Origin: Cellvibrionaceae bacterium | GTDB lineage: Bacteria > Pseudomonadota > Gammaproteobacteria > Pseudomonadales > JAILXX01 | DNA: 64,000 nucleotides | Assembly: GCA_045430295.1 (NCBI GenBank) | Contig: JAILXX010000005.1 | Location: 110,893-174,892, forward strand | Reading direction: 5' to 3' | Shown: positions 1 to 64,000 of the stretch, piece by piece | Layout of the letters: each line of letters begins with the position of its first letter | How positions within the stretch are numbered: the stretch's first letter is position 1 | Program-made: the position numbers and the translations under genes | Notes under the pieces: model-generated | The model's input: only the letters and a program-made list of their open reading frames with translations | What the model was told of the DNA's origin: nothing | Database searches by the model: none

Positions 1-860
1 GTGATCTTCCTTCCATATATGATGAGTTTGTTGAAGACCCATTTCCGCTTTTTCTAGGAGTAAGAACAGATAAGGTTGCTACACCGCGGGTAAGTCTTAG
101 TTGGTATCCTGCAGAAAATCTACATTTTTACAGCGCTTATAGTAAAGGTTTTAGAGGCGGAGGCTTTGATCCAAGAGGGCGTTTTGGGTATGAAGAAGTT
201 CAGCGAGGATATTCACCGGAAGTTTTAGATACTTATGAGGTTGGTCTGAAATCGAGAAATCAAAATACAGAGTTGAATATTGCGGTCTTTTTCAGTGATT
301 ACAGCGATATTCAAATATACGGTGGTATTTCCGTTGAGGAAAACAATGAACGAGTTGTTGGATTATCTAACGATGCTTCTGCTACCGTAAAAGGCATAGA
401 GTTCGATTATAAGTACAGCCTTGCCTCCACCCTTGATCTTGGGGTTAGCTTGGGTTGGAATGATTCAAAATATGATCGCAGTATTGATCTATCAGGTAAT
501 GATATTGCTGGGGGGGTAAGACTCCTCAATTTGCCGGATAAAAGTGCTGCGCTATCCGTGGCATATAGGTATTCGTTAGGGGGGGGCACTCTTTCGGCAA
601 TACTGTCAGCCAGCTATCGTAGTGAAACTTATTTGTTTAACTTGCCTGTTGAGAATTCAATTCAACCTTCCTATTGGATTGCTGATCTGGGCGTTAAATG
701 GGAAGCTGCTAGCAAAAGTATTTCTCTGGGTATCGGTGTGCATAATGTTTTTGATCAACGCTATAAAGCATCAGTATTTTATATACCTGAATATAACGTG
801 AATACTGCCTACTTCGGCGATCCGCGCACGATTACGGGTTCGATAAAGATGCGGTTTTGA
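1..860 (+). CDS. TonB-dependent outer-membrane receptor, C-terminal part (5' end outside window)
   Basis: Frame 3 is open from the window edge to the stop at 858-860. It has a beta-barrel-like alternating pattern, 'YSKGFRGGGF', and a terminal aromatic '...GSIKMRF' typical of TBDR C-termini. Confidence 0.8.
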   Translation, partial: DLPSIYDEFVEDPFPLFLGVRTDKVATPRVSLSWYPAENLHFYSAYSKGFRGGGFDPRGRFGYEEVQRGYSPEVLDTYEVGLKSRNQNTELNIAVFFSDYSDIQIYGGISVEENNERVVGLSNDASATVKGIEFDYKYSLASTLDLGVSLGWNDSKYDRSIDLSGNDIAGGVRLLNLPDKSAALSVAYRYSLGGGTLSAILSASYRSETYLFNLPVENSIQPSYWIADLGVKWEAASKSISLGIGVHNVFDQRYKASVFYIPEYNVNTAYFGDPRTITGSIKMRF

Positions 861-937
861 TATTGGGGCTCTATTCGTTACGGGCAGAATTGGAGTGGCA
901 GCCTAGCATTAGTTAGGGCCTGACTGGAAAAGAAAGG

Positions 938-1139
938 CATAAAAAAAGCCTCGCGATTGCGGAGATTCTTTTAAGGTGTGAGGGTGAGTTGGGGTTGGCG
1001 GAATGCTCGCTCCATCCTTGGAGCTCGGCCTAGCGGCCCGCCCGTTCGGGCGTCCAAATTTGCTCCTGGCAAATTTGTCGAACCACATCGGTGCTCCTCA
1101 TCCGCCACTGGGCGCCATAAAAAAAGCCTCGCGATTGCG
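938..1139. repeat. 24-bp direct repeat (938-961 = 1116-1139, cataaaaaaagcctcgcgattgcg) flanking a 154-bp hairpin-rich element
   Basis: Read directly. Internal hairpins lie at about 1009-1024 (gctcca/tggagc) and about 1055-1077 (caaatttgc/gcaaatttg). The module gaatgc..ctcca..tggag recurs at 15481-15501. Confidence 0.7.
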
Positions 1140-1148
1140 AGGCTTTTT
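1119..1148. terminator. Bidirectional rho-independent terminator, probably the original tRNA-Phe terminator
   Basis: Stem agcctcgc / gcgaggct with loop gatt. An A-run lies on one side and a T-run on the other, directly abutting the displaced tRNA-Phe 3' fragment. Confidence 0.75.
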
Positions 1149-1150
1149 GT

Positions 1151-1198
1151 ATGGTGCCCAGAGGCGGAATCGAACCACCGACACGAGGATTTTCAATC
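1151..1198 (-). repeat. attL: displaced 3' fragment of tRNA-Phe (tRNA nt 30-76 plus 1 nt), exact copy of 6207-6254
   Basis: 48/48 identity, read directly from both loci. Confidence 0.9.
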
Positions 1199-1337
1199 GC
1201 ACCCTATTAAAAAACGGCAATAACACACAGTATGTCATGTCTCGTAACTATCTGATTTTATTGGTTAGGTAGGTATCTTGGTGGTGTGTTTTCTGGCTCT
1301 TTGTTGCCGGTTAGTGTGACATGAGTGTGACGTGATA

Positions 1338-1955
1338 TTAGAAATCTCCTTTGGCTATAAATGAAACGGAGTCTATTTCGATGAAGCGCTTATCGGACAT
1401 GCATGAAAGCCTAGCATCAGGCTGTAAATCACCAGAAAAAACAACAGTCACTTTTCGGTGGGTCATGTCCTCAAATTTCTTGTATAGCTCCTTAATCGAT
1501 AGCTTCTCTACTAAGTAGCCATTTCTCTTGAAGCCAAGATGTAGAGCATTTAAGGGTTCTAGCTCGTGATAATCTAGTTTTTGCAAAAGTGCATAGCATA
1601 TGTTTTTTGCGTTTTTATACGAACGTTTTATAGAGCGCCTGGGGCTTATAGTTGATGAAAGCTCTATAGAGAATTTTCCGGCGTCCCAGTCGAGGTTGAC
1701 GCTTGGGTATGCATTTATATATGCATTTTTGACATCGGATTTTGTGAGTTCAATGGTGGTGTGTAGGCTGGTTATTTCATGCTTAGAGCTATAGGCTTTT
1801 TTAATTCTCATATTCTCTTGTAGAAGAAATAAGTCCATCATTGATGGGGGTTCGTCCATCATACTTTTCTGAATTTTGGTGGGCTCAGATTGAGCGAGAG
1901 AGGAAACTAAAATTGAAAGAGATACTAGGAAAAGTGCTTTCTTGCTGTATGTCAC
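1338..1955 (-). CDS. Hypothetical secreted protein (island ORFan)
   Basis: GTG start 6 nt after an AGGAAG RBS. The N-terminus 'KKALFLVSLSILVSSLAQS' looks like a Sec signal peptide. I recognise no family. Confidence 0.6.
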   Translation of the reverse strand: MTYSKKALFLVSLSILVSSLAQSEPTKIQKSMMDEPPSMMDLFLLQENMRIKKAYSSKHEITSLHTTIELTKSDVKNAYINAYPSVNLDWDAGKFSIELSSTISPRRSIKRSYKNAKNICYALLQKLDYHELEPLNALHLGFKRNGYLVEKLSIKELYKKFEDMTHRKVTVVFSGDLQPDARLSCMSDKRFIEIDSVSFIAKGDF

Positions 1956-2129
1956 GTGACTTCCTTTTAATGGGGTTATGGCAGATATATAGAAAGGTGT
2001 CCTTTAAAGGGCTTTATTGAAAATGCTAAATTATCCCTGACTAGGGCTTTATAGAGACTAACAAATATATCTGGAAAAGTAGACTAGTCCTTCAGAGGGC
2101 TCAGGTTGAACCCTCCTAGAGACTGGGAG

Positions 2130-2534
2130 TTATTTAAGGGAAGGGTGTTGGTGGAGAGGGATGGGTGGAGTTCTGGTTGGGTTTAGTTCTAGCTTACCTC
2201 CGCACTCGTCAATAGAAAGCCATGTAAAGGCGTATAAGCTGCACTTGTTTAAGCCTCCTTGTCGTGTGACTAATACAAGGTCTGCGCTAATTAGGGCCTT
2301 TAAGGCGCGCCTCAGGGTGCCGTTAGATGTCCAGCCTCTAAGCTTCATAATCTTCATAGTTACGCAAAAATCCCCGTTATTGTGCCCGTTATATTGTCTA
2401 GCCATATCCACAAGCAGCGTCTTCGCTGGGTGTGGGAGGCTGATATATGCCGGTAAGTCTAATAATTTATGATAGAGCTGGAAGAAGGGCGGTGAGCCGC
2501 CCCTCCCTTTGATTTTTTGCCTTGTTCTAGCCAT
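2130..2534 (-). CDS. Small winged-helix-like island protein (unknown function)
   Basis: I prefer the ATG at 2534 (MARTRQKIKGRGG...), which overlaps the upstream stop by 8 nt. The pattern '...NNGDF..T...M...GW.S..TLRRALKAL....LV..TRQG' resembles small phage/island wHTH proteins. This is recollection only. Confidence 0.5.
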   Translation of the reverse strand: MARTRQKIKGRGGSPPFFQLYHKLLDLPAYISLPHPAKTLLVDMARQYNGHNNGDFCVTMKIMKLRGWTSNGTLRRALKALISADLVLVTRQGGLNKCSLYAFTWLSIDECGGKLELNPTRTPPIPLHQHPSLK

Positions 2535-2946
2535 CCTCTGTCCCTCCGTCCTTGAGAGTGGTAATATTTTTTTTAGTCTTACTGCGTATGTCTGTAGTTT
2601 GGCTAAGAGAGAGGGAGGTGGCCGCCTCTTTTTCTCTTCTCCTTTTTTCCCATTCAAAAACCTTTAATGAGTATTCTTTGCCTCTTTTTCCTGCTTTAGA
2701 AATATTAGGTATTTCAAGGAAGTAGACACAGAATGTGGCATTTCTGCCTGTGGGGTCATTGGTTTTTGATGTTCTTCGTTGGCTGGTGATAGGCCATTGG
2801 TATTTATTTCTTAATCGCTCTATACAGGCCGCTAGGCGGTATGTGGATGCCTCATGCTGGAATGTTAGGTGGGTAAGCCTTTCGGCTCTGAGAAGCCTAG
2901 CTAAAGCTCTTGAAGGGAGTTTTCCAATATTTGGGGGGTATTTCAT
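2527..2946 (-). CDS. Helix-turn-helix protein (phage/island HTH type)
   Basis: 'STYRLAACIERLRNKYQWPI' matches the R-L-x-x-R-I-x-x-L-R-x-x-G-x-x-I recognition-helix pattern of phage HTH proteins. The start overlaps the upstream stop as TAATG, behind a GGAGGAG RBS. Confidence 0.55.
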   Translation of the reverse strand: MKYPPNIGKLPSRALARLLRAERLTHLTFQHEASTYRLAACIERLRNKYQWPITSQRRTSKTNDPTGRNATFCVYFLEIPNISKAGKRGKEYSLKVFEWEKRRREKEAATSLSLSQTTDIRSKTKKNITTLKDGGTEDG

Positions 2947-3167
2947 TATTCAGCTCCTCCCTGAATAGCTTGGTTATCTAGCCACTCTTCAAATGCATCA
3001 AGGTCGATAAGTACTTTTCGGCCTGCCCGGCGGATACAGCTAGCAAAGCCATTCTGCTCGCGATTGAAAATTAGCCAACGGATACTGTTTTCAGTGAGGT
3101 TGGAGTCGGGGTAATGTGAAGGAAGGTTTTTTACTGAGCTGTAACGTTTAGGGTTGTTCATAATCAA
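2946..3167 (-). CDS. AlpA/excisionase-family DNA-binding protein
   Basis: 73 aa. '...IRWLIFNREQNGF...IRRAGRKVLIDLDAFEEWL' is the typical excisionase/AlpA HTH with a C-terminal 'F..WL'. It lies inside an integrase-bearing island. Confidence 0.7.
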   Translation of the reverse strand: MIMNNPKRYSSVKNLPSHYPDSNLTENSIRWLIFNREQNGFASCIRRAGRKVLIDLDAFEEWLDNQAIQGGAE

Positions 3168-3269
3168 ATCTCTTTATTTAAAATGAGATTTGATTATTGA
3201 GAGTTGGTGGGTTTATGTATAAGGGTAAAGGCGGGTGTAAATAATTTGTGTATTTACCCCTTGTGAGTC

Positions 3270-3905
3270 CTAAATTTTATTTTTTCTCGATTTTTTTAGG
3301 TAGTTTTTAATACTCTCTAGCCGGATGTCTTCATTATCCTGATAATGGTTTATTTGCATTTCATTTAAGCACGAATCAATAAATCCAATCTGGGTGATAC
3401 CACGAATCTTATTTCTATGCTTACTTAGCTTTGTGTAAGTTGAAGCTAGTTCAGAGATAGCTTTTTCATGAGGGTATGCTGTAAGAGGTCTGGTTGCGAC
3501 TTTGTCTTTTATAGTTTTAGCGATATGTTCGCAGCGATAAGCTAAGTATGGGAGTTTATCTTTGATTATGTAGAGTTCTTGATATGAAAGGCCTACGCTA
3601 TCAGAAAGCTTCATATTTTGATTTATGTTTGCCTTAGAGAGAAGGCGAGATAGCTCGTGTGCTACAGTGGAAACCTCTAGAAAATACTCTTCTTCCTCAT
3701 TTTTTGTTGGGGTTTTTCTAATATGTTCTTGCGATAAAAGATAGCTTACCCGAATGGCGTTAAGCTTTTTTGCTAAATTATCATCCGATATTCCTTTCAA
3801 GGAGAAAGCTAATTTAAGTTCTCGGCAAAAGCTTGGGGATATGATGTCATCGTGCCGAATGATTACGTCCGACATATCTTTGACTGCTTTTTTCTTTTTC
3901 ATCAA
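3270..3905 (-). CDS. Hypothetical protein (island ORFan), translationally coupled to int
   Basis: The start overlaps the integrase stop by 4 nt. Very AT-rich and lysine-rich, with no motif I recognise. Confidence 0.55.
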   Translation of the reverse strand: MMKKKKAVKDMSDVIIRHDDIISPSFCRELKLAFSLKGISDDNLAKKLNAIRVSYLLSQEHIRKTPTKNEEEEYFLEVSTVAHELSRLLSKANINQNMKLSDSVGLSYQELYIIKDKLPYLAYRCEHIAKTIKDKVATRPLTAYPHEKAISELASTYTKLSKHRNKIRGITQIGFIDSCLNEMQINHYQDNEDIRLESIKNYLKKSRKNKI

Positions 3906-4942
3906 TCAAAAATTCCAGAGTTCATTCGTTCTAAAACTTTACTCGTATGTTGCTCTGATAGGTGAGCGTAGCGCTTAACCATTTGTAATGTTTTATGTCC
4001 AAGGATGTCGGCAATTTCAGCTAAGGATGCGCCATTCATGGCTAGGTAGCTTGCTGCGGTGTGGCGGAGGTCATGGAATTTGAAGTCTTGTATGTCAGCT
4101 TCTTTTAGCGCTTTTCCCCAGGGGGTGCGGATGAAAACAGGGGCCGATGGCTTCGTTTCACTGTAAAACACTAAGTCAGTGTCTAATCTACGAACTTTGG
4201 AAAGCTCTTCAATAAGTTCTTTAGCGTGTCCCACTAAAGGGACTGCGCGGCGTTCTCCATTTTTCGTTTCATGTAGAGTGATATACCCCCTGTTGAGGTC
4301 TATATCAGGCCATCGCATGCCTAGGACTTCCATTTGTCTCATGCCTGTTGAGAGGGCTAAAACAACAACGGGGTATAGCTGTTTGCATGGGGAGGTTTTA
4401 CAGCAGGCCAATAACCTTGCTCGTTCTTCGTCACTCAGAAACCGCACTCGTCCACGGGGTTCTTTTGGCTTTCTGACCTTTCTCATGGGGTTGTCATCAA
4501 GCCATTCCCACTCATTAACAGCGACTGTAAACGCGTGAGACAGTGCGGCCATATAACGAACTACGGTTGCGGGTTGTCGGCCTTTATGGAGCTTATCTCT
4601 GGTTTCCGCTAGAAGAGGTGGGGTGATGTCTGCAAGAGAGCGGTAGCCTAGCTCTTTTTTCCACCATGTAAGTTGGCGGCCTTGAGCATTCATGCTTTTA
4701 GGCTTGGAGGGCAGAACATCGCGAATATAGCGGTCTATGAGTTCTTCTAAAGTCCTTCTCTTGGCTTCTGTTGTTTTAAAATGGCGCCCTTCGCGAATGG
4801 CTGATTCTGTTTGTTGTACCCACCGCTTTGCATCCGTTTTTCGGTTAAAGGTGGCTGTTTGCATGGGAAAGCCTTTAAGCCTTACCTGTGCTTGGTAGCG
4901 TATTTCACCGTTGTTAGTTCTTCTTTCTCGGATGGTTGCCAT
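3902..4942 (-). CDS. int: Tyrosine recombinase / phage-type integrase
   Basis: Box I 'LSTGMRQMEVLGMRWPDI', box II 'HDLRHTAASYLAMNG', and 'LGHKTLQMVKRYAHL' carrying the catalytic Tyr. The N-terminal SAM-like 'IRYQAQVRLKG' also fits. Confidence 0.92.
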   Translation of the reverse strand: MATIRERRTNNGEIRYQAQVRLKGFPMQTATFNRKTDAKRWVQQTESAIREGRHFKTTEAKRRTLEELIDRYIRDVLPSKPKSMNAQGRQLTWWKKELGYRSLADITPPLLAETRDKLHKGRQPATVVRYMAALSHAFTVAVNEWEWLDDNPMRKVRKPKEPRGRVRFLSDEERARLLACCKTSPCKQLYPVVVLALSTGMRQMEVLGMRWPDIDLNRGYITLHETKNGERRAVPLVGHAKELIEELSKVRRLDTDLVFYSETKPSAPVFIRTPWGKALKEADIQDFKFHDLRHTAASYLAMNGASLAEIADILGHKTLQMVKRYAHLSEQHTSKVLERMNSGIFD

Positions 4943-5140
4943 TTGGCTGCGTGACTCGTACTTGTAGCGAAATTCAACAGAGAGCTAAAAAGTACAACAG
5001 ATAGTAAATTATGGCAATAAATGATTATAAATCCCCGTGTGTTGATTTCTTGTTGCTGTAAAAGCCTTTTATAACAGTAGGTTGCGTTTGTGGTTGGTCG
5101 GAATGTTGATGATTGTCACATATATGACGTAGTGGGGCGG

Positions 5141-5860
5141 TCAGTGAGAGGTGGTGTCGTAGTCTTGAGAGACCTGTTGGTAGAGTTTGCTATTCCAAAG
5201 ATGGAGGCTATTTATGCTAGAGCGAGGGAAGGCCATGTGGTATTGGCGTATTTCTTCAACCGCGTGTGACTGCTCTCCGAGGTTTTCAAGTAGGTTAAAA
5301 ACAACGTTATATGCAGTGGATACATTAAATTTCAGAGTGTCTTCGGTTCGATAGCCGCTCAGAAGTGGAATTATGGTGATGTAGCTATTACTACTTGGCT
5401 CGAACCCGTCTGCGAGTATACCTACATATACTTTCCTGTTGTTTAGGGATATTGCTATGGGCTGTAGGGTTTTCATGCTTTCCCAAAGGATTGCATCAAA
5501 ATCATCTTTCTGCATTGCCCTTTTAAATGCTTTAGCCTTTTTCTCTTCTGTAAGGCAATAATTCAGAGCGCCTGCTGCGCACCAAGCTATGACAGGAGGG
5601 GATAGTGCGGTGTATAGAGGGATATTGTCTTTTTCTATAAAAATGAGAGGCTTAAAATCCAGCCATATAGGTATCAGGAAGGATAAATTTGAAAGAAGTA
5701 TGGCTAGTATTGTGAACGGGAAGCCAAAGAGGACTACCCTTAGATAAAATCTTTGACCGTCATCCCTAGGGAATGAGTAAGAATATGGGATGTACTTGTC
5801 TGTGAAAAGGAACCCTGCGGCAGCCGTTGCAACAATGAAAAGCGATAATGCTGAAAGCAT
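5141..5860 (-). CDS. Hypothetical membrane protein (three N-terminal hydrophobic helices plus a soluble C-terminal domain of about 130 aa)
   Basis: Hydrophobic segments are 'LSLFIVATAAAGFLF', 'VVLFGFPFTILAILLSNLSFLIPIW' and 'SPPVIAWCAAGALNYCL'. It starts 7 nt after the upstream ORF. I recognise no family. Confidence 0.6.
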   Translation of the reverse strand: MLSALSLFIVATAAAGFLFTDKYIPYSYSFPRDDGQRFYLRVVLFGFPFTILAILLSNLSFLIPIWLDFKPLIFIEKDNIPLYTALSPPVIAWCAAGALNYCLTEEKKAKAFKRAMQKDDFDAILWESMKTLQPIAISLNNRKVYVGILADGFEPSSNSYITIIPLLSGYRTEDTLKFNVSTAYNVVFNLLENLGEQSHAVEEIRQYHMAFPRSSINSLHLWNSKLYQQVSQDYDTTSH

Positions 5861-5866
5861 TACTTA

Positions 5867-6064
5867 CTATAACGTCTCTTTATCTTGTGTGGGAAAGTTG
5901 GTTTTAAACTCTTGTGCGATTTCTTTCATTCTATTCAAGAATTTATCAGATGTTACAGCTTGCTTGAGGCTAAGGTGAGCGACACCTCTGGCGCGGATAG
6001 TGTAGGCAGAGTCGGGCAAGCTGTCGTGAAACATCGAATTGCTGTTGTGTGCTTGTTTTTGCAT
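5867..6064 (-). CDS. Small hypothetical protein (65 aa; a 101-aa reading from TTG 6172 is possible)
   Basis: The ATG at 6064 is preceded by a GGGGG RBS with a 4-nt spacer. The gene is tightly linked to 5141-5860. I recognise no family. Confidence 0.45.
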   Translation of the reverse strand: MQKQAHNSNSMFHDSLPDSAYTIRARGVAHLSLKQAVTSDKFLNRMKEIAQEFKTNFPTQDKETL

Positions 6065-6207
6065 GTGACCCCCTATATCTAACTTCATTGTGGCACACTT
6101 TTGTCTAATTTCACCAGTCTTAGCTGAAACTAATCTTTCACTGTGACAGTGGTGTGACATTGCTAGATACAAAAAAGGCCTAGCAGAAGCTAAGCCTTTG
6201 ATTTTTA

Positions 6208-6283
6208 TGGTGCCCAGAGGCGGAATCGAACCACCGACACGAGGATTTTCAATCCTCTGCTCTACCGACTGAGCTATCTGGGC
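6208..6283 (-). tRNA. tRNA-Phe (anticodon GAA)
   Basis: The reverse complement reads GCCCAGATAGCTCAGTCGGTAGAGCAGAGGATTGAAAATCCTCGTGTCGGTGGTTCGATTCCGCCTCTGGGCACCA. It is 76 nt, folds as a cloverleaf, has GAA at positions 34-36 and encodes the CCA. Confidence 0.97.
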
Positions 6284-6412
6284 ATTTCTTCGGGCTACGT
6301 CCCCAAGAGGCGCGTATTAAAGCGATATGCGCGCCTGGAGTCAACCCCTGATTTGGGTTTGGCGCACCTCGGTGAGGGATGTTTCCAAAGTTGGTGATTT
6401 TATGTTCGACAG

Positions 6413-6685
6413 CTATTCGCTTGGTGGGACGTAGCCGTCGGCTTGGTCCACTTCTTCGCCCGATAGGAACTTATCCATCTGCTCTTGCAGGTAGGCGCGG
6501 GCGGTCTGATCCATCATGTTGAGACGCTTTTCATTGATCAGCAGGGTTTGATGCTGCATCCACTCTTGCCAAGCCTTCTGGGACACATTATTCAGGATAT
6601 CTTCGCCCTTGGTTCCGGGGAATGGGGTCACTGGCAGCGCGGGAAGTTCTTCTTTGTACTTGCGGCAAAATACGGTACGGCTCAT
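6413..6685 (-). CDS. yggX: Fe(2+)-trafficking / oxidative-damage protection protein YggX
   Basis: 90 aa, '[10 protein letters not shown]...LPGE-like...[18 protein letters not shown]'. ATGA overlap with mutY, as in enterics. Confidence 0.9.
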
Positions 6686-7827
6686 AACAAGGTTTCCTGT
6701 TTGAAAGGCCTGGGGCTAGGCATTGGGCTGGGGGTTGAGCCAGACGTTGTTTTGGGGTTTTGCAGCATCTGAAGTAACTTCTTCACGGGTGCCGCGAGAC
6801 CAACGCTGGCGGGTTGCTGGGGGTTATACCAGAGCTGGCGATTATCTTCCATCACGGTACGGGATGAGCGCTCCAGCTCAATCAACACCGGTGTGATATC
6901 CAGGTGGTAGTGACTAAAGGTGTGACGGAACGGCTCCCAAGGGGTGGTGCGGTGGATCTTGCCCCAGGTTTGTTGTCCGTGTTCTTGTGGGCACTGGCCG
7001 GTTTCCAGTTCGGGGAGGCTGTAGAGTCCCCCCCAGATGCCGGTGGGGGGGCGCTGTTGTAGCAGAAGCTCACCTTCAGGGTTGAGTACCATCAGTAGCT
7101 GAACCGTCTTGGTGGGGAGGACTTTTTTCGGCTTCTTACCGGGATAGTCTTGTGGGTTGCCTTGATCAAAAGCGTTGCAGTGAGTTTGTAGTGGGCAGGC
7201 CTCGCAGGTGGGCTTGCTGCGGCTACAGACGGTGGCTCCCAGATCCATCATGGCTTGGGTGTAATGATGGCAGTCTTGATCGGGAGTGTACTGTTCTGCG
7301 ATTTGCCACAGTTGTTTTAACACATTGCTCTTCCCGGGCCAGCCTTCAATAGCGTGGAAGCGAGCCAAAACCCGCTTCACATTGCCGTCGAGAATGGCCG
7401 CGCTGATGCCCATGCTGATACTGGCGATGGCGCCGGCAGTGGAGCGACCAATGCCAGAGAGTTCACTGAGTTCATCGACACTTTGAGGAAACTCGCCGCC
7501 GTATTGCTCCATCACGGCCTGAGCGCACTTGTGAAGGTTGCGGGCACGGGCGTAGTAGCCCAAGCCGGTCCAAAGATGCAATACATCATCAATAGGGGCA
7601 CTGGCCAAGGCCTCTACAGTGGGGAAGCGCTCCATAAAGCGTTCGAAGTAAGGGATGACAGTAGCAACTTGAGTTTGTTGCAACATAATTTCTGAAACCC
7701 ATACGCGGTATGGGGAAATATTTTTTTGCCACGGCAAATGCTTCCGACCGCTTTTTTCAAACCACGCCAAAACCGCAGAAGAAAAGTCAAAGTCCTCGTT
7801 GGAGACTGGGGTATACTGAGACGTCAC
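6682..7827 (-). CDS. mutY: A/G-specific adenine DNA glycosylase MutY (start uncertain: GTG 7827 or 7911)
   Basis: 'GRKHLPWQ', '[16 protein letters not shown]', the HhH-GPD region, the 4Fe-4S cluster '[17 protein letters not shown]', and a NUDIX-like C-terminal domain. A Ser/Pro-rich C-terminal tail is present. Confidence 0.88.
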
Positions 7828-7963
7828 AATAATTCTCTGGTGTATTTCGAATGCGTTGTTGTTTTTGATCGTCGCATTTGTATCGATGTGGCTATCAATA
7901 CCTGATAGCAATTTAATTCAGCACCACAGTGTACCAGATTCACCACAAAGAAAAGATTTTCTC

Positions 7964-9748
7964 ATGCGTCGTAACACCTACACCGAGTTGGAAGGTAAAG
8001 ATATTGATTGGTCAGTGCTGAAATCCCTCTGGCCTTATTTATTGGAATTTAAAGGGCGAGTTGCACTGGCTTTGGGTTTGATGGTCTGTGCGAAATTGGC
8101 CTCAGTAGGCTTACCTTACGTGCTGAAATTTATTGTGGATGATCTCGATAAAGTGGACGCCACCGCAGCTGCGGTGGCCGCGCCCATTGGGTTGGTATTG
8201 TTCTACGGTTTGATTCGTTTTTTAACCACGCTGTTTAATGAACTGCGGGATACGGTATTTGGTCGTGTGACTGAGCGGGCTATGCGTCGAATCGGTTTAA
8301 GCGTTTTTCAGCATCTGCATCAACTGGATATTGATTTTCATTTAAGTCGTAAAACAGGAGGGCTTTCCCGTGATATTGAACGAGGCACTAGCGGCATTAA
8401 TTTTTTGATGCGCTTTATGGTGTTCAATATTGTGCCCACCTTGTTAGAGGTTTTTTTAATCGCCGGTATTTTATTTTACAGCTTCGGTTGGCTTTATGGC
8501 GTGATTGTATTGGTGTCAGTGGCGGCCTATGTGTACTTTTCTATGAAGGCAACGGACTGGCGTTCAGCGTTTGTCCGTGAAGCAAACCAAGCGGATTCTT
8601 CCAGTAGCACAAGGGCGATCGATAGTTTACTAAATTTTGAAACCGTTAAATATTTTACCAACGAAAAATATGAGGCGGACCGTTATGATGAAAATCTAGC
8701 GGATTGGGAAAAAGCAAAACGAAAGAATCGGTTGTCACTGTTTGCGCTCAATGGAGGGCAGTCTTTGATTATTGCCTTGGCAATGACTTCTATGCTGGTC
8801 TTAGCCGCTGTAAATACCGTTGAGGGAGATATGACCCTTGGTGATTTTGTTCTTGTTAACGCCTTTATGATGCAATTGTTTATTCCCTTGGGTTTTCTGG
8901 GGTTTGTGTATCGGGAAATAAAAAGTTCTATGGTTAACATTGAAGCCATGGTGGGGTTGTTAAAGGTGCGACCGAAGGTGGTGGACAAGCCCGATGCAAA
9001 GCCTTTGAAAAATCCTCAGGGAGATGTGGTTTTTGATGGTGTGGATTTTAACTACGATAGCGATCGTCAGATTCTGAAACAGATTTCCTTTGCCTTGCCC
9101 GCAGGTAAAAAAGTTGCCGTGGTAGGCGAAAGCGGCTCTGGGAAGTCCACCGTAGTGAAATTACTTCTCCGCTTATACGATACGGTCAATGGTCGTATCA
9201 CTATTGATGGTGAAAATATTGCGGAAGTCACCCAGCAGTCTTTGCGGGCCTCTATTGGTATTGTGCCGCAAGATACGGTGCTGTTTAACGACTCTATTTT
9301 CGAAAACATTCGCTATGGTCGCCCAGGCGCCAGTGACAGCGAAGTAGAAAACGCCATTCGTATGGCTCACCTCTCCGATTTTATTGCCGCCCTGCCGAAA
9401 GGTGGCGAAACCCTGGTGGGTGAGCGGGGATTGAAGCTGTCTGGTGGTGAGAAACAGCGGGTAGCTATCGCGAGAACCATTCTCAAAGGCGCTCAGATTT
9501 TAGTATTTGATGAGGCCACGTCTTCTCTGGATAGCCACTCTGAAAAAAGCATTCTTCAGGCTCTAGGGGAAATCGAAGGGGATCATACCCGCTTGGTGAT
9601 TGCTCATCGGCTTTCCACGGTGGTAGATGCAGACAGCATTCTGGTGCTGCACCAAGGGGAGGTGGTTGAGCAAGGTGATCATCAAGCCTTATTGCAGCAG
9701 CGGGGGCGCTATGCCCACCTATGGGAGCTACAGCAGCAGGAAGCTTAA
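7964..9748 (+). CDS. ABC exporter, fused permease/ATPase (Atm1/HMT1-like)
   Basis: Six-TM N-terminal half, Walker A 'GESGSGKST', signature 'LSGGEKQR', Walker B 'ILVFDEATS'. I prefer the ATG at 7964 (MRRNTYTELEG...) over 7856. Confidence 0.85.
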   Translation: MRRNTYTELEGKDIDWSVLKSLWPYLLEFKGRVALALGLMVCAKLASVGLPYVLKFIVDDLDKVDATAAAVAAPIGLVLFYGLIRFLTTLFNELRDTVFGRVTERAMRRIGLSVFQHLHQLDIDFHLSRKTGGLSRDIERGTSGINFLMRFMVFNIVPTLLEVFLIAGILFYSFGWLYGVIVLVSVAAYVYFSMKATDWRSAFVREANQADSSSSTRAIDSLLNFETVKYFTNEKYEADRYDENLADWEKAKRKNRLSLFALNGGQSLIIALAMTSMLVLAAVNTVEGDMTLGDFVLVNAFMMQLFIPLGFLGFVYREIKSSMVNIEAMVGLLKVRPKVVDKPDAKPLKNPQGDVVFDGVDFNYDSDRQILKQISFALPAGKKVAVVGESGSGKSTVVKLLLRLYDTVNGRITIDGENIAEVTQQSLRASIGIVPQDTVLFNDSIFENIRYGRPGASDSEVENAIRMAHLSDFIAALPKGGETLVGERGLKLSGGEKQRVAIARTILKGAQILVFDEATSSLDSHSEKSILQALGEIEGDHTRLVIAHRLSTVVDADSILVLHQGEVVEQGDHQALLQQRGRYAHLWELQQQEA

Positions 9749-9857
9749 ATACCCATTCTTATTTTTCTTTTGATAAATGTAGCTCTTGAGGTTTGTGGGT
9801 GCTTACTTTTATTTTTCTCTTCGCTGTCTATAGCGTAAAAATCTCAAAAATGGACTA

Positions 9858-9884
9858 TATAGAATGCTGGGCCAGTGCCGATAA
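9858..9884 (+). promoter_or_regulatory. Candidate sigma-28 (FliA) promoter upstream of the chemoreceptor gene
   Basis: The sequence is TATA-N15-GCCGATAA against the consensus TAAA-N15-GCCGATAA. The -10 element is exact and the -35 has one mismatch. Confidence 0.35.
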
Positions 9885-10009
9885 CCTATAGGTGTCTATG
9901 GCTCTCTTGGACTCTCATTGAGGGTAATAAGGGCCCTAAGTAAAGAGTCGGAATTCGGGTCAGGTAATACGATTAGGTAGTACGACCAAGTGATACAAAT
10001 AGGTATTTA

Positions 10010-11644
10010 ATGTCTCAACCACCAAGAAAAAAGATATTCCTCTCCGCTGTGTCATTACAGGCGAAGCTCTATGTGGCTTTGGTTGTGATTGGCGTGGTGA
10101 TTGTGAGTTGGTCTGTTTATCACACGAGCAACAATGACCGTCGTCTGGCGGAAAGTTTGATAGAAGATAATCTGTGGGACAAGGCCGACGGCTATTTCGA
10201 TGGTGTGAATGCCCTAATGATCAGCGGCATGCTGGCCAATAAAAAAGTTATCCAAGACAAATTTATGCAGCATGAGAGTATGCGTGAGGTACGGATTATC
10301 CGTCATGAAAATACCGTGCGTATGTTTGGAAAAGGCGATGTGGATGCTGCAGTAAAAGACGGCATTGATCGTCGCGCCTTATCAGGGGAAAGTGTTTCGC
10401 AAATTGATGACGTCAATGGCGAGCGTGTTTTCACTGTGGCTAAGCCTTTAATCGCGACTGAAAACACACGGGGCACTAACTGCTTGCATTGCCATAATGT
10501 GAAAAGCGGTGAAATTCTGGGAGCGGTGCGTATTAGCTATTCCCTGACATCTCTGGATGGTCGTGTGGCTGCTGGTGTGCAGAAGTCTGGCATGATGCAG
10601 TTGTTGGTGATCGTGATTGCCTTTTTGGGTTTGGCCTATTTTGTTCGTGTCAGTCTCATCTGGCGTTTTAAGCGCTTACAGAAAAAATTACTGCATATCG
10701 AATCCACTATGGATTTAAATTTACGTATCAATGCCGTGGCTGATGACGAGTTAGGTGAGGTAGCAAAAGCTCTAGATCGCATGATGAATCGCTTTCAGGA
10801 AAGCATGGCTTCTGTCTCGAAGTCGGCACAGGGCTTTATGGATCAATCACAGCAGGTTCATAGCATTTCCTCGGCTACAGAAATCGCCGTGGGTGAGCAA
10901 AAGAAAGGCGTCGAAGAAGTGAGTTTGGCCGTGCATGAGTTAGAAGGTGCCGCGGCCAGTGTGCGGAGTAGTGCCCATTCTGCATCAGAAAAATCGGCAG
11001 ATACGACTCTACTTACTCAGGAAAGCATCAGTATTGCAGAGACCGCTCGAGACAGTATTTATGCCCTCAAAGATGATGTGCAAGCGGCTGCGGATGTTAT
11101 CCAAAAACTCGATGAGCGAACTCAGGCGGTAAGTGGCGTTTTGTCGGTGATTAGAGGCATTGCAGAGCAAACAAATCTGTTGGCGTTGAATGCCGCCATT
11201 GAGGCCGCGCGAGCCGGTGAGCAAGGTCGCGGTTTTGCCGTGGTTGCGGATGAAGTTCGAAGCTTAGCAACGCGCACGCAGGATTCCACAGAAGAAATTC
11301 GCTCCACTATCGATGAGCTGCAGAAGGAAGCGGCAGCCGCTGTGGCGGCTATGGAACAATCCAGTAGTGCTGCGGAAATCCGTTCGAAAGATGTTCAGAC
11401 TGTGGCGGAGAAGCTGTCAGAGATTGCCGCACAAGTAGTGGAAGTAAGCGCGTTGAACGAGCAAATTGTGGATGCGACAGATCAGCAGAATGCGGCAGCC
11501 AATGCTATTATTCAAAGTGTGGATCAAATTACAGTTGCCGCAGAACAATCTGAAAAAGAAGTCGAAAAAGGTAAGGCAATTAGTACGGAATTGATTAATT
11601 TAGCGCAAGATCTCGATACGCGAGTTAATGAATTCAAAATTTAA
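10010..11644 (+). CDS. Methyl-accepting chemotaxis protein with a CxxCH-containing periplasmic sensor domain
   Basis: Two TM segments, a HAMP region, and the conserved MCP signalling hairpin '[35 protein letters not shown]'. 'CLHCH' lies at nt 10481-10495 in the periplasmic region. Confidence 0.9.
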
Positions 11645-12552
11645 TGTTTAAACTATTTTTGTTTGCTATCGCTTCTGTCTTTGTTTTAGAAGGAAATGCT
11701 GATACTTCTGAAAAACAGCCCCTGCGTATTGCCTCGTGGAATGTGAATAACCTGGCTGAAATCGGTGTTCAGGCGCAATCTCGTGGACCGTTAAGAACTC
11801 AAGATGATTTCCAGGTTTTAAATGCCTACGCAAAGTCTTTGAATGCGGATGTTGTTGCTTTGCAAGAAGTGTCGTCGCTTTCGGCGTTATCGCGAGTTTT
11901 CCCGAAAGAGCAATATCAGCTGTATCTTTCGCCTCGTAAATCCGTTGAGGTTTCATCGAAAAAATATCCCGGAATTTATACTGCCTATGCGGTAAAGAAA
12001 GCGTTGGCTTCCCGTGTAAAAGTCAGTCCGTATGCGTTGCTAGGCATTGGAGGTGTTCGTTGGGGGTTAGAGCTTGTCTTAACAGGCGACAATAAACTTT
12101 CCCTACTGAATGTTCATCTTAAATCCGGTTGTGCTTACGGTTCTCTTAATAATATCCGTCGAAAACAATGTGAAACATTGCAGCAACAAATAACACCTTT
12201 AGAGCGTTGGATTGATAAAAAAGTTGGAAAAAAAGAAGCCTTTTTGGTATTGGGTGATTTTAACCGCGCATTTGATAAGTACAGCCAGCGAGATCACTTT
12301 TGGAAAGAGATTGATGACGACGAACCCAAAGGTATGGATTTATTAAGGCTGCCTTATAAGCAGGGGAATCGCTGCTGGGAAGGATCAGAAAACCACCACA
12401 GCTATCCTGTGGATTTCTTTGTGTTTGATAAAACATTATTGCCTCTAACGCGAGAAGCTTATGAGCAATTTGATTTCAATGAAGCGCAAAGAGATGAGGA
12501 AAGGAAGCTGCCGTCTGATCATTGCGCGGCAGTGCTAGAAATCAATTTATAG
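11644..12552 (+). CDS. Secreted endonuclease/exonuclease/phosphatase (EEP) family protein
   Basis: Signal-like N-terminus, 'LRIASWNVNNL', 'VALQEV', 'GDFN' and C-terminal 'SDHCAAVLEI'. The start overlaps the MCP stop (TAATG). Confidence 0.75.
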   Translation: MFKLFLFAIASVFVLEGNADTSEKQPLRIASWNVNNLAEIGVQAQSRGPLRTQDDFQVLNAYAKSLNADVVALQEVSSLSALSRVFPKEQYQLYLSPRKSVEVSSKKYPGIYTAYAVKKALASRVKVSPYALLGIGGVRWGLELVLTGDNKLSLLNVHLKSGCAYGSLNNIRRKQCETLQQQITPLERWIDKKVGKKEAFLVLGDFNRAFDKYSQRDHFWKEIDDDEPKGMDLLRLPYKQGNRCWEGSENHHSYPVDFFVFDKTLLPLTREAYEQFDFNEAQRDEERKLPSDHCAAVLEINL

Positions 12553-12580
12553 TCAAAAATTGCTCCTACTATTTTTGAAA

Positions 12581-12648
12581 TACCGCCATCCATGGCGGTA
12601 AAAGTCAGCTAGCTCCTGTCATCCTGACGAGCAGCGTGAGGAAGGATC
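12581..12648. repeat. REP-like palindromic units in the EEP/cysK convergent gap
   Basis: A perfect hairpin taccgccatc/catggcggta lies at 12581-12600. 'gtcatcctgacgagcagcgtgaggaaggatc' (12618-12648) shares the GTCAYYCC...GGAT(C) ends of the family seen at 15243-15584. Confidence 0.5.
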
Positions 12649-12774
12649 TTTTCTAGGTAGGTGTGTATTTTAAACAGATTCTTCACTTGCCCTATAAGGA
12701 TGGAGGGCATTTCAAAAACGCAGGAGCAATTTTTGATCGTTCAGAATGACATGTTTTTTCCAGCGCCCAGCACC

Positions 12775-13740
12775 TTACGCAATCAACTCTTTATCCGTAA
12801 ACATATCATTGAACAGAATGCTCGACAGGTAACGCTCTCCAGAGTCCGGCAGTACTACCACAATATGTTTGCCGGCGTTCTCTGGCTTCTCGGCAAGACG
12901 AACGGCAGCGGTAACGGCTGCGCCGGAAGAAATCCCCGCAAGAATACCTTCCTCCTGCATCAGTTTGTGTGCCATGGCGATGGCATCTTCGTTGGTGACT
13001 GTTTCAGAACCGTCCAGTACGTCCAAGTCTAGATTCTTAGGGATAAAACCTGCACCAATGCCCTGAATTTTATGAGGTGAGTGAGTAAGTTCTTCACCGG
13101 CACGTGTTTGGGTGATTAGCGGTGAGTCAGCAGGTTCTACAGCAATCACTTGTACATCGCTTTTTTGCTGCTTCAGGTAGCGGCCTGTGCCTGAAACGGT
13201 GCCCCCTGTGCCTACGCCGGCTACGAAAATGTCCACTAAACCGTCGGTATCGCTCCACACTTCAGGGCCTGTGGTTTTCTCGTGAATCTCAGGGTTGGCC
13301 GGGTTTTCGAATTGGCGAGGCATAAAATACTTGCTGGGGTCGCTGGCGACGATTTCTTCTGCCTTGGCGATGGATTCTTTAATACCCTTGGCGCCGTCGG
13401 TCAGTTCTAATTCTGCACCCAGTGCTTTGATGATTTTGCGGCGCTCCAGGCTCATGGTGTTCGGCATGGTGAGGATAAGGTTATAGCCGCGAGAAGCGCA
13501 GACAAAGGCCAAGGCAATGCCCGTGTTACCTGAAGTAGGCTCAACCACGGTCATTCCTGGCTTGAGCTCACCGCGTTTTTCCGCGTCCCAGATCATATTG
13601 GCACCGATACGGCATTTTACCGAGGTGGCCGGGTTGCGAGATTCTAGCTTGGCGTACACGTTCTTATCGGTCACCTTGCTCAATTTCACCAGTGGGGTGT
13701 TGCCGATGGTTTGGGAGTTGTCCTCGTAAATCTTACTCAT
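12775..13740 (-). CDS. cysK: Cysteine synthase A (O-acetylserine sulfhydrylase)
   Basis: 'IGNTPLVKL', the PLP-lysine motif '[11 protein letters not shown]', and 'GTGGT'. Confidence 0.92.
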
Positions 13741-13931
13741 GCCAGTATTCGCTCTTATTAAAATGGATGATGTCCAGTAGGGTCGGTCTCTAAAGGTGGC
13801 TCAGTATACCTTCCTATTATCCAGGGATGCAGGCTCCTAAATAGAATCAGGCGCCAACTTTCCGGTGGAGGCGGAAGCGCCAGGCCAGTATAATTCGCCC
13901 TTTGTGATTCAACCTATTATCGAGAAGCCCT

Positions 13932-14525
13932 ATGACACAGCGTACCGCGTCTGTATCCCGAGACACGTTAGAAACCCAGATCAGCGCTAGTATTAATCTG
14001 GATGGCACTGGCAAAGCCGCATTCGACACCCCTGTGCCGTTTCTAGAGCACATGATGGATCAGATCGCTCGTCACGGCTTGATTGACCTGGATATCAAAG
14101 CCAAGGGCGATACACACATCGACGACCATCATACTGCCGAAGATATTGGTATCACCCTTGGTCAGGCCTTTGCTCAGGCCGTGGGAGATAAAAAAGGCAT
14201 CTACCGTTACGGCCACAGTTATGTGCCGTTGGACGAAGCCCTTTCACGGGTTGTGATCGATTTTTCTGGTCGCCCTGGCTTGACCATGAACGTGGAGTTT
14301 ACTCGCGCGTCTATTGGTGGCTTTGATACCGAGTTGTTCTACGAGTTTTTCCAAGGCTTTGTAAATCACGCTCAGGTGACTTTGCACATCGACAACCTTC
14401 GCGGTCACAACGCACATCACCAAATCGAAACCATCTTCAAAGCATTTGGTCGTGCGTTGCGTATGGCGTTAACCCAAGACGAACGTATGGCAGGGCAGTT
14501 ACCGTCCACGAAAGGCGCTTTGTAA
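13932..14525 (+). CDS. hisB: Imidazoleglycerol-phosphate dehydratase
   Basis: '[14 protein letters not shown]', '[11 protein letters not shown]', '[19 protein letters not shown]'. Confidence 0.95.
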
Positions 14526-14575
14526 GCGATCGTAATCGGTTAAATTAAAGCGCTAAGACGCAAGAGTTAAGATGT

Positions 14576-15232
14576 ATGAGTAACACCATTGCAGTCATCG
14601 ACTATGGCATGGGTAATTTGCATTCCGTGTCTAAAGCACTGGAGCACGTTGCCCCTAATGCCCAAGTGATTGTCACTGCCGACGCTCAGCAAATTCACGA
14701 TGCCGACCGCGTGGTCTTTCCCGGTGTGGGCGCTATTCGCGATTGCATGGGGGAGATTCTTCGCGGCGGTTTCGATGCTGCCGTGAAAGATGCCATTGAT
14801 TCCGGGAAGCCGACCTTAGGGATCTGTGTGGGTATGCAAGCGCTGTTAAACCACAGTGAAGAAAATAATGGCGTGGAATGCTTGGGCTTTCTCGACGGCG
14901 AGGTAAAGTTCTTTGGTAATGATTTGCACGAAGGCGGCGATTCATCCAATCCAAGGCTTAAAGTTCCCCATATGGGTTGGAATTGCGTAGAGCAAATACA
15001 AGATCACCCCATGTGGGCGGGCATCGAAAGTGGTAGTCGTTTTTACTTTGTTCACAGTTATTATTGTTTGGCGAAAAATCGTGAGCAAGTAACGGCACGT
15101 TGTCATTACGGTGTGGATTTCGATGTGGCTTTGGTGCAAGGCAATTTATTTACCGCGCAATTCCACCCGGAAAAAAGTGCCGATAATGGCTTGCAGTTGT
15201 TAAAGAATTTTTCTAGTTGGCAGCCTGAGTAA
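14576..15232 (+). CDS. hisH: Imidazole glycerol phosphate synthase, glutamine amidotransferase subunit
   Basis: '[14 protein letters not shown]', catalytic 'GICVGMQ', 'FVHSY', 'QFHPEKS'. Confidence 0.95.
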
Positions 15233-15242
15233 AAATTGTACT

Positions 15243-15584
15243 GTCACTCCAGCAGAAGCTTACTACTGTCCGGGGGGATTTTGGAAATCGGATCCAAAGC
15301 GTTACTTTATAAAGTATGGTGATGTTTTGCGATTGGCTGGGGCTCAAAAAGAACACCGTCACTCCAGCGAAAGCTGGAGTCTAGCAATAAGATTTTAATC
15401 TCTTAATTTAGAGTGTAATTTTTTAGGGCTGGATACCAGCGTTCGCTGGTATGACGAAAATTAGATCAAGTCACCCCCGCGAATGCCTCCAAGGATGGAG
15501 GTAGTAAGGCGACGCAGGACGCCAAAGCCGAGGCGGGGGTCTTCTATGAACCAAACAATAGATTCCCGCCTGCGCGGGAATGAC
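15243..15584. repeat. Cluster of REP-like palindromic elements filling the hisH-hisF gap
   Basis: Six units: 15243-15260 (degenerate); 15358-15381 GTCACTCCAGCGAAAGCTGGAGTC; 15431-15455 GGATACCAGCGTTCGCTGGTATGAC; 15470-15541, a long hairpin (acccccgc/gcgggggt) enclosing an inner hairpin at 15486-15501; and 15561-15584 GATTCCCGCCTGCGCGGGAATGAC. Confidence 0.8.
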
Positions 15585-15627
15585 GCGTGTTTATATCACG
15601 CATTAAAGTATTCTTCCGGAGTAAACC

Positions 15628-16401
15628 TTGGCTTTAGCAAAACGCATTATTCCCTGTCTCGATGTTGAAAATGGTCGTGTCGTAAAAGGCGTGAACTTTG
15701 TGGATATTCGCGATGCTGGAGATCCTGTGGAGGTCGCTCGTCGCTACAACGAGCAGGGCGCAGATGAAATTACTTTTTTGGATATTACGGCCACCCATGA
15801 AGGCCGGGATACCACCGTGCATACCGTTGAACGTATGGCTTCGGAAGTGTTTATTCCTCTTACCGTTGGGGGTGGCATTCGCACAGTCGATGATATTCGC
15901 ACTATGTTAAACGCGGGGGCTGATAAAGTTTCTATTAATTCTGCAGCAGTCAAAAATCCTGATTTTGTCAAAGAAGCCTCTGATCGATTTGGTGCTCAGT
16001 GTATCGTGGTTGCCATCGATGCAAAAAAAGTCAGTAGCGAAGGAGAAACACCTCGCTGGGAAATTTTCACCCACGGTGGCCGCAAACCTACGGGTATTGA
16101 TGCGGTTGAATGGGCGGTGCGTATGACCGAATACGGCGCCGGTGAAATTCTGCTAACCAGTATGGACCGTGACGGGACTAAAAATGGTTTTGATCTGGGC
16201 GTTACCCGAGCCATTAGTGATGCGGTGCGTATTCCCGTGATTGCCTCTGGTGGTGTTGGCAACTTACAGCACTTGGTTGATGGTGTTAAAGAAGGTGGTG
16301 CCGATGCAGTGCTCGCTGCCAGTATTTTTCACTTTGGTGAATATAGTATTCCCGAAGCGAAAAACTATATGGCAGAGCGTGGTGTGGAGATGCGGTTGTA
16401 G
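15628..16401 (+). CDS. hisF: Imidazole glycerol phosphate synthase, cyclase subunit
   Basis: TTG start after a GGAG RBS. '[11 protein letters not shown]', 'GADE(I)TFLDI' and 'GGGIR', over the full (beta/alpha)8 length. Confidence 0.95.
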
Positions 16402-16456
16402 GATTGCCAACGTAAGGGAGATGACATGGATATTCGTTCTTTAAATAACTCTTTAA

Positions 16457-16828
16457 ATGAGTTGCCACAAAAAGCTAAGCTTCTTGTGGCTGGATATGGT
16501 TTTATATTTTTTGGCTCTTCAGCGTCTGCTGCGGGGCGTTTCTAATTCTAGCTTCGCTTATCCTTTTGGCTATTGGCTCTATCTTTATTTTCTTTCTCAT
16601 CCAGAAAAATTATATATCTTGGTTGGTAGCTTGGTAGCTTGGATAGTTGTTGGTTTACTTTTTATTACCCTTCTTCTGAGTACGGAGCCTAGTTCTCAGA
16701 CGGTTCCTGTTATTGCTTTGATGGGAGGAATTCTGTGGGGCTTAATCGTCGTTTTTCGTTTTGTGAACGGAGAGGAGATGAGAGAGATATACGGGGTTGT
16801 ATCTGCAAAGGATATTGATTTTAGATAG
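16457..16828 (+). CDS. Hypothetical small membrane protein (doubtful start; possible frameshift with a 39-codon ORF at 16426-16545)
   Basis: AT-rich, with hydrophobic stretches 'LYILVGSLVAWIVVGLLFITLLL' and 'IALMGGILWGLIVVF'. There is no good RBS at 16457. Confidence 0.3.
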   Translation: MSCHKKLSFLWLDMVLYFLALQRLLRGVSNSSFAYPFGYWLYLYFLSHPEKLYILVGSLVAWIVVGLLFITLLLSTEPSSQTVPVIALMGGILWGLIVVFRFVNGEEMREIYGVVSAKDIDFR

Positions 16829-16860
16829 TTCTAAGTTTTACTGCCCTAAAACGCAAAAAA

Positions 16861-16886
16861 GCACAGTTAACGCTAATTAACTGTGC
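16861..16886. terminator. Bidirectional hairpin terminator
   Basis: gcacagttaa / ttaactgtgc with a 6-nt loop, flanked by A-runs on both sides (an upstream T-run on the minus strand only). Confidence 0.6.
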
Positions 16887-16914
16887 TTAAAAATACCTTA
16901 TTAAAATTGTCTTT

Positions 16915-17145
16915 TTACGCGACCTGCACTCGGTGCAAGAAGGTCAGTGACCGTGGGTCAGGGTTGCCGGTGATAAAGTCGATGTATTCACCAACGCCTT
17001 CGGCGGCTTCTGCTCGGCTGTCGAAAGGACCTACTTGAACGCCTTCACGAGTAGAGAAGAACCAGTAGTTGTCGTGTTCGCTTAAACGCTCTGAGCGATC
17101 GTGTGGAATGGCGGCTTCGCCTTGACGATTACGAGTTGAAATCAT
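16915..17145 (-). CDS. Small conserved hypothetical protein (76 aa)
   Basis: I prefer the ATG at 17145. The pattern 'R.QGE....HDRSERL.....YWFFSTREG..VGPFDSRAEAE' is one I recall from small gammaproteobacterial DUF proteins (unverified). Confidence 0.55.
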   Translation of the reverse strand: MISTRNRQGEAAIPHDRSERLSEHDNYWFFSTREGVQVGPFDSRAEAAEGVGEYIDFITGNPDPRSLTFLHRVQVA

Positions 17146-17410
17146 GAGATTGCCCTCTGCTTTAACTTCCAAGTTATGTGGGTTAAAACACGTCTGCACT
17201 ATTACTTTTGGTTTTGTAAGAGTGTCATCCGTGAAATAAAGCTTCCTTCGTTATACGTCATTCAGAAAGACATGGTCTGGCAGTTGAGTTGCCAAGGTCT
17301 TGAATGTCGAATAAAACGACGTGCTTATTATCACTAGCTATCGGCTAAAAATCAAACAAATGTAGTAAAAAGCCGATTAATCGTCGCTTTTTGGAATAAA
17401 TGGTCGACGA

Positions 17411-18397
17411 TTATCGTGTCAGCGGCGTTTTTTTCTGGCTTTTTTCCCTTTTTGCCAGCTGTAGGAGCCTTTCTTGCTGTTTTTGGAAGGTCATTAACTG
17501 GGACACTGATACCAACTTGATACCCTGAGCTTCCAGAAGAGGCAGTTTTTCTTGCAGTAGAGCGAGTGTTGCCGGGTAGGGGTGGCCGATGGCGAGGGCG
17601 TAGCCTCGCTGCTTGGCTTTCTTCAACAGCTTTTGATATTGCTGTTGAATAAATTCTGGATCGTTGAAAGTGTCCAGGAAGATGTCTCGGCTAATGGTTT
17701 TTAAGCCCTGCTGGTGAGCTGTTTTACCCGCTAGGCTTTGCGCTGAGGTGAGGCTGTCCACAAAGTAGAGGCTTTGTTGCTTTAGCTCGCTCATCAGCCA
17801 ATTCATAGGTTCTTGCTGCTGGGTCAGCTGGCTGCCCATATGGTTATTTACCCCGGTGGCGTGGGGTACTGCTGCAATGCCTTGTCGCAGGGTTTCTAAA
17901 AAATCGTGCTCGCTGAGTTGCTCGGTGAGAGCGCCAGGCCCTAAAGGCGCATTACTGAGGTTACTCATGGGAGTGTGTACCATGATTTCTTTGCCTTGCT
18001 CATGGCCTTCAGTGGCCAAGCGTTTGGCCTGGGGGGTCATGGGAAGCACGCTCAAGGTGACAGGCCCTGGTAAAAACACCGCTTTTTGACCGCTCTCCAG
18101 GGCATTACCAATGTCATCGATAATGATGGCAATACGGGGTGTAGTTAGGGTTTCTGGGCTAAGTGCTTCTGCGTTTAGCTCTTCTAGCAGCTCAATATCT
18201 GCAGGCTCGCTGAGCTCCGGTGTTGGAATCGGAGCTTCATTTTGGCTCTGTAGATTCAGCCCGTGAGATGCGGGTATTTCCACTTTAGGAGGGGAAATAA
18301 AATCCCTATGGCTGTGTCGATAATCTGCAGAGGCCGGTGTTGATAAAGTTGCACATAAGCTTGCGCTTAGGGCGATCAATAAACAAGAGCGTTTCAC
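17411..18397 (-). CDS. Divergent polysaccharide deacetylase family protein (YibQ-like)
   Basis: Signal peptide, 'RIAIIIDDIGN', 'NNHMGS', and synteny after envC/ctpA. Confidence 0.8.
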   Translation of the reverse strand: MKRSCLLIALSASLCATLSTPASADYRHSHRDFISPPKVEIPASHGLNLQSQNEAPIPTPELSEPADIELLEELNAEALSPETLTTPRIAIIIDDIGNALESGQKAVFLPGPVTLSVLPMTPQAKRLATEGHEQGKEIMVHTPMSNLSNAPLGPGALTEQLSEHDFLETLRQGIAAVPHATGVNNHMGSQLTQQQEPMNWLMSELKQQSLYFVDSLTSAQSLAGKTAHQQGLKTISRDIFLDTFNDPEFIQQQYQKLLKKAKQRGYALAIGHPYPATLALLQEKLPLLEAQGIKLVSVSQLMTFQKQQERLLQLAKREKSQKKTPLTR

Positions 18398-19761
18398 TAG
18401 CCGGCGTCCTTATCGGTCGCAACAGTGCGGGAACCGAGGATGTGCAAACCTTTTAATAGGTTGAGGGCTTCGAACACTTGGTTATCCCGAGTGATGTCGC
18501 TCTTGTCGTTCTGGCGATTTTCCGCCCGTTGGTTGCTGTCGAGGGTTTTACCGCCGTTAGCATTGTCGAGGTGGCCGGAAAGGTCCGCTTCTGTGGTGCG
18601 AGAACGCTGTCTGAGCTTGGTGATTTTTGCTCGTTCGATACGGATATCTGGCACGATGCCATGAGCCTGAATGGAGCGGCCGTTAGGGGTAAAGTAAAGG
18701 GCGGTGGTGAGCTTGATGGCGCGGTCATCGGCAATGGGAATCACGGTTTGAACGGAGCCTTTACCAAAGCTGTCGGTGCCCATAACCACTGCGCGCTTAT
18801 GATCCTGGAGGGCGCCGGCAACAATTTCAGAGGCAGAGGCGGAGCCGTCGTTAATTAACACTACGATGGGAATGCCATCGATAATGTCGCCGTCTTCAGC
18901 GCTATAACTGATGTCTGCGTTGGGTAGGCGGCCTTCTGTGTACACAATGAGCCCGTCGTTAAGGAAGGCATCGGCAACTTCCACAGAGGCTTGTAGTACG
19001 CCACCTGGGTTATTGCGTAAATCTAATACCAATCCTTTTAGTTCACCGTTTTCTTGTAGTTCTTTAATTTCTTTGAGGGCATCTTTGCCGGTATTTAGCT
19101 GAAACTGCGCAATACGCAAGTAGCCATAACCTGGTTCTAGTACCCGCGAGCGAACGCTTTGAACCTTGATAGTATCTCGTGTCAGGGTGACATCGAAAGG
19201 TTGATCTTCACCTTCGCGGACAATGGTAAGAATAATGTCGCTGCCTTTGGGGCCGCGCATTTGATTAACGGCTTCGTGAAGGCCCAAGCCTTTAACGGTT
19301 TTATTATCCAGTTTAATAATGAGGTCACCGGCTTCAATACCTGCTCGGCTGGCGGGGGTGTCATCGATGGGGGAAACCACTTTCACAAAGCCGTCTTCCA
19401 TGCCTACTTCAATACCGAGGCCGCCAAACTCACCGGACGTGCTCACTTGAAGGTCGTCAAAGGAGTCTTTGTCTAAATAGGTGGAGTGGGGGTCTAGCCC
19501 TTCCAACATGCCCCGAATCGCGTTTTCTAGCAGTGTGGGATCGTCGATATCTTCCACGTAAGCTTGGCGGATATGGGCGAATACTTTGGTGAAGGTTCGC
19601 AAGTCTTCCAAGGGGAGCTGGCCGTGGGGGGTATCAACCGTGGGTAAGGTGTCTTTTTCCTGCTCCGCGTAGAGCGGCGAGCTCAGAAAAAGAGCAGAGG
19701 CTAGCGCTGTAGCCTGTCCCGCAATAATGGCGGTTGAAAATAGTGATCTCATGGGAAGCAT
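18397..19761 (-). CDS. ctpA: Carboxy-terminal processing protease (S41 family)
   Basis: PDZ 'GGLGIEV', 'LDLRNNPGG', the nucleophile region 'GSASASEI', and 'GKGSVQ'. Confidence 0.9.
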   Translation of the reverse strand: MLPMRSLFSTAIIAGQATALASALFLSSPLYAEQEKDTLPTVDTPHGQLPLEDLRTFTKVFAHIRQAYVEDIDDPTLLENAIRGMLEGLDPHSTYLDKDSFDDLQVSTSGEFGGLGIEVGMEDGFVKVVSPIDDTPASRAGIEAGDLIIKLDNKTVKGLGLHEAVNQMRGPKGSDIILTIVREGEDQPFDVTLTRDTIKVQSVRSRVLEPGYGYLRIAQFQLNTGKDALKEIKELQENGELKGLVLDLRNNPGGVLQASVEVADAFLNDGLIVYTEGRLPNADISYSAEDGDIIDGIPIVVLINDGSASASEIVAGALQDHKRAVVMGTDSFGKGSVQTVIPIADDRAIKLTTALYFTPNGRSIQAHGIVPDIRIERAKITKLRQRSRTTEADLSGHLDNANGGKTLDSNQRAENRQNDKSDITRDNQVFEALNLLKGLHILGSRTVATDKDAG

Positions 19762-19932
19762 GAAAAAAGTACCTTAGGGTGTATGACCTTGGAAACAATA
19801 ACCTGTTAAGGATAGCTCAAGGGGGGAGGGTTTGTCGCTACTCGTCACCACTATGATAAGTGCTTTTGTAACAACAAGTTAGATCGGCCGAGTGAGAAAA
19901 AGGTTCAATGCTGTTTCGGGTGTTCTGGGAGT

Positions 19933-21081
19933 TTACCGCCTTGCCAGCCAGCGCTTAGGATTTGAAGGTTTACCTTTGCGGCGGATTTCAAAATATAGGG
20001 AGCTATATTGTTGGCCGCCGGTATTGCCCGCAGTAGCGATCACATCGTTGGTGGATACCCAATCTCCCATATCTTTCAGCAGAGTTTGGTTGCGACCGTA
20101 AAGGCTTAGGTAGCCGTCGCCATGATCGATAATGGTGAGTAGGCCATAGCCACGTAAGTAATCGGCAAAAACGATTCGGCCGTGGTGTACGGCTTTAACT
20201 TTGGCGCCTTCTCGGGCTTTGATTACCATGCCATCCCATTTCAGTTGGCCAATACGAGGTGTTCCGAAGTTGCGCCACACGGGGCCTTTGAGTGGCCAGG
20301 GTAGTTTGCCTTTGCGTTTAGGAAAAGGGGTGGCGCTATCGATTTGTAAATTGGCGATAGCATTGTTTAATTTCTGCAGCAGTTTAGACAGGCGCTTGCT
20401 GTTCTGCTCTTGCTGTTGCAGTTCGACATCTTTATCGGTAATCAGTTTTTGCAATCTTGCTAGGGTTTGCTTGCGTTCTTGCTGGCGGTTTTGCAGGCGA
20501 TTAAACCGCTTCTCTAAATCTCGTTTACTGACTTTTAGCTGGCTTTCTTTTTGTGCAATGGCCGGTTCTACACGATCGAGCTCACCGATGGTGTGTAGAT
20601 AACTTTCAATGTTGTCGGCGCGTGCGGTGAGGAAATAATCGTAGTAGCGGAGCTGTCGGGAGAGGGTGGCGGGGTCTTGCTGGTTGAGAACTTGTTTGAG
20701 GTGGGATTGTCGCCCCATACGGTAGGCAGTGTTGATATCTTGTTTGATGAGATGCTGCTGTTGCCGTCGTGCCAGTTGTAATTGTTGTCGCTCTTTTTGT
20801 AGGCTTTTCAGCTTTGTTTGTTGATCATTGAGCTGGCCTTTTAGTTTGTCGATTTTTTTCAGTAGTTCTCCAATATCCACTTCAGAGTCTTGAAGTTGCT
20901 TTTCTAAACTACCCTTTTGGCCTTTAACGTTTTTAAGCTCATTTTTGAGTTGGTTGATCAGCGTTCTCAATTCTCGCAGCTGCTTTTCTGTATCGGTGGC
21001 ATTTTCTTGTGCGAAAGCCGTGCCGTTAAAAAAAGCGATAGCGGTTATGAAAGCAATTAAAGAGAAAAGGTTTTTATTCAC
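19933..21081 (-). CDS. envC: Murein hydrolase activator EnvC (coiled coil plus LytM/M23 domain)
   Basis: Signal peptide, a long Q/K/L-rich coiled coil, a C-terminal M23-like 'GTTGGQ...LYFEIR' domain, and synteny with gpmI. Confidence 0.85.
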   Translation of the reverse strand: MNKNLFSLIAFITAIAFFNGTAFAQENATDTEKQLRELRTLINQLKNELKNVKGQKGSLEKQLQDSEVDIGELLKKIDKLKGQLNDQQTKLKSLQKERQQLQLARRQQQHLIKQDINTAYRMGRQSHLKQVLNQQDPATLSRQLRYYDYFLTARADNIESYLHTIGELDRVEPAIAQKESQLKVSKRDLEKRFNRLQNRQQERKQTLARLQKLITDKDVELQQQEQNSKRLSKLLQKLNNAIANLQIDSATPFPKRKGKLPWPLKGPVWRNFGTPRIGQLKWDGMVIKAREGAKVKAVHHGRIVFADYLRGYGLLTIIDHGDGYLSLYGRNQTLLKDMGDWVSTNDVIATAGNTGGQQYSSLYFEIRRKGKPSNPKRWLARR

Positions 21082-21161
21082 GTTTTTTTGTTTATTTAGT
21101 GGTGTTTCAGTTTGTATTCACCCTCGCTTACGCGGGGGTGATATTAATGTTAGAGACTGTT

Positions 21162-22703
21162 TTATAGCTCTGCCAAGTTCTTACCGGTCATTTCAGCCGG
21201 CTGCTCAACATCCATCAAAGCCAGCATGGTCGGTGCTACATCTGCTAGAGAGCCGCCTTCATTTAAACTCAAGTTACGGTCGCCACTGTAAAGGAAAGGT
21301 ACTGGTAATGTGGTGTGCTGGGTGTGTGGCTGATTACTGGCTTCGTCAAACATTTCTTCTACATTGCCGTGATCGGCGGTAATAAGGGCTTCGCCGCCTA
21401 CTTCGGCTACGGCCGCTAAAACTTTTTCCAGGCAGCCGTCGACAACTTCTACCGCTTTAATGGCGGCTTCGTAGCTGCCGCTGTGACCCACTTGGTCACA
21501 GTTGGCATAGTTACAGATGATGGTATCGAACTTATCTGACTTGATCGCCTCGACCAATTTTTCGGTGACTTCAGGGGCGCTCATTTCTGGCATGAGATCG
21601 TAGGTTTCTACTTTAGGAGAGGGAATCAGAATACGCTCTTCGCCTTCGTAGAGATCTTCCTGCCCGCCGCTAAAGAAGAAAGTGACGTGGGCGTACTTTT
21701 CGGTTTCGGCAATGCGTAACTGGGTTTTGCCCTGCTTGGCCAGGTAGTCGCCGAAAGAATTCACAAGAGAAATCGGCGGGTAGGCGCAAGGGGTGTCGAT
21801 ATTGCCTTCGTATTCGGTGGTCATCACAAAGCTGGCCAGCTTGCGCTCAACAGGGCGTTGGAAGCCTTCAAAATGCTCGTCCACAAAGGCGTGGGTGATC
21901 TGGCGGGCGCGGTCTGGGCGGAAGTTCATAAAGACAACGGCGTCGCCGTCTTCGATAAAGGCTGGGGTTTCGCCTTCGCCCACAATCGCGGTGGCTTTTA
22001 CGAACTCATCATCTTCGCCGCGCTCGTAAGCAGCTTCCAGGCCGCTGATGGCATCGGCGGCGCTGTAGTGGGCTACGCCTTCAGTCAGCAGGCGGTAAGC
22101 ATCTTCCACACGATCCCAGCGTTTGTCCCGGTCCATGGCGAAGAAGCGGCCACAGATGGAGGCGATGCGGCCAACACCAAGTTCTTCCAGCTTAGTGGCG
22201 GTTTTCTTGAGGGATGGCTCAGCACTGCGTGGTGGGCAGTCGCGGCCATCGAGGAAGGCGTGTACGTAAATTTTCTTGGCGCCGCGCTGAGCGGCCAGCT
22301 CTACCATGGCGTTGATGTGGTCTTCATGGCTGTGAACGCCGCCTGGGCTCAATAGGCCGAGGATATGTACAGCTTTGTCGTGACATACCGCTTGATCGAC
22401 GGCGTTGCAGTACTCTGGGTTGGTGAAGAAGTCGCCATCACTGATGGCTTTATTGATGCGGGTGTAGTTCTGATACACCACACGGCCGGCGCCCAAGGTC
22501 ATGTGGCCCACTTCTGAGTTGCCCATTTGGCCTTCTGGTAGGCCAACGGACATACCGGATGTGCCAATGAGCGTATGGGGGTTTTCGGCCCAGAGCTTGT
22601 CCCAGGTGGGGGTGTTGGCGTTGAGGATGGCGTTGTGTTTTGCACTATCGCTGTAACCGAAGCCGTCCAGAATTAATAAAACGAGAGGTTTTTTTGTTGC
22701 CAT
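21162..22703 (-). CDS. gpmI: 2,3-bisphosphoglycerate-independent phosphoglycerate mutase
   Basis: 'LLILDGFG', 'GNSEVGH', 'ADHGN', 513 aa. Confidence 0.95.
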
Positions 22704-22882
22704 TGCTTGAAATACCTGAGCTTGCCACCATCAAGGAGAAAGCGCGCATTTTACCTAACTCCCCCGCAGCCGGCTAGCAGGCCTTAATCTGGGTTGGGAG
22801 CGAGAACTTGAGGGTAAGACAAGGTATACTCAGCGCCCCCTGATTCTGAACTAGAACGTAACAGATAAGAGATACGAAGACC

Positions 22883-23287
22883 GTGGAATTTTTTCAATTT
22901 ATTGGTGAGCAGTGGCTTTTAGTGAGTCTGTTGATGGTGTTGGTGTACATGTTTGCCTTCAATGAGATTCGCGGTAGCGGCGAGGCAGTCACTATTCATG
23001 CCTTCACCCGCTTGGTGAATGATGACAGTGCCCAGGTCGTAGACCTACGTGAAGCCAAAGAATACCGCGAAGGGCATATTGTCGATACCATCAATATCCC
23101 CTACGCCAAGCTGGACGATCAATTGGTCCAGCTGAAGCAAGACAAGATCATCATTCTGGTAGATAAGATGGGCCAGCATACAGGCCCAGCCAGCAAGCGC
23201 TTGAAAAAGCAGGGCTACACTGTGGCTCGCTTAAAAGGTGGCATTATGGAGTGGCGAGCCCAGAACTTGCCGCTTGTGGCGGTTTAA
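22883..23287 (+). CDS. Rhodanese-domain membrane protein (YibN-like)
   Basis: N-terminal TM segment, rhodanese fold signature 'REAKEYREGHI', and position upstream of grxC-secB as in E. coli yibN. Confidence 0.75.
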   Translation: MEFFQFIGEQWLLVSLLMVLVYMFAFNEIRGSGEAVTIHAFTRLVNDDSAQVVDLREAKEYREGHIVDTINIPYAKLDDQLVQLKQDKIIILVDKMGQHTGPASKRLKKQGYTVARLKGGIMEWRAQNLPLVAV

Positions 23288-23304
23288 GGGTTTAGCTGCC
23301 TGAT

Positions 23305-23559
23305 ATGGCTAAGGTGTTGATGTACAGCTCAGACTACTGTGGTTTCTGCTTTCGAGCGAAGTCACTGCTGGGTAGTAAGGGCGTTGAGTTTACTGAGATT
23401 AAGGTAGACGGCGACCGAGCTATCCGTCAGGAAATGATGGCCAAAAGCGGCCGCCATACCGTACCGCAAATTTGGATCGGCGATACCCATGTCGGGGGGT
23501 GCGACGACCTTTTCGCTCTGGAGCACCAGGGTAAGCTCGATAAACTTCTCAGCAGTTGA
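23305..23559 (+). CDS. grxC: Glutaredoxin 3
   Basis: 84 aa, active site 'CGFC', 'TVPQIWIGDTHVGGCDDL'. Confidence 0.92.
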   Translation: MAKVLMYSSDYCGFCFRAKSLLGSKGVEFTEIKVDGDRAIRQEMMAKSGRHTVPQIWIGDTHVGGCDDLFALEHQGKLDKLLSS

Positions 23560-23633
23560 GCCTTTACAGGTTCGCTGTCAGGGAACGAATTTATAACAAA
23601 AGGACTATTCAGTTTAATTAGAAGGTAAAAACC

Positions 23634-24128
23634 ATGACCGAAGAAACTTCAGCAGCCGCCCAAGAGGCTCCACAACAACAGTTCGCTATTCAGCGTATCT
23701 TCCTGAAAGACGCCTCTTTTGAATCACCGCAGGGTGCTGAGGTTTTCAAAAAGCAGTGGAAGCCACAGGTAAACCAAGACCTGAATACCAAAATCAACAA
23801 GTTGGAAGATAACCTGTACGAAGTGGTGCTAACGCTAACCATTTCGACTAAGTTAGAAGAAGATACCGCTTTCTTGGTTGAGGTACAGCAGGCAGGTATC
23901 TTCATGGTTGCCGGTGCAGAAGGCCAGCAGTTGGCGGGTATCTTGAATACCACTTGTCCGAATATCCTGTTCCCTTACGCTCGTGAAACCATTGACGCGT
24001 TGCTGACTAAGGGTACTTTCCCTGCGTTGCACTTGCCGCCTATCAACTTTGAAGCTTTGTTTGCTCAAGCCTTGCAGCAAGCCAAGCAGCAGCAAGAAGC
24101 CCAGGGCGAGGCGGAAGCCACTCACTAA
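23634..24128 (+). CDS. secB: Protein-export chaperone SecB
   Basis: 'FAIQRIFLKDASFESP', 'CPNILFPYARE', acidic C-terminus. Confidence 0.95.
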   Translation: MTEETSAAAQEAPQQQFAIQRIFLKDASFESPQGAEVFKKQWKPQVNQDLNTKINKLEDNLYEVVLTLTISTKLEEDTAFLVEVQQAGIFMVAGAEGQQLAGILNTTCPNILFPYARETIDALLTKGTFPALHLPPINFEALFAQALQQAKQQQEAQGEAEATH

Positions 24129-24153
24129 GAGTTACTCGGTTATCGCGCTTAAA

Positions 24154-24178
24154 AACGCAGCTTCGGCTGCGTTTTTTT
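24154..24178 (+). terminator. secB rho-independent terminator
   Basis: aacgcagc-ttcg-gctgcgtt followed by T7. Confidence 0.8.
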
Positions 24179-24309
24179 ATGTCTGTTGGTTTGGTTGAGG
24201 GGCAGGGTTGAGGTTAGGCAAAACTGGAAATTTTGCCCATGCTGAGCCATGCTCTAGGGCGTACCTAATGAATAAGATGCGCGGTAGAGAGAAGAGTAAT
24301 AAAAAATAG

Positions 24310-25440
24310 ATGTCGAAACGAGAAACGATTTTAATTGTCGATGATGATGAAACCAGTGTGCACTTATTGGAAGGCTTGCTGGAATGCAGCTACGAGTTAG
24401 TGGTGGCTCGCAATGGCAAGCAGTGCCTAGAGCTTCTCCGTGGCGGGGCGCGGCCGGATTTGGTGCTGTTGGACGTAGCCATGCCGGAAGTGGATGGCTA
24501 TCAGGTCTGTGAGATCATTAAAAGTGACGACTCTCTCAAAGATATTCCTGTTGTCTTTATTTCCGCTCTGTCTGAAACCGAGGAGCGCCTGAAGGGCTTG
24601 AGTATTGGTGCGGATGACTATCTAGTAAAACCTTTTGAAAATGAAGAGTTGCTGGCCAAGGTTAGAAAGACATTGGTTTATGCCGTGGGGCAACGAGAGT
24701 TACAGGCAAAATTACAAGAAGCCAACAAAGCGGTATTTACTGCACTGTCGGATAGTTCAGAGCGGGGTTTTATTGTTAATTTTGTGGAAGAAAGCCACAA
24801 GGCTCAGGATTATGCGGGCTTGGCAAGCACGTTTTTCTCCGCACTGAAAAAATTCGGTTTGAATGGGTGTTTACAGATTCGCTGTAAAAGCGGCTCACGA
24901 AATTATTCTATGGATGGTTTGTGTAAGCCTATTGAAGAAGAGTTGTTGGAACGTTTCAAAGGTGGTGATCGGATTTATGGCTTTAACACACGAAAAGTAT
25001 TCAATTACCCCCATGTAACTCTGTTGGTAAAAAACATGCCGATTGACGATGAGGATAAAGATGGGCGTTATACGGATCACATTCCCATTATGCTGAGTAC
25101 GATAGATTCTCGTGTTGAGAGTCTTGAAGATCACCATGCCGTCGTTAAGAAAAAGCAGCTTGAAGAGGCTTTGGTTAAATTGAGTAATATTTTGGAGCAT
25201 GGCGCATCATTGCTAGAAGCTAACAATGAAGCCTGCGAAAATACCTTACGTACAATGCTACAAAATTTCGAGTTGAAGCTTCCGAGTATGGGATTGGAAG
25301 AGGATCAAGAAGCTCTACTTGTATCCATGCTCGACGAAGGCGTTAATACCGCGATCAATGCAGTAAAAGAGTCTGAATTAATCGGTGGCGAGTTAAGTGA
25401 AAATATTTACTTACTGAAAAAGCTGTCCGAAAATGCATAG
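24310..25440 (+). CDS. Response regulator: receiver domain plus an uncharacterised C-terminal domain of about 250 aa
   Basis: REC motifs 'ILIVDDDE', 'DLVLLDVAMPEVDG', 'PVVFISA', 'GADDYLVKPF'. The rest carries no HTH, GGDEF, EAL, HD or PP2C motif that I can see. Confidence 0.8.
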   Translation: MSKRETILIVDDDETSVHLLEGLLECSYELVVARNGKQCLELLRGGARPDLVLLDVAMPEVDGYQVCEIIKSDDSLKDIPVVFISALSETEERLKGLSIGADDYLVKPFENEELLAKVRKTLVYAVGQRELQAKLQEANKAVFTALSDSSERGFIVNFVEESHKAQDYAGLASTFFSALKKFGLNGCLQIRCKSGSRNYSMDGLCKPIEEELLERFKGGDRIYGFNTRKVFNYPHVTLLVKNMPIDDEDKDGRYTDHIPIMLSTIDSRVESLEDHHAVVKKKQLEEALVKLSNILEHGASLLEANNEACENTLRTMLQNFELKLPSMGLEEDQEALLVSMLDEGVNTAINAVKESELIGGELSENIYLLKKLSENA

Positions 25441-25500
25441 TGTATCTAGGTAAGGACTATTGATTTAAGAGTAGTCATAAGGCTAACCCCAAAAATAATC

Positions 25501-27624
25501 CTAAAGCTCCATTTCGAGATTAATTCCGTAAGTTCTTGGCGCTCCATAAATGGGGTAGGCGGAATTGGGCCCCAGTTCGAAACTGTGAATTTTATACACC
25601 TCATTATTTAAATTATTTCCGAATAGCGAAGCCTTATAGCTAGCGCTTGTGTAGCTAATATTGGCATTCCAAAGTTCGCGGCGATCAAATTGATTAACTT
25701 CAAAATTATTTAAATCTTGGAAGGTTTTGTCTTTGAAGTTATAGCTAATCGTTGCGCTTAGGGTATTGCCGCTACTGTTTTTATGTTGCCATTGAAGGTT
25801 TGCAGAGCCGCTGTTGCGCGGTGCATTTCGCAATTTGTTATCAGTAATACTTCCGGCGTTGAGAAGGCGTGTGTCGTTATAGGTGTAATTACCAAAGCTG
25901 CTAAAGTGCTCACTGATTTGCCAGCGGTATTCGAGTTCTAAGCCTTTGGACTCCGCATCTTCTGTTGTAGTTGTGGCGAGAAATGTTGTGGGGGTTACTT
26001 GCACGAAAAATAATGTTTGCAAGTCGTTGTAGCGGCTGTAAAAAACAGTGCTATTGAGGTTCCAATTGTCGCCATTGATTTTAAAGCCGAATTCTGTGTT
26101 TTCCGCTTCTTCCTGTTCAAAGGGCATAGCTGCAGTCAGACTATTTTGTGCTTGCCCTTGGAAACCGCCACTTTTAAAACCGGTGTTGTGGGATAAGTAG
26201 AGTAACACGGAATCTGTGGGTTGATAGTCCAGGGAGAGGCGCCAGCTTGCAGATTCCCAATCCTCGTTTTCTTCAATAAAAAAGTTTTCCGTAAGCAAGA
26301 TGTGAATGCCTGCAAAACCACTGCCTTCATTGCTGTAGTCCTTTTCCTCATAGGAGTAGCGAATGCCAGCATGAAGCGTAAATTCTTCGGTTAATGCTGT
26401 ACTGCTATCAGCAAACACCGCGTAACTGTCGAGAGTGTTTTTTTGGTCAAAGCGATTGCTGAATGGGAGGCCTGGCGGATTAATAAATCCGGATATATCT
26501 TCCATGCGATGGGCGTTTTCGTGAAGAAAATAGAGCCCGGTTTGAACAAAGTTACCGTCACGATCGGTGGTGGCGAAGCGAAACTCTTGGCTAAACTCTT
26601 CGGTACTATCGTCAGCGGCATTAACGCCCTGAAGTCCTGGAAAGGTGTCGGGTAAACCGATGACGTCTTCCTGCCAGTCAAACTGACTTTTACGGTAGCC
26701 GGTAAGACTGGTTAAGGTGCCATCGGGGGCGTCCCAAATCATTTCTAAACGACCGCCTTTACTTTCTCGCTGTTGATAGCCATCTTGGTCGGAAGTGGTC
26801 GTGAAAGGATCATCGTCATACAGTGATTCTGTCGCGCCTCTTCCATCACGACCGTTACTGAGGCGATCCACGGTCTCATAGTCCATGGCGAAAATCATAT
26901 CCAGAGTTTCGTTGGGCTTGTAGCGAAGTTGAGTGCGAATATTTTGATCGTCGATATCTTGTAGATTGTTGCCGGTGAGTAGGTTTTTAACATAGCCGTC
27001 ACGGCTTTTTTTACTCAGGGAAAAATTACTCCACAAATTATTGCTGAGAGGGATATTGGCTCTTGCTTGTAGTCCGTAGAAATCTAAGTTGCCCACAGAC
27101 ACTTTAATTTTTCCAGAAAATTCATCTTGGGGTTTGGCGCTAATAACATTGATAACACCGCCAGTTGCGTTCTTGCCATAAAGCGTACCTTGTGGGCCGC
27201 GAAGAACTTCGATTCTCTCAATGTCGTAATATTCTAAATTAGCAGCAGAAGGCCGAGAGATATAAACCCCGTCCAAATAAATGGCGATGGAGCTATCGCC
27301 GCCTGCGCCATCTTCGTTTGATCCCATGCCGCGAATATAAGCTTGAGGCTGGCCGATACTGAAAGCAGACACACTAAGGCCTGGGGTGTGATCGGCAGTA
27401 CTGGCTAGATCGGTGATGCCTAATGCTTCCGCTAGGTTGGCATCAAAAGCACTGACCGAGATGGCTGTTTTTTGCAGACTCGTTTCACGCTTTTCTGCCG
27501 TAATGCTAATTTCTTCAAGCAGCGGAGATGTTGATGCTAAGCCTTGGCTTGCGGATAGTGCGCCAATGGTGGTGGCAAGGCTTGAGAGAAAAAAACTTTT
27601 TGGCTTATTGGATTTGGCCTGCAC
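25501..27624 (-). CDS. TonB-dependent outer-membrane receptor
   Basis: Signal peptide, plug region 'EEISITAEKRETSLQKTAISVSAF', 'IERIEVLRGPQGTLYGKNATGGVINV', and a terminal aromatic residue. Confidence 0.9.
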   Translation of the reverse strand: MQAKSNKPKSFFLSSLATTIGALSASQGLASTSPLLEEISITAEKRETSLQKTAISVSAFDANLAEALGITDLASTADHTPGLSVSAFSIGQPQAYIRGMGSNEDGAGGDSSIAIYLDGVYISRPSAANLEYYDIERIEVLRGPQGTLYGKNATGGVINVISAKPQDEFSGKIKVSVGNLDFYGLQARANIPLSNNLWSNFSLSKKSRDGYVKNLLTGNNLQDIDDQNIRTQLRYKPNETLDMIFAMDYETVDRLSNGRDGRGATESLYDDDPFTTTSDQDGYQQRESKGGRLEMIWDAPDGTLTSLTGYRKSQFDWQEDVIGLPDTFPGLQGVNAADDSTEEFSQEFRFATTDRDGNFVQTGLYFLHENAHRMEDISGFINPPGLPFSNRFDQKNTLDSYAVFADSSTALTEEFTLHAGIRYSYEEKDYSNEGSGFAGIHILLTENFFIEENEDWESASWRLSLDYQPTDSVLLYLSHNTGFKSGGFQGQAQNSLTAAMPFEQEEAENTEFGFKINGDNWNLNSTVFYSRYNDLQTLFFVQVTPTTFLATTTTEDAESKGLELEYRWQISEHFSSFGNYTYNDTRLLNAGSITDNKLRNAPRNSGSANLQWQHKNSSGNTLSATISYNFKDKTFQDLNNFEVNQFDRRELWNANISYTSASYKASLFGNNLNNEVYKIHSFELGPNSAYPIYGAPRTYGINLEMEL

Positions 27625-27766
27625 GGGTGTGCCCTCAAAAGCAAAAGTGGAAGCCTAAAGTGTAGTTAGAAATATGACTTTCGTCAGATGCTTTGCTAAA
27701 AAAGCTGAGGATTTACGAGGCTGATAAAAGCAGGAGGCGCATAGGAAGGTAGAGGAAGAAAATAAG

Positions 27767-27794
27767 CTCGGCGACAATTGGGGTTGTCGCCGAG
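27767..27794 (-). terminator. Probable ntrC terminator hairpin
   Basis: ctcggcgacaa / ttgtcgccgag stem, followed by a T-rich tract on the minus strand. Confidence 0.55.
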
Positions 27795-27868
27795 CGAGGG
27801 CTTTTTAATACGCCCGAGGGGAAATTTTGGCTGAGTGATTCGTTACAGCTACTCTTTGCAGTGAGCCG

Positions 27869-29278
27869 CTACTGGACGTGCTCAGCCTTTAGTTTGCGAG
27901 TGAGGGTGTTGCGACCCCATCCCAGTAATTGCGCTGCATCTTGTTTGCGGCCACCGGTATGGGCCAAGGCGGCGTCGATTAAGATCTGCTCAAACTCTTT
28001 TTCTGCACGAGTCAGAATTTGTGTTTCGCCACTTTGCAGGGCGTTGTCCGCCCAGAAGCGAAGTGCAGTGCGCCAGTCGCGGTGATTCACTTCTTGTACT
28101 TCACCTTCCAATAAATCTGGCGGTAGGTCGTTGCGGTGAATTTCACGGCTGGAAGCCATCACAGTGAGCCAGCGACAGAGGTTTTCCAGTTGACGTACGT
28201 TGCCAGGCCAATTTAATTGCATCAGGTAATCGGCGGTTTCTTGGGTAAGTACCTTGGTCTCTACCGCCAACTCTTTCGCGGCGCGTTGTAGGAAGTGGTC
28301 TGCCAGTGCTGGTACGTCTTCTTTACGCTCAGCCAGTGCGGGTAGTTGCACACGGATGACATTCAAGCGGTGGAATAAATCTTCCCGGAAACGGTGGTCT
28401 TCTACTAGCTTCTCCAGGTTTTGGTGGGTGGCAGCGATAATTCGTACATCCACTTTTACTGCGGTGTGGCCACCTACACGATAAAACTCGCCGTCTGCTA
28501 ATACCCGCAATAATCGGGTTTGGGCTTCCATTGGCATATCGCCAATTTCATCCAAAAATAGGGTGCCACCATTGGCTTGTTCAAAACGGCCCTGGCGCTG
28601 CTGGTTTGCACCGGTGAAGGCCCCTTTTTCATGACCAAATAATTCAGATTCAATCAGTTCTTTGGGGATCGCACCCATGTTTAGTGCGATAAAGGATTCG
28701 CTCGCACGAGGGCTATGGGCGTGAAGAGCTTTAGCGACAAGCTCTTTACCTGTACCGGATGGGCCATTGATCAGTACGTTGACACTGCTGTGAGACAGGC
28801 GGCCAATGGCGCGGAAGACTTCCTGCATGGCAGGGGCTTCACCAATAATCAGGGTGTCGTCATCTTTTTGCTCAATGGCTGCAGATTTTTGCTGTTCCAG
28901 TGTGTGAGTAATTGCGCGCTGAGTAACTTCTACGGCTTCGTTAATATCGAAGGGTTTTGGCAGGTATTCAAAGGCACCGCCTTGGTATGCATTTACAGCA
29001 CTGTCTAAATCCGAGTGGGCAGTGGTGATAATAACGGGTAGCTCGGGGATACGCTGATGAATGGCATTGAGTAGGGTGAGGCCGTCCATCCCGGGCATGC
29101 GGATGTCGCTAATAATTACGTCGGGTTGCTCACTGTCAATGGCGCGAAGGGCGCTGTCGGCATCACTGAAGCTTCGGGTATTAAATTTTGCCAATTGCAG
29201 GGATTTTTCCAACACCCAGCGAATGCTTTGGTCGTCGTCAACAATCCAAACGCTGTAGTTGCCGGTGGCGGTGTTCAT
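27869..29278 (-). CDS. ntrC: Nitrogen regulation protein NR(I), sigma-54-dependent response regulator
   Basis: REC domain, then AAA+ with 'GPSGTGKE' and 'GAFTGA', then a C-terminal Fis-type HTH. ATGA-type 4-nt overlap with ntrB. Confidence 0.93.
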   Translation of the reverse strand: MNTATGNYSVWIVDDDQSIRWVLEKSLQLAKFNTRSFSDADSALRAIDSEQPDVIISDIRMPGMDGLTLLNAIHQRIPELPVIITTAHSDLDSAVNAYQGGAFEYLPKPFDINEAVEVTQRAITHTLEQQKSAAIEQKDDDTLIIGEAPAMQEVFRAIGRLSHSSVNVLINGPSGTGKELVAKALHAHSPRASESFIALNMGAIPKELIESELFGHEKGAFTGANQQRQGRFEQANGGTLFLDEIGDMPMEAQTRLLRVLADGEFYRVGGHTAVKVDVRIIAATHQNLEKLVEDHRFREDLFHRLNVIRVQLPALAERKEDVPALADHFLQRAAKELAVETKVLTQETADYLMQLNWPGNVRQLENLCRWLTVMASSREIHRNDLPPDLLEGEVQEVNHRDWRTALRFWADNALQSGETQILTRAEKEFEQILIDAALAHTGGRKQDAAQLLGWGRNTLTRKLKAEHVQ

Positions 29279-30429
29279 AAGTGAGCTCCGTTAGTTTGAG
29301 GGAGCGACTCGGTAGCTTTTGCGTCGCTCATAGGGAGGTAAATATCAAAGCAGGCGCCCTCTGGTGAGTTGTCGAACTCAAGCAGTCCACCGTGTTGATG
29401 TACGATGGATTGGGTAATAGATAGCCCTAGGCCTGTGCCTTGAGGCCTACCGCTTACCATGGGCAAAAATAGGCTGTCGAGAATTGCGTCGGGAATGCCA
29501 GGGCCGTTGTCTTCAACACTGATATGACAGACGATCGGGTGTTGAATATCCCCGATGGTGAAGCTGTTCATGATGCGGGTGCGCAGCATGATTTTTGGGT
29601 TTTCACTGTGATACTCCTGGAGTGCCTGCATAGCATTGCGAGCCAGGTTGAGGATGGCTTGAATAAGCGGGTCTTCGTGAAGAGGGAAATCGGGGATGCT
29701 GGGGTCGTAATCGCGAACTAACTCGATATCGTCTCCCACTTCGGCGCTAATGAGTGTGGCGACCCGTTCCAGTACCATGTGAATGTTAATTTCTTTCGCC
29801 GCTTGTGCTTTGTGGGGGGTGTTTAACCTCTCTACTAGCGCACGAAGACGATCTGCCTCGGCAACGATAACATCGGAAATTTCTCTGATGGTTGGGTCAT
29901 CGCTTTGGTGGGTGAGTAGCTGTGCCGCACCGCGAATCCCTCCAAGGGGGTTTTTAATTTCGTGTGCAAGACCGCGAGTCATTGCTTGGGCCGCGTCTTG
30001 AATGGCTACTCGCTGTTTTTCGTTGCCAATTCGGATCTTGCGGTCCAGTGGCCATATTTCTAGCAAGATGCCGGTTTGTTCGCCCATGACCAGTGGCGAT
30101 GCGGTGATATCCGCAGTGGCGGTTTTTCCTGGGAACAGTTTCCAGCGAACTTCACGCAGAGAGTAGCTGTGGTCTTCTTCGTAGCTGTCTTCCAGGGCTA
30201 TTTTAGTAGCTTGGTGGTGGCCCACTAGGTCTAGGAAGTTCTGACCGCAGGCTTGATGGTGGCTGCAGGCTAGGTGGCTTTCGGCGGCAGGGTTGAGGTA
30301 GTGAACCGAGTAATCTTCGTTGAGAATGACAATGGCAGTGCTTTGCTCATCCAGCAGGCGATTAGCAAAGTTACCAAGCTTTTCGCTAGGACTGCTGTGA
30401 GGTTGGAGTGTGAAGGGTGTGGATGCCAT
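29275..30429 (-). CDS. ntrB: Nitrogen regulation sensor histidine kinase NR(II)
   Basis: PAS domain, H-box 'GLAHEIKNPLGGIRGAAQLL', N-box and G-boxes 'DNGPGI' and 'GTGLGL'. Confidence 0.92.
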   Translation of the reverse strand: MASTPFTLQPHSSPSEKLGNFANRLLDEQSTAIVILNEDYSVHYLNPAAESHLACSHHQACGQNFLDLVGHHQATKIALEDSYEEDHSYSLREVRWKLFPGKTATADITASPLVMGEQTGILLEIWPLDRKIRIGNEKQRVAIQDAAQAMTRGLAHEIKNPLGGIRGAAQLLTHQSDDPTIREISDVIVAEADRLRALVERLNTPHKAQAAKEINIHMVLERVATLISAEVGDDIELVRDYDPSIPDFPLHEDPLIQAILNLARNAMQALQEYHSENPKIMLRTRIMNSFTIGDIQHPIVCHISVEDNGPGIPDAILDSLFLPMVSGRPQGTGLGLSITQSIVHQHGGLLEFDNSPEGACFDIYLPMSDAKATESLPQTNGAHL

Positions 30430-30617
30430 GAGTGTCTTCTATTGGTGAGCAGCCGATTTGCACCTCGATGCCTCAATAGGCTCTATTCAGTGGTGCAGAT
30501 TGGAAGCTCGGGGTTCTAATCTTTTCAATGGATTCCCTATCGCAAAAATGGGGCCAAGTTGGAAAAGGGAAAAACGGCGCTATTTGCAGGTTTTTGGGGC
30601 GACTTAAGAATAGTGTA

Positions 30618-30663
30618 GCACTAATATGGTGCGCTAGAGTATAGGTGTGCGCTACTTTGGTGC
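30618..30663. promoter_or_regulatory. Two tandem NtrC-type binding sites upstream of ntrB
   Basis: aGCACTAATATGGTGCg (30618-30632) and TGCGCTACTTTGGTGC (30648-30663), against the consensus TGCACC-N5-GGTGCA. Confidence 0.55.
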
Positions 30664-30708
30664 TTTTCCGGGGTGGGGCTATCAGTCAAATTGAGCCGGT
30701 ATTAAAAT

Positions 30709-31212
30709 CTAACCGCCAGTTCGAAAGTGGCGCTTGATGTGAACAGTGATAGAGGAGCTTTTGGCGAGGGCTTTTTTGTTCTTGTCATAAGCGACGGCTT
30801 GAAGGGTGTAGCTGCCTCGGTCGAGGTTCGTAAAATTAAAAGTTCCAGGTTGGCCAGATTTTTTAGTGACTCCGTTGAAGGTAAGGTCCATGCGGGCTCC
30901 GGGAGGGAGCTTAGGGTTGCTATGTACTACTACACTTAGGTTCCCGCCAGTTATGACAGAGTCGTTGGTCGGGCTGGAGATATGGAGGGTGTAAGCCTGC
31001 TGAGCTTTCTCTTGTTGTTTGGGGCGTGATTTAAATTTAACTGCAGGTTGTTGGTTAATGGAGGGCAGGTCTACTTTTTCAGCTTGCTGGGTCGGTGTGG
31101 GAACATTGGTATACACCACATTACCGTGCTCGTCGGTGGTTTTGTAAATCTCCGCAAGGCATAGGCTTGCAGTGAGAGTCAGGGCGAGAAGGGCGCTAAT
31201 ACGTTGTAGCAT
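30709..31212 (-). CDS. DUF4124-type secreted protein
   Basis: Signal peptide followed by 'IYKTTDEHGNVVYTNVP', the hallmark DUF4124 N-terminal motif. Confidence 0.7.
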   Translation of the reverse strand: MLQRISALLALTLTASLCLAEIYKTTDEHGNVVYTNVPTPTQQAEKVDLPSINQQPAVKFKSRPKQQEKAQQAYTLHISSPTNDSVITGGNLSVVVHSNPKLPPGARMDLTFNGVTKKSGQPGTFNFTNLDRGSYTLQAVAYDKNKKALAKSSSITVHIKRHFRTGG

Positions 31213-31316
31213 GGAGTACCTCGAAAAGGGCTTTTTTTAATAATAGCACGGTGGTGGGGAGTATCATTTTGAGTGCTCTCACTGCTTAGAGTTCTCTTCC
31301 TTAAGCCATAAAAAAA

Positions 31317-31340
31317 GGCCGCGAAATGCGGCCTTTTTTT
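31317..31340 (-). terminator. glnA rho-independent terminator (bidirectional)
   Basis: ggccgc-gaaat-gcggcc flanked by A7 and T7. Confidence 0.8.
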
Positions 31341-31356
31341 GATAGTGCTATAGCGA

Positions 31357-32763
31357 TTAAACGCTGTAGTACAAGTCGAACTCAACTGGGTGAGTCGTGT
31401 GCTCAACGCGGTATACGTCTTCCATTTTCAGGTCGATGTAAGCGTCGATCATGTCGTCGGTGAATACACCGCCGGCAGTCAAGAACTCACGGTCTGCAGA
31501 CAGGCAATCCAACGCTTCGCGCAGAGAGCCGGCAACTTGTGGGATCTCAGCTGCTTCTTCAGCAGGTAGGTCGTACAAGTCTTTGTCAGCAGCATCGCCA
31601 GGGTGAATCTTGTTCTTAACACCGTCAAGGCCGGCCATCAGCATAGCTGCGAAACACAGGTATGGGTTGGCAATTGGGTCAGCGAAGCGTGCTTCGATAC
31701 GCTTGCCTTTAGGAGAGGCAACGTAAGGAATGCGGATAGACGCTGAACGGTTGCGGGCAGAGTAAGCCAGCATAACCGGAGCTTCGAAACCAGGGATCAA
31801 GCGCTTGTAAGAGTTGGTGCCTGGGTTAGAGAAAGCGTTGATAGCTTTAGCGTGCTTGATGATACCGCCAATGTAGTACAGGGCAGTTTCAGACAGGCCT
31901 GCATAGCTGTCACCGGCAAATTGGTTTTCGCCATCTTTCCAGAAAGACTGGTGAACGTGCATGCCAGAACCGTTGTCGCCAACGATTGGCTTAGGCATGA
32001 AGGTAGCTGTTTTACCGTAAGCGTGAGCCACGTTGTGTACACAGTACTTCAGGATTTGAACTTCGTCAGCTTTCGATACCATGGTGTTGAACTTAACACC
32101 GATCTCACACTGACCAGCAGTACCCACTTCGTGGTGGTGTACTTCTACGTCCAGGCCCATTTGCTCCATGGCAGAACACATGGCAGCACGCAGGTCGTGC
32201 AGGCTGTCTACTGGAGGTACTGGGAAGTAGCCGCCTTTAACGCGTGGGCGGTGGCCCATGTTGCCGTCGGCGAAGTCGTGACCAGTAGCCCAGTCAGCTT
32301 CTTCTGAGTTGATTTTGTAGAAGGCGCCAGACATGTCTGAGCCCCACTTGATGTCGTCGAATACGAAGAACTCAGGCTCTGGACCGAAGAATGCGGTGTC
32401 GCCTAGGCCAGTTGACTTCAAGAACTCTTCTGCGCGCTTGGCAACAGAGCGTGGGTCACGCTCGTAGCCTTGCATAGTAGCTGGCTCGATGATGTCACAG
32501 CGAACGATAACGGTAGGCTCGTCGGTGAATGGGTCCAGAATGGCAGTGCTGTCGTCTGGCATCAGAATCATGTCGGATTCGTTAATACCCTTCCAGCCGG
32601 CAATAGAAGAGCCGTCGAACATTTGTCCGTCTTCGAAGAAGTCGTCGCCAACTTCTTTAGCAGGGATAGAAACGTGCTGCTCTTTACCTTTAGTGTCGGT
32701 GAAGCGCAGATCAACCCAGCGAGCTTCGCTTTCTTTGATCAGGTTGAGAGTTTTTTCAGACAT
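31357..32763 (-). CDS. glnA: Glutamine synthetase, type I
   Basis: 468 aa with classic GSI motifs. The adenylylation-site context 'KDLYDLP' is present. Confidence 0.97.
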
Positions 32764-32858
32764 GCTGAGTCTCCTAGTTGTGTCGTAGTCAGTCTAATTT
32801 TTAGTCTTTTTCCCCCTGCAGAGAGGTTCTGTAGGAGAGAATAGCGTGCCTCAAATAA

Positions 32859-32874
32859 GGCAAACTTTATGCCT
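32859..32874 (-). promoter_or_regulatory. Sigma-54 promoter of glnA
   Basis: The minus strand reads aaGGCATaaagtTTGCc, with correct GG-N10-GC spacing, about 95 nt upstream of the glnA ATG. Confidence 0.7.
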
Positions 32875-32958
32875 TTTAATCCAACCCATTGATTTATAAA
32901 GGCAAAATATTTCGGGGGAGGCTGGGGCCTCGAAAAAGGGCCTTTTTTTACAGTTTCT

Positions 32959-32974
32959 TGCACTATTTTGGTGC
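32959..32974. promoter_or_regulatory. NtrC enhancer site upstream of glnA
   Basis: TGCACTATTTTGGTGC, a near-perfect TGCACC-N5-GGTGCA, about 90 bp upstream of the sigma-54 promoter. Confidence 0.65.
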
Positions 32975-33192
32975 TTTGCCTGGTGGCTGAACTGGAAAAA
33001 TACAATCCGCCCGAAAATGGGGCGAGAACAATAACATATTCACAATGACAATTGCGCGTACAAAATAGGGGTACAAAAGCGTGTTTGTGGGGGATGTCAC
33101 TAAGGTATGAGTAAGGGCAAGGCGGGGCCTTACCCTGCTGTCGCTAAATTCTACCTACCAGGCGCTCAGTTGATGTTGGTAATAGGATTGAG

Positions 33193-34029
33193 CTAGCGTA
33201 AGCGTATAGAGTCTTTTTCTAAGCTAATGAGTTTCTGTTTATAAAGCCCGCCCAGTGCTTTTTTGTAGGCGCCTTTACTGACATTAAATACTCGCTTGAT
33301 GGCTTCGGGGGTGCTCTTGTCGGTAAGTGTACTCATGCCCCCCTGGGATTTGAGGTGATCAAGGATGCACTGGGATAGCTCATCCCGTTGTGCGCGGGCG
33401 GTGGGTGGTTCAGACAGTGTTAAGTCCACCTTTTGATCCCGGCGGACAGCCTTTACCCAGCCCTGTAGCTTGTCGCCAGGGGCGATGGCTTGATCCACAT
33501 CTTCATTGTGAATCACGCCAAGGTGGGTGCCATTTATCACAGCTTTGTAGCCAAGGCGGGTCCGGCTCCAGATCATCAAATCTACTGCCTGGCGTGGTTT
33601 GAGGTAGGTAGCGTCTTCACTCAAGAATTTATGCAGCTTGGTACTGGCTGCCACGCGGTCGGTAATGGGGTCTAGGTATACATAGACTACGTAGAAACGT
33701 TCTTCTTCTAGGGGGACTCGCTGCTGAGAGAAAGGCACTAGCAAGTCTTTACCTAAGCCCCAGTTCAGAAAGGCGCCCACTTGGTTAACTGCGGAGACTT
33801 GTAATAATGCGCACTCGCCAACGGTTGCCAATGGCTCCTCGGTAGTTGCGACAAGCAAATCATCGGTATCTGTGTAGATAAAGACATCGACGCTATCGCC
33901 CACCTGGCAGTCATCAGGTACGTATCTCAATGGCAGCAGAATTTCGCCTTGCACGCCGCCGTCGAGATAAACCCCAAAGTCAGTTTCTTTGATTACCGTG
34001 AGGGTGTTGAATTTACCGATCTCAGCCAT
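33193..34029 (-). CDS. S1 RNA-binding-domain protein (CvfB/YitL-like)
   Basis: I prefer the ATG at 34029 (MAEIGKFNTLTVIKETDFGVYLDGG...). Repeated S1-like modules, then a C-terminal winged-helix-like 'KGAYKKALGGLYK'. Confidence 0.75.
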   Translation of the reverse strand: MAEIGKFNTLTVIKETDFGVYLDGGVQGEILLPLRYVPDDCQVGDSVDVFIYTDTDDLLVATTEEPLATVGECALLQVSAVNQVGAFLNWGLGKDLLVPFSQQRVPLEEERFYVVYVYLDPITDRVAASTKLHKFLSEDATYLKPRQAVDLMIWSRTRLGYKAVINGTHLGVIHNEDVDQAIAPGDKLQGWVKAVRRDQKVDLTLSEPPTARAQRDELSQCILDHLKSQGGMSTLTDKSTPEAIKRVFNVSKGAYKKALGGLYKQKLISLEKDSIRLR

Positions 34030-34131
34030 TGGGGTGCTCGTATGGAGGTGAATAAAAATTAAATTGTACCTTGTTATGCAGCAAAAAGTCGGTACATTCT
34101 CGGTCCGAACCAAAAATATCGGATTTTCATT

Positions 34132-34968
34132 ATGGAGAAATCCATCCTTATTACAGGCTGCTCTTCAGGGATAGGGTACTTTGTTGCTCATGAGCTGCAA
34201 AAAAGTGGTTATCGAGTCTTTGCTACCGCGCGAAAAGCAGAAGATGTAGAAAAACTTTCTGCGGAAGGTTTAAGCGCGTACCCGCTTGATTTAGATGATT
34301 CGCACTCCATTCGTAGTGGTTTGGATTGGGTGTTATCGCAAACGGGCGGCACACTGTTCGCGTTATTTAATAATGGTGCTTATGGTCAGCCTGGTGCGGT
34401 GGAAGATTTAACCCGAGAGGCCTTGCGCAAACAATTTGAAACCAATTTTTTCGGCACGCAAGAGCTAACCAATTTGGTTTTACCTGTGATGCGGAAACAA
34501 GGTTATGGCCGAATTATTCACAATAGTTCTGTTTTGGGTTTTGCAGCCATGGCCTATCGAGGCGCTTATAACGCCAGTAAATTTGCGTTAGAAGGCTTAA
34601 CGGATACATTGCGGCTTGAATTGGCTGACGAAAAAAATATTCACATCTCGCTGATAGAGCCTGGGCCAATTCTTAGTCGTTTTCGTGGGAATGCTCTGCA
34701 GGCGTTAACAAAAAATATTGATATTGAACACTCTGTTCACAGAGAAAAATATAAAGGCGCTATTGCGCGTTTAAGTAAAGAAGGGGCTGTATCGGCTTTT
34801 ACCTTAGGGCCAGAAGCGGTGTTAAGTCGAGTGGTTCATGCCCTTGAAAATCCTAAGCCAAAAGCTCGGTATTATGTGACCAAGCCGACCTATGCGTTTG
34901 CCTTCTTAAAACGTTTATTACCCATTAGTTGGTTAGATAAAATATTACTGGCGGCTGGGAAAGATTAG
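34132..34968 (+). CDS. Short-chain dehydrogenase/reductase (SDR)
   Basis: 'TGCSSGIG', 'NNGA', catalytic 'YNASK'. Confidence 0.85.
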   Translation: MEKSILITGCSSGIGYFVAHELQKSGYRVFATARKAEDVEKLSAEGLSAYPLDLDDSHSIRSGLDWVLSQTGGTLFALFNNGAYGQPGAVEDLTREALRKQFETNFFGTQELTNLVLPVMRKQGYGRIIHNSSVLGFAAMAYRGAYNASKFALEGLTDTLRLELADEKNIHISLIEPGPILSRFRGNALQALTKNIDIEHSVHREKYKGAIARLSKEGAVSAFTLGPEAVLSRVVHALENPKPKARYYVTKPTYAFAFLKRLLPISWLDKILLAAGKD

Positions 34969-35021
34969 TTAGCTAGATATTCAATTTAAAGTTAGAACTC
35001 ACCTTGGAGTGTTAAGTTTTT

Positions 35022-35930
35022 ATGTGGTTTAAAAACCTTCAAATTTATCGTTTAACCCGCCCTTTGGATTTGTCTCCCGAAGAGTTATCAGAAAAGCTCG
35101 CAGAACAGGCTTTTGTGCCTTGTGGGAGTCATGAGCAAATGAAAGTAGGTTGGGTTCCACCTATTGAAGGTGGAGGTGATTTTATTCATGCCGCCAACGG
35201 TTACATGATGTTCTGCCAGAAGCGCCAAGAAAAAATTGTGCCTGCGCAAGTCATCAACGAAGAAGTTGCTGAGCAAGTCCAAACCATTAGCGAGCGAGAT
35301 GGCCGCAATGTGAGTAAAAAAGAGCAGCGGGATTTAAAAGACGAAGCTTTGTTTTCATTGTTGCCAAAAGCTTTTTCCCGGTCGCGCTTGCAGTACGCGT
35401 ATATTGATATCAAAAATAATTACGTGGTGGTTAATGTTGCCTCAGCGAGTCGTGCCGAGGAGATGCTGACTGCCTTGCGAGAGACGCTAGGTAGCCTGCC
35501 GGTTATTCCACTGGCGGCTAAAAATGTGCCTCAGCAGGTGATGACGGGTTGGTTAAAAGAGCGTGTCGATCCTGAAACCTTTGAATTGGGGCATGAGTGT
35601 GAGCTGCAAGATCTTGGCGGCGAAGGCGGCATTATTCGGTGTAAATATCAGGATTTGAAGTCCACAGAAATTAACCAGCACCTTTTAGCCGGTATGGTGG
35701 TGAATAAGGTGGGCTTACTGTCCGAGCGGGGGGTGCAGTGCGTGGTAGATCATCAATTGTCTGTAAAGAGCCTGAAATTTAGTGATGTTATTCAAGACAA
35801 AGCGGGAGATGTGGAGGCTGAAACGGCGGCGGAGCAGTTTGATATTGATTTCTGCATTATGACGGAAGAGTTAGCGGTACTCATTTTCAGTTTGGTGGCT
35901 GCTTTTGGCGGGATGCAGCAGGAAGGCTAG
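35022..35930 (+). CDS. rdgC: Recombination-associated protein RdgC
   Basis: 'MWFKNLQIYRL' N-terminus, about 300 aa, typical RdgC. Confidence 0.92.
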   Translation: MWFKNLQIYRLTRPLDLSPEELSEKLAEQAFVPCGSHEQMKVGWVPPIEGGGDFIHAANGYMMFCQKRQEKIVPAQVINEEVAEQVQTISERDGRNVSKKEQRDLKDEALFSLLPKAFSRSRLQYAYIDIKNNYVVVNVASASRAEEMLTALRETLGSLPVIPLAAKNVPQQVMTGWLKERVDPETFELGHECELQDLGGEGGIIRCKYQDLKSTEINQHLLAGMVVNKVGLLSERGVQCVVDHQLSVKSLKFSDVIQDKAGDVEAETAAEQFDIDFCIMTEELAVLIFSLVAAFGGMQQEG

Positions 35931-36072
35931 ATAACTCTCAATAGTCTACCCACCCTCACGATGTTGAATATCGCGCCAATGTAAGATAAGGTAGCCTGGT
36001 TGTTTTTTGTTCAGGTCTTGGCAGGAACCGGCCTTGTGTGCCTTGAGCACTGATATTGAGATGGAGTGAGTG

Positions 36073-36498
36073 ATGGAAGCATTAAATCCAAGCCTTGTGG
36101 AGAACACGTTAAAGATCAGAGATCGATCCAGCGTGAAAAAAACCTTTAGCCAAAGGGATGTAGAACTGTTTGCCAACTTATCTGGTGATGTGAATCCGGT
36201 GCACCTAGATGAAGATATTGCTACAGAGTCGATTTTTAAGGCGCGGGTGGTTCACGGTATGTTGGTGGCCAGTTTGTTTTCCACCATTATTGGTACTCAA
36301 ATGCCAGGGCCGGGAGCCATTTATCTGGGGCAGAATTTGAAATTTAAAGCGCCAGTTTTTTTGGGTGAAGAAGTTGAGGCAATTCTGGAGGTTGTGAGTA
36401 TCCGTAAGGATAAACCCATTGCGACGTTAAAAGCAGTGTGTAGAAAGCAAGACGGCACTGTGGTGATTGAGGGTGAGGCTGTTGTTTTACTCCCTTGA
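36073..36498 (+). CDS. MaoC-like (R)-specific enoyl-CoA hydratase
   Basis: Hot-dog fold motif 'SGDVNPVHLDE' and 'VVHGML'. ATG at 36073, 6 nt after GGAG. Confidence 0.8.
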   Translation: MEALNPSLVENTLKIRDRSSVKKTFSQRDVELFANLSGDVNPVHLDEDIATESIFKARVVHGMLVASLFSTIIGTQMPGPGAIYLGQNLKFKAPVFLGEEVEAILEVVSIRKDKPIATLKAVCRKQDGTVVIEGEAVVLLP

Positions 36499-36520
36499 TA
36501 GCTGAACTTTTCTACAAAAA

Positions 36521-36545
36521 AGCCCGCGAATTCGCGGGCTTTTTT
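36521..36545. terminator. Bidirectional terminator
   Basis: agcccgcgaa/ttcgcgggct is a perfect palindrome flanked by A6 and T6. Confidence 0.85.
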
Positions 36546-36572
36546 GTTTGTGTTTTGCAAGTCGTCGTTGCT

Positions 36573-38048
36573 TTAATTCTTGTCAATAGTTTCTGGTATT
36601 GGCTGCTTCTGGGAGGTAAAACGGCTATAAACTAGAACCAGCAAATAAAAACCGAAGGAGAGTAATATGGCTTGGGCGCTTGAAACCGCAGGGTTGTAAA
36701 CACCGCCGAAGAAGGTGAAGTATAGGTGACCAACAACACCAATGAGCGCGCAGCCAAACATGCCGTAGGTGTTGACATTTTTCGGCCCAAAAACACCGAA
36801 GAAAATAGGTACTAAGCTGGCGGCGGCGAGAGCGTAAATTCCTTGTTGTGCAAATAGCCCTACCAATAAAGGCGGATTCCAGGCGACGGCTAAGGCAATC
36901 AAACCAATACCCACGAGAACGACGCGAGAAAGAATCAGACCTCGCTTAGCGTATTGTTCAGGTGATTCTGGTTTCGCAAAGGGATGGTAGATGTCGTTTA
37001 CCGTCATGGCTGATAGGGCAACCAAGATGCCGTCGAGAGTGCTCAGGCCGGCGGCAAGCAAGGTGACAGTGATGAAGACTGAAATGTAGGGCCCAATTGA
37101 GCTATTGGCGAACTCTTGAATTATGTAGTAAGTGACTACTTTATCTTGGGTGGCTTCGACTCCGGAGAGTTTTGCATAGAAGCCAATAAACAGCATAAGG
37201 GTGTAACAGCCACCCACAATAACAGCAGTCCAAATAAATTTGTTTACCGCTTTGTCATCTTTCAAATAAAGTACTTTGGAAAGAATGTGTGGTTGTAACA
37301 TCAGTGCGAAAGTGACCAGGAAGCCACTGGCGAAGACAGAAAAGAAGTTGGTGTAGAGTTTTGAGTCTGGATTGTAAACTTTTGCGTAATTCTCACTCAC
37401 ACTAGCAATGCTGCCAAAAATATCGCCGTTAAAATATTTAAAGCCGTGGAAGAATAAAAAGAGCGCGATGATCAACATCATAATGCCTTGGAAGGCGTTG
37501 GTGTATGCGTGAGCATAAACGCCTCCCATCAATACGTATGAGAATACAAACAGCATACAGGCAACAAGTGCCGCTTTTTGTGAGATGGGGAAGCTTGCAC
37601 TGAGCAGATAAGAACTGCCTACCAAAATCAGTACAACAAAGGTGATTGTCAGTAGATTGGTAAAGGCAAACAACAGGCTTAAGCCACGGTTTTTGTAGCG
37701 GTCGTAAATCCAGCCGGGGATAGTGAGTGAGCCTAAATTGTCACCGCTGGCGCGAAACTTTCTCGTCATCAAAACAATAGCTGCGAAGCTACCCAGTGCA
37801 GCGGCAACACCGTAGTGAAGGTAGGCTGATAGGCCGTCTTGATAAATAAAACCAGGATTAATAACAAACAGTGCGGTACTGGCTGTAGATGATGCCATGG
37901 TGATTCCCACCAAGATAGGGCTCATATCTTTATTGCCGATGGCGAAGCCTTTCATGCTTTTGGCCTTTTTCATCCCTACCCAGGACAGCCAAAAGGTTAA
38001 AGCCATAAAGGAAAAGAGTAATACGTATTTAAAAATCTCTGGTCCCAT
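36573..38048 (-). CDS. Sodium:solute symporter family transporter
   Basis: 491 aa, about 12-13 hydrophobic segments, with Gly/Ala-rich SSF-like helices. Substrate unknown. Confidence 0.7.
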   Translation of the reverse strand: MGPEIFKYVLLFSFMALTFWLSWVGMKKAKSMKGFAIGNKDMSPILVGITMASSTASTALFVINPGFIYQDGLSAYLHYGVAAALGSFAAIVLMTRKFRASGDNLGSLTIPGWIYDRYKNRGLSLLFAFTNLLTITFVVLILVGSSYLLSASFPISQKAALVACMLFVFSYVLMGGVYAHAYTNAFQGIMMLIIALFLFFHGFKYFNGDIFGSIASVSENYAKVYNPDSKLYTNFFSVFASGFLVTFALMLQPHILSKVLYLKDDKAVNKFIWTAVIVGGCYTLMLFIGFYAKLSGVEATQDKVVTYYIIQEFANSSIGPYISVFITVTLLAAGLSTLDGILVALSAMTVNDIYHPFAKPESPEQYAKRGLILSRVVLVGIGLIALAVAWNPPLLVGLFAQQGIYALAAASLVPIFFGVFGPKNVNTYGMFGCALIGVVGHLYFTFFGGVYNPAVSSAQAILLSFGFYLLVLVYSRFTSQKQPIPETIDKN

Positions 38049-38337
38049 TGGGTCCCCCTAACTTATATTGATAATGCTTTATATAACGATGGCTGCAGCC
38101 ATAATTGAATGCCTTTCGCCATGAGTGACCGAGCTGCTAGTAATCTCCGAGATCGACATAGGGATGAGCTGGGCAATTGTAGGCAGCTTGTTAAAAATAC
38201 TCTGAAAATATCAGTTCAGTATTAGTGTAGTAGAAATTCTTTAGAAGTAAATCAGGATAAAAGCTACTGATCGATCGGTTTTGCCGCTATTATGATGGGT
38301 TATTGATTTCTATTTTTCGATAACAGGTGTGCTTACG

Positions 38338-39243
38338 ATGAGTCGATTGATTCACTTTACCTTGCGCCAACTTCAGGTATTTATTGCTATTGCTCAGCAT
38401 CAAAATGTGACCCGTGCCGCTGAGTTTTTAAATATGTCTCAGTCAGCTTGTAGTGGGGCCTTGAAAGACCTCGAGTCTATGTATGGCATGCAGTTGTTTG
38501 ATCGTGTGGGCAAACGATTGCATGTGAACGAGTTGGGCCTAATGTTGCGGCCAAAAGTTGAGGCCTTGCTGGCTCGGGCAGAAGAACTAGAGATTGAGTT
38601 AAGTGACCAGCAGAGGGTGGGTACCTTAAAAATTGGCGCGACACTGACTATTGGCAATTACTTAGCGGTACCTCTTATCAATCAATACATGCAGTCGGAG
38701 GATGGCGCTAAGGTTGAGCTAGACGTGGCGAATACCAAAACTATAGTGGAGTCCCTGCTCAATTTTGATTTTGATATCGGCTTGATCGAAGGAGAGGTCC
38801 AGCATGGCTCTATTGAAGTCTTACCTTGGGAAAAAGATGAGTTGGTGTGTTTTTGTGCTCCTGATCATCCGCTAGCAAAGAAAAAGAGCGTCAGTGAAGA
38901 GGACTTGGTTTCGGCCCGGTGGATTTTGCGAGAGCAAGGTTCGGGAACACGCCAGGCTTTTGATCGTGCGATGCATGGATTATTACCTTCCCTGGATATT
39001 TTACTGGAACTCCAGCACGCTGAAGCGATTAAAGGCGCGGTGAAATCAGGCATGGGTATTTCGTGTTTGCCGGATATTTCTTTGCAAGAAGAGTTTGAGC
39101 GTGGAGGCTTGGTGCCAATCGCTGTGCCTGAAAGAAACTTTGTGCGCGATTTATATATTGTGCTGCACCGTGATAAGTATCGCAGTCCTGGCATGCTTCG
39201 TTGGTTACAATTATGTGGTGTTGAGTTGGTCAGTCCTGACTAA
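38338..39243 (+). CDS. LysR-family transcriptional regulator
   Basis: N-terminal HTH 'LRQLQVFIAIAQHQNVTRAAEFLNMSQSACSGALKDLE'. Divergent from the symporter. Confidence 0.9.
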   Translation: MSRLIHFTLRQLQVFIAIAQHQNVTRAAEFLNMSQSACSGALKDLESMYGMQLFDRVGKRLHVNELGLMLRPKVEALLARAEELEIELSDQQRVGTLKIGATLTIGNYLAVPLINQYMQSEDGAKVELDVANTKTIVESLLNFDFDIGLIEGEVQHGSIEVLPWEKDELVCFCAPDHPLAKKKSVSEEDLVSARWILREQGSGTRQAFDRAMHGLLPSLDILLELQHAEAIKGAVKSGMGISCLPDISLQEEFERGGLVPIAVPERNFVRDLYIVLHRDKYRSPGMLRWLQLCGVELVSPD

Positions 39244-39322
39244 AGTCTTTAGATTTTACAGTGCCTCTATGGGGAGATTGGGTGAGGCATTAGAAGGTAG
39301 TGTTGTATTAGAGAGTCGTGCC

Positions 39323-39703
39323 ATGTTTCAGAAAATCCCTGTTAATCGCCTGCTAGCCTTGTTGCGTCAGTGGTGGTTGCCTCTTACTGTGGCTCTGCTC
39401 TCGGCGATTGCTTTGCTCACTCTCTGGCCCTCCGAGCGCATGCCTACTGTGCCGGGAGGGGATCGATTGCATCATCTTATTGCTTATGCGGCGTTGGTTT
39501 TTCCGGTGGCTTTTTGTCGTCCGCGGTACTGGCGGTGTTTGGTATTATTGTTTGTCGCTTGGGGTGGTGTGCTGGAATTATTGCAGCCTTACTTTAATCG
39601 CCATAATGAGTGGCAAGACTTTTTGGCTAATATCTTGGGGGTGGTTTTCGGCTTGTTAATGGCACACCTGCTGCGTTATCTCGAAGCTCGAAATGCGCCG
39701 TAG
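39323..39703 (+). CDS. VanZ-like membrane protein
   Basis: I prefer the ATG at 39323 after a GAGAG RBS. Four TM segments, with 'D.L.H...Y..L' and 'ELLQ' motifs of VanZ-like proteins. Confidence 0.6.
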   Translation: MFQKIPVNRLLALLRQWWLPLTVALLSAIALLTLWPSERMPTVPGGDRLHHLIAYAALVFPVAFCRPRYWRCLVLLFVAWGGVLELLQPYFNRHNEWQDFLANILGVVFGLLMAHLLRYLEARNAP

Positions 39704-39743
39704 AAAACTTTCGCAGTATTGGTTTCCGGCTTGGATCTTCTCT

Positions 39744-40517
39744 TTAAATTTCTTTGTTCGGTGTTTTAGTTCCTTCTTTGCTTATTTCTTCCTCTGCTGT
39801 CTCGGTGCTGATTTTTTCTATCACGCCGTTACTCAGCCAGGAAAAATTCTTCGGGGCAACATATTGAAGAACCTCTTTCGTATCGGTATAGAGAGAAATG
39901 CTCAAACCTTTTTTAGGGAATAGGTATATGGTTTCTTCTTTGCCGCGAGTGATGGTTTTATCCGCTTTGCCAAAACGCTGAGTAATAATTTCTTCATCGA
40001 GATTAATAACCGGAATAAAAGTCACTGTTTTAATGAGGCTGTTTAAAGCCTGTTGCCTGTCGTCTTTATTCAGGGTGAACTTCTTATTGCCCGTTTCTAA
40101 ATATTCAACATGAGCGGCGTTGTTACGAATGGTTTTTATTTTCTCAGGGCTGACGTCGGCTACTAGCACTAGGCGGCCTTTAATAGGGCCGGCGGTATAA
40201 TTGGCGTCGTAGGCTTCAATACTGCTACTGGTGTCGGTTTCGATAAGTGCAATTTCGTGGTCAGGCCCCAGTGATTGAATGGCGGTGGCCAGATTGTCAG
40301 TACCCAATGTAAATCCAAATACCTCAGAATAACCCTCTGGCGTTGGCGTGATTTGCCAGGGCAGGCCGCTGTAGGATTGCTCGGGTTGGTCTAGCTTGTT
40401 CTCTTCTGGCTTATTGCTGAAGTTTAAAATCCCAACGGTTAGGCCGCCGAGTAAGAGCAAAAGTGTAATCTGAAGTTTATTTGAAGGTTGGATCATAATC
40501 TTGTTGAATGTAGTCAT
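39744..40517 (-). CDS. Hypothetical membrane-anchored or periplasmic protein
   Basis: A single N-terminal hydrophobic segment 'LQITLLLLLGGLTVGIL'. I recognise no family. Confidence 0.55.
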   Translation of the reverse strand: MTTFNKIMIQPSNKLQITLLLLLGGLTVGILNFSNKPEENKLDQPEQSYSGLPWQITPTPEGYSEVFGFTLGTDNLATAIQSLGPDHEIALIETDTSSSIEAYDANYTAGPIKGRLVLVADVSPEKIKTIRNNAAHVEYLETGNKKFTLNKDDRQQALNSLIKTVTFIPVINLDEEIITQRFGKADKTITRGKEETIYLFPKKGLSISLYTDTKEVLQYVAPKNFSWLSNGVIEKISTETAEEEISKEGTKTPNKEI

Positions 40518-40567
40518 CTGGTCAATAGGCGTTATTGTAAGTCAGTTTAAGAAGTTTTGGTGATTAA

Positions 40568-41203
40568 ATGAAAGCTATCCGTGTTAATGGGAAATCTGTA
40601 GTGCCGTCGAAAGTGGTTTGTATTGGCCGAAACTATGTTGGACATATTACTGAGTTGGGGAATGAGATTCCCAAAGAGCCTGTGGTATTCCTAAAACCCA
40701 ATTCAGCCATTAGCGATATCCTTCAGGCATTTCATCAGGAGCCGCTGCATTATGAAGGTGAGCTTTGCTTTGTGTATGAACAAGGGCGCTTTTCAGCAGT
40801 AGGTTTTGGTTTGGATCTCACAAAGCGGGGATTGCAAGGCGCGTTGAAAGCCAAGGGTTTGCCTTGGGAGCGGGCCAAGGCGTTTGATGGGGCGGCGGTG
40901 CTGGGTGACTTTGTCTCTATTGATGAAACGATACTCCTGGAAACAGAAGACAGCGAAAAAGAATTAGTATTAGAGCTTCGCGTCAATGGTGAGCTAATTC
41001 AGAGGGGTGGAATCAGCCTGATGATGTACAAGCCCAAAGCTATTCTCGACGCCTTGCAGCAGTTTATTACCCTGGAAGATGGGGATGTGGTAATGACCGG
41101 CACGCCAGAAGGCGTTGGGCAGATTAATGTGGGTGACGTTTTCGAGGGGCGTGTGGTTCACGCAGGGGGAATCTTAACCCAGGTCGGTTGGGTAGCCGAG
41201 TAA
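40568..41203 (+). CDS. Fumarylacetoacetate hydrolase (FAH) family protein
   Basis: 'KVVCIGRNY..H..E', 'P.VFLKP', 'YEGEL', 'GDVVMTGTPEGVG'. Confidence 0.85.
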   Translation: MKAIRVNGKSVVPSKVVCIGRNYVGHITELGNEIPKEPVVFLKPNSAISDILQAFHQEPLHYEGELCFVYEQGRFSAVGFGLDLTKRGLQGALKAKGLPWERAKAFDGAAVLGDFVSIDETILLETEDSEKELVLELRVNGELIQRGGISLMMYKPKAILDALQQFITLEDGDVVMTGTPEGVGQINVGDVFEGRVVHAGGILTQVGWVAE

Positions 41204-41204
41204 A

Positions 41205-42947
41205 TTATATGTTGCTCAACCATAGTGTTTGATACGGTACTAAGGCAATTTCAGTCGCGTCCAAATCAATTTCGGTATTCTCAATTAAATTCGTCCAGTC
41301 GCTGGTGTTAACGAGATTAATGCTGGATAAAGGAATAATTTGCTCTTTATCGGTAATATTACTGATGCAGAAAATATTCTGTCTGCGATCCATGCTCTGG
41401 CGCCAGAAGGCAAAGATACCTTCGCCAAGGTGAAGAGTAAATTGCGTGGCGTTGGGGTGGAATGCAGCTTGTTGTCCGCGTAGTTGAATTAGTCTTTTTA
41501 ATTCGGCGAATACTTTTGCGTGGCTGCTGTTGCCATCTAATGCGGCTTTCAGCTCGTCATATTGCCACTGATGACGATTGATGGAGCGGTTGTGGCCGGT
41601 GTTCTCCATTTTTTGATAGTCGTTCTCTGTGCCCAGTAAGCTGTGGATATAAAAAGCAGGGATTCCTTCTAAACCAAGCATTATGGTATGGGCGCAAATA
41701 AAGCGCTCAAAGTTCCATTGATCCGGCCCTTTGGTTGTTCCTTTTAAAGCATCATAGAGCGCGATATTAATTTCGTAGGGTTTGGTTTCGTTATTGTCCA
41801 GTGCTCGCCAGGAAATACGCCCGCCAAATTCTTGCATGGTTTCAATAAACTGTGTTTCTTCTTGTTCAGATAGTAAGCCTTCCACTGGGCGTAAGCCGAT
41901 GCCGTCATGTGAGGCAATGAAGTTAAAGTAGGTGGTGCCGTTTTGCGCTGGAGGCATACCCATCATCCATTGCTTAAGATAGGAGCTATTGCCGGAAATT
42001 AATGCATGAACTAACAGTGGAGGAAGGGAGAAGTTATACACCCAGTGAGCTTCATTGTTATTGCCAAAGTAGGATAAGTTTTCCCTGTTTGGAATATTGG
42101 TTTCCGTAAGAATTACCGCTTCAGGATCGGCGTGTTCGATTAGGGTTCGCAGCAAGCGAACCATTTCATGAGTTTCTGTCAGGTTTAAACAGTTGGTTCC
42201 TACAATTTTCCACAGGAATGCAATGGCGTCTAGGCGGAAAATCTTTACGCCCATGTCGAGATAAAGCCGGATGATACTTGCGAATTGCTTTAAAACTTTA
42301 ATATTTCGGAAGTCCAAATCCACTTGATCGTGGCTAAAAGTACACCACACGTACTTGGTTCCATTGCTGGTTTCAATCGCTTTTAACAGAGGGTTAGTGC
42401 GAGGGCGGGTGACTTCGCTGAGGTCGTCTTCTGGATTGGCTGTAAAAAAGAAGTCCTTTCCTGGATCTTTCTGCTTGATGAAATTGTCGAACCAAATTCC
42501 CCTGGCTGAACAATGGTTGATAACCAAATCGCTCATTAGCTTGTAGTGGTTCGAAATGTCTTGAATATCATTCCAGTCCCCCAGGGATTCATTGACGCTG
42601 GAGAAATCCATGACAGAGAAGCCATCGTCAGAGCTAAAAGGGAAAAAAGGCAGAATATGAACGCTGTTGATGGTGTCTTTGATGTGCTGATCAAGAAATC
42701 CTAACAGTGTGTGAAGCGGTTTTTCAGCGTTCTTTAGAAAGGTATCGCCGTAAGTGATCACCACTGCATCTTTTTCACTCCAGTGATTTTGATACTGTTC
42801 TGGTGGCTGGGTAACGCTCTCTAGGCGCATGATTTGAATTAAGTCCACAGCGATAGATTCCGCTGAATCCTCTAATGGGATATCTCGATAAATGACCGCT
42901 AAGTGATCACAAAGTCGTTGTTGTAAAAGTTCGAGGGCGTTACTCAT
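41205..42947 (-). CDS. Sucrose-phosphorylase-family (GH13_18) glycoside phosphorylase, probably glucosylglycerate phosphorylase
   Basis: 'VINHCS', nucleophile region '[11 protein letters not shown]', 'ILTETN' and 'ASHDGIGL'. The context is a glycosylglycerate gene cluster. Confidence 0.65.
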
Positions 42948-42977
42948 CGTGCTTCCTGTGGCGAAAATGTTTTCGGG

Positions 42978-44204
42978 TTAGCCTTTTGAAAAGGTTTTGT
43001 TGTCTTCTTCTACTGCATTGTAGAGCCTTTCTAGAACGTCTGGCATAGCGCTGATAACCCGGTTCCAGCTGGGAATAAAAGGCGTTTCCATGGGGTTTTC
43101 CAGAAAGGTGTCGCCGGCTTTCATGATGTTGCGGGCGAAGGTTTCTACAGCGCTTTCTTCGCTGTGAATATCCAGCTCTAGGCCGTTAATAATGGCGTCG
43201 TTGCGGTAGGTTTCGATCAGATCTAAAGCAATGCGGTAATAGGTGGCTTTAATGGAGCGAAAGGTTTCGTTGTTGAAAGTTTTACCCTGTGTGGCCAGCT
43301 TTCGGAATAGGGCTTTGGAGATATCAATAGACATTTTTGAAAGCCCGCCTTGATCATTGTTTGCAGAAAGATCTTGGTGTTTGTGGTCGTAGATGTTGGC
43401 AATATCTACCTGGCAAAGTCGGTTGGTGGAGTAGTTGCGATACATTTCCGACAGTACGCCAATTTCCAAACCCCAGTCGCTGGGAATACGAATATCTGTG
43501 AGTACGTCTTTACGGAAGGAAAACTCACCGGCTAATGAATAGCGATAGCTGTCCATATAGTGAAGGTAATCCATATCGCCGTAGATTTTTTTCAGTGATC
43601 TTAATAAAGGCGTAACCAGCAAGCGACAGACGCGGCCATTAAATTTGTTGTCGGCAATGCGGCTGTAGAATCCTTTGCAGAACATGTAGTTAAAGCGTGG
43701 ATTCGCAACGGGGTAAATGAGCCGTGCCAGTAAGTCTCGCTGGTAAGTGACAATGTCACAGTCGTGGAGGGCGACAGATTCAGACTTTCCTGAGGCCAAA
43801 AAGTAACCCATGCAATACCAAACATTACGACCCTTTCCTAGCTCTTTGGGTGCAACATTCAGCGCTTGTAATTCTTTGTCTAAGGCTTGTAATGCAGGGC
43901 CGTCATTCCAGAGTACGCGGTGGTGTTGTGGTAACTCACCGAAAAAATCTAAGGCGGCGCGATATTGTTGTTCGTCAGCGCGATCAAGGCCAATCACAAT
44001 TTCAGAAAGGTAGGGAACATTTTTTAGTTCGCTAATAATCTTAGGGAGAGCTTCCCCTTCTAGTTCAGAATAGAGGGATGGCAGCAGTAGTCCCATGGGC
44101 CGCTGCTTGGAAAAGGAAAGCAATTCTTCTTCAAGGGCGTCAACAGGTCGCTGGGTGAGGTTGTGAAGCGTGGTGATAATGCCGTTTTGATAAAAGTCCG
44201 CCAT
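42978..44204 (-). CDS. Glycosyl-3-phosphoglycerate synthase-like glycosyltransferase (probable glucosyl-3-phosphoglycerate synthase)
   Basis: GT-A-like 'LHDCDI' (DxD) and 'GKGRNVW'. It sits between an MPGP-family phosphatase and a GH13_18 phosphorylase. The assignment rests largely on context. Confidence 0.55.
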   Translation of the reverse strand: MADFYQNGIITTLHNLTQRPVDALEEELLSFSKQRPMGLLLPSLYSELEGEALPKIISELKNVPYLSEIVIGLDRADEQQYRAALDFFGELPQHHRVLWNDGPALQALDKELQALNVAPKELGKGRNVWYCMGYFLASGKSESVALHDCDIVTYQRDLLARLIYPVANPRFNYMFCKGFYSRIADNKFNGRVCRLLVTPLLRSLKKIYGDMDYLHYMDSYRYSLAGEFSFRKDVLTDIRIPSDWGLEIGVLSEMYRNYSTNRLCQVDIANIYDHKHQDLSANNDQGGLSKMSIDISKALFRKLATQGKTFNNETFRSIKATYYRIALDLIETYRNDAIINGLELDIHSEESAVETFARNIMKAGDTFLENPMETPFIPSWNRVISAMPDVLERLYNAVEEDNKTFSKG

Positions 44205-44221
44205 AGTGCCGCCTTATATTT

Positions 44222-45094
44222 CTATAGAGATAAGAATTTCTTTACTTCATTGCACCAGCCTTGAGGGGCTGGTGTATCGCCAATAATGGCATCTTGCCGG
44301 TTTAAGATTGGAGGGGCGCTCGTGGGTGATGGAATGATGATCGCGGTCTCTGCGGTATCCAGCATGGCCGCATCATTTTGACTGTCCCCAAGGGCAATGC
44401 TTGTAATATCACTGCATGAAATTCCCCATTGCCGAGCAAAAAACTTTCTTAGCCATTCCAATGCGTAGCCTTTGTCGCAATGCCCGCATACATGCAAAAA
44501 ACGACCGCCTTGAAGCATTTTTACGCCGGCGTGTTCCAATAGCTCGGTAAAAATCCTTTTTGACTTTTCGTCGCTTCGCCACAGTAGAGGCTCGCTAAAT
44601 TCACGTTGATTGGCGAGATTCGCTTCTTTTTCGGTAAGCCCTGTATGCTTTGCTATCTCGTTGTCGCTCATTTGAGAGAAAGCGATAAATTGATTGCCGT
44701 AAGCACTTAGATAAGGTTCTAAAAGGTGCTGCCAGTACTCGCGGGATTGAGAAAAACTGATCCGGTTATAGCCTTTTACTTGTGTGATATGTGTAACAGA
44801 GGCGAAGGTTTTTAGGATTTCTTTGTTATGCAGGATGTCTTCAGGAAAATAATCGTCGGGTATGTAAATGGCCGCGCCATTTTCAATGATAAAAGGGTGG
44901 CGGTTGTTCAGTGATTCTCGTAATGGGATAAGTTCTGCAAAGGTTTTACTGGTATTGAAGATGACAGGAATTTTTTTCTCTTCCAATATATTTAGTAATG
45001 GTTGTACCGCAGAATAATCATAGCTGTGATGGTCGAGTATAGTGCCGTCGAGATCTGAAAAAATAAGTGTCGGTGTGTTGGGCTTGTTATTCAC
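44222..45094 (-). CDS. HAD-IIB mannosyl/glucosyl-3-phosphoglycerate phosphatase family protein
   Basis: 'LIFSDLDGTILDHHSYDY', 'FNTSKT', 'ALGDSQND' (YedP/MpgP type). Confidence 0.75.
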   Translation of the reverse strand: MNNKPNTPTLIFSDLDGTILDHHSYDYSAVQPLLNILEEKKIPVIFNTSKTFAELIPLRESLNNRHPFIIENGAAIYIPDDYFPEDILHNKEILKTFASVTHITQVKGYNRISFSQSREYWQHLLEPYLSAYGNQFIAFSQMSDNEIAKHTGLTEKEANLANQREFSEPLLWRSDEKSKRIFTELLEHAGVKMLQGGRFLHVCGHCDKGYALEWLRKFFARQWGISCSDITSIALGDSQNDAAMLDTAETAIIIPSPTSAPPILNRQDAIIGDTPAPQGWCNEVKKFLSL

Positions 45095-45993
45095 GATGAC
45101 TGAATTTCTCGTTTCGTGTTCAGAGTAAAAAGAAGGTCGACTTTTTTAGGTAGCTGCTTAAGAGTGTGCTCTGTTATACGTTGATAAAATTGCACAAACC
45201 GTTTGATTTCGTTGTCGCTCATTACGCCTGTTGTTTTTGTGTTTTCTTGTTTAGTTAAACTCTGCTGTTGCAACTTTTCGGCCAGCTTTTTTTCTTGCTG
45301 TAATCGCCATTGGTATACGCAGTCGAATGAGGGGGCTTGGAGCATTACCCAGGTGTCGACTTGTTGGAACAAGTCGGCGTACTCGGTGGCGAGTTTGCGG
45401 TTACTGAATGTGCGCCAAAGGCCTTGTTTGTCTTCTTCTTTTTCCAGTGTGTTGATGGGCTCTTCTAGGGCGCTTTCCGGTTGTGGGGGGCTACCCACAC
45501 ACCAGCCTTCCAGAATGATGATATCGATGGGCGCTTGCACACTATCCCAGTTTGATTCTGGGTGCCGGTCATCGCAGGCCTTGTTAAACCTAGGGATGGC
45601 CACAGTTTCTGGCGTTTGACTGCGTAACCTGCTTAGGGTGGTTTTCGTTAGTTTCATGTCGTGAGTGCCGGGTACACCTCGGGTTTTTAGAAGAGGGTGT
45701 ACGGATTCGCTCAAGGTTAAGCGTTCTGCTTTGGTGAGGTAAAAATCGTCGATAGAGAGACTTACTACGTTGAGTTTGTGCTCATGCTTGAGTCGGGTGC
45801 GTAGGTAATCTGCCAGGGTGGTTTTTCCTGATCCTTGGCTGCCGTTAATGCCCAAAATAATTGGTGTTTTCTGGTGGCGCTGCTCCATTATGCGCACCAA
45901 TATGGGGCTAAAGTGTGTCTCTGCTTGCACCAGATAGGATTCTGGTAATCGGTGGTCTTCGAGAAAATGAGTTAAATACGGGGTTGTGGCCAT
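45091..45993 (-). CDS. P-loop kinase, D-glycerate 3-kinase (GLYK)-like
   Basis: 'GINGSQGSGKTTLA', 'SIDDFYLTKAER' and 'TRGVPGTHD' resemble plant/yeast-type glycerate 3-kinases. 4-nt overlap with the downstream gene. Confidence 0.6.
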   Translation of the reverse strand: MATTPYLTHFLEDHRLPESYLVQAETHFSPILVRIMEQRHQKTPIILGINGSQGSGKTTLADYLRTRLKHEHKLNVVSLSIDDFYLTKAERLTLSESVHPLLKTRGVPGTHDMKLTKTTLSRLRSQTPETVAIPRFNKACDDRHPESNWDSVQAPIDIIILEGWCVGSPPQPESALEEPINTLEKEEDKQGLWRTFSNRKLATEYADLFQQVDTWVMLQAPSFDCVYQWRLQQEKKLAEKLQQQSLTKQENTKTTGVMSDNEIKRFVQFYQRITEHTLKQLPKKVDLLFTLNTKREIQSS

Positions 45994-46031
45994 TATTTGG
46001 GGCTCCCAGAGGCGTATGCATCACTAGGAAT

Positions 46032-46047
46032 AGCAGCTTTAGTGCCA
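46032..46047 (-). promoter_or_regulatory. Sigma-54 promoter in front of the glycerate-kinase/glycosylglycerate operon
   Basis: The minus strand reads TGGCAC-TAAAG-CTGCT, with exact GG-N10-GC spacing. The -12 element lies about 40 nt upstream of the ATG at 45993. Confidence 0.65.
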
Positions 46048-46227
46048 CCTGCCAGGAAAGGGGCCATTTCAGGTGATAAACGGGGGCTAAAACTCAGGAA
46101 AAGGTTGGATTCTTAAGGGCCGATAAGGGAAAATAGCGCCTTTTTTGCACAGAGAGCTGCCTGCGTTGTTATTGCGGCGTTTGGGCCCTCTGTACGGTTA
46201 ATTTACCATCCCCCGAGGAGTCCTCTC

Positions 46228-48222
46228 ATGCCGTCTCGTTACGAACTCGCCAATGCCATTCGTGCCCTGTCTATGGATGCCGTGCAGCAAGCCAAATCAG
46301 GCCACCCAGGTGCCCCAATGGGCATGGCGGATATTGCTGAAGTGTTATGGAATGACTATCTGAAACATAACCCAGCGAATCCAGATTGGTGGGATCGCGA
46401 CCGCTTTGTGCTGTCTAACGGCCACGGCTCCATGTTGATTTACTCTTTGCTTCACTTGACGGGTTACGACCTGCCTATCGAAGAGCTGAAAAACTTTCGT
46501 CAGTTACATTCCAAAACCCCGGGGCACCCTGAGTACGGTTATGCGCCAGGCATAGAAACCACCACTGGCCCATTGGGGCAGGGCATCACCAATGCAGTGG
46601 GTATGGCGGTTGCTGAGAAAACCTTGGCTGCGCAATTCAACCGCGACGGTCACGAAGTGATTGATCACTACACCTACACCTTTATGGGCGACGGTTGCTT
46701 GATGGAAGGTATTTCCCACGAGGCATGCTCACTGGCTGGCACCCTGGGCTTGGGTAAGTTGATCGGATTCTACGACGACAACGGTATTTCTATCGACGGT
46801 GAAGTAGAAGGCTGGTTTACCGACGACACCCCTAAGCGCTTTGAATCTTACGGCTGGCATGTGATTCCAAATGTAGATGGTCACGATAGTGAAGCGATTA
46901 AGGCAGCCATTGAAGCGGCTCGTGCCGAAAGCGACAAGCCAACCATTATTTGCTGTAAAACGGTGATTGGTTTTGGTTCTCCAAACAAGCAAGGCAAAGA
47001 AGATTGTCACGGTGCACCCCTGGGTGATGATGAAATTGCACTGACCCGCGAAAAGTTGGGTTGGGCTCACGGTCCATTTGAAATTCCAACGGATATCGCC
47101 AGTGCTTGGGATGCGAAAACCGATGGCGCTGCGGCGGAATCTCAGTGGCAAGAAAAGTTTGCCGCTTACAGTGATGCTCATCCTGAGTTGGCTTCCGAAT
47201 TGTCTCGTCGTATGGTGGGCGAGTTGCCTGAAGATTTCAGTGCGCAAGCGGATGCCTATATTGCACAGTGTCAGGAGGCCATGGAAAAAGTGGCTTCTCG
47301 TAAAGCCAGTCAAAATACTCTGAATGCATTCGGTCCACTGTTGCCAGAAATGCTGGGCGGCTCTGCGGACTTGGCCGGTTCTAACCTAACCTTGTGGAAC
47401 GGTTGTAAAGGTATCGAAGCGAACGATGCCAGTGGTAACTACTTGTTCTACGGCGTGCGTGAGTTCGGTATGAGTGCCATGATGAACGGCATCGCTTTGC
47501 ACGGTGGTTTCGTGCCTTACGGTGCAACCTTCCTGATGTTTATGGAATACGCCCGCAATGCTGTTCGCATGGCGGCACTGATGAAGCAGCGTTCCATTTT
47601 TGTTTACACGCACGACTCCATTGGCTTGGGCGAAGACGGCCCAACTCACCAGCCGGTTGAGCAAGTCACTGCATTGCGCGCTACTCCAAATTTGGAAACC
47701 TGGCGCCCTTGTGACACGGTTGAGTCTGCGGTGTGTTGGAAGTCTGCTATTGAACGTGCCGACGGTCCAAGTGCTTTGATTTTCTCTCGTCAGGGGTTGC
47801 AACCAATGCCGCGCTCTGAGCAGCAAGTAAAAGATATCGCCAAGGGCGGTTACGTGCTGAAAGACTGTGACGGTGAACCTGAAGCCATCATTATCGCCAC
47901 GGGCTCTGAAGTTGAGCTGGCCGTTAACGCTGCGGGTCAACTGGGTGGCAAAAATATTCGCGTAGTTTCCATGCCTTGTGCGGAGTTGTTCGAAAAACAA
48001 GATGCCGCTTACCGTCAATCTGTGCTTCCAGTCGAAGTAGCTAACCGCGTTGCGGTTGAAGCTGGGCACCAAGACTTCTGGTACAAGTATGTTGGCCTAG
48101 AAGGTCGCATTATTGGTATGACTACTTTCGGTGAATCTGCTCCGGGCGGAGAACTGATGAAAGAGTTTGGTTTTACGGTTGAGAATGTCGTTGCGGCAGT
48201 TTCGGAATTGCTGGAAGACTAA
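46228..48222 (+). CDS. tkt: Transketolase
   Basis: 664 aa, 'SGHPG', 'GDGCLMEG', '[16 protein letters not shown]'. Confidence 0.97.
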
Positions 48223-48294
48223 CGTGTAAAACGTCGGTAGTGAGATGTTGAATGAGAGACGAGAGATGAAACAGCACGGAGCCCAGTGTTAAGG

Positions 48295-49353
48295 ATGAGT
48301 ACATCTTCCGTCTCCCATCTTTCATCTCCCGGTCAGCCTATTCGGCTGGCCATTAACGGCTATGGTCGAATCGGTCGTTGTGTTTTACGTGCGCTTTACG
48401 AGTCTCAGAGACAAAACGAATTTCAAATCGTCGCCATTAATGAATTGGCAGACTGCGCAACGATTGCTCATCTCACTAAATACGATTCCACTCACGGTAG
48501 CTTTCGTGGAAAGGTTAGCGTCGAAAGCGATCAGCTTAATGTTAACGGCGATACCATTCGTGTGTTACACCATGAAGCTATTGATGACTTACCTTGGGCT
48601 GAGTTGGATGTTGATGTGGTTCTGGAGTGTTCCGGTACTTTTAGTGATCGAGAAACCGCAGAAAAGCATATTCAAGTCGGCGCAAAGCGGGTGCTGTTTT
48701 CACAGCCGGCTTCCTGTGATGTTGATGCCACCGTGGTCTATGGTGTAAATCACCAGCTGTTAAAGGGCGATGAAAAAATCGTCTCTGCCGCGTCCTGTAC
48801 TACGAATTGCATTACCCCAGTGATTCAAGTGTTACATCGGGAATTTGGTGTAGAGAGTGGTGTGTTAACCACGATCCACTCGGCCATGAATGATCAGCCT
48901 GTGATTGACGCTTACCACCATACGGACTTACGTAAAACCCGTTCAGCGTTTAATGCGATTATTCCAGTGGATACTGAACTGGCTCGAGGTATTGAGCGTA
49001 TATTGCCGGAACTTAGCGGGCGTTTCGAAGCTCAGGCTATGCGTGTGCCGACGCAAAATGTATCGCTTATGGATTTGTCCGTAACCATTGCGAAGGATGT
49101 AACGGTTGACGCTATAAACTCGGCGTTGCAGAAAGCATCAGAGAATGAATTTTCCGGTATTGTGGGTTATACCCAAGAGCCTCTAGCCTCTTGTGATTTT
49201 AATCACGATAGTCGGAGTAGTATTGTAGATGCTAGTCAGACGAGAGTAAGCCGCAGTCGCTTAGTAAAAGTACTGGCTTGGTTTGATAACGAGTGGAGTT
49301 ATGCTAACCGTATGCTTGATGTGGTTGGGGTTTGGGTTAACCGCGAACAATAA
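48295..49353 (+). CDS. epd: Erythrose-4-phosphate dehydrogenase (GapA-like)
   Basis: '[17 protein letters not shown]', active-site 'SCTTNC', and the tkt-epd-pgk-fba order. Confidence 0.85.
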
Positions 49354-49358
49354 TTAAC

Positions 49359-49382
49359 GTCACTCCCGCGAAGGCGGGAGTC
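49359..49382. repeat. REP-like palindrome GTCACTCCCGCGAAGGCGGGAGTC
   Basis: Same family and ends as the units at 15358-15381 and 15561-15584. Confidence 0.75.
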
Positions 49383-49443
49383 TACTGGGGATGAAAGTCA
49401 GAATTTAGAGCTTTGCAGTTTGATAGTAGCGTGTAAAAAATCA

Positions 49444-49472
49444 CATCCAACTTCAAATCTCTAACGTCCAAC
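49444..49472 (+). promoter_or_regulatory. Paired box CATCCAAC-N13-CGTCCAAC upstream of pgk
   Basis: Read directly. Box starts are 21 bp apart and the pair ends 32 nt before the pgk ATG. A near-identical pair lies at 50709-50737. Confidence 0.4.
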
Positions 49473-49503
49473 TTTTTTAAAATGTTATTGAGGAAATTAA
49501 ACA

Positions 49504-50667
49504 ATGACAGTTAAACAAATGACTCAACTGGATCTCGCGGGTAAGCGGGTTTTAATTCGTGAAGATTTGAACGTGCCAGTAAAGGATGGTGTCGTAACCT
49601 CAGATGCCCGTATTCGTGCTGCGCTACCCACAATTAAGCACGCCCTTGAATCTGGTGCAAAAGTAATTGTGATGTCCCATCTAGGTCGTCCAACGGAAGG
49701 CGAGTACGAAGAGAAATTTTCCATGGCGCCGGTAGCAACTCACCTTGGTAAGCTATTGGATCGTGAAGTGCCACTGGTCAAAGACTGGCAGGACGGTATC
49801 GAATTAGCAGATGGCGAGTTAGCGCTGTTAGAAAACGTACGTTTTAATGTGGGAGAGAAAAAAGATGGCGACGACTTGTCGAAAGCTTACGCTTCTCTGT
49901 GCGATGTTTTTGTGATGGATGCCTTCGGTACTGCGCACCGTGCACAAGCCTCTACTCATGGAGTGGCCAAGTTTGCGCCAGTTGCCTGTGCAGGCCCCTT
50001 GCTAGCGACTGAATTGGATGCGCTGGGTAAAGCCTTGGCCAGCCCTGAACGCCCAATGGTTGCCATTGTGGGCGGGTCAAAAGTATCTACCAAGTTAACG
50101 GTTTTAGAAACCTTGTCTGATAAAGTTGATCAGCTCATTGTTGGTGGTGGTATTGCCAATACTTTCCTAGCGGCTGCGGGTAATCAAGTGGGTAAATCTT
50201 TATACGAAGAAGATTTAATTCCTAATGCAAAAGCCTTAATGGAAAAATGTGAAATTCCGGTGCCCACTGATGTAGTCACCGGTAAAGAGTTTTCTGAAAC
50301 TGCTACTGCTGAATTGAAATACGCTGCAGATGTTGTGGAAGACGATATGATTTTTGATATCGGTCCAGATTCAGCTCAAGCGATTGCCGATATTTTGAAA
50401 GACGCTAAAACCATTTTGTGGAACGGCCCTGTAGGGGTGTTCGAATTTGATCAGTTTGGTGCGGGCACTAAAACCTTGTCTCTTGCTATCGCGGAGTCTG
50501 CTGGCTTCTCTTTGGCGGGTGGTGGTGATACCTTGGCAGCTATCGATAAATACGAAATAGCTGACAAGGTTTCTTATATTTCAACCGGTGGTGGTGCTTT
50601 CCTTGAGTATGTTGAAGGTAAGGTATTACCGGCGGTAGCCGTGCTGGAGCAGCGCGCGAAAGACTAA
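49504..50667 (+). CDS. pgk: Phosphoglycerate kinase
   Basis: 387 aa, '[11 protein letters not shown]', 'MSHLGRP', 'GGGDT'. Confidence 0.97.
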
Positions 50668-50679
50668 TTAACATTTGAT

Positions 50680-50737
50680 GTTCGACGTTGGATGTTTGAT
50701 GCGGTATTCGTCCAACCTCAAACATTCAACGTCCAAC
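50680..50737 (+). promoter_or_regulatory. Long imperfect hairpin containing the paired box CGTCCAAC-N13-CGTCCAAC upstream of fba
   Basis: The left arm gttcgacgttggatgtttgatg pairs with cctcaaacattcaacgtccaac (3 mismatches). The boxes are at 50709-50716 and 50730-50737, ending 33 nt before the fba ATG. Confidence 0.45.
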
Positions 50738-50769
50738 AAAATTAAAAATTTTTATAGAGGGATACAACC

Positions 50770-51819
50770 ATGGCTTTAATCAGTATGCGTCAGATGCTGG
50801 ATCACGCCGCCGAAAATGACTACGGCGTGCCGGCTTTTAATGTGAACAACCTGGAGCAAATGCGTGCAATTATGGAAGCGGCGGATCAAACCAATTCGCC
50901 AGTGATCGTTCAAGCTTCTGCGGGTGCGCGAAAATATGCAGGTGCGCCTTTCCTGCGTCATTTGATTTTGGCAGCCATTGAAGAGTTTCCACACATTCCT
51001 GTGTGTATGCATCAAGACCACGGCACATCGCCTTCCGTATGTCAGCGTTCTATCCAGTTGGGCTTCAGCTCAGTCATGATGGATGGTTCTCTGGGTGAAG
51101 ATGGCAAAACCCCAACCGATTACGAATACAATGTGGATGTCACTCGTCGCACTGTAGAAATGGCCCACGCTTGTGGTGTTTCTGTTGAGGGTGAATTGGG
51201 TTGCTTGGGTTCTTTGGAAACTGGTGAGGCTGGCGAAGAAGACGGCATCGGTGCCGACTGTAAACTGACTCACGATCAAATGCTCACAGACCCTGAAGAA
51301 GCGGCTGATTTCGTTGCGAAAACCGGTGTTGATGCTCTGGCCATTGCTTGTGGCACCTCTCACGGTGCTTACAAGTTTACTCGTCCACCTACAGGCGACA
51401 TTCTGGCGATCGATCGCATCAAAGCTATCCATGCGCGTATTCCGAATACTCACCTGGTTATGCACGGTTCATCTTCTGTGCCTCAAGAATGGTTGGCCAT
51501 CATTAACGAATTTGGTGGTGAAATCCCGGAAACTTACGGTGTACCTGTTGAGCAAATCTGTGAAGGCATTAAGCATGGTGTGCGCAAGGTGAATATTGAT
51601 ACGGACTTGCGTTTGGCCTCTACCGGTGCGGTACGTCGCTTTATGGCAAACAACACCGCTGAGTTCGATCCTCGTAAATACTTGAAAGAAACCGTAACAG
51701 CCATGAAAGATATTTGTGTGGCGCGTTACGAAGCCTTCGGTACTGCGGGCAACGCAAGTAAGATTAAGCCAGTGAGCCTGGAAGGTATGTTCCAGCGCTA
51801 TCAAAATGGTGAGCTGTAA
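50770..51819 (+). CDS. fba: Fructose-bisphosphate aldolase, class II
   Basis: 349 aa, '[10 protein letters not shown]', 'HQDHG', 'HGSSSVP'. Confidence 0.95.
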
Positions 51820-51933
51820 GCGTTAGTGCTTTATTTCTGTCTTGGGTTAACCGCTCAGTGACATTTATAGGCCCGTTGCTATTATTGAGTGTGAGCTCGA
51901 TATTGGTTTCGGGCCTTTTTATCAGGTAACGAG

Positions 51934-52905
51934 ATGGCAGCTATGGATCCCGATAAAGTCCGCGCAATGCTTCCCAAATTGGAAGCCATGTTTGAAGCGG
52001 AGTATTGGCCGGAACTTAATGCAGCAGGCAAGAAATTTTTTTCGCGATATCACTTGGATTACCGTGAAAAAGTCTCTGGACTAAAGCAAGGGTTGCAGCG
52101 CTTTCCCTGGAAGCATGGGGAGCTGGCGGTGTATCACTGGTTGTTGCCAAATGCTCGAGGCACAGTGTTTATTGTGCATGGTTATTTTGATCACTCTGGG
52201 CTCTATGGTAGTGCGGTGCGCTTTTGGTTGAGTCAGGGCTATAGCGTTGTGGCGTTTGATCTTCCAGGCCACGGCCTCTCTTCTGGTAACCGTGCCTGTA
52301 TTGAGAACTTTGATTATTACTCAGAGGCCTTTGCTTATTTGGTGAAAAATCTCAGTGGTTTACCAAAGCCTTTTGTCGCCATGGGACAAAGTACTGGCGG
52401 CTCCGTCATTATGAATGCCATGCTAGATAAGAAATTTGAAATGCCCCAACGCTTTTTTGTGATTAAGTTTTTGTTGGCGCCCTTGGTTCGATCTCGTGGC
52501 TGGGCCTTAATGAAGTGGGCTCACTTATTTCTTTCGCCGTTTGTAAAATCTATTCCAAGGAAATTTGTCGATAACTGTGATAATCAAAATTTTCTCGCTT
52601 TTTTAAGGAAAGATCCTCTGCAGGCGAGAAGAATTTCTACGGTTTGGGTGGGCGCGATGAAAGCTTGGATTAAAAAGTGCCGTCGTATGAAGCCAGGGGA
52701 TCACAAGTTTTATATTCTCCAGGGCGATAACGACGTTACAGTGGATTCAGCCTATAACGCGAAGGAAATTATGCGTATTTGTCCTCGTAGTAGACTCCAT
52801 GTGATTGAAGGAATGAATCACCATATTGTGAATGAATCGCCAGAATACCGTAAGCAAGTGTTTGCCTATCTCAAAGAATGTTTGCCAATGCGACAAGAGT
52901 TTTAA
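51934..52905 (+). CDS. Alpha/beta hydrolase (lysophospholipase/monoacylglycerol-lipase-like)
   Basis: 'HGYFDHSG', nucleophile elbow 'GQSTGG', and a C-terminal 'H' in 'GMNHHI'. Confidence 0.75.
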   Translation: MAAMDPDKVRAMLPKLEAMFEAEYWPELNAAGKKFFSRYHLDYREKVSGLKQGLQRFPWKHGELAVYHWLLPNARGTVFIVHGYFDHSGLYGSAVRFWLSQGYSVVAFDLPGHGLSSGNRACIENFDYYSEAFAYLVKNLSGLPKPFVAMGQSTGGSVIMNAMLDKKFEMPQRFFVIKFLLAPLVRSRGWALMKWAHLFLSPFVKSIPRKFVDNCDNQNFLAFLRKDPLQARRISTVWVGAMKAWIKKCRRMKPGDHKFYILQGDNDVTVDSAYNAKEIMRICPRSRLHVIEGMNHHIVNESPEYRKQVFAYLKECLPMRQEF

Positions 52906-52908
52906 TTT

Positions 52909-53946
52909 ATGCCGTTGGGGAAAATTGAATACAAAGGCCAGCAGGTTAATGAAAATCAGCTGAGTCAACAAAAGACCGGGGTATTACTGGTAAATTTAGG
53001 TACCCCGGATGCACCAACAAAGCCGGCGTTGCGTCGTTATTTGAAGCAATTTCTCAGTGATCCCCGTGTGGTTGAGGCGCCAAGGTTACTTTGGTCGCTG
53101 GTGCTTAACGGTGTTATTTTGAATACCCGCCCGAAAAAATCGGCGGCAGCCTATGAAACGGTGTGGACGGATGAGGGTTCACCTCTGCTGCAAATCAGTC
53201 GGCAGCAAGAGCAAAAGCTGAGAGAGTTATTACAGGAAAAGTTTGGCGGAGAAGTACTTGTGGAGCTAGGAATGTGTTATGGCAGTCCATCCATTCCTTC
53301 GGCTCTGGACTCTCTTCGTCGGCAAGGGGTAAGCCATATTGTGGTATTGCCCATGTTTCCTCAATATAGCGGCAGTACCAATGGTGCCGTATTCGATGCC
53401 GTGACTAATGAGTTGCAGAAATGGCGTTGGGTGCCAGGTATTAGCTACGTGTCCACTTGGCATGATAACCCTAGCTATATTCAAGCTTTGGCGAATAGCA
53501 TTTCAGAAAGCCTTGAAAGCAATGGTAAACCAGAAAAGCTTATTTTCTCTTTTCATGGAACCCCAAAGTCCTACTTAGAAAAAGGCGATCCTTATTTCTA
53601 CTACTGCCAGAAAACTGCGTTAGCGGTTGTGGATATGCTGGGTTTAAAAGAAAAAGATTACCAAGTCTGTTTCCAGTCTCGCTTTGGTCCTGAAGAATGG
53701 CTACAACCCTATACAGATGAAACCCTGGAATCACTGGCTAAGCGAGGCGTAAAAAATGTCTCTGTTATCTGTCCGGGATTTGTTGCCGATTGCCTAGAAA
53801 CCATTGAAGAAATTGGTGAGGAAAATAAGGAAATCTTTTTGGAAAATGGTGGGGAAGGCTATAGCTATATTCCCTGCGTTAACGATACGGATTTGTTTGT
53901 TCAATCCATGTTTGAAACCTTAGAACCTTTCTTGCCTAGAGTCTAA
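52909..53946 (+). CDS. hemH: Ferrochelatase
   Basis: 'GVLLVNLGTPD', 'LPMFPQYS', 'FSFHG.P', 'CPGF..DCLETLEE'-like 'CPGFVADCLETIEE'. Confidence 0.95.
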   Translation: MPLGKIEYKGQQVNENQLSQQKTGVLLVNLGTPDAPTKPALRRYLKQFLSDPRVVEAPRLLWSLVLNGVILNTRPKKSAAAYETVWTDEGSPLLQISRQQEQKLRELLQEKFGGEVLVELGMCYGSPSIPSALDSLRRQGVSHIVVLPMFPQYSGSTNGAVFDAVTNELQKWRWVPGISYVSTWHDNPSYIQALANSISESLESNGKPEKLIFSFHGTPKSYLEKGDPYFYYCQKTALAVVDMLGLKEKDYQVCFQSRFGPEEWLQPYTDETLESLAKRGVKNVSVICPGFVADCLETIEEIGEENKEIFLENGGEGYSYIPCVNDTDLFVQSMFETLEPFLPRV

Positions 53947-53951
53947 AGGAA

Positions 53952-54212
53952 ATGAGTATGATCTATTGTGTATTTACCCGTGAAGGCTATGAGCAAGTAT
54001 TGCCGAAGTTACAAGAAAACGATACCAAATTATGGATTAATAAAGGCGTATTAATCATTGATGAAATCAATGTCTTAAAAGAAAAAGGCATTGTGGTGAA
54101 TGAGTTATCAAAAGCCTATAACCCCAATAAGGATTCAGAAATCTGTGCGGCTGTGGATGAGGTTGAAAAACACTGCGGAGATGATGAAGAGATGTTGGTT
54201 GAATATCCTTAA
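53952..54212 (+). CDS. Small acidic hypothetical protein (86 aa; alternative ATG at 53958)
   Basis: An ORF in an AT-rich block directly after hemH. I recognise no family. Confidence 0.45.
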   Translation: MSMIYCVFTREGYEQVLPKLQENDTKLWINKGVLIIDEINVLKEKGIVVNELSKAYNPNKDSEICAAVDEVEKHCGDDEEMLVEYP

Positions 54213-54229
54213 GGGAAGTATAGGAAATA

Positions 54230-55336
54230 ATGATGAAGGTGATTTCGGCTTGTTTGTTGTTTTTATTGTCGTACTCAGTTTTTGCGTCATCGAATGATAA
54301 TGAAAAGGGGGTGTTTCTTGAAAAATATCAGGAGTATTCGAAGTACTCATCAAATGGTAATTGGCCTGAAGCTGCTGAAAGAGCTCGAGTTTTAGTCGAG
54401 TTGTCGGAAAAGTTGTTTGGGGAAAAAAGCAAAAATACTGCATCTTTGCAGTATAACTACGGAGTTTCGCTGCTTAGATCAGATAAAAGAGAGAGCTATG
54501 ATGAGGCTAGAAGTGCTCTGAGAAAAGCAGTTGTTTTGTATGAAGAAGTTTATGGTGAGGGATCTAAGAGTTTGATTGATCCTCTTATGGACTATGGGAG
54601 AGCGATTAATAAAATCGCTTTAGATTGTGATGGAAGAAAGCAGTTTTCTGATGCTATTAGCATTGCGAAAACGAACTCGCTATCCGAAATTCTAGTGGCA
54701 GAGTTATATCAAGAAGCTGGTGTAAGCTGTTTAAACGATTCGTCTTATATAAAGAAAGCAAAGTCTTACCTGATGATGGCGCGGGAACGTTTCATTAATG
54801 TGTTTCCTGAAGACGATTTTAGGGTTGCAATAAATAGCTATTATTTAGGGAAGGCTAACCTTTCGCTTCTTAATCTTAAAGAGGCGGAAAAATATTTGTT
54901 ATCCTCCGTCGAGGCTTTCTCTGGCGCTAAAGAAGCCTTTAAATTGTACTATCAGTCGAGTCATGCGTTTTTAGTTGAGGTTTATGAGAGGAAAGGTGAA
55001 GGAGAAAAAGCAGACAAGCACTGTCAGGAAGTAGGCAGGATGTCTTCCTGGAGTTCGTCTCATGAAGCAAAACCTATTTTCCAAACTGTTCCTGTGTATC
55101 CTGAGCGTGCTTGGTTCTTTGGGCGTGAGGGTAATGTAGTTCTTAACTTTTACGTTGATAAAAGTGGGTTTGCGCGAGATATTACAGTCGCAGAGCATAA
55201 AGGAAGTAGAGATTTTATTGGAAGCGCATTAAAAGCCGTAGAGAAATGGCGGTTTGTGCCGGAATTTAAAGATGGTCAGCCTGTAGACAGCGGGATGACG
55301 AATTTTAAATTCACTTTTATGATGAGTAAGTATTAG
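54230..55336 (+). CDS. Secreted helical-repeat (TPR-like) protein with a TonB C-terminal domain
   Basis: Signal peptide 'MMKVISACLLFLLSYSVFASS', and C-terminal 'PVYPERAWFFGREGNVVLNFYVDKSGFARDITV...AVEKWRFVP' (TonB_C fold motif). It lacks a TonB-type N-terminal anchor or Pro-rich spacer. Confidence 0.7.
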   Translation: MMKVISACLLFLLSYSVFASSNDNEKGVFLEKYQEYSKYSSNGNWPEAAERARVLVELSEKLFGEKSKNTASLQYNYGVSLLRSDKRESYDEARSALRKAVVLYEEVYGEGSKSLIDPLMDYGRAINKIALDCDGRKQFSDAISIAKTNSLSEILVAELYQEAGVSCLNDSSYIKKAKSYLMMARERFINVFPEDDFRVAINSYYLGKANLSLLNLKEAEKYLLSSVEAFSGAKEAFKLYYQSSHAFLVEVYERKGEGEKADKHCQEVGRMSSWSSSHEAKPIFQTVPVYPERAWFFGREGNVVLNFYVDKSGFARDITVAEHKGSRDFIGSALKAVEKWRFVPEFKDGQPVDSGMTNFKFTFMMSKY

Positions 55337-55383
55337 AGGCTGATGAAGGTTTTACATATCTCACTGTGTGTAGATTAGTGAGA

Positions 55384-55438
55384 TAGTATGCATTGAATGC
55401 CTGGCAAGGTGTCGAACATTCAATGCATACTTTATTTT
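55384..55438 (+). terminator. Rho-independent terminator
   Basis: A perfect 15-bp stem agtatgcattgaatg / cattcaatgcatact with a 17-nt loop, followed by a T-rich run. Confidence 0.7.
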
Positions 55439-56664
55439 TAGAACAATACCCGACAACGCACAGTCCCATCAATCTCACGCAGTTGCTTTAACGCAAGGTC
55501 GCTGTATTCTGCAGCGATATCCACTACCACATAACCCACTTTGTCGTTGGTCTGTAAGTACTGGCCAAGAATGTTGATATTGTTGTCGGCAAAAATTTGG
55601 TTGATAGCGGTAAGAATGCCAGGCTTGTTTTCGTGAACGTGCAACAAACGGTGGCCACCATCGTGTAATGGTAGTGCAACTTCTGGGAAATTTACTGCAC
55701 TGATGCTGGTGCCATTGTCGGAGTATTTCACCAGTTTTTCTGAAACTTCTAAGCCGATATTCGCCTGAGCTTCTTGGGTAGAGCCGCCGATGTGCGGAGT
55801 TAAGATGACATTGTCCAAGCCCCGTAGTGGGCTTTGGAATTCGTCATCATTGCCACGAGGTTCTACTGGGAATACATCGATAGCGGCACCGGAAAGTTTT
55901 TTCGCTTTAATGGCATCGGCCAAGGCTTCAATCTCAACGACAGTACCGCGAGACGCATTCAACAAAATTGCGCCTTCTTTCATGGCTGCAATTTGTTCTT
56001 TGCCCATCATCATTTTTGTTGCAGGGGTTTCAGGTACGTGTAGGCTGACGATATCAGATTGGGCTAATAGGTCGTTTAGCTCACGAATTTGTGTGGCGTT
56101 ACCCAGTGGCAGCTTGGTAATGGTGTCGTAAAACAGAACTTCCATGCCCATGGCTTCGGCCATAACGGAAACCTGGCTGCCGATAGAGCCGTAACCCACA
56201 ATGCCCAGCTTCTTGCCGCGAATTTCGTAAGAACCAACAGCAGACTTCAGCCAGCCACCGCGATGACAGACGGCATTTTTCTCAGGGATGCCGCGAAGCA
56301 ACAGAATGGCTTCAGCAATAACTAGCTCAGCTACGGAGCGAGTGTTGGAGAAAGGCGCGTTGAATACACAAACGCCGAATTCTTGAGCGGCTTGAAGATC
56401 AACTTGATTGGTGCCGATACAGAAGCAGCCGACGGCAATGAGTTTTTCTGCAGATTCAAAAACTTCACGAGTTAGTTGAGTGCGAGAGCGAATGCCCACG
56501 AAGTGAGCATCTTTGATTTTTACTTTCAGCTCAGCATCTGGCAGGGCTGTCTTGATGTATTCCACATTGGTGTAGCCAGCGGCTTCCAGGGTGTCCAAAG
56601 CAGACTGGTGCACGCCTTCCAGTAATAGGAAGCGAATTTTACTTTTAGGCAGGGAAGTAACCAT
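55438..56664 (-). CDS. serA: D-3-phosphoglycerate dehydrogenase (with ACT domain)
   Basis: 408 aa, NAD-binding site 'GIVGYGSIGSQ', 'HIGGST', C-terminal ACT domain. Confidence 0.93.
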   Translation of the reverse strand: MVTSLPKSKIRFLLLEGVHQSALDTLEAAGYTNVEYIKTALPDAELKVKIKDAHFVGIRSRTQLTREVFESAEKLIAVGCFCIGTNQVDLQAAQEFGVCVFNAPFSNTRSVAELVIAEAILLLRGIPEKNAVCHRGGWLKSAVGSYEIRGKKLGIVGYGSIGSQVSVMAEAMGMEVLFYDTITKLPLGNATQIRELNDLLAQSDIVSLHVPETPATKMMMGKEQIAAMKEGAILLNASRGTVVEIEALADAIKAKKLSGAAIDVFPVEPRGNDDEFQSPLRGLDNVILTPHIGGSTQEAQANIGLEVSEKLVKYSDNGTSISAVNFPEVALPLHDGGHRLLHVHENKPGILTAINQIFADNNINILGQYLQTNDKVGYVVVDIAAEYSDLALKQLREIDGTVRCRVLF

Positions 56665-56931
56665 GAAATCCTCGCTGATTGATCATTAGCAATGTGGTTG
56701 GGCTGTGTTGATATTGAACCCAAGGGGTTAAAACGGTATTTGGCGGAGGGCCATTTTTGAGGGGGCGTATCTTACCACAGCGTGGGGCTTGGGCTACAGA
56801 GCCCGAGTGGATAATCATTATTCATTTGGAGGGCTAGAAGAGGGTAGAAAAGGCCGGGTTGGTTAAGTTTTGACCAGTCTGGCCGATAATCTAGTTAACC
56901 TTGTGCAAACCTGTGGGTGGGAGGGTGTTCC

Positions 56932-57195
56932 ATGTTGTTTTCGAGCATCAAGCCGTTATTTTGTCGGCGGGCCGTTCTGTGGCCTTTATTGGGGATGTTA
57001 TTGGTAGGCTGGCTCAGTATTTTTGTACTGACGTGGTTTACTCCTGTTTCGTTGCTGGGGGCGGCGGTTTTCACAGCGCTGGTCTCGCTGATACAAGGAG
57101 GCCTATCGGTGTGGTTGCTGGGGGTTGTTGAGGCCAGTTATTTCAGTGATAACCAGCCTGCGGTACTGTCAGCGCTATCTTCTCGCTCCAAATAG
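56932..57195 (+). CDS. Small hypothetical membrane protein (87 aa)
   Basis: ATG at 56932 after a GGGAGGG RBS, with two or three hydrophobic helices. Confidence 0.4.
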   Translation: MLFSSIKPLFCRRAVLWPLLGMLLVGWLSIFVLTWFTPVSLLGAAVFTALVSLIQGGLSVWLLGVVEASYFSDNQPAVLSALSSRSK

Positions 57196-57202
57196 CGAGC
57201 CC

Positions 57203-57880
57203 TTAGTCTTCGGCTCTCAGCGTTTTTACCCCATCGGTGGTTCCCATAAGGAAAATATCTGCAGGGCGTTGAGCAAACAAACCATTGGTGACTACGCCGA
57301 CGATGCTATTGATGGCCTCTTCCGTAGCGGTAGGGTTCTCGATCATAAAATTGTGCACATCGAGAATCACGTTGCCGTTATCCGTGACAACACCTTCCCG
57401 ATAAACAGGGTCCCCCCCCAGTTTTACCAGCTCCCGGGCAACGTAAGAGCGAGCCATGGGGATCACTTCTACGGGTAGCGGGAAGGCACCCAGAGTATCT
57501 TTCCACTTAGAGTCGTCAGCAATACAAACGAACTCTTTTGCGACCGCAGCGACGATTTTTTCGCGAGTGAGAGCGGCTCCACCACCTTTGATCATGTGCA
57601 TTTGCGGATTGATTTCGTCGGCCCCGTCAACGTACATCTCTACGCCATCAACACTGTTGAGGTCATATACAGGAATTCCGTGTTTTTTCAGGCGCTCAGC
57701 AGAGGCTTCTGAGCTGGCCACAGTGCCGTAAATATCCCCTTTGATTTCCCCGAGAAAGTCGATAAAAAAATTGGCGGTAGAGCCAGTGCCAATACCGAGA
57801 ATGGTTTTATCTCCCAGCTTTGGGCGAACATAGTCGATAGCTGCGCGGGCAACCGCTTGTTTGAGTTCGTCTTGGGTCAT
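57203..57880 (-). CDS. rpiA: Ribose-5-phosphate isomerase A
   Basis: 'GIGTGST', 'DGADE', '[11 protein letters not shown]'. Confidence 0.95.
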
Positions 57881-58002
57881 GGTCGGTACCGTTTGGTTTT
57901 TCTAGTTGTCGTTCGAGGGGGAGGAGATTATAGCTGTTGGTCGTGAATGAATCATTGGCTGTTATGAATTATTGGGATGAATTACTATGAGGCATAAGAC
58001 AA

Positions 58003-58044
58003 ATCAGTAAACCTCAATCAGTAACCGCCTATCAGTAACCCCAT
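58003..58044 (+). repeat. Three tandem 14-bp repeats (ATCAGTAAaCCtca / ATCAGTAAcCgcct / ATCAGTAAcCccat) abutting the ilvA start
   Basis: Read directly. Unit starts are at 58003, 58017 and 58031. Confidence 0.7.
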
Positions 58045-58049
58045 AGCCT

Positions 58050-59564
58050 ATGCCTCAGTCCTATATAAAACGTATTCTCGATGCCCGCATTTACGACCTT
58101 GCCGTGGAGACGCCCATCGATGTGATGTCACTCATGAGTGGTCGATTGAAAAATCATGTACTGCTCAAAAGAGAAGACTTACAGCCGGTGTTCTCATTCA
58201 AAATTCGTGGGGCTTACAACAAGCTGTTACAGCTTTCGGTGCAAGCTCGTGATCGTGGTGTTGTGGCGGCATCTGCAGGAAACCATGCCCAAGGTTTGGC
58301 CTTGGCGGCAAAACATTTAGGGGTAAAAGCCACCATTGTGATGCCTCGTACCACGCCGGCCATTAAGGTCGACGCCGTTCGTGCCCGTGGAGCCACCGTT
58401 GTACTTCATGGGGATACCTTTGATGAGGCTTCGAGTTATGCCCAATCCCTTGTGGCTGAAAAAGGGCTGACTTACATTCCGCCCTATGATGACGCGGATG
58501 TGATTGCAGGGCAGGGCACTGTGGCGATGGAAATTTTGCGTCAGCACTCGAAAGATCTTAATGCGATTTTTGTCCCGGTCGGCGGTGGTGGCCTTTGTGC
58601 AGGGGTGGCTGCTTATGTGAAGTATGTGCGCCCTGAGATTAAAGTTTTTGCTGTAGAACCTGAAGAGGCCGCGTGCTTAAAGGCAGCTCTAGAAGCTGAT
58701 GAGCGTGTTGTGTTGCCACAGGTGGGTTTGTTTGCCGATGGTGTTGCCGTAGCGCAAATTGGCGAAGAGCCTTTCCGTGTGATGAAAGGCGTTATCGACG
58801 GTGTTATTACCGCCAGTACCGATGAGATTTGCGCGGCAATTAAGGATATTTTTGAAGATACTCGCTCCATTGCCGAGCCTGCGGGGGCCTTGGCTCTGGC
58901 AGGGTTAAAAAAGTACGTAGCAGAGCAAGGCTGTGAAGGCGAGTCTTTGTTGGCTATTGATAGTGGTGCTAATACGAACTTTGACCGCTTGCGTTATATT
59001 TCTGAGCGTACGGAAGTGGGTGAGAAGCGGGAAGCGGTGTTTGCAGTCACCATTCCCGAGCGACCTGGGGCTTATTCACAATTTTGCCAAGCCTTGGGTC
59101 ATCGCAGTGTGACGGAATTTAATTATCGCTACGCAAATGATAAAGAAGCACGCATATTTGTGGGTATCCAGGTGTCGCCGGATCAAAAGGATCGGAAGAA
59201 CTTGGCTGAGGAGCTTCGCGGGCAGGGATATTCCGTGGTCGACATGACAGACAATGAGGTGGCCGCCTTACATATCCGCCATATGGTGGGAGGTCATGCC
59301 CCTCAGGTTAGTGATGAGGTTGTCTACCGCTTTGAGTTCCCAGAGCGCCCAGGTGCGTTAGTTAATTTTTTGAGTAGATTGGGAGGTCGCTGGAATATTT
59401 CCATGTTCCACTATCGCAACCATGGTTCTGCCTATGGTCGGGTGCTGGTGGGTATGCAGGTGCCTGAGTCGCAGCGCCCGGATGTGGATACTTTTCTTAA
59501 AGAGCTGGGCTATCGCTATTGGGATGAAACAGAAAATGCCGCTTATCAATTTTTCTTGGCCTAG
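58050..59564 (+). CDS. ilvA: Threonine ammonia-lyase, biosynthetic (two C-terminal ACT-like domains)
   Basis: 504 aa, the PLP site 'FSFKIRGAYN', 'GGGGL'. Confidence 0.95.
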   Translation: MPQSYIKRILDARIYDLAVETPIDVMSLMSGRLKNHVLLKREDLQPVFSFKIRGAYNKLLQLSVQARDRGVVAASAGNHAQGLALAAKHLGVKATIVMPRTTPAIKVDAVRARGATVVLHGDTFDEASSYAQSLVAEKGLTYIPPYDDADVIAGQGTVAMEILRQHSKDLNAIFVPVGGGGLCAGVAAYVKYVRPEIKVFAVEPEEAACLKAALEADERVVLPQVGLFADGVAVAQIGEEPFRVMKGVIDGVITASTDEICAAIKDIFEDTRSIAEPAGALALAGLKKYVAEQGCEGESLLAIDSGANTNFDRLRYISERTEVGEKREAVFAVTIPERPGAYSQFCQALGHRSVTEFNYRYANDKEARIFVGIQVSPDQKDRKNLAEELRGQGYSVVDMTDNEVAALHIRHMVGGHAPQVSDEVVYRFEFPERPGALVNFLSRLGGRWNISMFHYRNHGSAYGRVLVGMQVPESQRPDVDTFLKELGYRYWDETENAAYQFFLA

Positions 59565-59678
59565 AAGAATTGTAATCCCCATTTTCCAGGGAAGCCCCTA
59601 GGAAAAGTGGCGAAACGCTCATAATTGCATATAGTTGATTGAGGCGTGCGAATATCGATTCATATATAGGAAGCCCCA

Positions 59679-60044
59679 ATGGCCCGGATTTTAGCAGTAG
59701 ATGACCAGTTAGTGATGCGCGAGCTGGTGAAGCAGGTATTGGAAAATGCGGGACACGAGGTATTTCTGGCAGATAATCCTCAGCCTGCCATGGAGATCGC
59801 TAAGGTTGAGTCTTTGGATTTGATTATTACCGATATCAATATGCCTGGGGGGAGCGGGCTCAATTTAGTGGATGCGCTTCGCAAAGAGAGTAATACCCAG
59901 TTTACCCCTATTTTGATGATGACCACTGAAACTGCTGAACACAAAAAAGACCGCGCTAGAAAAAATGGCGCCTCAGGCTGGCTAGGAAAGCCGTTTGATC
60001 CACCTCGGTTGTTAGCCGCAGTACAAAAGCTCACATCGTCCTAA
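59679..60044 (+). CDS. Single-domain CheY-like response regulator
   Basis: 'ILAVDD', 'DLIITDINMPGGSG', 'PILMMTT', 'GWLGKPF'. Confidence 0.85.
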   Translation: MARILAVDDQLVMRELVKQVLENAGHEVFLADNPQPAMEIAKVESLDLIITDINMPGGSGLNLVDALRKESNTQFTPILMMTTETAEHKKDRARKNGASGWLGKPFDPPRLLAAVQKLTSS

Positions 60045-60142
60045 GCATCTTCTAAACCGTCCTCTCTCTGATCTCCTTTCCTTTTTGTGTAGGCCTTTAA
60101 GCGGGCTGCAGGGTTGTGAGATTTCTTGCAAAATGCAGGCAT

Positions 60143-60168
60143 ATTCCACCCAGAAAGTGGGAATTTTT
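60143..60168 (+). terminator. Possible terminator after the CheY-like gene
   Basis: An imperfect stem attccac(cc)/gtgggaat followed by T5. Confidence 0.4.
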
Positions 60169-60480
60169 CACATTTTCTTGAAATTTCATTTAATTTGGCG
60201 ATGAAAATCATAGAACCACTATATCTAGTGGTGTAAGTGCTTCCTTACCCTATATGCTGGGCTTAAAACTTAAGAAACTACTTTAAAAACATGGCATTTC
60301 GATGACGAGTGCATGCAAAATCAGAAAAAAATTCACTTGACACTTGCAAACGTCAAAAAAAAGTAATTATACTCTGACGTATTGACGGATTTTTGAACAG
60401 TTTCGCAGGGAATTGTGGTCTTTTTCACAGAAGCATCGACGTTGAAGCATGACAATAAAGGGCAAGATGAGGAAAACGTC

Positions 60481-60627
60481 ATGAAACCCGATATTCTTAC
60501 TATCCTGGCCTTGGTATTCGGCCTGGGTATGGCTGCTAGCTCCCTAGGGCTTACTGAGTCCCTGGCTGGTGAGCAACAGCAAAAACAGCCTGCCTCTGCA
60601 TTACATCAGGGTGTACTGACAAAGTAA
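60481..60627 (+). CDS. Small signal-peptide-like ORF (48 aa)
   Basis: ATG after a GAGGAAAA RBS. The product is 'MKPDILTILALVFGLGMAASSLGLTESLAGEQQQKQPASALHQGVLTK'. A strong terminator follows. Confidence 0.4.
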   Translation: MKPDILTILALVFGLGMAASSLGLTESLAGEQQQKQPASALHQGVLTK

Positions 60628-60690
60628 TAATCGTATTCTTCCCTGCGCTCTATGTGTAGCTGTTTGAGCGTTAATTTGAGTATTAAAAAA

Positions 60691-60717
60691 GCCGAGAGCT
60701 GTCTCTCGGCTTTTTTT
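60691..60717. terminator. Bidirectional rho-independent terminator
   Basis: gccgagag-ctgt-ctctcggc flanked by A6 and T7. Confidence 0.85.
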
Positions 60718-60751
60718 GTGGTTCAGGTTTGTGGCCGTTGTTTTGTGGTTG

Positions 60752-61369
60752 CTAAAAAGGGGGGGTTGCGTGAATAAACCTTTTCTCGGTGGCGACGCCA
60801 AAAAGAGGAACATCCCATGGCTCGACCGGTAGAGCGTCGACTTCTTGTAGGCTGTGGGCGAGGCCGATTAGGAGAGGCTTTCGTTGGAAGTTCCCGTTTT
60901 TTTGTTTAAACGCAAAACTTCGATCGTAAAACCCTCCACCCATGCCTAAACGATTTCCACGAGAGTCAAATCCCACTAAGGGCATCAACACCACATCTAG
61001 GGCGTGGTTTTGGCAGTGTTTACGTCGCTTTAAGTCTGGTTCTGGAATATTAAAGCGGTTGTGAACCAGCTTGTCGCCATTGCTGTATTCTCCGAATAAT
61101 AGTTGCCTTTGGCGGTGGGGGTGGAGGACGGGCAAATAGCATTGCTTTCCCAGTTTTTCACTGAGTGTCAGCAGAGGTAATGGTGAGATCTCCCCGTCGT
61201 TGGGGAGGTAGAGCGCAATACGTTTGGCTCTACGGAAGAAGAGCTCTTTGCTCAATGTTTTCATGAGGCCGCCTGCGGCATGGCGCTGCTGCTGATCTGT
61301 CAGGCTGTTACGGCTACTGCGTAACTGGCGGCGGAGTTCCGAGCGATTAAGGGGGCGGGTCGAAGTCAT
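60752..61369 (-). CDS. ygfA: 5-formyltetrahydrofolate cyclo-ligase
   Basis: I prefer the ATG at 61369, because the 5' 36 nt of the longer ORF overlap the 6S RNA. 'LR..R..L' N-terminus, 'GEI' and 'GMGGGFYDR'. Confidence 0.85.
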   Translation of the reverse strand: MTSTRPLNRSELRRQLRSSRNSLTDQQQRHAAGGLMKTLSKELFFRRAKRIALYLPNDGEISPLPLLTLSEKLGKQCYLPVLHPHRQRQLLFGEYSNGDKLVHNRFNIPEPDLKRRKHCQNHALDVVLMPLVGFDSRGNRLGMGGGFYDRSFAFKQKNGNFQRKPLLIGLAHSLQEVDALPVEPWDVPLFGVATEKRFIHATPPF

Positions 61370-61382
61370 AGAGAGAATAGTG

Positions 61383-61559
61383 GTTCCCGGAAGTGCCGCT
61401 GTCAATTGGGCCTTGAACCAGAAGGTTCAAGGGGCGATCTTTGTGATGCATTAGGCTTTCCGTCTCGCGGACATGCACACCAACACCAGCGAAAGATTGC
61501 CGGGATAAAGATTATCGGCTCAAGGGACGTATTGACTGGCAAGCACCCCAGGAGACTTC
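61383..61559 (-). ncRNA. ssrS: 6S RNA
   Basis: The minus strand aligns by eye to E. coli 6S: '...CCCUUGAGCCGAUAAUCUUUAUCC...', '...GCCCCUUGAACCUUCUGGUUCAAGGCCC...', and closing-stem halves GUCAAU/AUUGAC and GUGC/GCAC. A TATACT -10 lies just upstream. zapA-ssrS-ygfA synteny holds. Ends are approximate to about 10 nt. Confidence 0.85.
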
Positions 61560-61652
61560 AGTATAGCAACCTGTACTCGCAGGTTCGATATTGACTTTTC
61601 TAGAGAGGGGTTATTGGTTGGAAAGCTGATCTTAAGAGCTGATGTTGAGGGT

Positions 61653-61958
61653 TTAGCCGGAGAGCTGTTCTAGGGTTTTGCCTAAGCGAGTGTTTAGGGT
61701 TTCCAGGCGCTCGATATGTTCACCATCGGAGTGGGACTTGTCTTGTGCTTGGAGGAGTTCGTGGCAGAGGTTAAGTGCCGCCATCACTGCAATCCTTTCC
61801 AATCCCATGATGCTGCCGGAATTGCGAATATCCCGCATGCGCTCGTGCAGCAGGGATGCTGAACGTCGCAGAGCATCTCGCTCTTCTTCTGGGCATACCA
61901 CCTGATATTCCTTGTCGAGAATGTTCACGGTGACTGTGTTGGATTGGTTAGGGCTCAT
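61653..61958 (-). CDS. zapA: Cell division protein ZapA
   Basis: 101 aa, 'VNILDKEYQV.CPEEE...L..A...L' and 'AVMAALNL.HEL'. Confidence 0.9.
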   Translation of the reverse strand: MSPNQSNTVTVNILDKEYQVVCPEEERDALRRSASLLHERMRDIRNSGSIMGLERIAVMAALNLCHELLQAQDKSHSDGEHIERLETLNTRLGKTLEQLSG

Positions 61959-61987
61959 AGTGGCTCGCTGTTAGGTCCTTATGCGGA

Positions 61988-62197
61988 TCAGGCATCCTGT
62001 TCAAGACTTTTTAAACGCAGAATCATGGCTTCTACACGGGTCTTTGCTAGTTCGTTTTTTTCTACCAATTTGGCTCGTTCTTTCAGTAACTGTTGCTCGC
62101 GATCTTTCAGGGAGGCATTTTCTCCCATCATGCGTTCACAGTGAACAATGAGCTGATTAACTTGGCTTTCGAGTTCGGTAATTTGTTGTTGTGACAT
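61988..62197 (-). CDS. ZapB-like coiled-coil protein (the type found upstream of zapA in pseudomonads)
   Basis: About 69 aa of continuous heptad-rich sequence, 'ELESQVNQLI...ENASLK...LLKERAKLVEKNELAKTRVEAMILRLKSLE'. I prefer the ATG at 62197. Confidence 0.7.
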   Translation of the reverse strand: MSQQQITELESQVNQLIVHCERMMGENASLKDREQQLLKERAKLVEKNELAKTRVEAMILRLKSLEQDA

Positions 62198-62399
62198 GTT
62201 ATTTCTTACCAAAGGATACTGTGAGTAGGTCCCTACGCTCGGTTACTATATTGTGCCCTCTCAGTATGGTCAATGATTACGACTACGTCATGTTTTTTAC
62301 TTGGGATGAGGATTTCCTGGGTTCTTTAGGCATAGGGGCGAAAGGGGCATCTGTGATAGCATATGGCCTTTAATCTCCTGCCAGACAAGGGCTTGCTCA

Positions 62400-63056
62400 A
62401 TGACCGATTCCTCCCAACCCATCGACTTCGACAGCTGGTGTAATTTACTGGTTGTGTTGGATACCATCAGTAGCCCAGCAGAACTTCATGGTGCGCTAGT
62501 GGGTATGCTCTGCGGTGGGCGCAGCTTGAAAACGGAAGAATGGCAGGCTTGGGCATTGGAATTTTTGGACGCACAAAAAGAACCACAAGAAGATTGTCTT
62601 GAGGCTTTGGGCCAAATGTTACGGGAAGCCAAAGGTGATTTGGACGATGCTCAATTTGGGTTCAATTTATTATTACCGGATGACGATACGGAGTTAGCGG
62701 TGCGTATTCACGCCATGGCGGAATGGTGTGAAGGCTTTTTGGTGGGCTTCGGGAATGCGGGTATTGCGGAAGCCCATCAATTCAGTGACGAATCGGCAGA
62801 AACCTTGCGAGATATTTCCAGCATTACTCAGATCGCCGATGACGAATTAGAAACTGATGCCGAAAATGACCTCAACGAACTGATGGAATATTTGCGGGTC
62901 GCGGCCATGAATTTATACGCAGAGTTTAACGGCGAAAAACCAGTCAGTTCCACCTCTAAAGCCAGCCCCAATACTAATCTCAGCCCCAATCCTTCTTCGC
63001 AAAGTCAGTCATCAAACAATAGCGTCGCTAATTTGTTTGGGAAAAAACTACACTAA
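62400..63056 (+). CDS. ygfB: UPF0149 family protein YgfB
   Basis: 'ELHGALVGMLCGG' and 'WCEGFL.GFG'. Upstream of pepP, as in E. coli. Confidence 0.85.
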   Translation: MTDSSQPIDFDSWCNLLVVLDTISSPAELHGALVGMLCGGRSLKTEEWQAWALEFLDAQKEPQEDCLEALGQMLREAKGDLDDAQFGFNLLLPDDDTELAVRIHAMAEWCEGFLVGFGNAGIAEAHQFSDESAETLRDISSITQIADDELETDAENDLNELMEYLRVAAMNLYAEFNGEKPVSSTSKASPNTNLSPNPSSQSQSSNNSVANLFGKKLH

Positions 63057-63076
63057 TTATCGCAAGCGTAAATGTC

Positions 63077-64000
63077 ATGAGTCGGGAAAAACTGAAAATA
63101 ACAAAAACAGAATTTGCTCGCCGCCGTAAACAGCTAATGGCACAGTTAGAACCTAATAGTATTGCTATTGTGCCGACCGGCGATCTTAGAAGTCGTAGTC
63201 GCGATACAGAGTATCACTTTCGTCATGATAGTGATTTTTATTATCTGTCAGGTTTTCATGAACCCGAAGCGGTTCTTGTGTTGGTGCCTAAGCGTAAGCA
63301 CGGTGAATATATTTTATTCTGCCGAGAACGCGATGAAGAGCGAGAATTGTGGGACGGTCTTCGCGTAGGACCGGAAGGCTCCATTGAACAGTACGGTGCT
63401 GACGATGCTTTTCCCATTGACGATATTGATGAAATTTTGCCTGGGCTCTTAGAAGGCCGTGAGCGTGTTTATTATTCTCTAGGGCGTAATTCTGCTTTTG
63501 ATCAGCAAGTCATGGAGTGGGTGAATGCTATTAGGGCAAAAGTGCGCAGTGGTGCCACACCTCCTGGAGAATTTTTAGATCTAGATCATTTGCTGCACGA
63601 CATGCGTTTGGTAAAAAGTGCTGCTGAGCAGCGACTTATGAAAAAAGCGGCAGAAATTTCCGCGGACGCCCATGTGCGCGCAATGAAATATTGCCAGCCT
63701 GGGCAATATGAATATGAGCTGGAAGCTGAAATTAAGCACGAGTTTGCCTCGCGAGGTGCTCGTCATGAGGCCTATAACTCTATTGTGGGTGCCGGTAAAA
63801 ATAGCTGTATCTTGCACTACATCGAAAACGACTCTGTGATGAAAGAGGGTGATCTAGTCTTAATCGATGCGGGTTGTGAATTCGAAAGTTATGCCGCAGA
63901 TATCACCCGAACCTTTCCCGTGAACGGTACTTACAGTAAAGAACAGCGAGCACTTTACAACATCGTTTTAGAAGCGAATCGTGCCGCTATTGCAGCGGTG
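63077..64000 (+). CDS. pepP: Xaa-Pro aminopeptidase (3' end outside window)
   Basis: The frame is open from the ATG at 63077 to the window edge. 'YHFRHDSDFYYLSGF', 'YNSIVGAGKNSCILHY', 'DAGCE...YAADITRTFPV'. Confidence 0.9.
   Translation, partial: MSREKLKITKTEFARRRKQLMAQLEPNSIAIVPTGDLRSRSRDTEYHFRHDSDFYYLSGFHEPEAVLVLVPKRKHGEYILFCRERDEERELWDGLRVGPEGSIEQYGADDAFPIDDIDEILPGLLEGRERVYYSLGRNSAFDQQVMEWVNAIRAKVRSGATPPGEFLDLDHLLHDMRLVKSAAEQRLMKKAAEISADAHVRAMKYCQPGQYEYELEAEIKHEFASRGARHEAYNSIVGAGKNSCILHYIENDSVMKEGDLVLIDAGCEFESYAADITRTFPVNGTYSKEQRALYNIVLEANRAAIAAV

Follow-up and report, generated by a model that had tools for sequence, protein, structure and literature searches.

A tRNA-Phe gene in the 64-kb stretch of DNA analysed here (64,000 nucleotides, hereafter the window) is accompanied, 5 kb away, by a second copy of its own 3' half. 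We asked what kind of element lies between the two copies, whether it is intact, and how it might replicate and spread. Comparison of repeats within the window found 1151-1198 to be identical to 6207-6254 over exactly 48 bp, extendable to 53 bp with one mismatch. Placement of the tRNA by ARAGORN and Rfam indicates that the repeat spans tRNA nucleotides 30-76 plus one downstream base. A chance origin of a 48-bp exact repeat on a tRNA 3' half, with copies 5 kb apart, is excluded. The site comprises the following features:

6208-6283, minus strand: intact tRNA-Phe(GAA) gene (ARAGORN; Rfam tRNA, 70.5 bits)
6207-6254, minus strand: attL copy of the 48-bp direct repeat, the 3' part (nucleotides 30-76) of the intact tRNA-Phe
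6174-6199, minus strand: island-borne terminator-like hairpin, an 11-pair stem followed by TTTGT (terminator scan)
1151-1198, minus strand: attR copy of the direct repeat, a tRNA 3' half without a 5' half
1119-1148, no strand assigned: palindromic hairpin flanked by an A-run on one side and a T-run on the other (read from the sequence; core of a fold)
1088-1181, no strand assigned: long imperfect hairpin (inverted-repeat search; -72.5 kcal/mol, z = -10)

The exact repeat and the ARAGORN/Rfam tRNA calls both agree with the 48-bp att duplication in tRNA-Phe described in the original prediction. Its claim that a small island left a footprint of site-specific integration here is supported by the exact repeat and by a complete integrase. 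The hairpin at 1119-1148 (GCCTCGC-GATT-GCGAGGC, flanked by A7 and T5) forms the core of the -72.5 kcal/mol fold and is probably the original bidirectional tRNA-Phe terminator, stranded at attR. Hairpin and T-run are present as had been proposed, although the output of a simple terminator scan did not include them. Immediately after the intact tRNA, the minus-strand hairpin 6199-6174 constitutes a new terminator brought by the island. Past the terminator loop, the hairpin at 1088-1181 also repeats the last ~33 tRNA nucleotides in inverted form (82% matching); this is flank sequence outside the island. The island's own tyrosine integrase would have inserted it into the 3' half of tRNA-Phe, and excision would restore attB, in which the old terminator again follows the tRNA. 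The metagenome collection did not contain that exact empty-site sequence; the species was sampled only twice, with the island present both times.

The interior of the island (1199-6206; 5,008 bp) has a GC content of 0.423 against 0.475 in the rest of the window, bearing out its description as AT-richer, and it is the lowest-GC 5-kb stretch of the window (minimum elsewhere, 0.439). The eight co-oriented genes reported earlier were recovered as eight minus-strand ORFs, all of them open. They are listed below in order of transcription, with two non-coding features:

5867-6064, minus strand: orf65 (101 aa if it starts at TTG 6172), cargo between attL and int
5141-5860, minus strand: orf239, accessory cargo of phage family phrog_3630 (PHROG, 6.3e-33)
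3902-4942, minus strand: tyrosine integrase, 346 aa (PF00589, 1e-34; phrog_1, 9e-75)
3270-3902, minus strand: orf210, variable int-coupled gene; its start codon and the int stop share 1 nt (TGATG)
3160-3197, no strand assigned: 16-nt inverted repeat, 94% complementary (inverted-repeat search), with a promoter-like site at 3221-3193 on the minus strand
2946-3161, minus strand: small DNA-binding protein in the Xis/AlpA position, 71 aa (sub-threshold HTH_17 and DUF6462 matches)
2527-2946, minus strand: orf139, winged helix of HTH_39 type followed by a long helix (PF14090; AF2)
2130-2534, minus strand: orf134, 134-aa winged-helix protein (fold, profile, position; iterons in relatives)
1977-2129, minus strand: ori-like or regulatory region (hairpin after the orf134 stop, repeats, conserved motif)
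1338-1955, minus strand: orf205, cargo with an N-terminal signal-peptide-like sequence (MTYSKKALFLVSLSILVSSLAQSE...)

Profile searches with Pfam, NCBIfam and PHROG detected no capsid, terminase, primase or conjugation genes in the island. The earlier statement that it lacks these and a replicase holds except for the replicase, orf134 being probably an initiator. We consider it reasonably likely that the element is a primase-less minimal integrative replicon resembling the PICMIs (phage-inducible chromosomal minimalist islands) of Vibrionaceae (PMC10803314), namely an intact member of a modular family that carries three cargo genes and spreads with the aid of a helper. The island family is widespread, and no earlier description of it was found in the literature searched.

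Motif inspection found the catalytic set of the integrase complete (R200 or R208, K227, H290-x-x-R293, H316 and Y325), which bears out the int gene of the original prediction and places it among the tyrosine integrases. Its clade occupies 473 genome loci, the best 80 of which are 60-84% identical to the island integrase. The neighbourhoods of int and alpA homologues, a comparison already suggested by the original prediction, revealed one conserved layout: int, a gene X, an alpA-like gene, small winged-helix genes, a replication gene and cargo. Islands of this clade measure 3.9-12 kb, and adjoin and are co-oriented with at least nine tRNA species, with direct repeats of 40-59 nt. In 35 loci of the clade the replication gene is a DUF3987 primase, Prim-Pol+AAA_25, Zn-ribbon/Toprim+AAA_25 or DnaB; 11 others have an orf134 homologue in that slot. 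A primase or helicase fills the slot in most relatives, and an orf134-type gene in this island and at least 25 relatives.

Judged from sequence profiles and a structure model, orf134 is most likely an origin-binding initiator of the lambda O / RepA_N type. AF2 models it as a winged helix (pLDDT 88), and the best PDB fold matches of this model are N-terminal domains of RepA_N initiators (4pql, 5kbj, 4pt7); 4pta was matched by its sequence profile, and BFVD matches include a GpO N-terminal domain, a replisome organizer and a RepA-like initiator. All these structural and profile matches of orf134 are weak (E of 1e-3 to 3e-2), and none lies above family thresholds. One family member matched phrog_186 (DnaD-like helicase loader) at 3e-6, and a homologue in PP003913 (39% identity) is annotated 'replication protein O' and has a primase gene after it. 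The likeness to lambda O, replisome organizers and RepA_N initiators consists of the fold, weak profile similarity below family thresholds, and iterons beside the gene in relatives. The difference is that only a ~130-aa DNA-binding domain is present in orf134, without the C-terminal domain with which initiators load the helicase and contact the helicase loader.

Homologues of orf134 were also found on 45 IMG/VR contigs. In one locus, L146, the genes common to many of these contigs received scores for capsid, protease, portal, HNH, TerL, connector and head-completion protein, and no candidate replication gene besides the orf134 homologue lies between int and the capsid gene. Consistent with a likeness to capsid-forming PICIs (cfPICIs; PMC10085698), orf134 homologues (33-53% identity) occupy the integrase-proximal replication/regulation module of 10-12-kb contigs; the island differs from these in its integrase type and in having no capsid or terminase genes.

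Three relatives (L053, L080, L090) carry 3-4 iterons that start 2-38 nt after the orf134 homologue, with spacings of 21/22/43/44/52 nt, roughly two helical turns. In the ori-like region of the island, ATAAAGCCCT occurs twice at a distance of 35 nt (within 2008-2031 and 2043-2066); these window repeats, only two and exact over 10 nt, form no clear iteron array. Such element-specific repeats directly adjoin a 25-nt AT-rich motif conserved in the family (GACACCTTTCTATATATCTGCCATA, at 2001-1977), which occurs once in the window and in every close relative checked, and has no match in IMG/VR. By its fold, annotation and position, and by the iterons of its relatives, orf134 would bind the repeats and the AT-rich motif just downstream of its own gene, and may recruit the helicase and primase of the host or a helper. 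With helicase and primase supplied in this way, the element would need no primase of its own.

Circular forms were seen in two distant relatives. One of 5,155 bp was assembled in several runs as circularly permuted contigs with end overlaps of 28-30 nt, as well as in an integrated form, and its circle junction falls exactly at a 16-nt direct repeat. The other, L189, was assembled as a circle of 4,834 bp (125-nt overlap); its genes stand in the same order and include a bona fide AlpA. Both have a different (P4-type) integrase, and their orf134 is only 46-50% identical to that of the island. Contigs of 'circular' appearance could also arise from tandem integrated copies.

Winged helices are frequent in plain transcription factors too, and fold matches of orf134 and orf139 also include MarR, CodY and ArsR-type regulators. 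We weighed a rather unlikely alternative on this account: a non-replicative cassette whose cargo is moved by Int and Xis, with orf139 and orf134 only regulating transcription (for example, as a repressor and an activator of excision and cargo), the 25-nt motif being a regulated promoter, and transfer being passive by generalised transduction, vesicles or transformation. Both proteins are indeed plain winged helices, and the window repeats are few and short. The motif contains a TATATA box and lies 20-40 nt upstream of a cargo start codon in L001, L098 and L099, but it is retained in L100 and L153 with no same-strand ORF of at least 60 aa after it. Phages are known to move islands that have int and alpA but lack transfer genes (PMC12595487). 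However, the alternative has to accommodate orf134 homologues that fill the replication slot where same-integrase relatives have primases or helicases, and fill it again in cfPICI-like satellites, as well as iteron arrays after the gene in three relatives and relatives recovered from several samples as separate circular assemblies.

Excision and its control would involve the genes between int and orf134. The alpA-like protein reached HTH_17 at E=0.04, under the Pfam threshold, and had no match to the Phage_AlpA model of Pfam; of the AlpA/Xis-type helix-turn-helix gene predicted earlier, the small gene in the Xis/AlpA position stands, whereas the AlpA family call falls below threshold. Among the 86 other loci fetched with the integrase, 60 have a homologue of it 1-2 kb downstream of int, and we propose that it serves as an excision directionality factor or switch. 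The inverted repeat at 3160-3197 spans its start codon, overlaps a promoter-like hexamer pair, and is a candidate operator or translational hairpin; each relative has an inverted repeat in the same place, but of different sequence. Since the alpA-like gene, orf139 and orf134 overlap (by 1 nt and 8 nt, respectively), they probably form one operon, which would start at the palindrome, its possible switch. Both small winged-helix proteins of the original prediction, orf139 and orf134, were confirmed. PF14090 is matched by 23 of the 48 members of the orf139 family (AF2 model pLDDT 91), and orf139 accompanies both orf134-type and DUF3987-type replication modules in relatives; we propose that this HTH_39 protein is a regulator. 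In each relative the slot after int is taken by another gene (170-640 aa), which overlaps int in L100, L099 and L098 by 1, 4 or 8 nt. In L152 and L153, positional homologues of orf210 share 24% identity with it. As orf210 occupies the position of 'iolg' in PICMIs, it is by analogy possibly an excision cofactor. Int and the Xis/AlpA-position protein, perhaps with orf210, would excise a 5.06-kb circle.

The three cargo genes differ in their relationships. No family match (Pfam, NCBIfam and PHROG searches) and no homologue in any related locus was found for orf65. A hydropathy plot shows hydrophobic stretches in the N-terminal part of orf239 (residues 1-21 and 37-69); homologues with 23-27% identity lie at the ends of temperate-phage records, and one related locus only, L005, has a homologue. 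We guess that it acts in phage exclusion. While orf205 has no homologue among related loci, its slot holds lipoproteins in L098, L099 and L189. The four ORFans counted earlier are therefore not all orphans, orf239 belonging to phrog_3630 and orf210 having the 24% homologues. Our guess for orf65, orf239 and orf205 is that their products belong to the envelope or are secreted, and that they may act in phage exclusion.

Integrase-bearing islands at tRNA/tmRNA 3' ends include the tycheposons, which are phage-moved, have defence-type cargo and no autonomous transfer genes, and are much larger (tens of kb), with another gene order and core set. These likenesses and differences apply equally to the jumbo-phage-transduced tmRNA-site islands (I55 and relatives), in which alpA lies at the far end (PMC12595487). 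Closer in scale, PICMIs have ~5-6 kb, about six genes, no capsid or packaging genes (PMC10803314) and cargo that probably acts in phage defence. Their order corresponds one to one: int, an int-overlapping variable gene, a small AlpA-position gene, a small gene, a replication gene and cargo. By contrast, the PICMI replication gene is a DUF3987/DUF5906 primase and not a 134-aa winged helix, and the PICMI site is the fis region and not tRNA-Phe. The island, from a Cellvibrionaceae host, also has an alpA-like gene that fails the Pfam models defining PICMIs, and two extra cargo genes between attL and int. P4-like and 'type C' PICI-like elements combine int, AlpA and a primase (PMC10085698), as do many same-integrase islands at tRNA sites with an AlpA-position gene and a DUF3987/Prim-Pol/Toprim primase-helicase; the island is about half the size of P4 and lacks a primase, psu, sid, delta and epsilon. 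Marine VEIMEs (virion-encapsidated integrative mobile elements), defined as concatemers inside virions, have monomers from <5 kb to 16.8 kb, some integrated in bacterioplankton genomes (PMC9618062). By description they share integrases, AlpA or excisionases, diverse replication modules and the lack of capsid genes, and some have no recognised replication gene. In IMG/VR, a search with the conserved motif turned up no virion or concatemer record for the island or its close clade.

Because the island has no packaging or conjugation genes, spread from cell to cell most likely needs a helper, which by analogy is probably a phage. Nothing found ties the element to a phage: no TerS, pac site or cos site is present in the island, and its DNA matched 50,697 phage records only in the tRNA. 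The likeliest route would be that a phage packages concatemers of the element, which has been shown for PICMIs (PMC10803314) and marine VEIMEs (PMC9618062). Less probable than a non-replicative cassette is an integrative mobilisable element. On this reading a conjugative element would transfer the excised circle, its relaxase acting at an oriT of the island, for which the 25-nt motif and the inverted repeats around it are a possible candidate. The motif, being non-coding, short and strongly conserved next to inverted repeats, does resemble an oriT, and the size, tRNA site, int with a small excisionase and lack of packaging genes match minimal mobilisable elements. Yet Pfam, NCBIfam and PHROGs identified no relaxase, coupling protein or mobilisation auxiliary protein in the island, nor are there any in annotated relatives, and the other modules of the family are of phage-satellite type (DUF3987 or Prim-Pol primases, AlpA, DUF5681, cfPICI links).

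Of the three explanations first offered, the minimalist satellite and the mobilisable mini-island are both kept and the decayed island is now unlikely. The closest tRNA-Phe relatives measure 3.9, 4.4, 4.4, 4.5, 5.2, 5.5 and 7.4 kb, so that the size once thought unusually small is normal for its kind. Within this clade, identities are 73-87% for int, 60-72% for the alpA-like protein, 38-59% for orf139 and 56-79% for orf134; core genes are open, with saturated synonymous sites and dN of 0.1-0.7, and direct repeats always start at the same tRNA base. A decayed remnant that can no longer move, left by a larger island or prophage and with drifting genes, is the least probable reading, and a very unlikely one: small size, no recognisable transfer or packaging genes, and decayed relatives (L002, int with an internal stop; L005, int truncated, without attR or alpA) would suit it, but the exact repeats, open ORFs, catalytically complete Int and circles of the same architecture do not, nor does a five-gene core that recurs across different genera, with saturated dS and low dN, in 15 loci or more. 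This core alone makes up the smallest tRNA-Phe relative, the 3,922-bp island L153, and Ketobacter alkanivorans carries the 7.4-kb version at the same mutY-yggX-tRNA-Phe site.

The island is closed by 48 bp that are identical between 1151-1198 and 6207-6254, or by 53 bp if one mismatch is allowed. By ARAGORN and Rfam, the minus strand encodes tRNA-Phe(GAA) at 6208-6283, and the repeat therefore corresponds to tRNA nt 30-76 plus one base, bearing out the att duplication of the original prediction. As in tRNA islands generally, we found a direct repeat of the tRNA 3' part together with an intact tRNA at one end. On the minus strand, the hairpin and T-run that had been predicted follow the partial tRNA copy (1151-1198); this GC hairpin, set between A and T runs (1119-1148), forms the centre of a very stable predicted fold. 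The insert supplies another terminator-like hairpin (6199-6174), now 3' of the intact tRNA-Phe. GC content of the 5,008 bp between the repeats is 0.423, below that of every other 5-kb stretch in the window (minimum 0.439, median 0.477) and in keeping with the AT-richness first noticed. The neighbours of the island are mutY-yggX and, at its opposite end, a TonB-dependent receptor. Upon excision, the attP junction would read ...CTAAGCCTTTGATTTTT + 48-bp att (1151-1198) + GCACCCTATTAAAAAACGG..., and the attB junction ...GCGAGGCTTTTTGT + 48-bp att + CTCTGCTCTACCGACTGAGC.... An exact 66-nt empty-site pattern composed of the tRNA 5' part, att and the old terminator had no match in metagenome_contigs, the species being known from two contigs. 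Eight co-oriented ORFs occupy the insert.

Features of the window island
6208-6283, minus strand, tRNA-Phe(GAA)
6207-6254, 48-bp repeat, attL
5867-6064, minus strand, orf65
5141-5860, minus strand, orf239
3902-4942, minus strand, int
3270-3902, minus strand, orf210
2946-3161, minus strand, alpA-like gene
2527-2946, minus strand, orf139
2130-2534, minus strand, orf134
1977-2129, ori-like region
1338-1955, minus strand, orf205
1151-1198, 48-bp repeat, attR

The predicted number and common orientation of the genes are thus seen, with overlap at three junctions (int/orf210, 1 nt; alpA-like/orf139, 1 nt; orf139/orf134, 8 nt). The integrase is the sole gene recognised by family libraries with an assigned function (PF00589, 1e-34; phrog_1, 9e-75), and a motif check of this tyrosine integrase found the catalytic R, K, HxxR, H and Y all present. 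Its best protein match among 50,697 phage records is 38% identical, while at the DNA level the match between the window island and phages is confined to the tRNA. Orf239, with a hydrophobic N-terminal part, belongs to phrog_3630 (6e-33), a family without assigned function; a word-index protein search returned three proteins only, and several temperate-phage records contain homologues (23-27% identity) close to their ends. PADLOC gave nothing meaningful in terms of defence systems for any of the eight proteins. The gene at 2946-3161, encoding 71 aa, occupies the position of alpA or xis in satellites. However, the AlpA/Xis-type HTH that had been proposed for it stands by position and by a C-terminal GRK-VLID...W motif only, as AlpA models were not reached: scores were sub-threshold for HTH_17 (PF12728; E=0.038 and 14.7 bits against a cut-off of 27) and for DUF6462, Phage_AlpA (PF05930) gave no match, and only 4 of 15 family members came in at E<0.05. 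Of the two small winged-helix proteins, orf139 is of the HTH_39 type, with a long helix after the winged helix (PF14090 match in 23 of 48 family members; AF2 pLDDT 91), and orf134 is a second winged helix (AF2 pLDDT 88), whose motifs G-x-NNGD, TRQGG and C-x-GKL are invariant over 52 aligned homologues.

A search of int-homologue neighbourhoods, proposed as a check along with the original prediction, yielded 473 loci in one-genome-per-species contigs. The best 80 of these 473 relatives, 60-84% identical to the window integrase, are spread over Gamma- and Betaproteobacteria, Legionella, Nitrosomonas, Magnetococcales, Desulfuromonas and others. Where a locus has enough flank, int is almost always located a few hundred bases downstream of a tRNA gene, in the same orientation. 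The tRNAs beside this clade (loci L002-L081) belong to at least nine species (Phe, Met, Thr, Arg, Asn, Leu, Lys, Ser and Gly), and an island of 5.0-12 kb could be delimited in 22 loci by a direct repeat of the tRNA 3' part, 19-59 nt long. Judged from these sequences, tRNA targets appear to be switched at unusually high integrase identity (60-84%). The common layout comprises int, a variable gene of 170-640 aa that is often translationally coupled to int, a gene in the alpA position, one or two small genes, a large replication gene and cargo. The replication gene encodes a DUF3987 primase, Prim-Pol+AAA_25, Zn-ribbon/Toprim+AAA_25, or Toprim-DnaB or DnaB, a layout that equals the left-hand module of P4-like satellites, PICIs and PICMIs (PMC10085698, PMC10803314). 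No cfPICI capsid module was found in islands of the clade by tblastn with cfPICI proteins (L001-L104). Ten islands of the integrase family (L014, L017, L020, L021, L024, L054, L060, L065, L067 and L075) carry a small DUF5681 protein, the copy of L075 scoring 4e-12 in Pfam; a 114-aa protein of L189, a circular relative, has a GxGRPKG-like N-terminus without a DUF5681 score.

In the window island and 11 other loci of the integrase set, an orf134 homologue fills the replication slot, and no primase homologue was found in any of these. Orf134 homologues are numerous, with 268 proteins at E<=0.001 in a word-index protein search and 522 confirmed stretches in a metagenome scan. The closest relatives are all integrated in tRNA-Phe, with direct repeats that start at the same tRNA base, and the island of Ketobacter alkanivorans adjoins mutY-yggX too. 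Sequences from ERZ1896663, Ga0209826 and Ga0206125 are among the close relatives.

Lengths of the window island and related islands
L153, 3,922 bp
L099, 4,375 bp
L100, 4,421 bp
L155, 4,482 bp
Window island, 5,056 bp
L161, 5,185 bp
L002, 5,525 bp
L098 (Ketobacter alkanivorans, CP022684), 7,393 bp

The smallest of them, L153, consists of the five core genes and nothing else, so orf65, orf239 and orf205 of the window represent cargo gained at the two ends. A primase-less int-X-xis-HTH_39-wHTH island family was not found described in the literature searched, the coverage of which is incomplete; some VEIMEs are without recognisable replication genes (PMC9618062).

Excision can be approached through more distant relatives, which have a different integrase and an orf134 only 46-50% identical to that of the window. 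One orf134-bearing element is represented by circularly permuted contigs from at least seven sequencing runs, two of which have 28-30-nt terminal overlaps that give a 5,155-bp circle. One further assembly shows this element integrated, and its circle is joined exactly at a 16-nt direct repeat at a tRNA 3' end. Sequences of the circular relatives come from SRR28520272-89, ERR14790710 and FLOH01001962. L189 is a 4,834-bp circle with a 125-nt overlap, in the order P4-type int, X, AlpA (PF05930, 2e-19), HTH_39-like, small gene, orf134 homologue, small gene and lipoprotein. The circles of these two distant relatives provide evidence, at the level of assembly, that elements with the architecture of the window island may excise, although 'circular' assemblies could also stem from tandem integrated copies. 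Contigs of relatives ending at or near att repeats (L099, L100, L153 and L161) were rejected as evidence of population polymorphism or of a high copy number, since assemblies break likewise at a tRNA gene present in several copies.

What, then, does orf134 do? The family profile finds the RepA_N-type initiator 4pta (E=0.03), and the top Foldseek matches in the PDB are RepA N-terminal domains (4pql, 5kbj and 4pt7; E~0.01), a Rep-iteron complex included. Matches in BFVD comprise the lambda GpO N-terminal domain, a replisome organizer, replication protein O and a RepA-like initiator. One family member matches phrog_186, a DnaD-like helicase loader, at 3e-6; in Pfam, Phage_rep_O was hit by 1 of 52 members (0.026) and HTH_36 by three. 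A homologue of 39% identity in PP003913 carries the annotation 'replication protein O', with a primase gene after it. Past the stop codon of the orf134 gene, three relatives (L053, L080 and L090) possess 3-4 iterons of 15-21 nt, with a spacing of 21, 22, 43, 44 or 52 nt and starting 2-38 nt from the stop; in contrast to these clear arrays, the window has only two 10-nt repeats and a conserved AT-rich motif there. IMG/VR contains 45 contigs with an orf134 homologue, typically about 3 kb from one contig end, and many of them share a downstream gene set. In one such contig, L146, these genes scored as the cfPICI set of HK97-type capsid, prohead protease, portal, HNH, TerL, head-tail connector and head-completion protein, and the orf134 homologue is the sole candidate replication gene between int and the capsid gene. 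Each line is weak alone but all are concordant in direction, and we lean towards orf134 being a replication initiator. The protein ends about 30 residues past the wing, as a DNA-binding domain with no C-terminal helicase- or loader-recruiting domain; if it is an initiator, it must therefore rely on the host or a helper for helicase loading and priming.

PP003913 itself (L104) was deposited as a phage, 'Pseudomonas phage vB_Pae_U1', of 16.2 kb. It carries int, a cox-like gene, small genes, 'replication protein O', a small primase and Rhs cargo, with no structural genes, and looks like an island or satellite, not a phage.

Alternatively, the island could be a regulated cassette that does not replicate, which we regard as unlikely. 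Every element has an inverted repeat where the alpA-like gene starts, and the sequence of this repeat differs between elements; in the window it lies at 3160-3197, overlapping a promoter-like site, and fits an element-specific switch on the alpA-orf139-orf134 operon.

In the window and all close relatives, the 130-190 nt after orf134 hold a hairpin, short repeats and a conserved motif. The short repeat is element-specific and present in 2-3 copies, that of the window being ATAAAGCCCT, which occurs twice, 35 nt apart. The conserved motif, GACACCT(T/A)T(A/C)TA(T/C)ATATCTGCCATA, directly abuts the last repeat copy (2001-1977, minus strand). This 25-nt motif, GACACCTTTMTATATATCTGCCATA in the window, where it occurs once, is found at the same place, always 130-190 nt from orf134, in L065, L075, L088, L098-L103 and L152-L161, and is conserved between elements whose proteins are only 45-80% identical. 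As a degenerate pattern it had no match in IMG/VR. L100 and L153 keep the motif though no same-strand ORF of at least 60 aa follows, indicating that it is not simply a cargo promoter, and inspection by eye for sigma-70 or sigma-54 promoters found no properly spaced hexamer pair in either orientation. One reading of the region is a set of initiator sites beside an AT-rich unwinding element; the motif may also be a regulated promoter, an oriT or a pac site. With the motif as oriT, the island would be a conjugatively mobilised IME, an explanation we consider improbable, no match to a relaxase or MOB having been found for the window island proteins. The cargo gene just past the motif often encodes a lipoprotein or signal-peptide protein, unrelated between elements (window 1338-1955; L098 10585-11226; L099 3525-4250; L189 2218-2751), and the lipoproteins recall superinfection-exclusion lipoproteins of prophages.

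A decayed island, among the candidates first put forward, is the least probable explanation, since core genes are open in the tRNA-Phe relatives, with int and orf134 at 56-87% identity and synonymous sites saturated, which indicates purifying selection. Decay is seen in two relatives: L002 has an internal stop in int (10001-11035) despite intact direct repeats, and L005 (Microbulbifer thermotolerans DSM 19189, 8655-10894), at tRNA-Phe and with an orf239 homologue of 35% identity, has a truncated int that matches residues 1-298 only, with neither alpA nor attR found there.

The window island is very probably an intact, active-type integrative element of the int-X-xis-HTH_39-wHTH family, and a minimal integrative replicon is its best-supported reading. 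For such a replicon, Int and the Xis-position protein, possibly with orf210, would excise the island; orf134 would fire the adjacent origin with borrowed replisome parts; orf139 would regulate; and three envelope or secreted cargo proteins would ride along. Transfer would be supplied by a helper. As other modules of the family are satellite modules, we favour by analogy a phage-mediated transfer as concatemers, which has been shown for PICMIs and VEIMEs (PMC9618062). A phage-satellite lifestyle is a serious possibility that falls somewhat short of probable. No match to the P4-like core genes psu, delta, sid, epsilon and alpha-primase was found in the island, and no PICI or cfPICI packaging or capsid module (terS, capsid morphogenesis, capsid/portal/TerL) in the window; the predicted lack of capsid, terminase and conjugation genes is upheld by Pfam, PHROG and NCBIfam.

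The SatelliteFinder model for PICMIs (PMC10803314) combines an integrase (PF00589, PF00239 or PF07508), AlpA (PF05930 or PF12728), a primase of DUF3987 (PF13148) or DUF5906 (PF19263), and a location adjacent to fis. The window island has the integrase (PF00589) but departs from the model in the other three of the four. Its AlpA-like protein is below threshold; no match to a DUF3987 or DUF5906 primase was found in the eight proteins, in line with the original prediction, the largest unassigned ORF having 239 aa; and it lies in tRNA-Phe downstream of mutY-yggX instead of next to fis. The positional match to PICMI115 (PMC10803314) is striking, with int, iolg, alpA, up1, prim and up2 corresponding gene for gene to int, orf210, alpA-like, orf139, orf134 and orf205. 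The window island would work like a PICMI or VEIME, yet it fails the PICMI detection model.

The interest lies mainly in the family, less in the single window copy. Tentatively, it might constitute a widespread class, as yet unnamed, of minimal satellites or hitchers that have no primase, measure 3.9-7 kb and encode their own life cycle in five genes. Their only replication function would be an origin-binding winged helix of about 130 aa, with helicase and primase taken from the host or a helper phage. If true, an integrative and replicating element that depends on a helper could be smaller than the minimum known so far. The 'minimal' phage satellite, as defined by PICMIs, has int, alpA and primase; with orf134 as initiator, the primase would be replaceable by a 130-aa origin-binding domain and a 3.9-kb five-gene unit would suffice. 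The family is common (268 proteins, 522 metagenome stretches and 473 integrase loci), and SatelliteFinder-type models that need a primase and a Pfam-recognisable AlpA would miss it; such small islands may therefore make up a share of the helper-dependent mobilome that has gone uncounted. An integrase clade at least 60% identical and retargeted among at least nine tRNA species would suit the study of att-specificity reprogramming. The compact backbone of int, xis, rep and ori could be of use in tool building, and the cargo slot, often with lipoproteins or secreted proteins, and the related integrases with differing tRNA targets are further resources.

The tRNA fragment of attR lies, together with the old terminator, within an inverted repeat (1088-1181) whose arms measure 45 nt and in which the last ~33 nt of tRNA-Phe recur as an inverted copy (82% match) past the terminator loop. 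The RNA fold of this hairpin is predicted at -72.5 kcal/mol (z = -10). No credible Rfam family was found for the flank at 938-1181. At a distance of 178 bp (938-978) there is a second, degenerate copy of 'CCA + terminator'; these features may be remnants of former att sites or of a convergent tRNA. Elsewhere in the window, Rfam identified 6S RNA (ssrS), an ordinary housekeeping gene, at 61380-61557 on the minus strand (98.6 bits).
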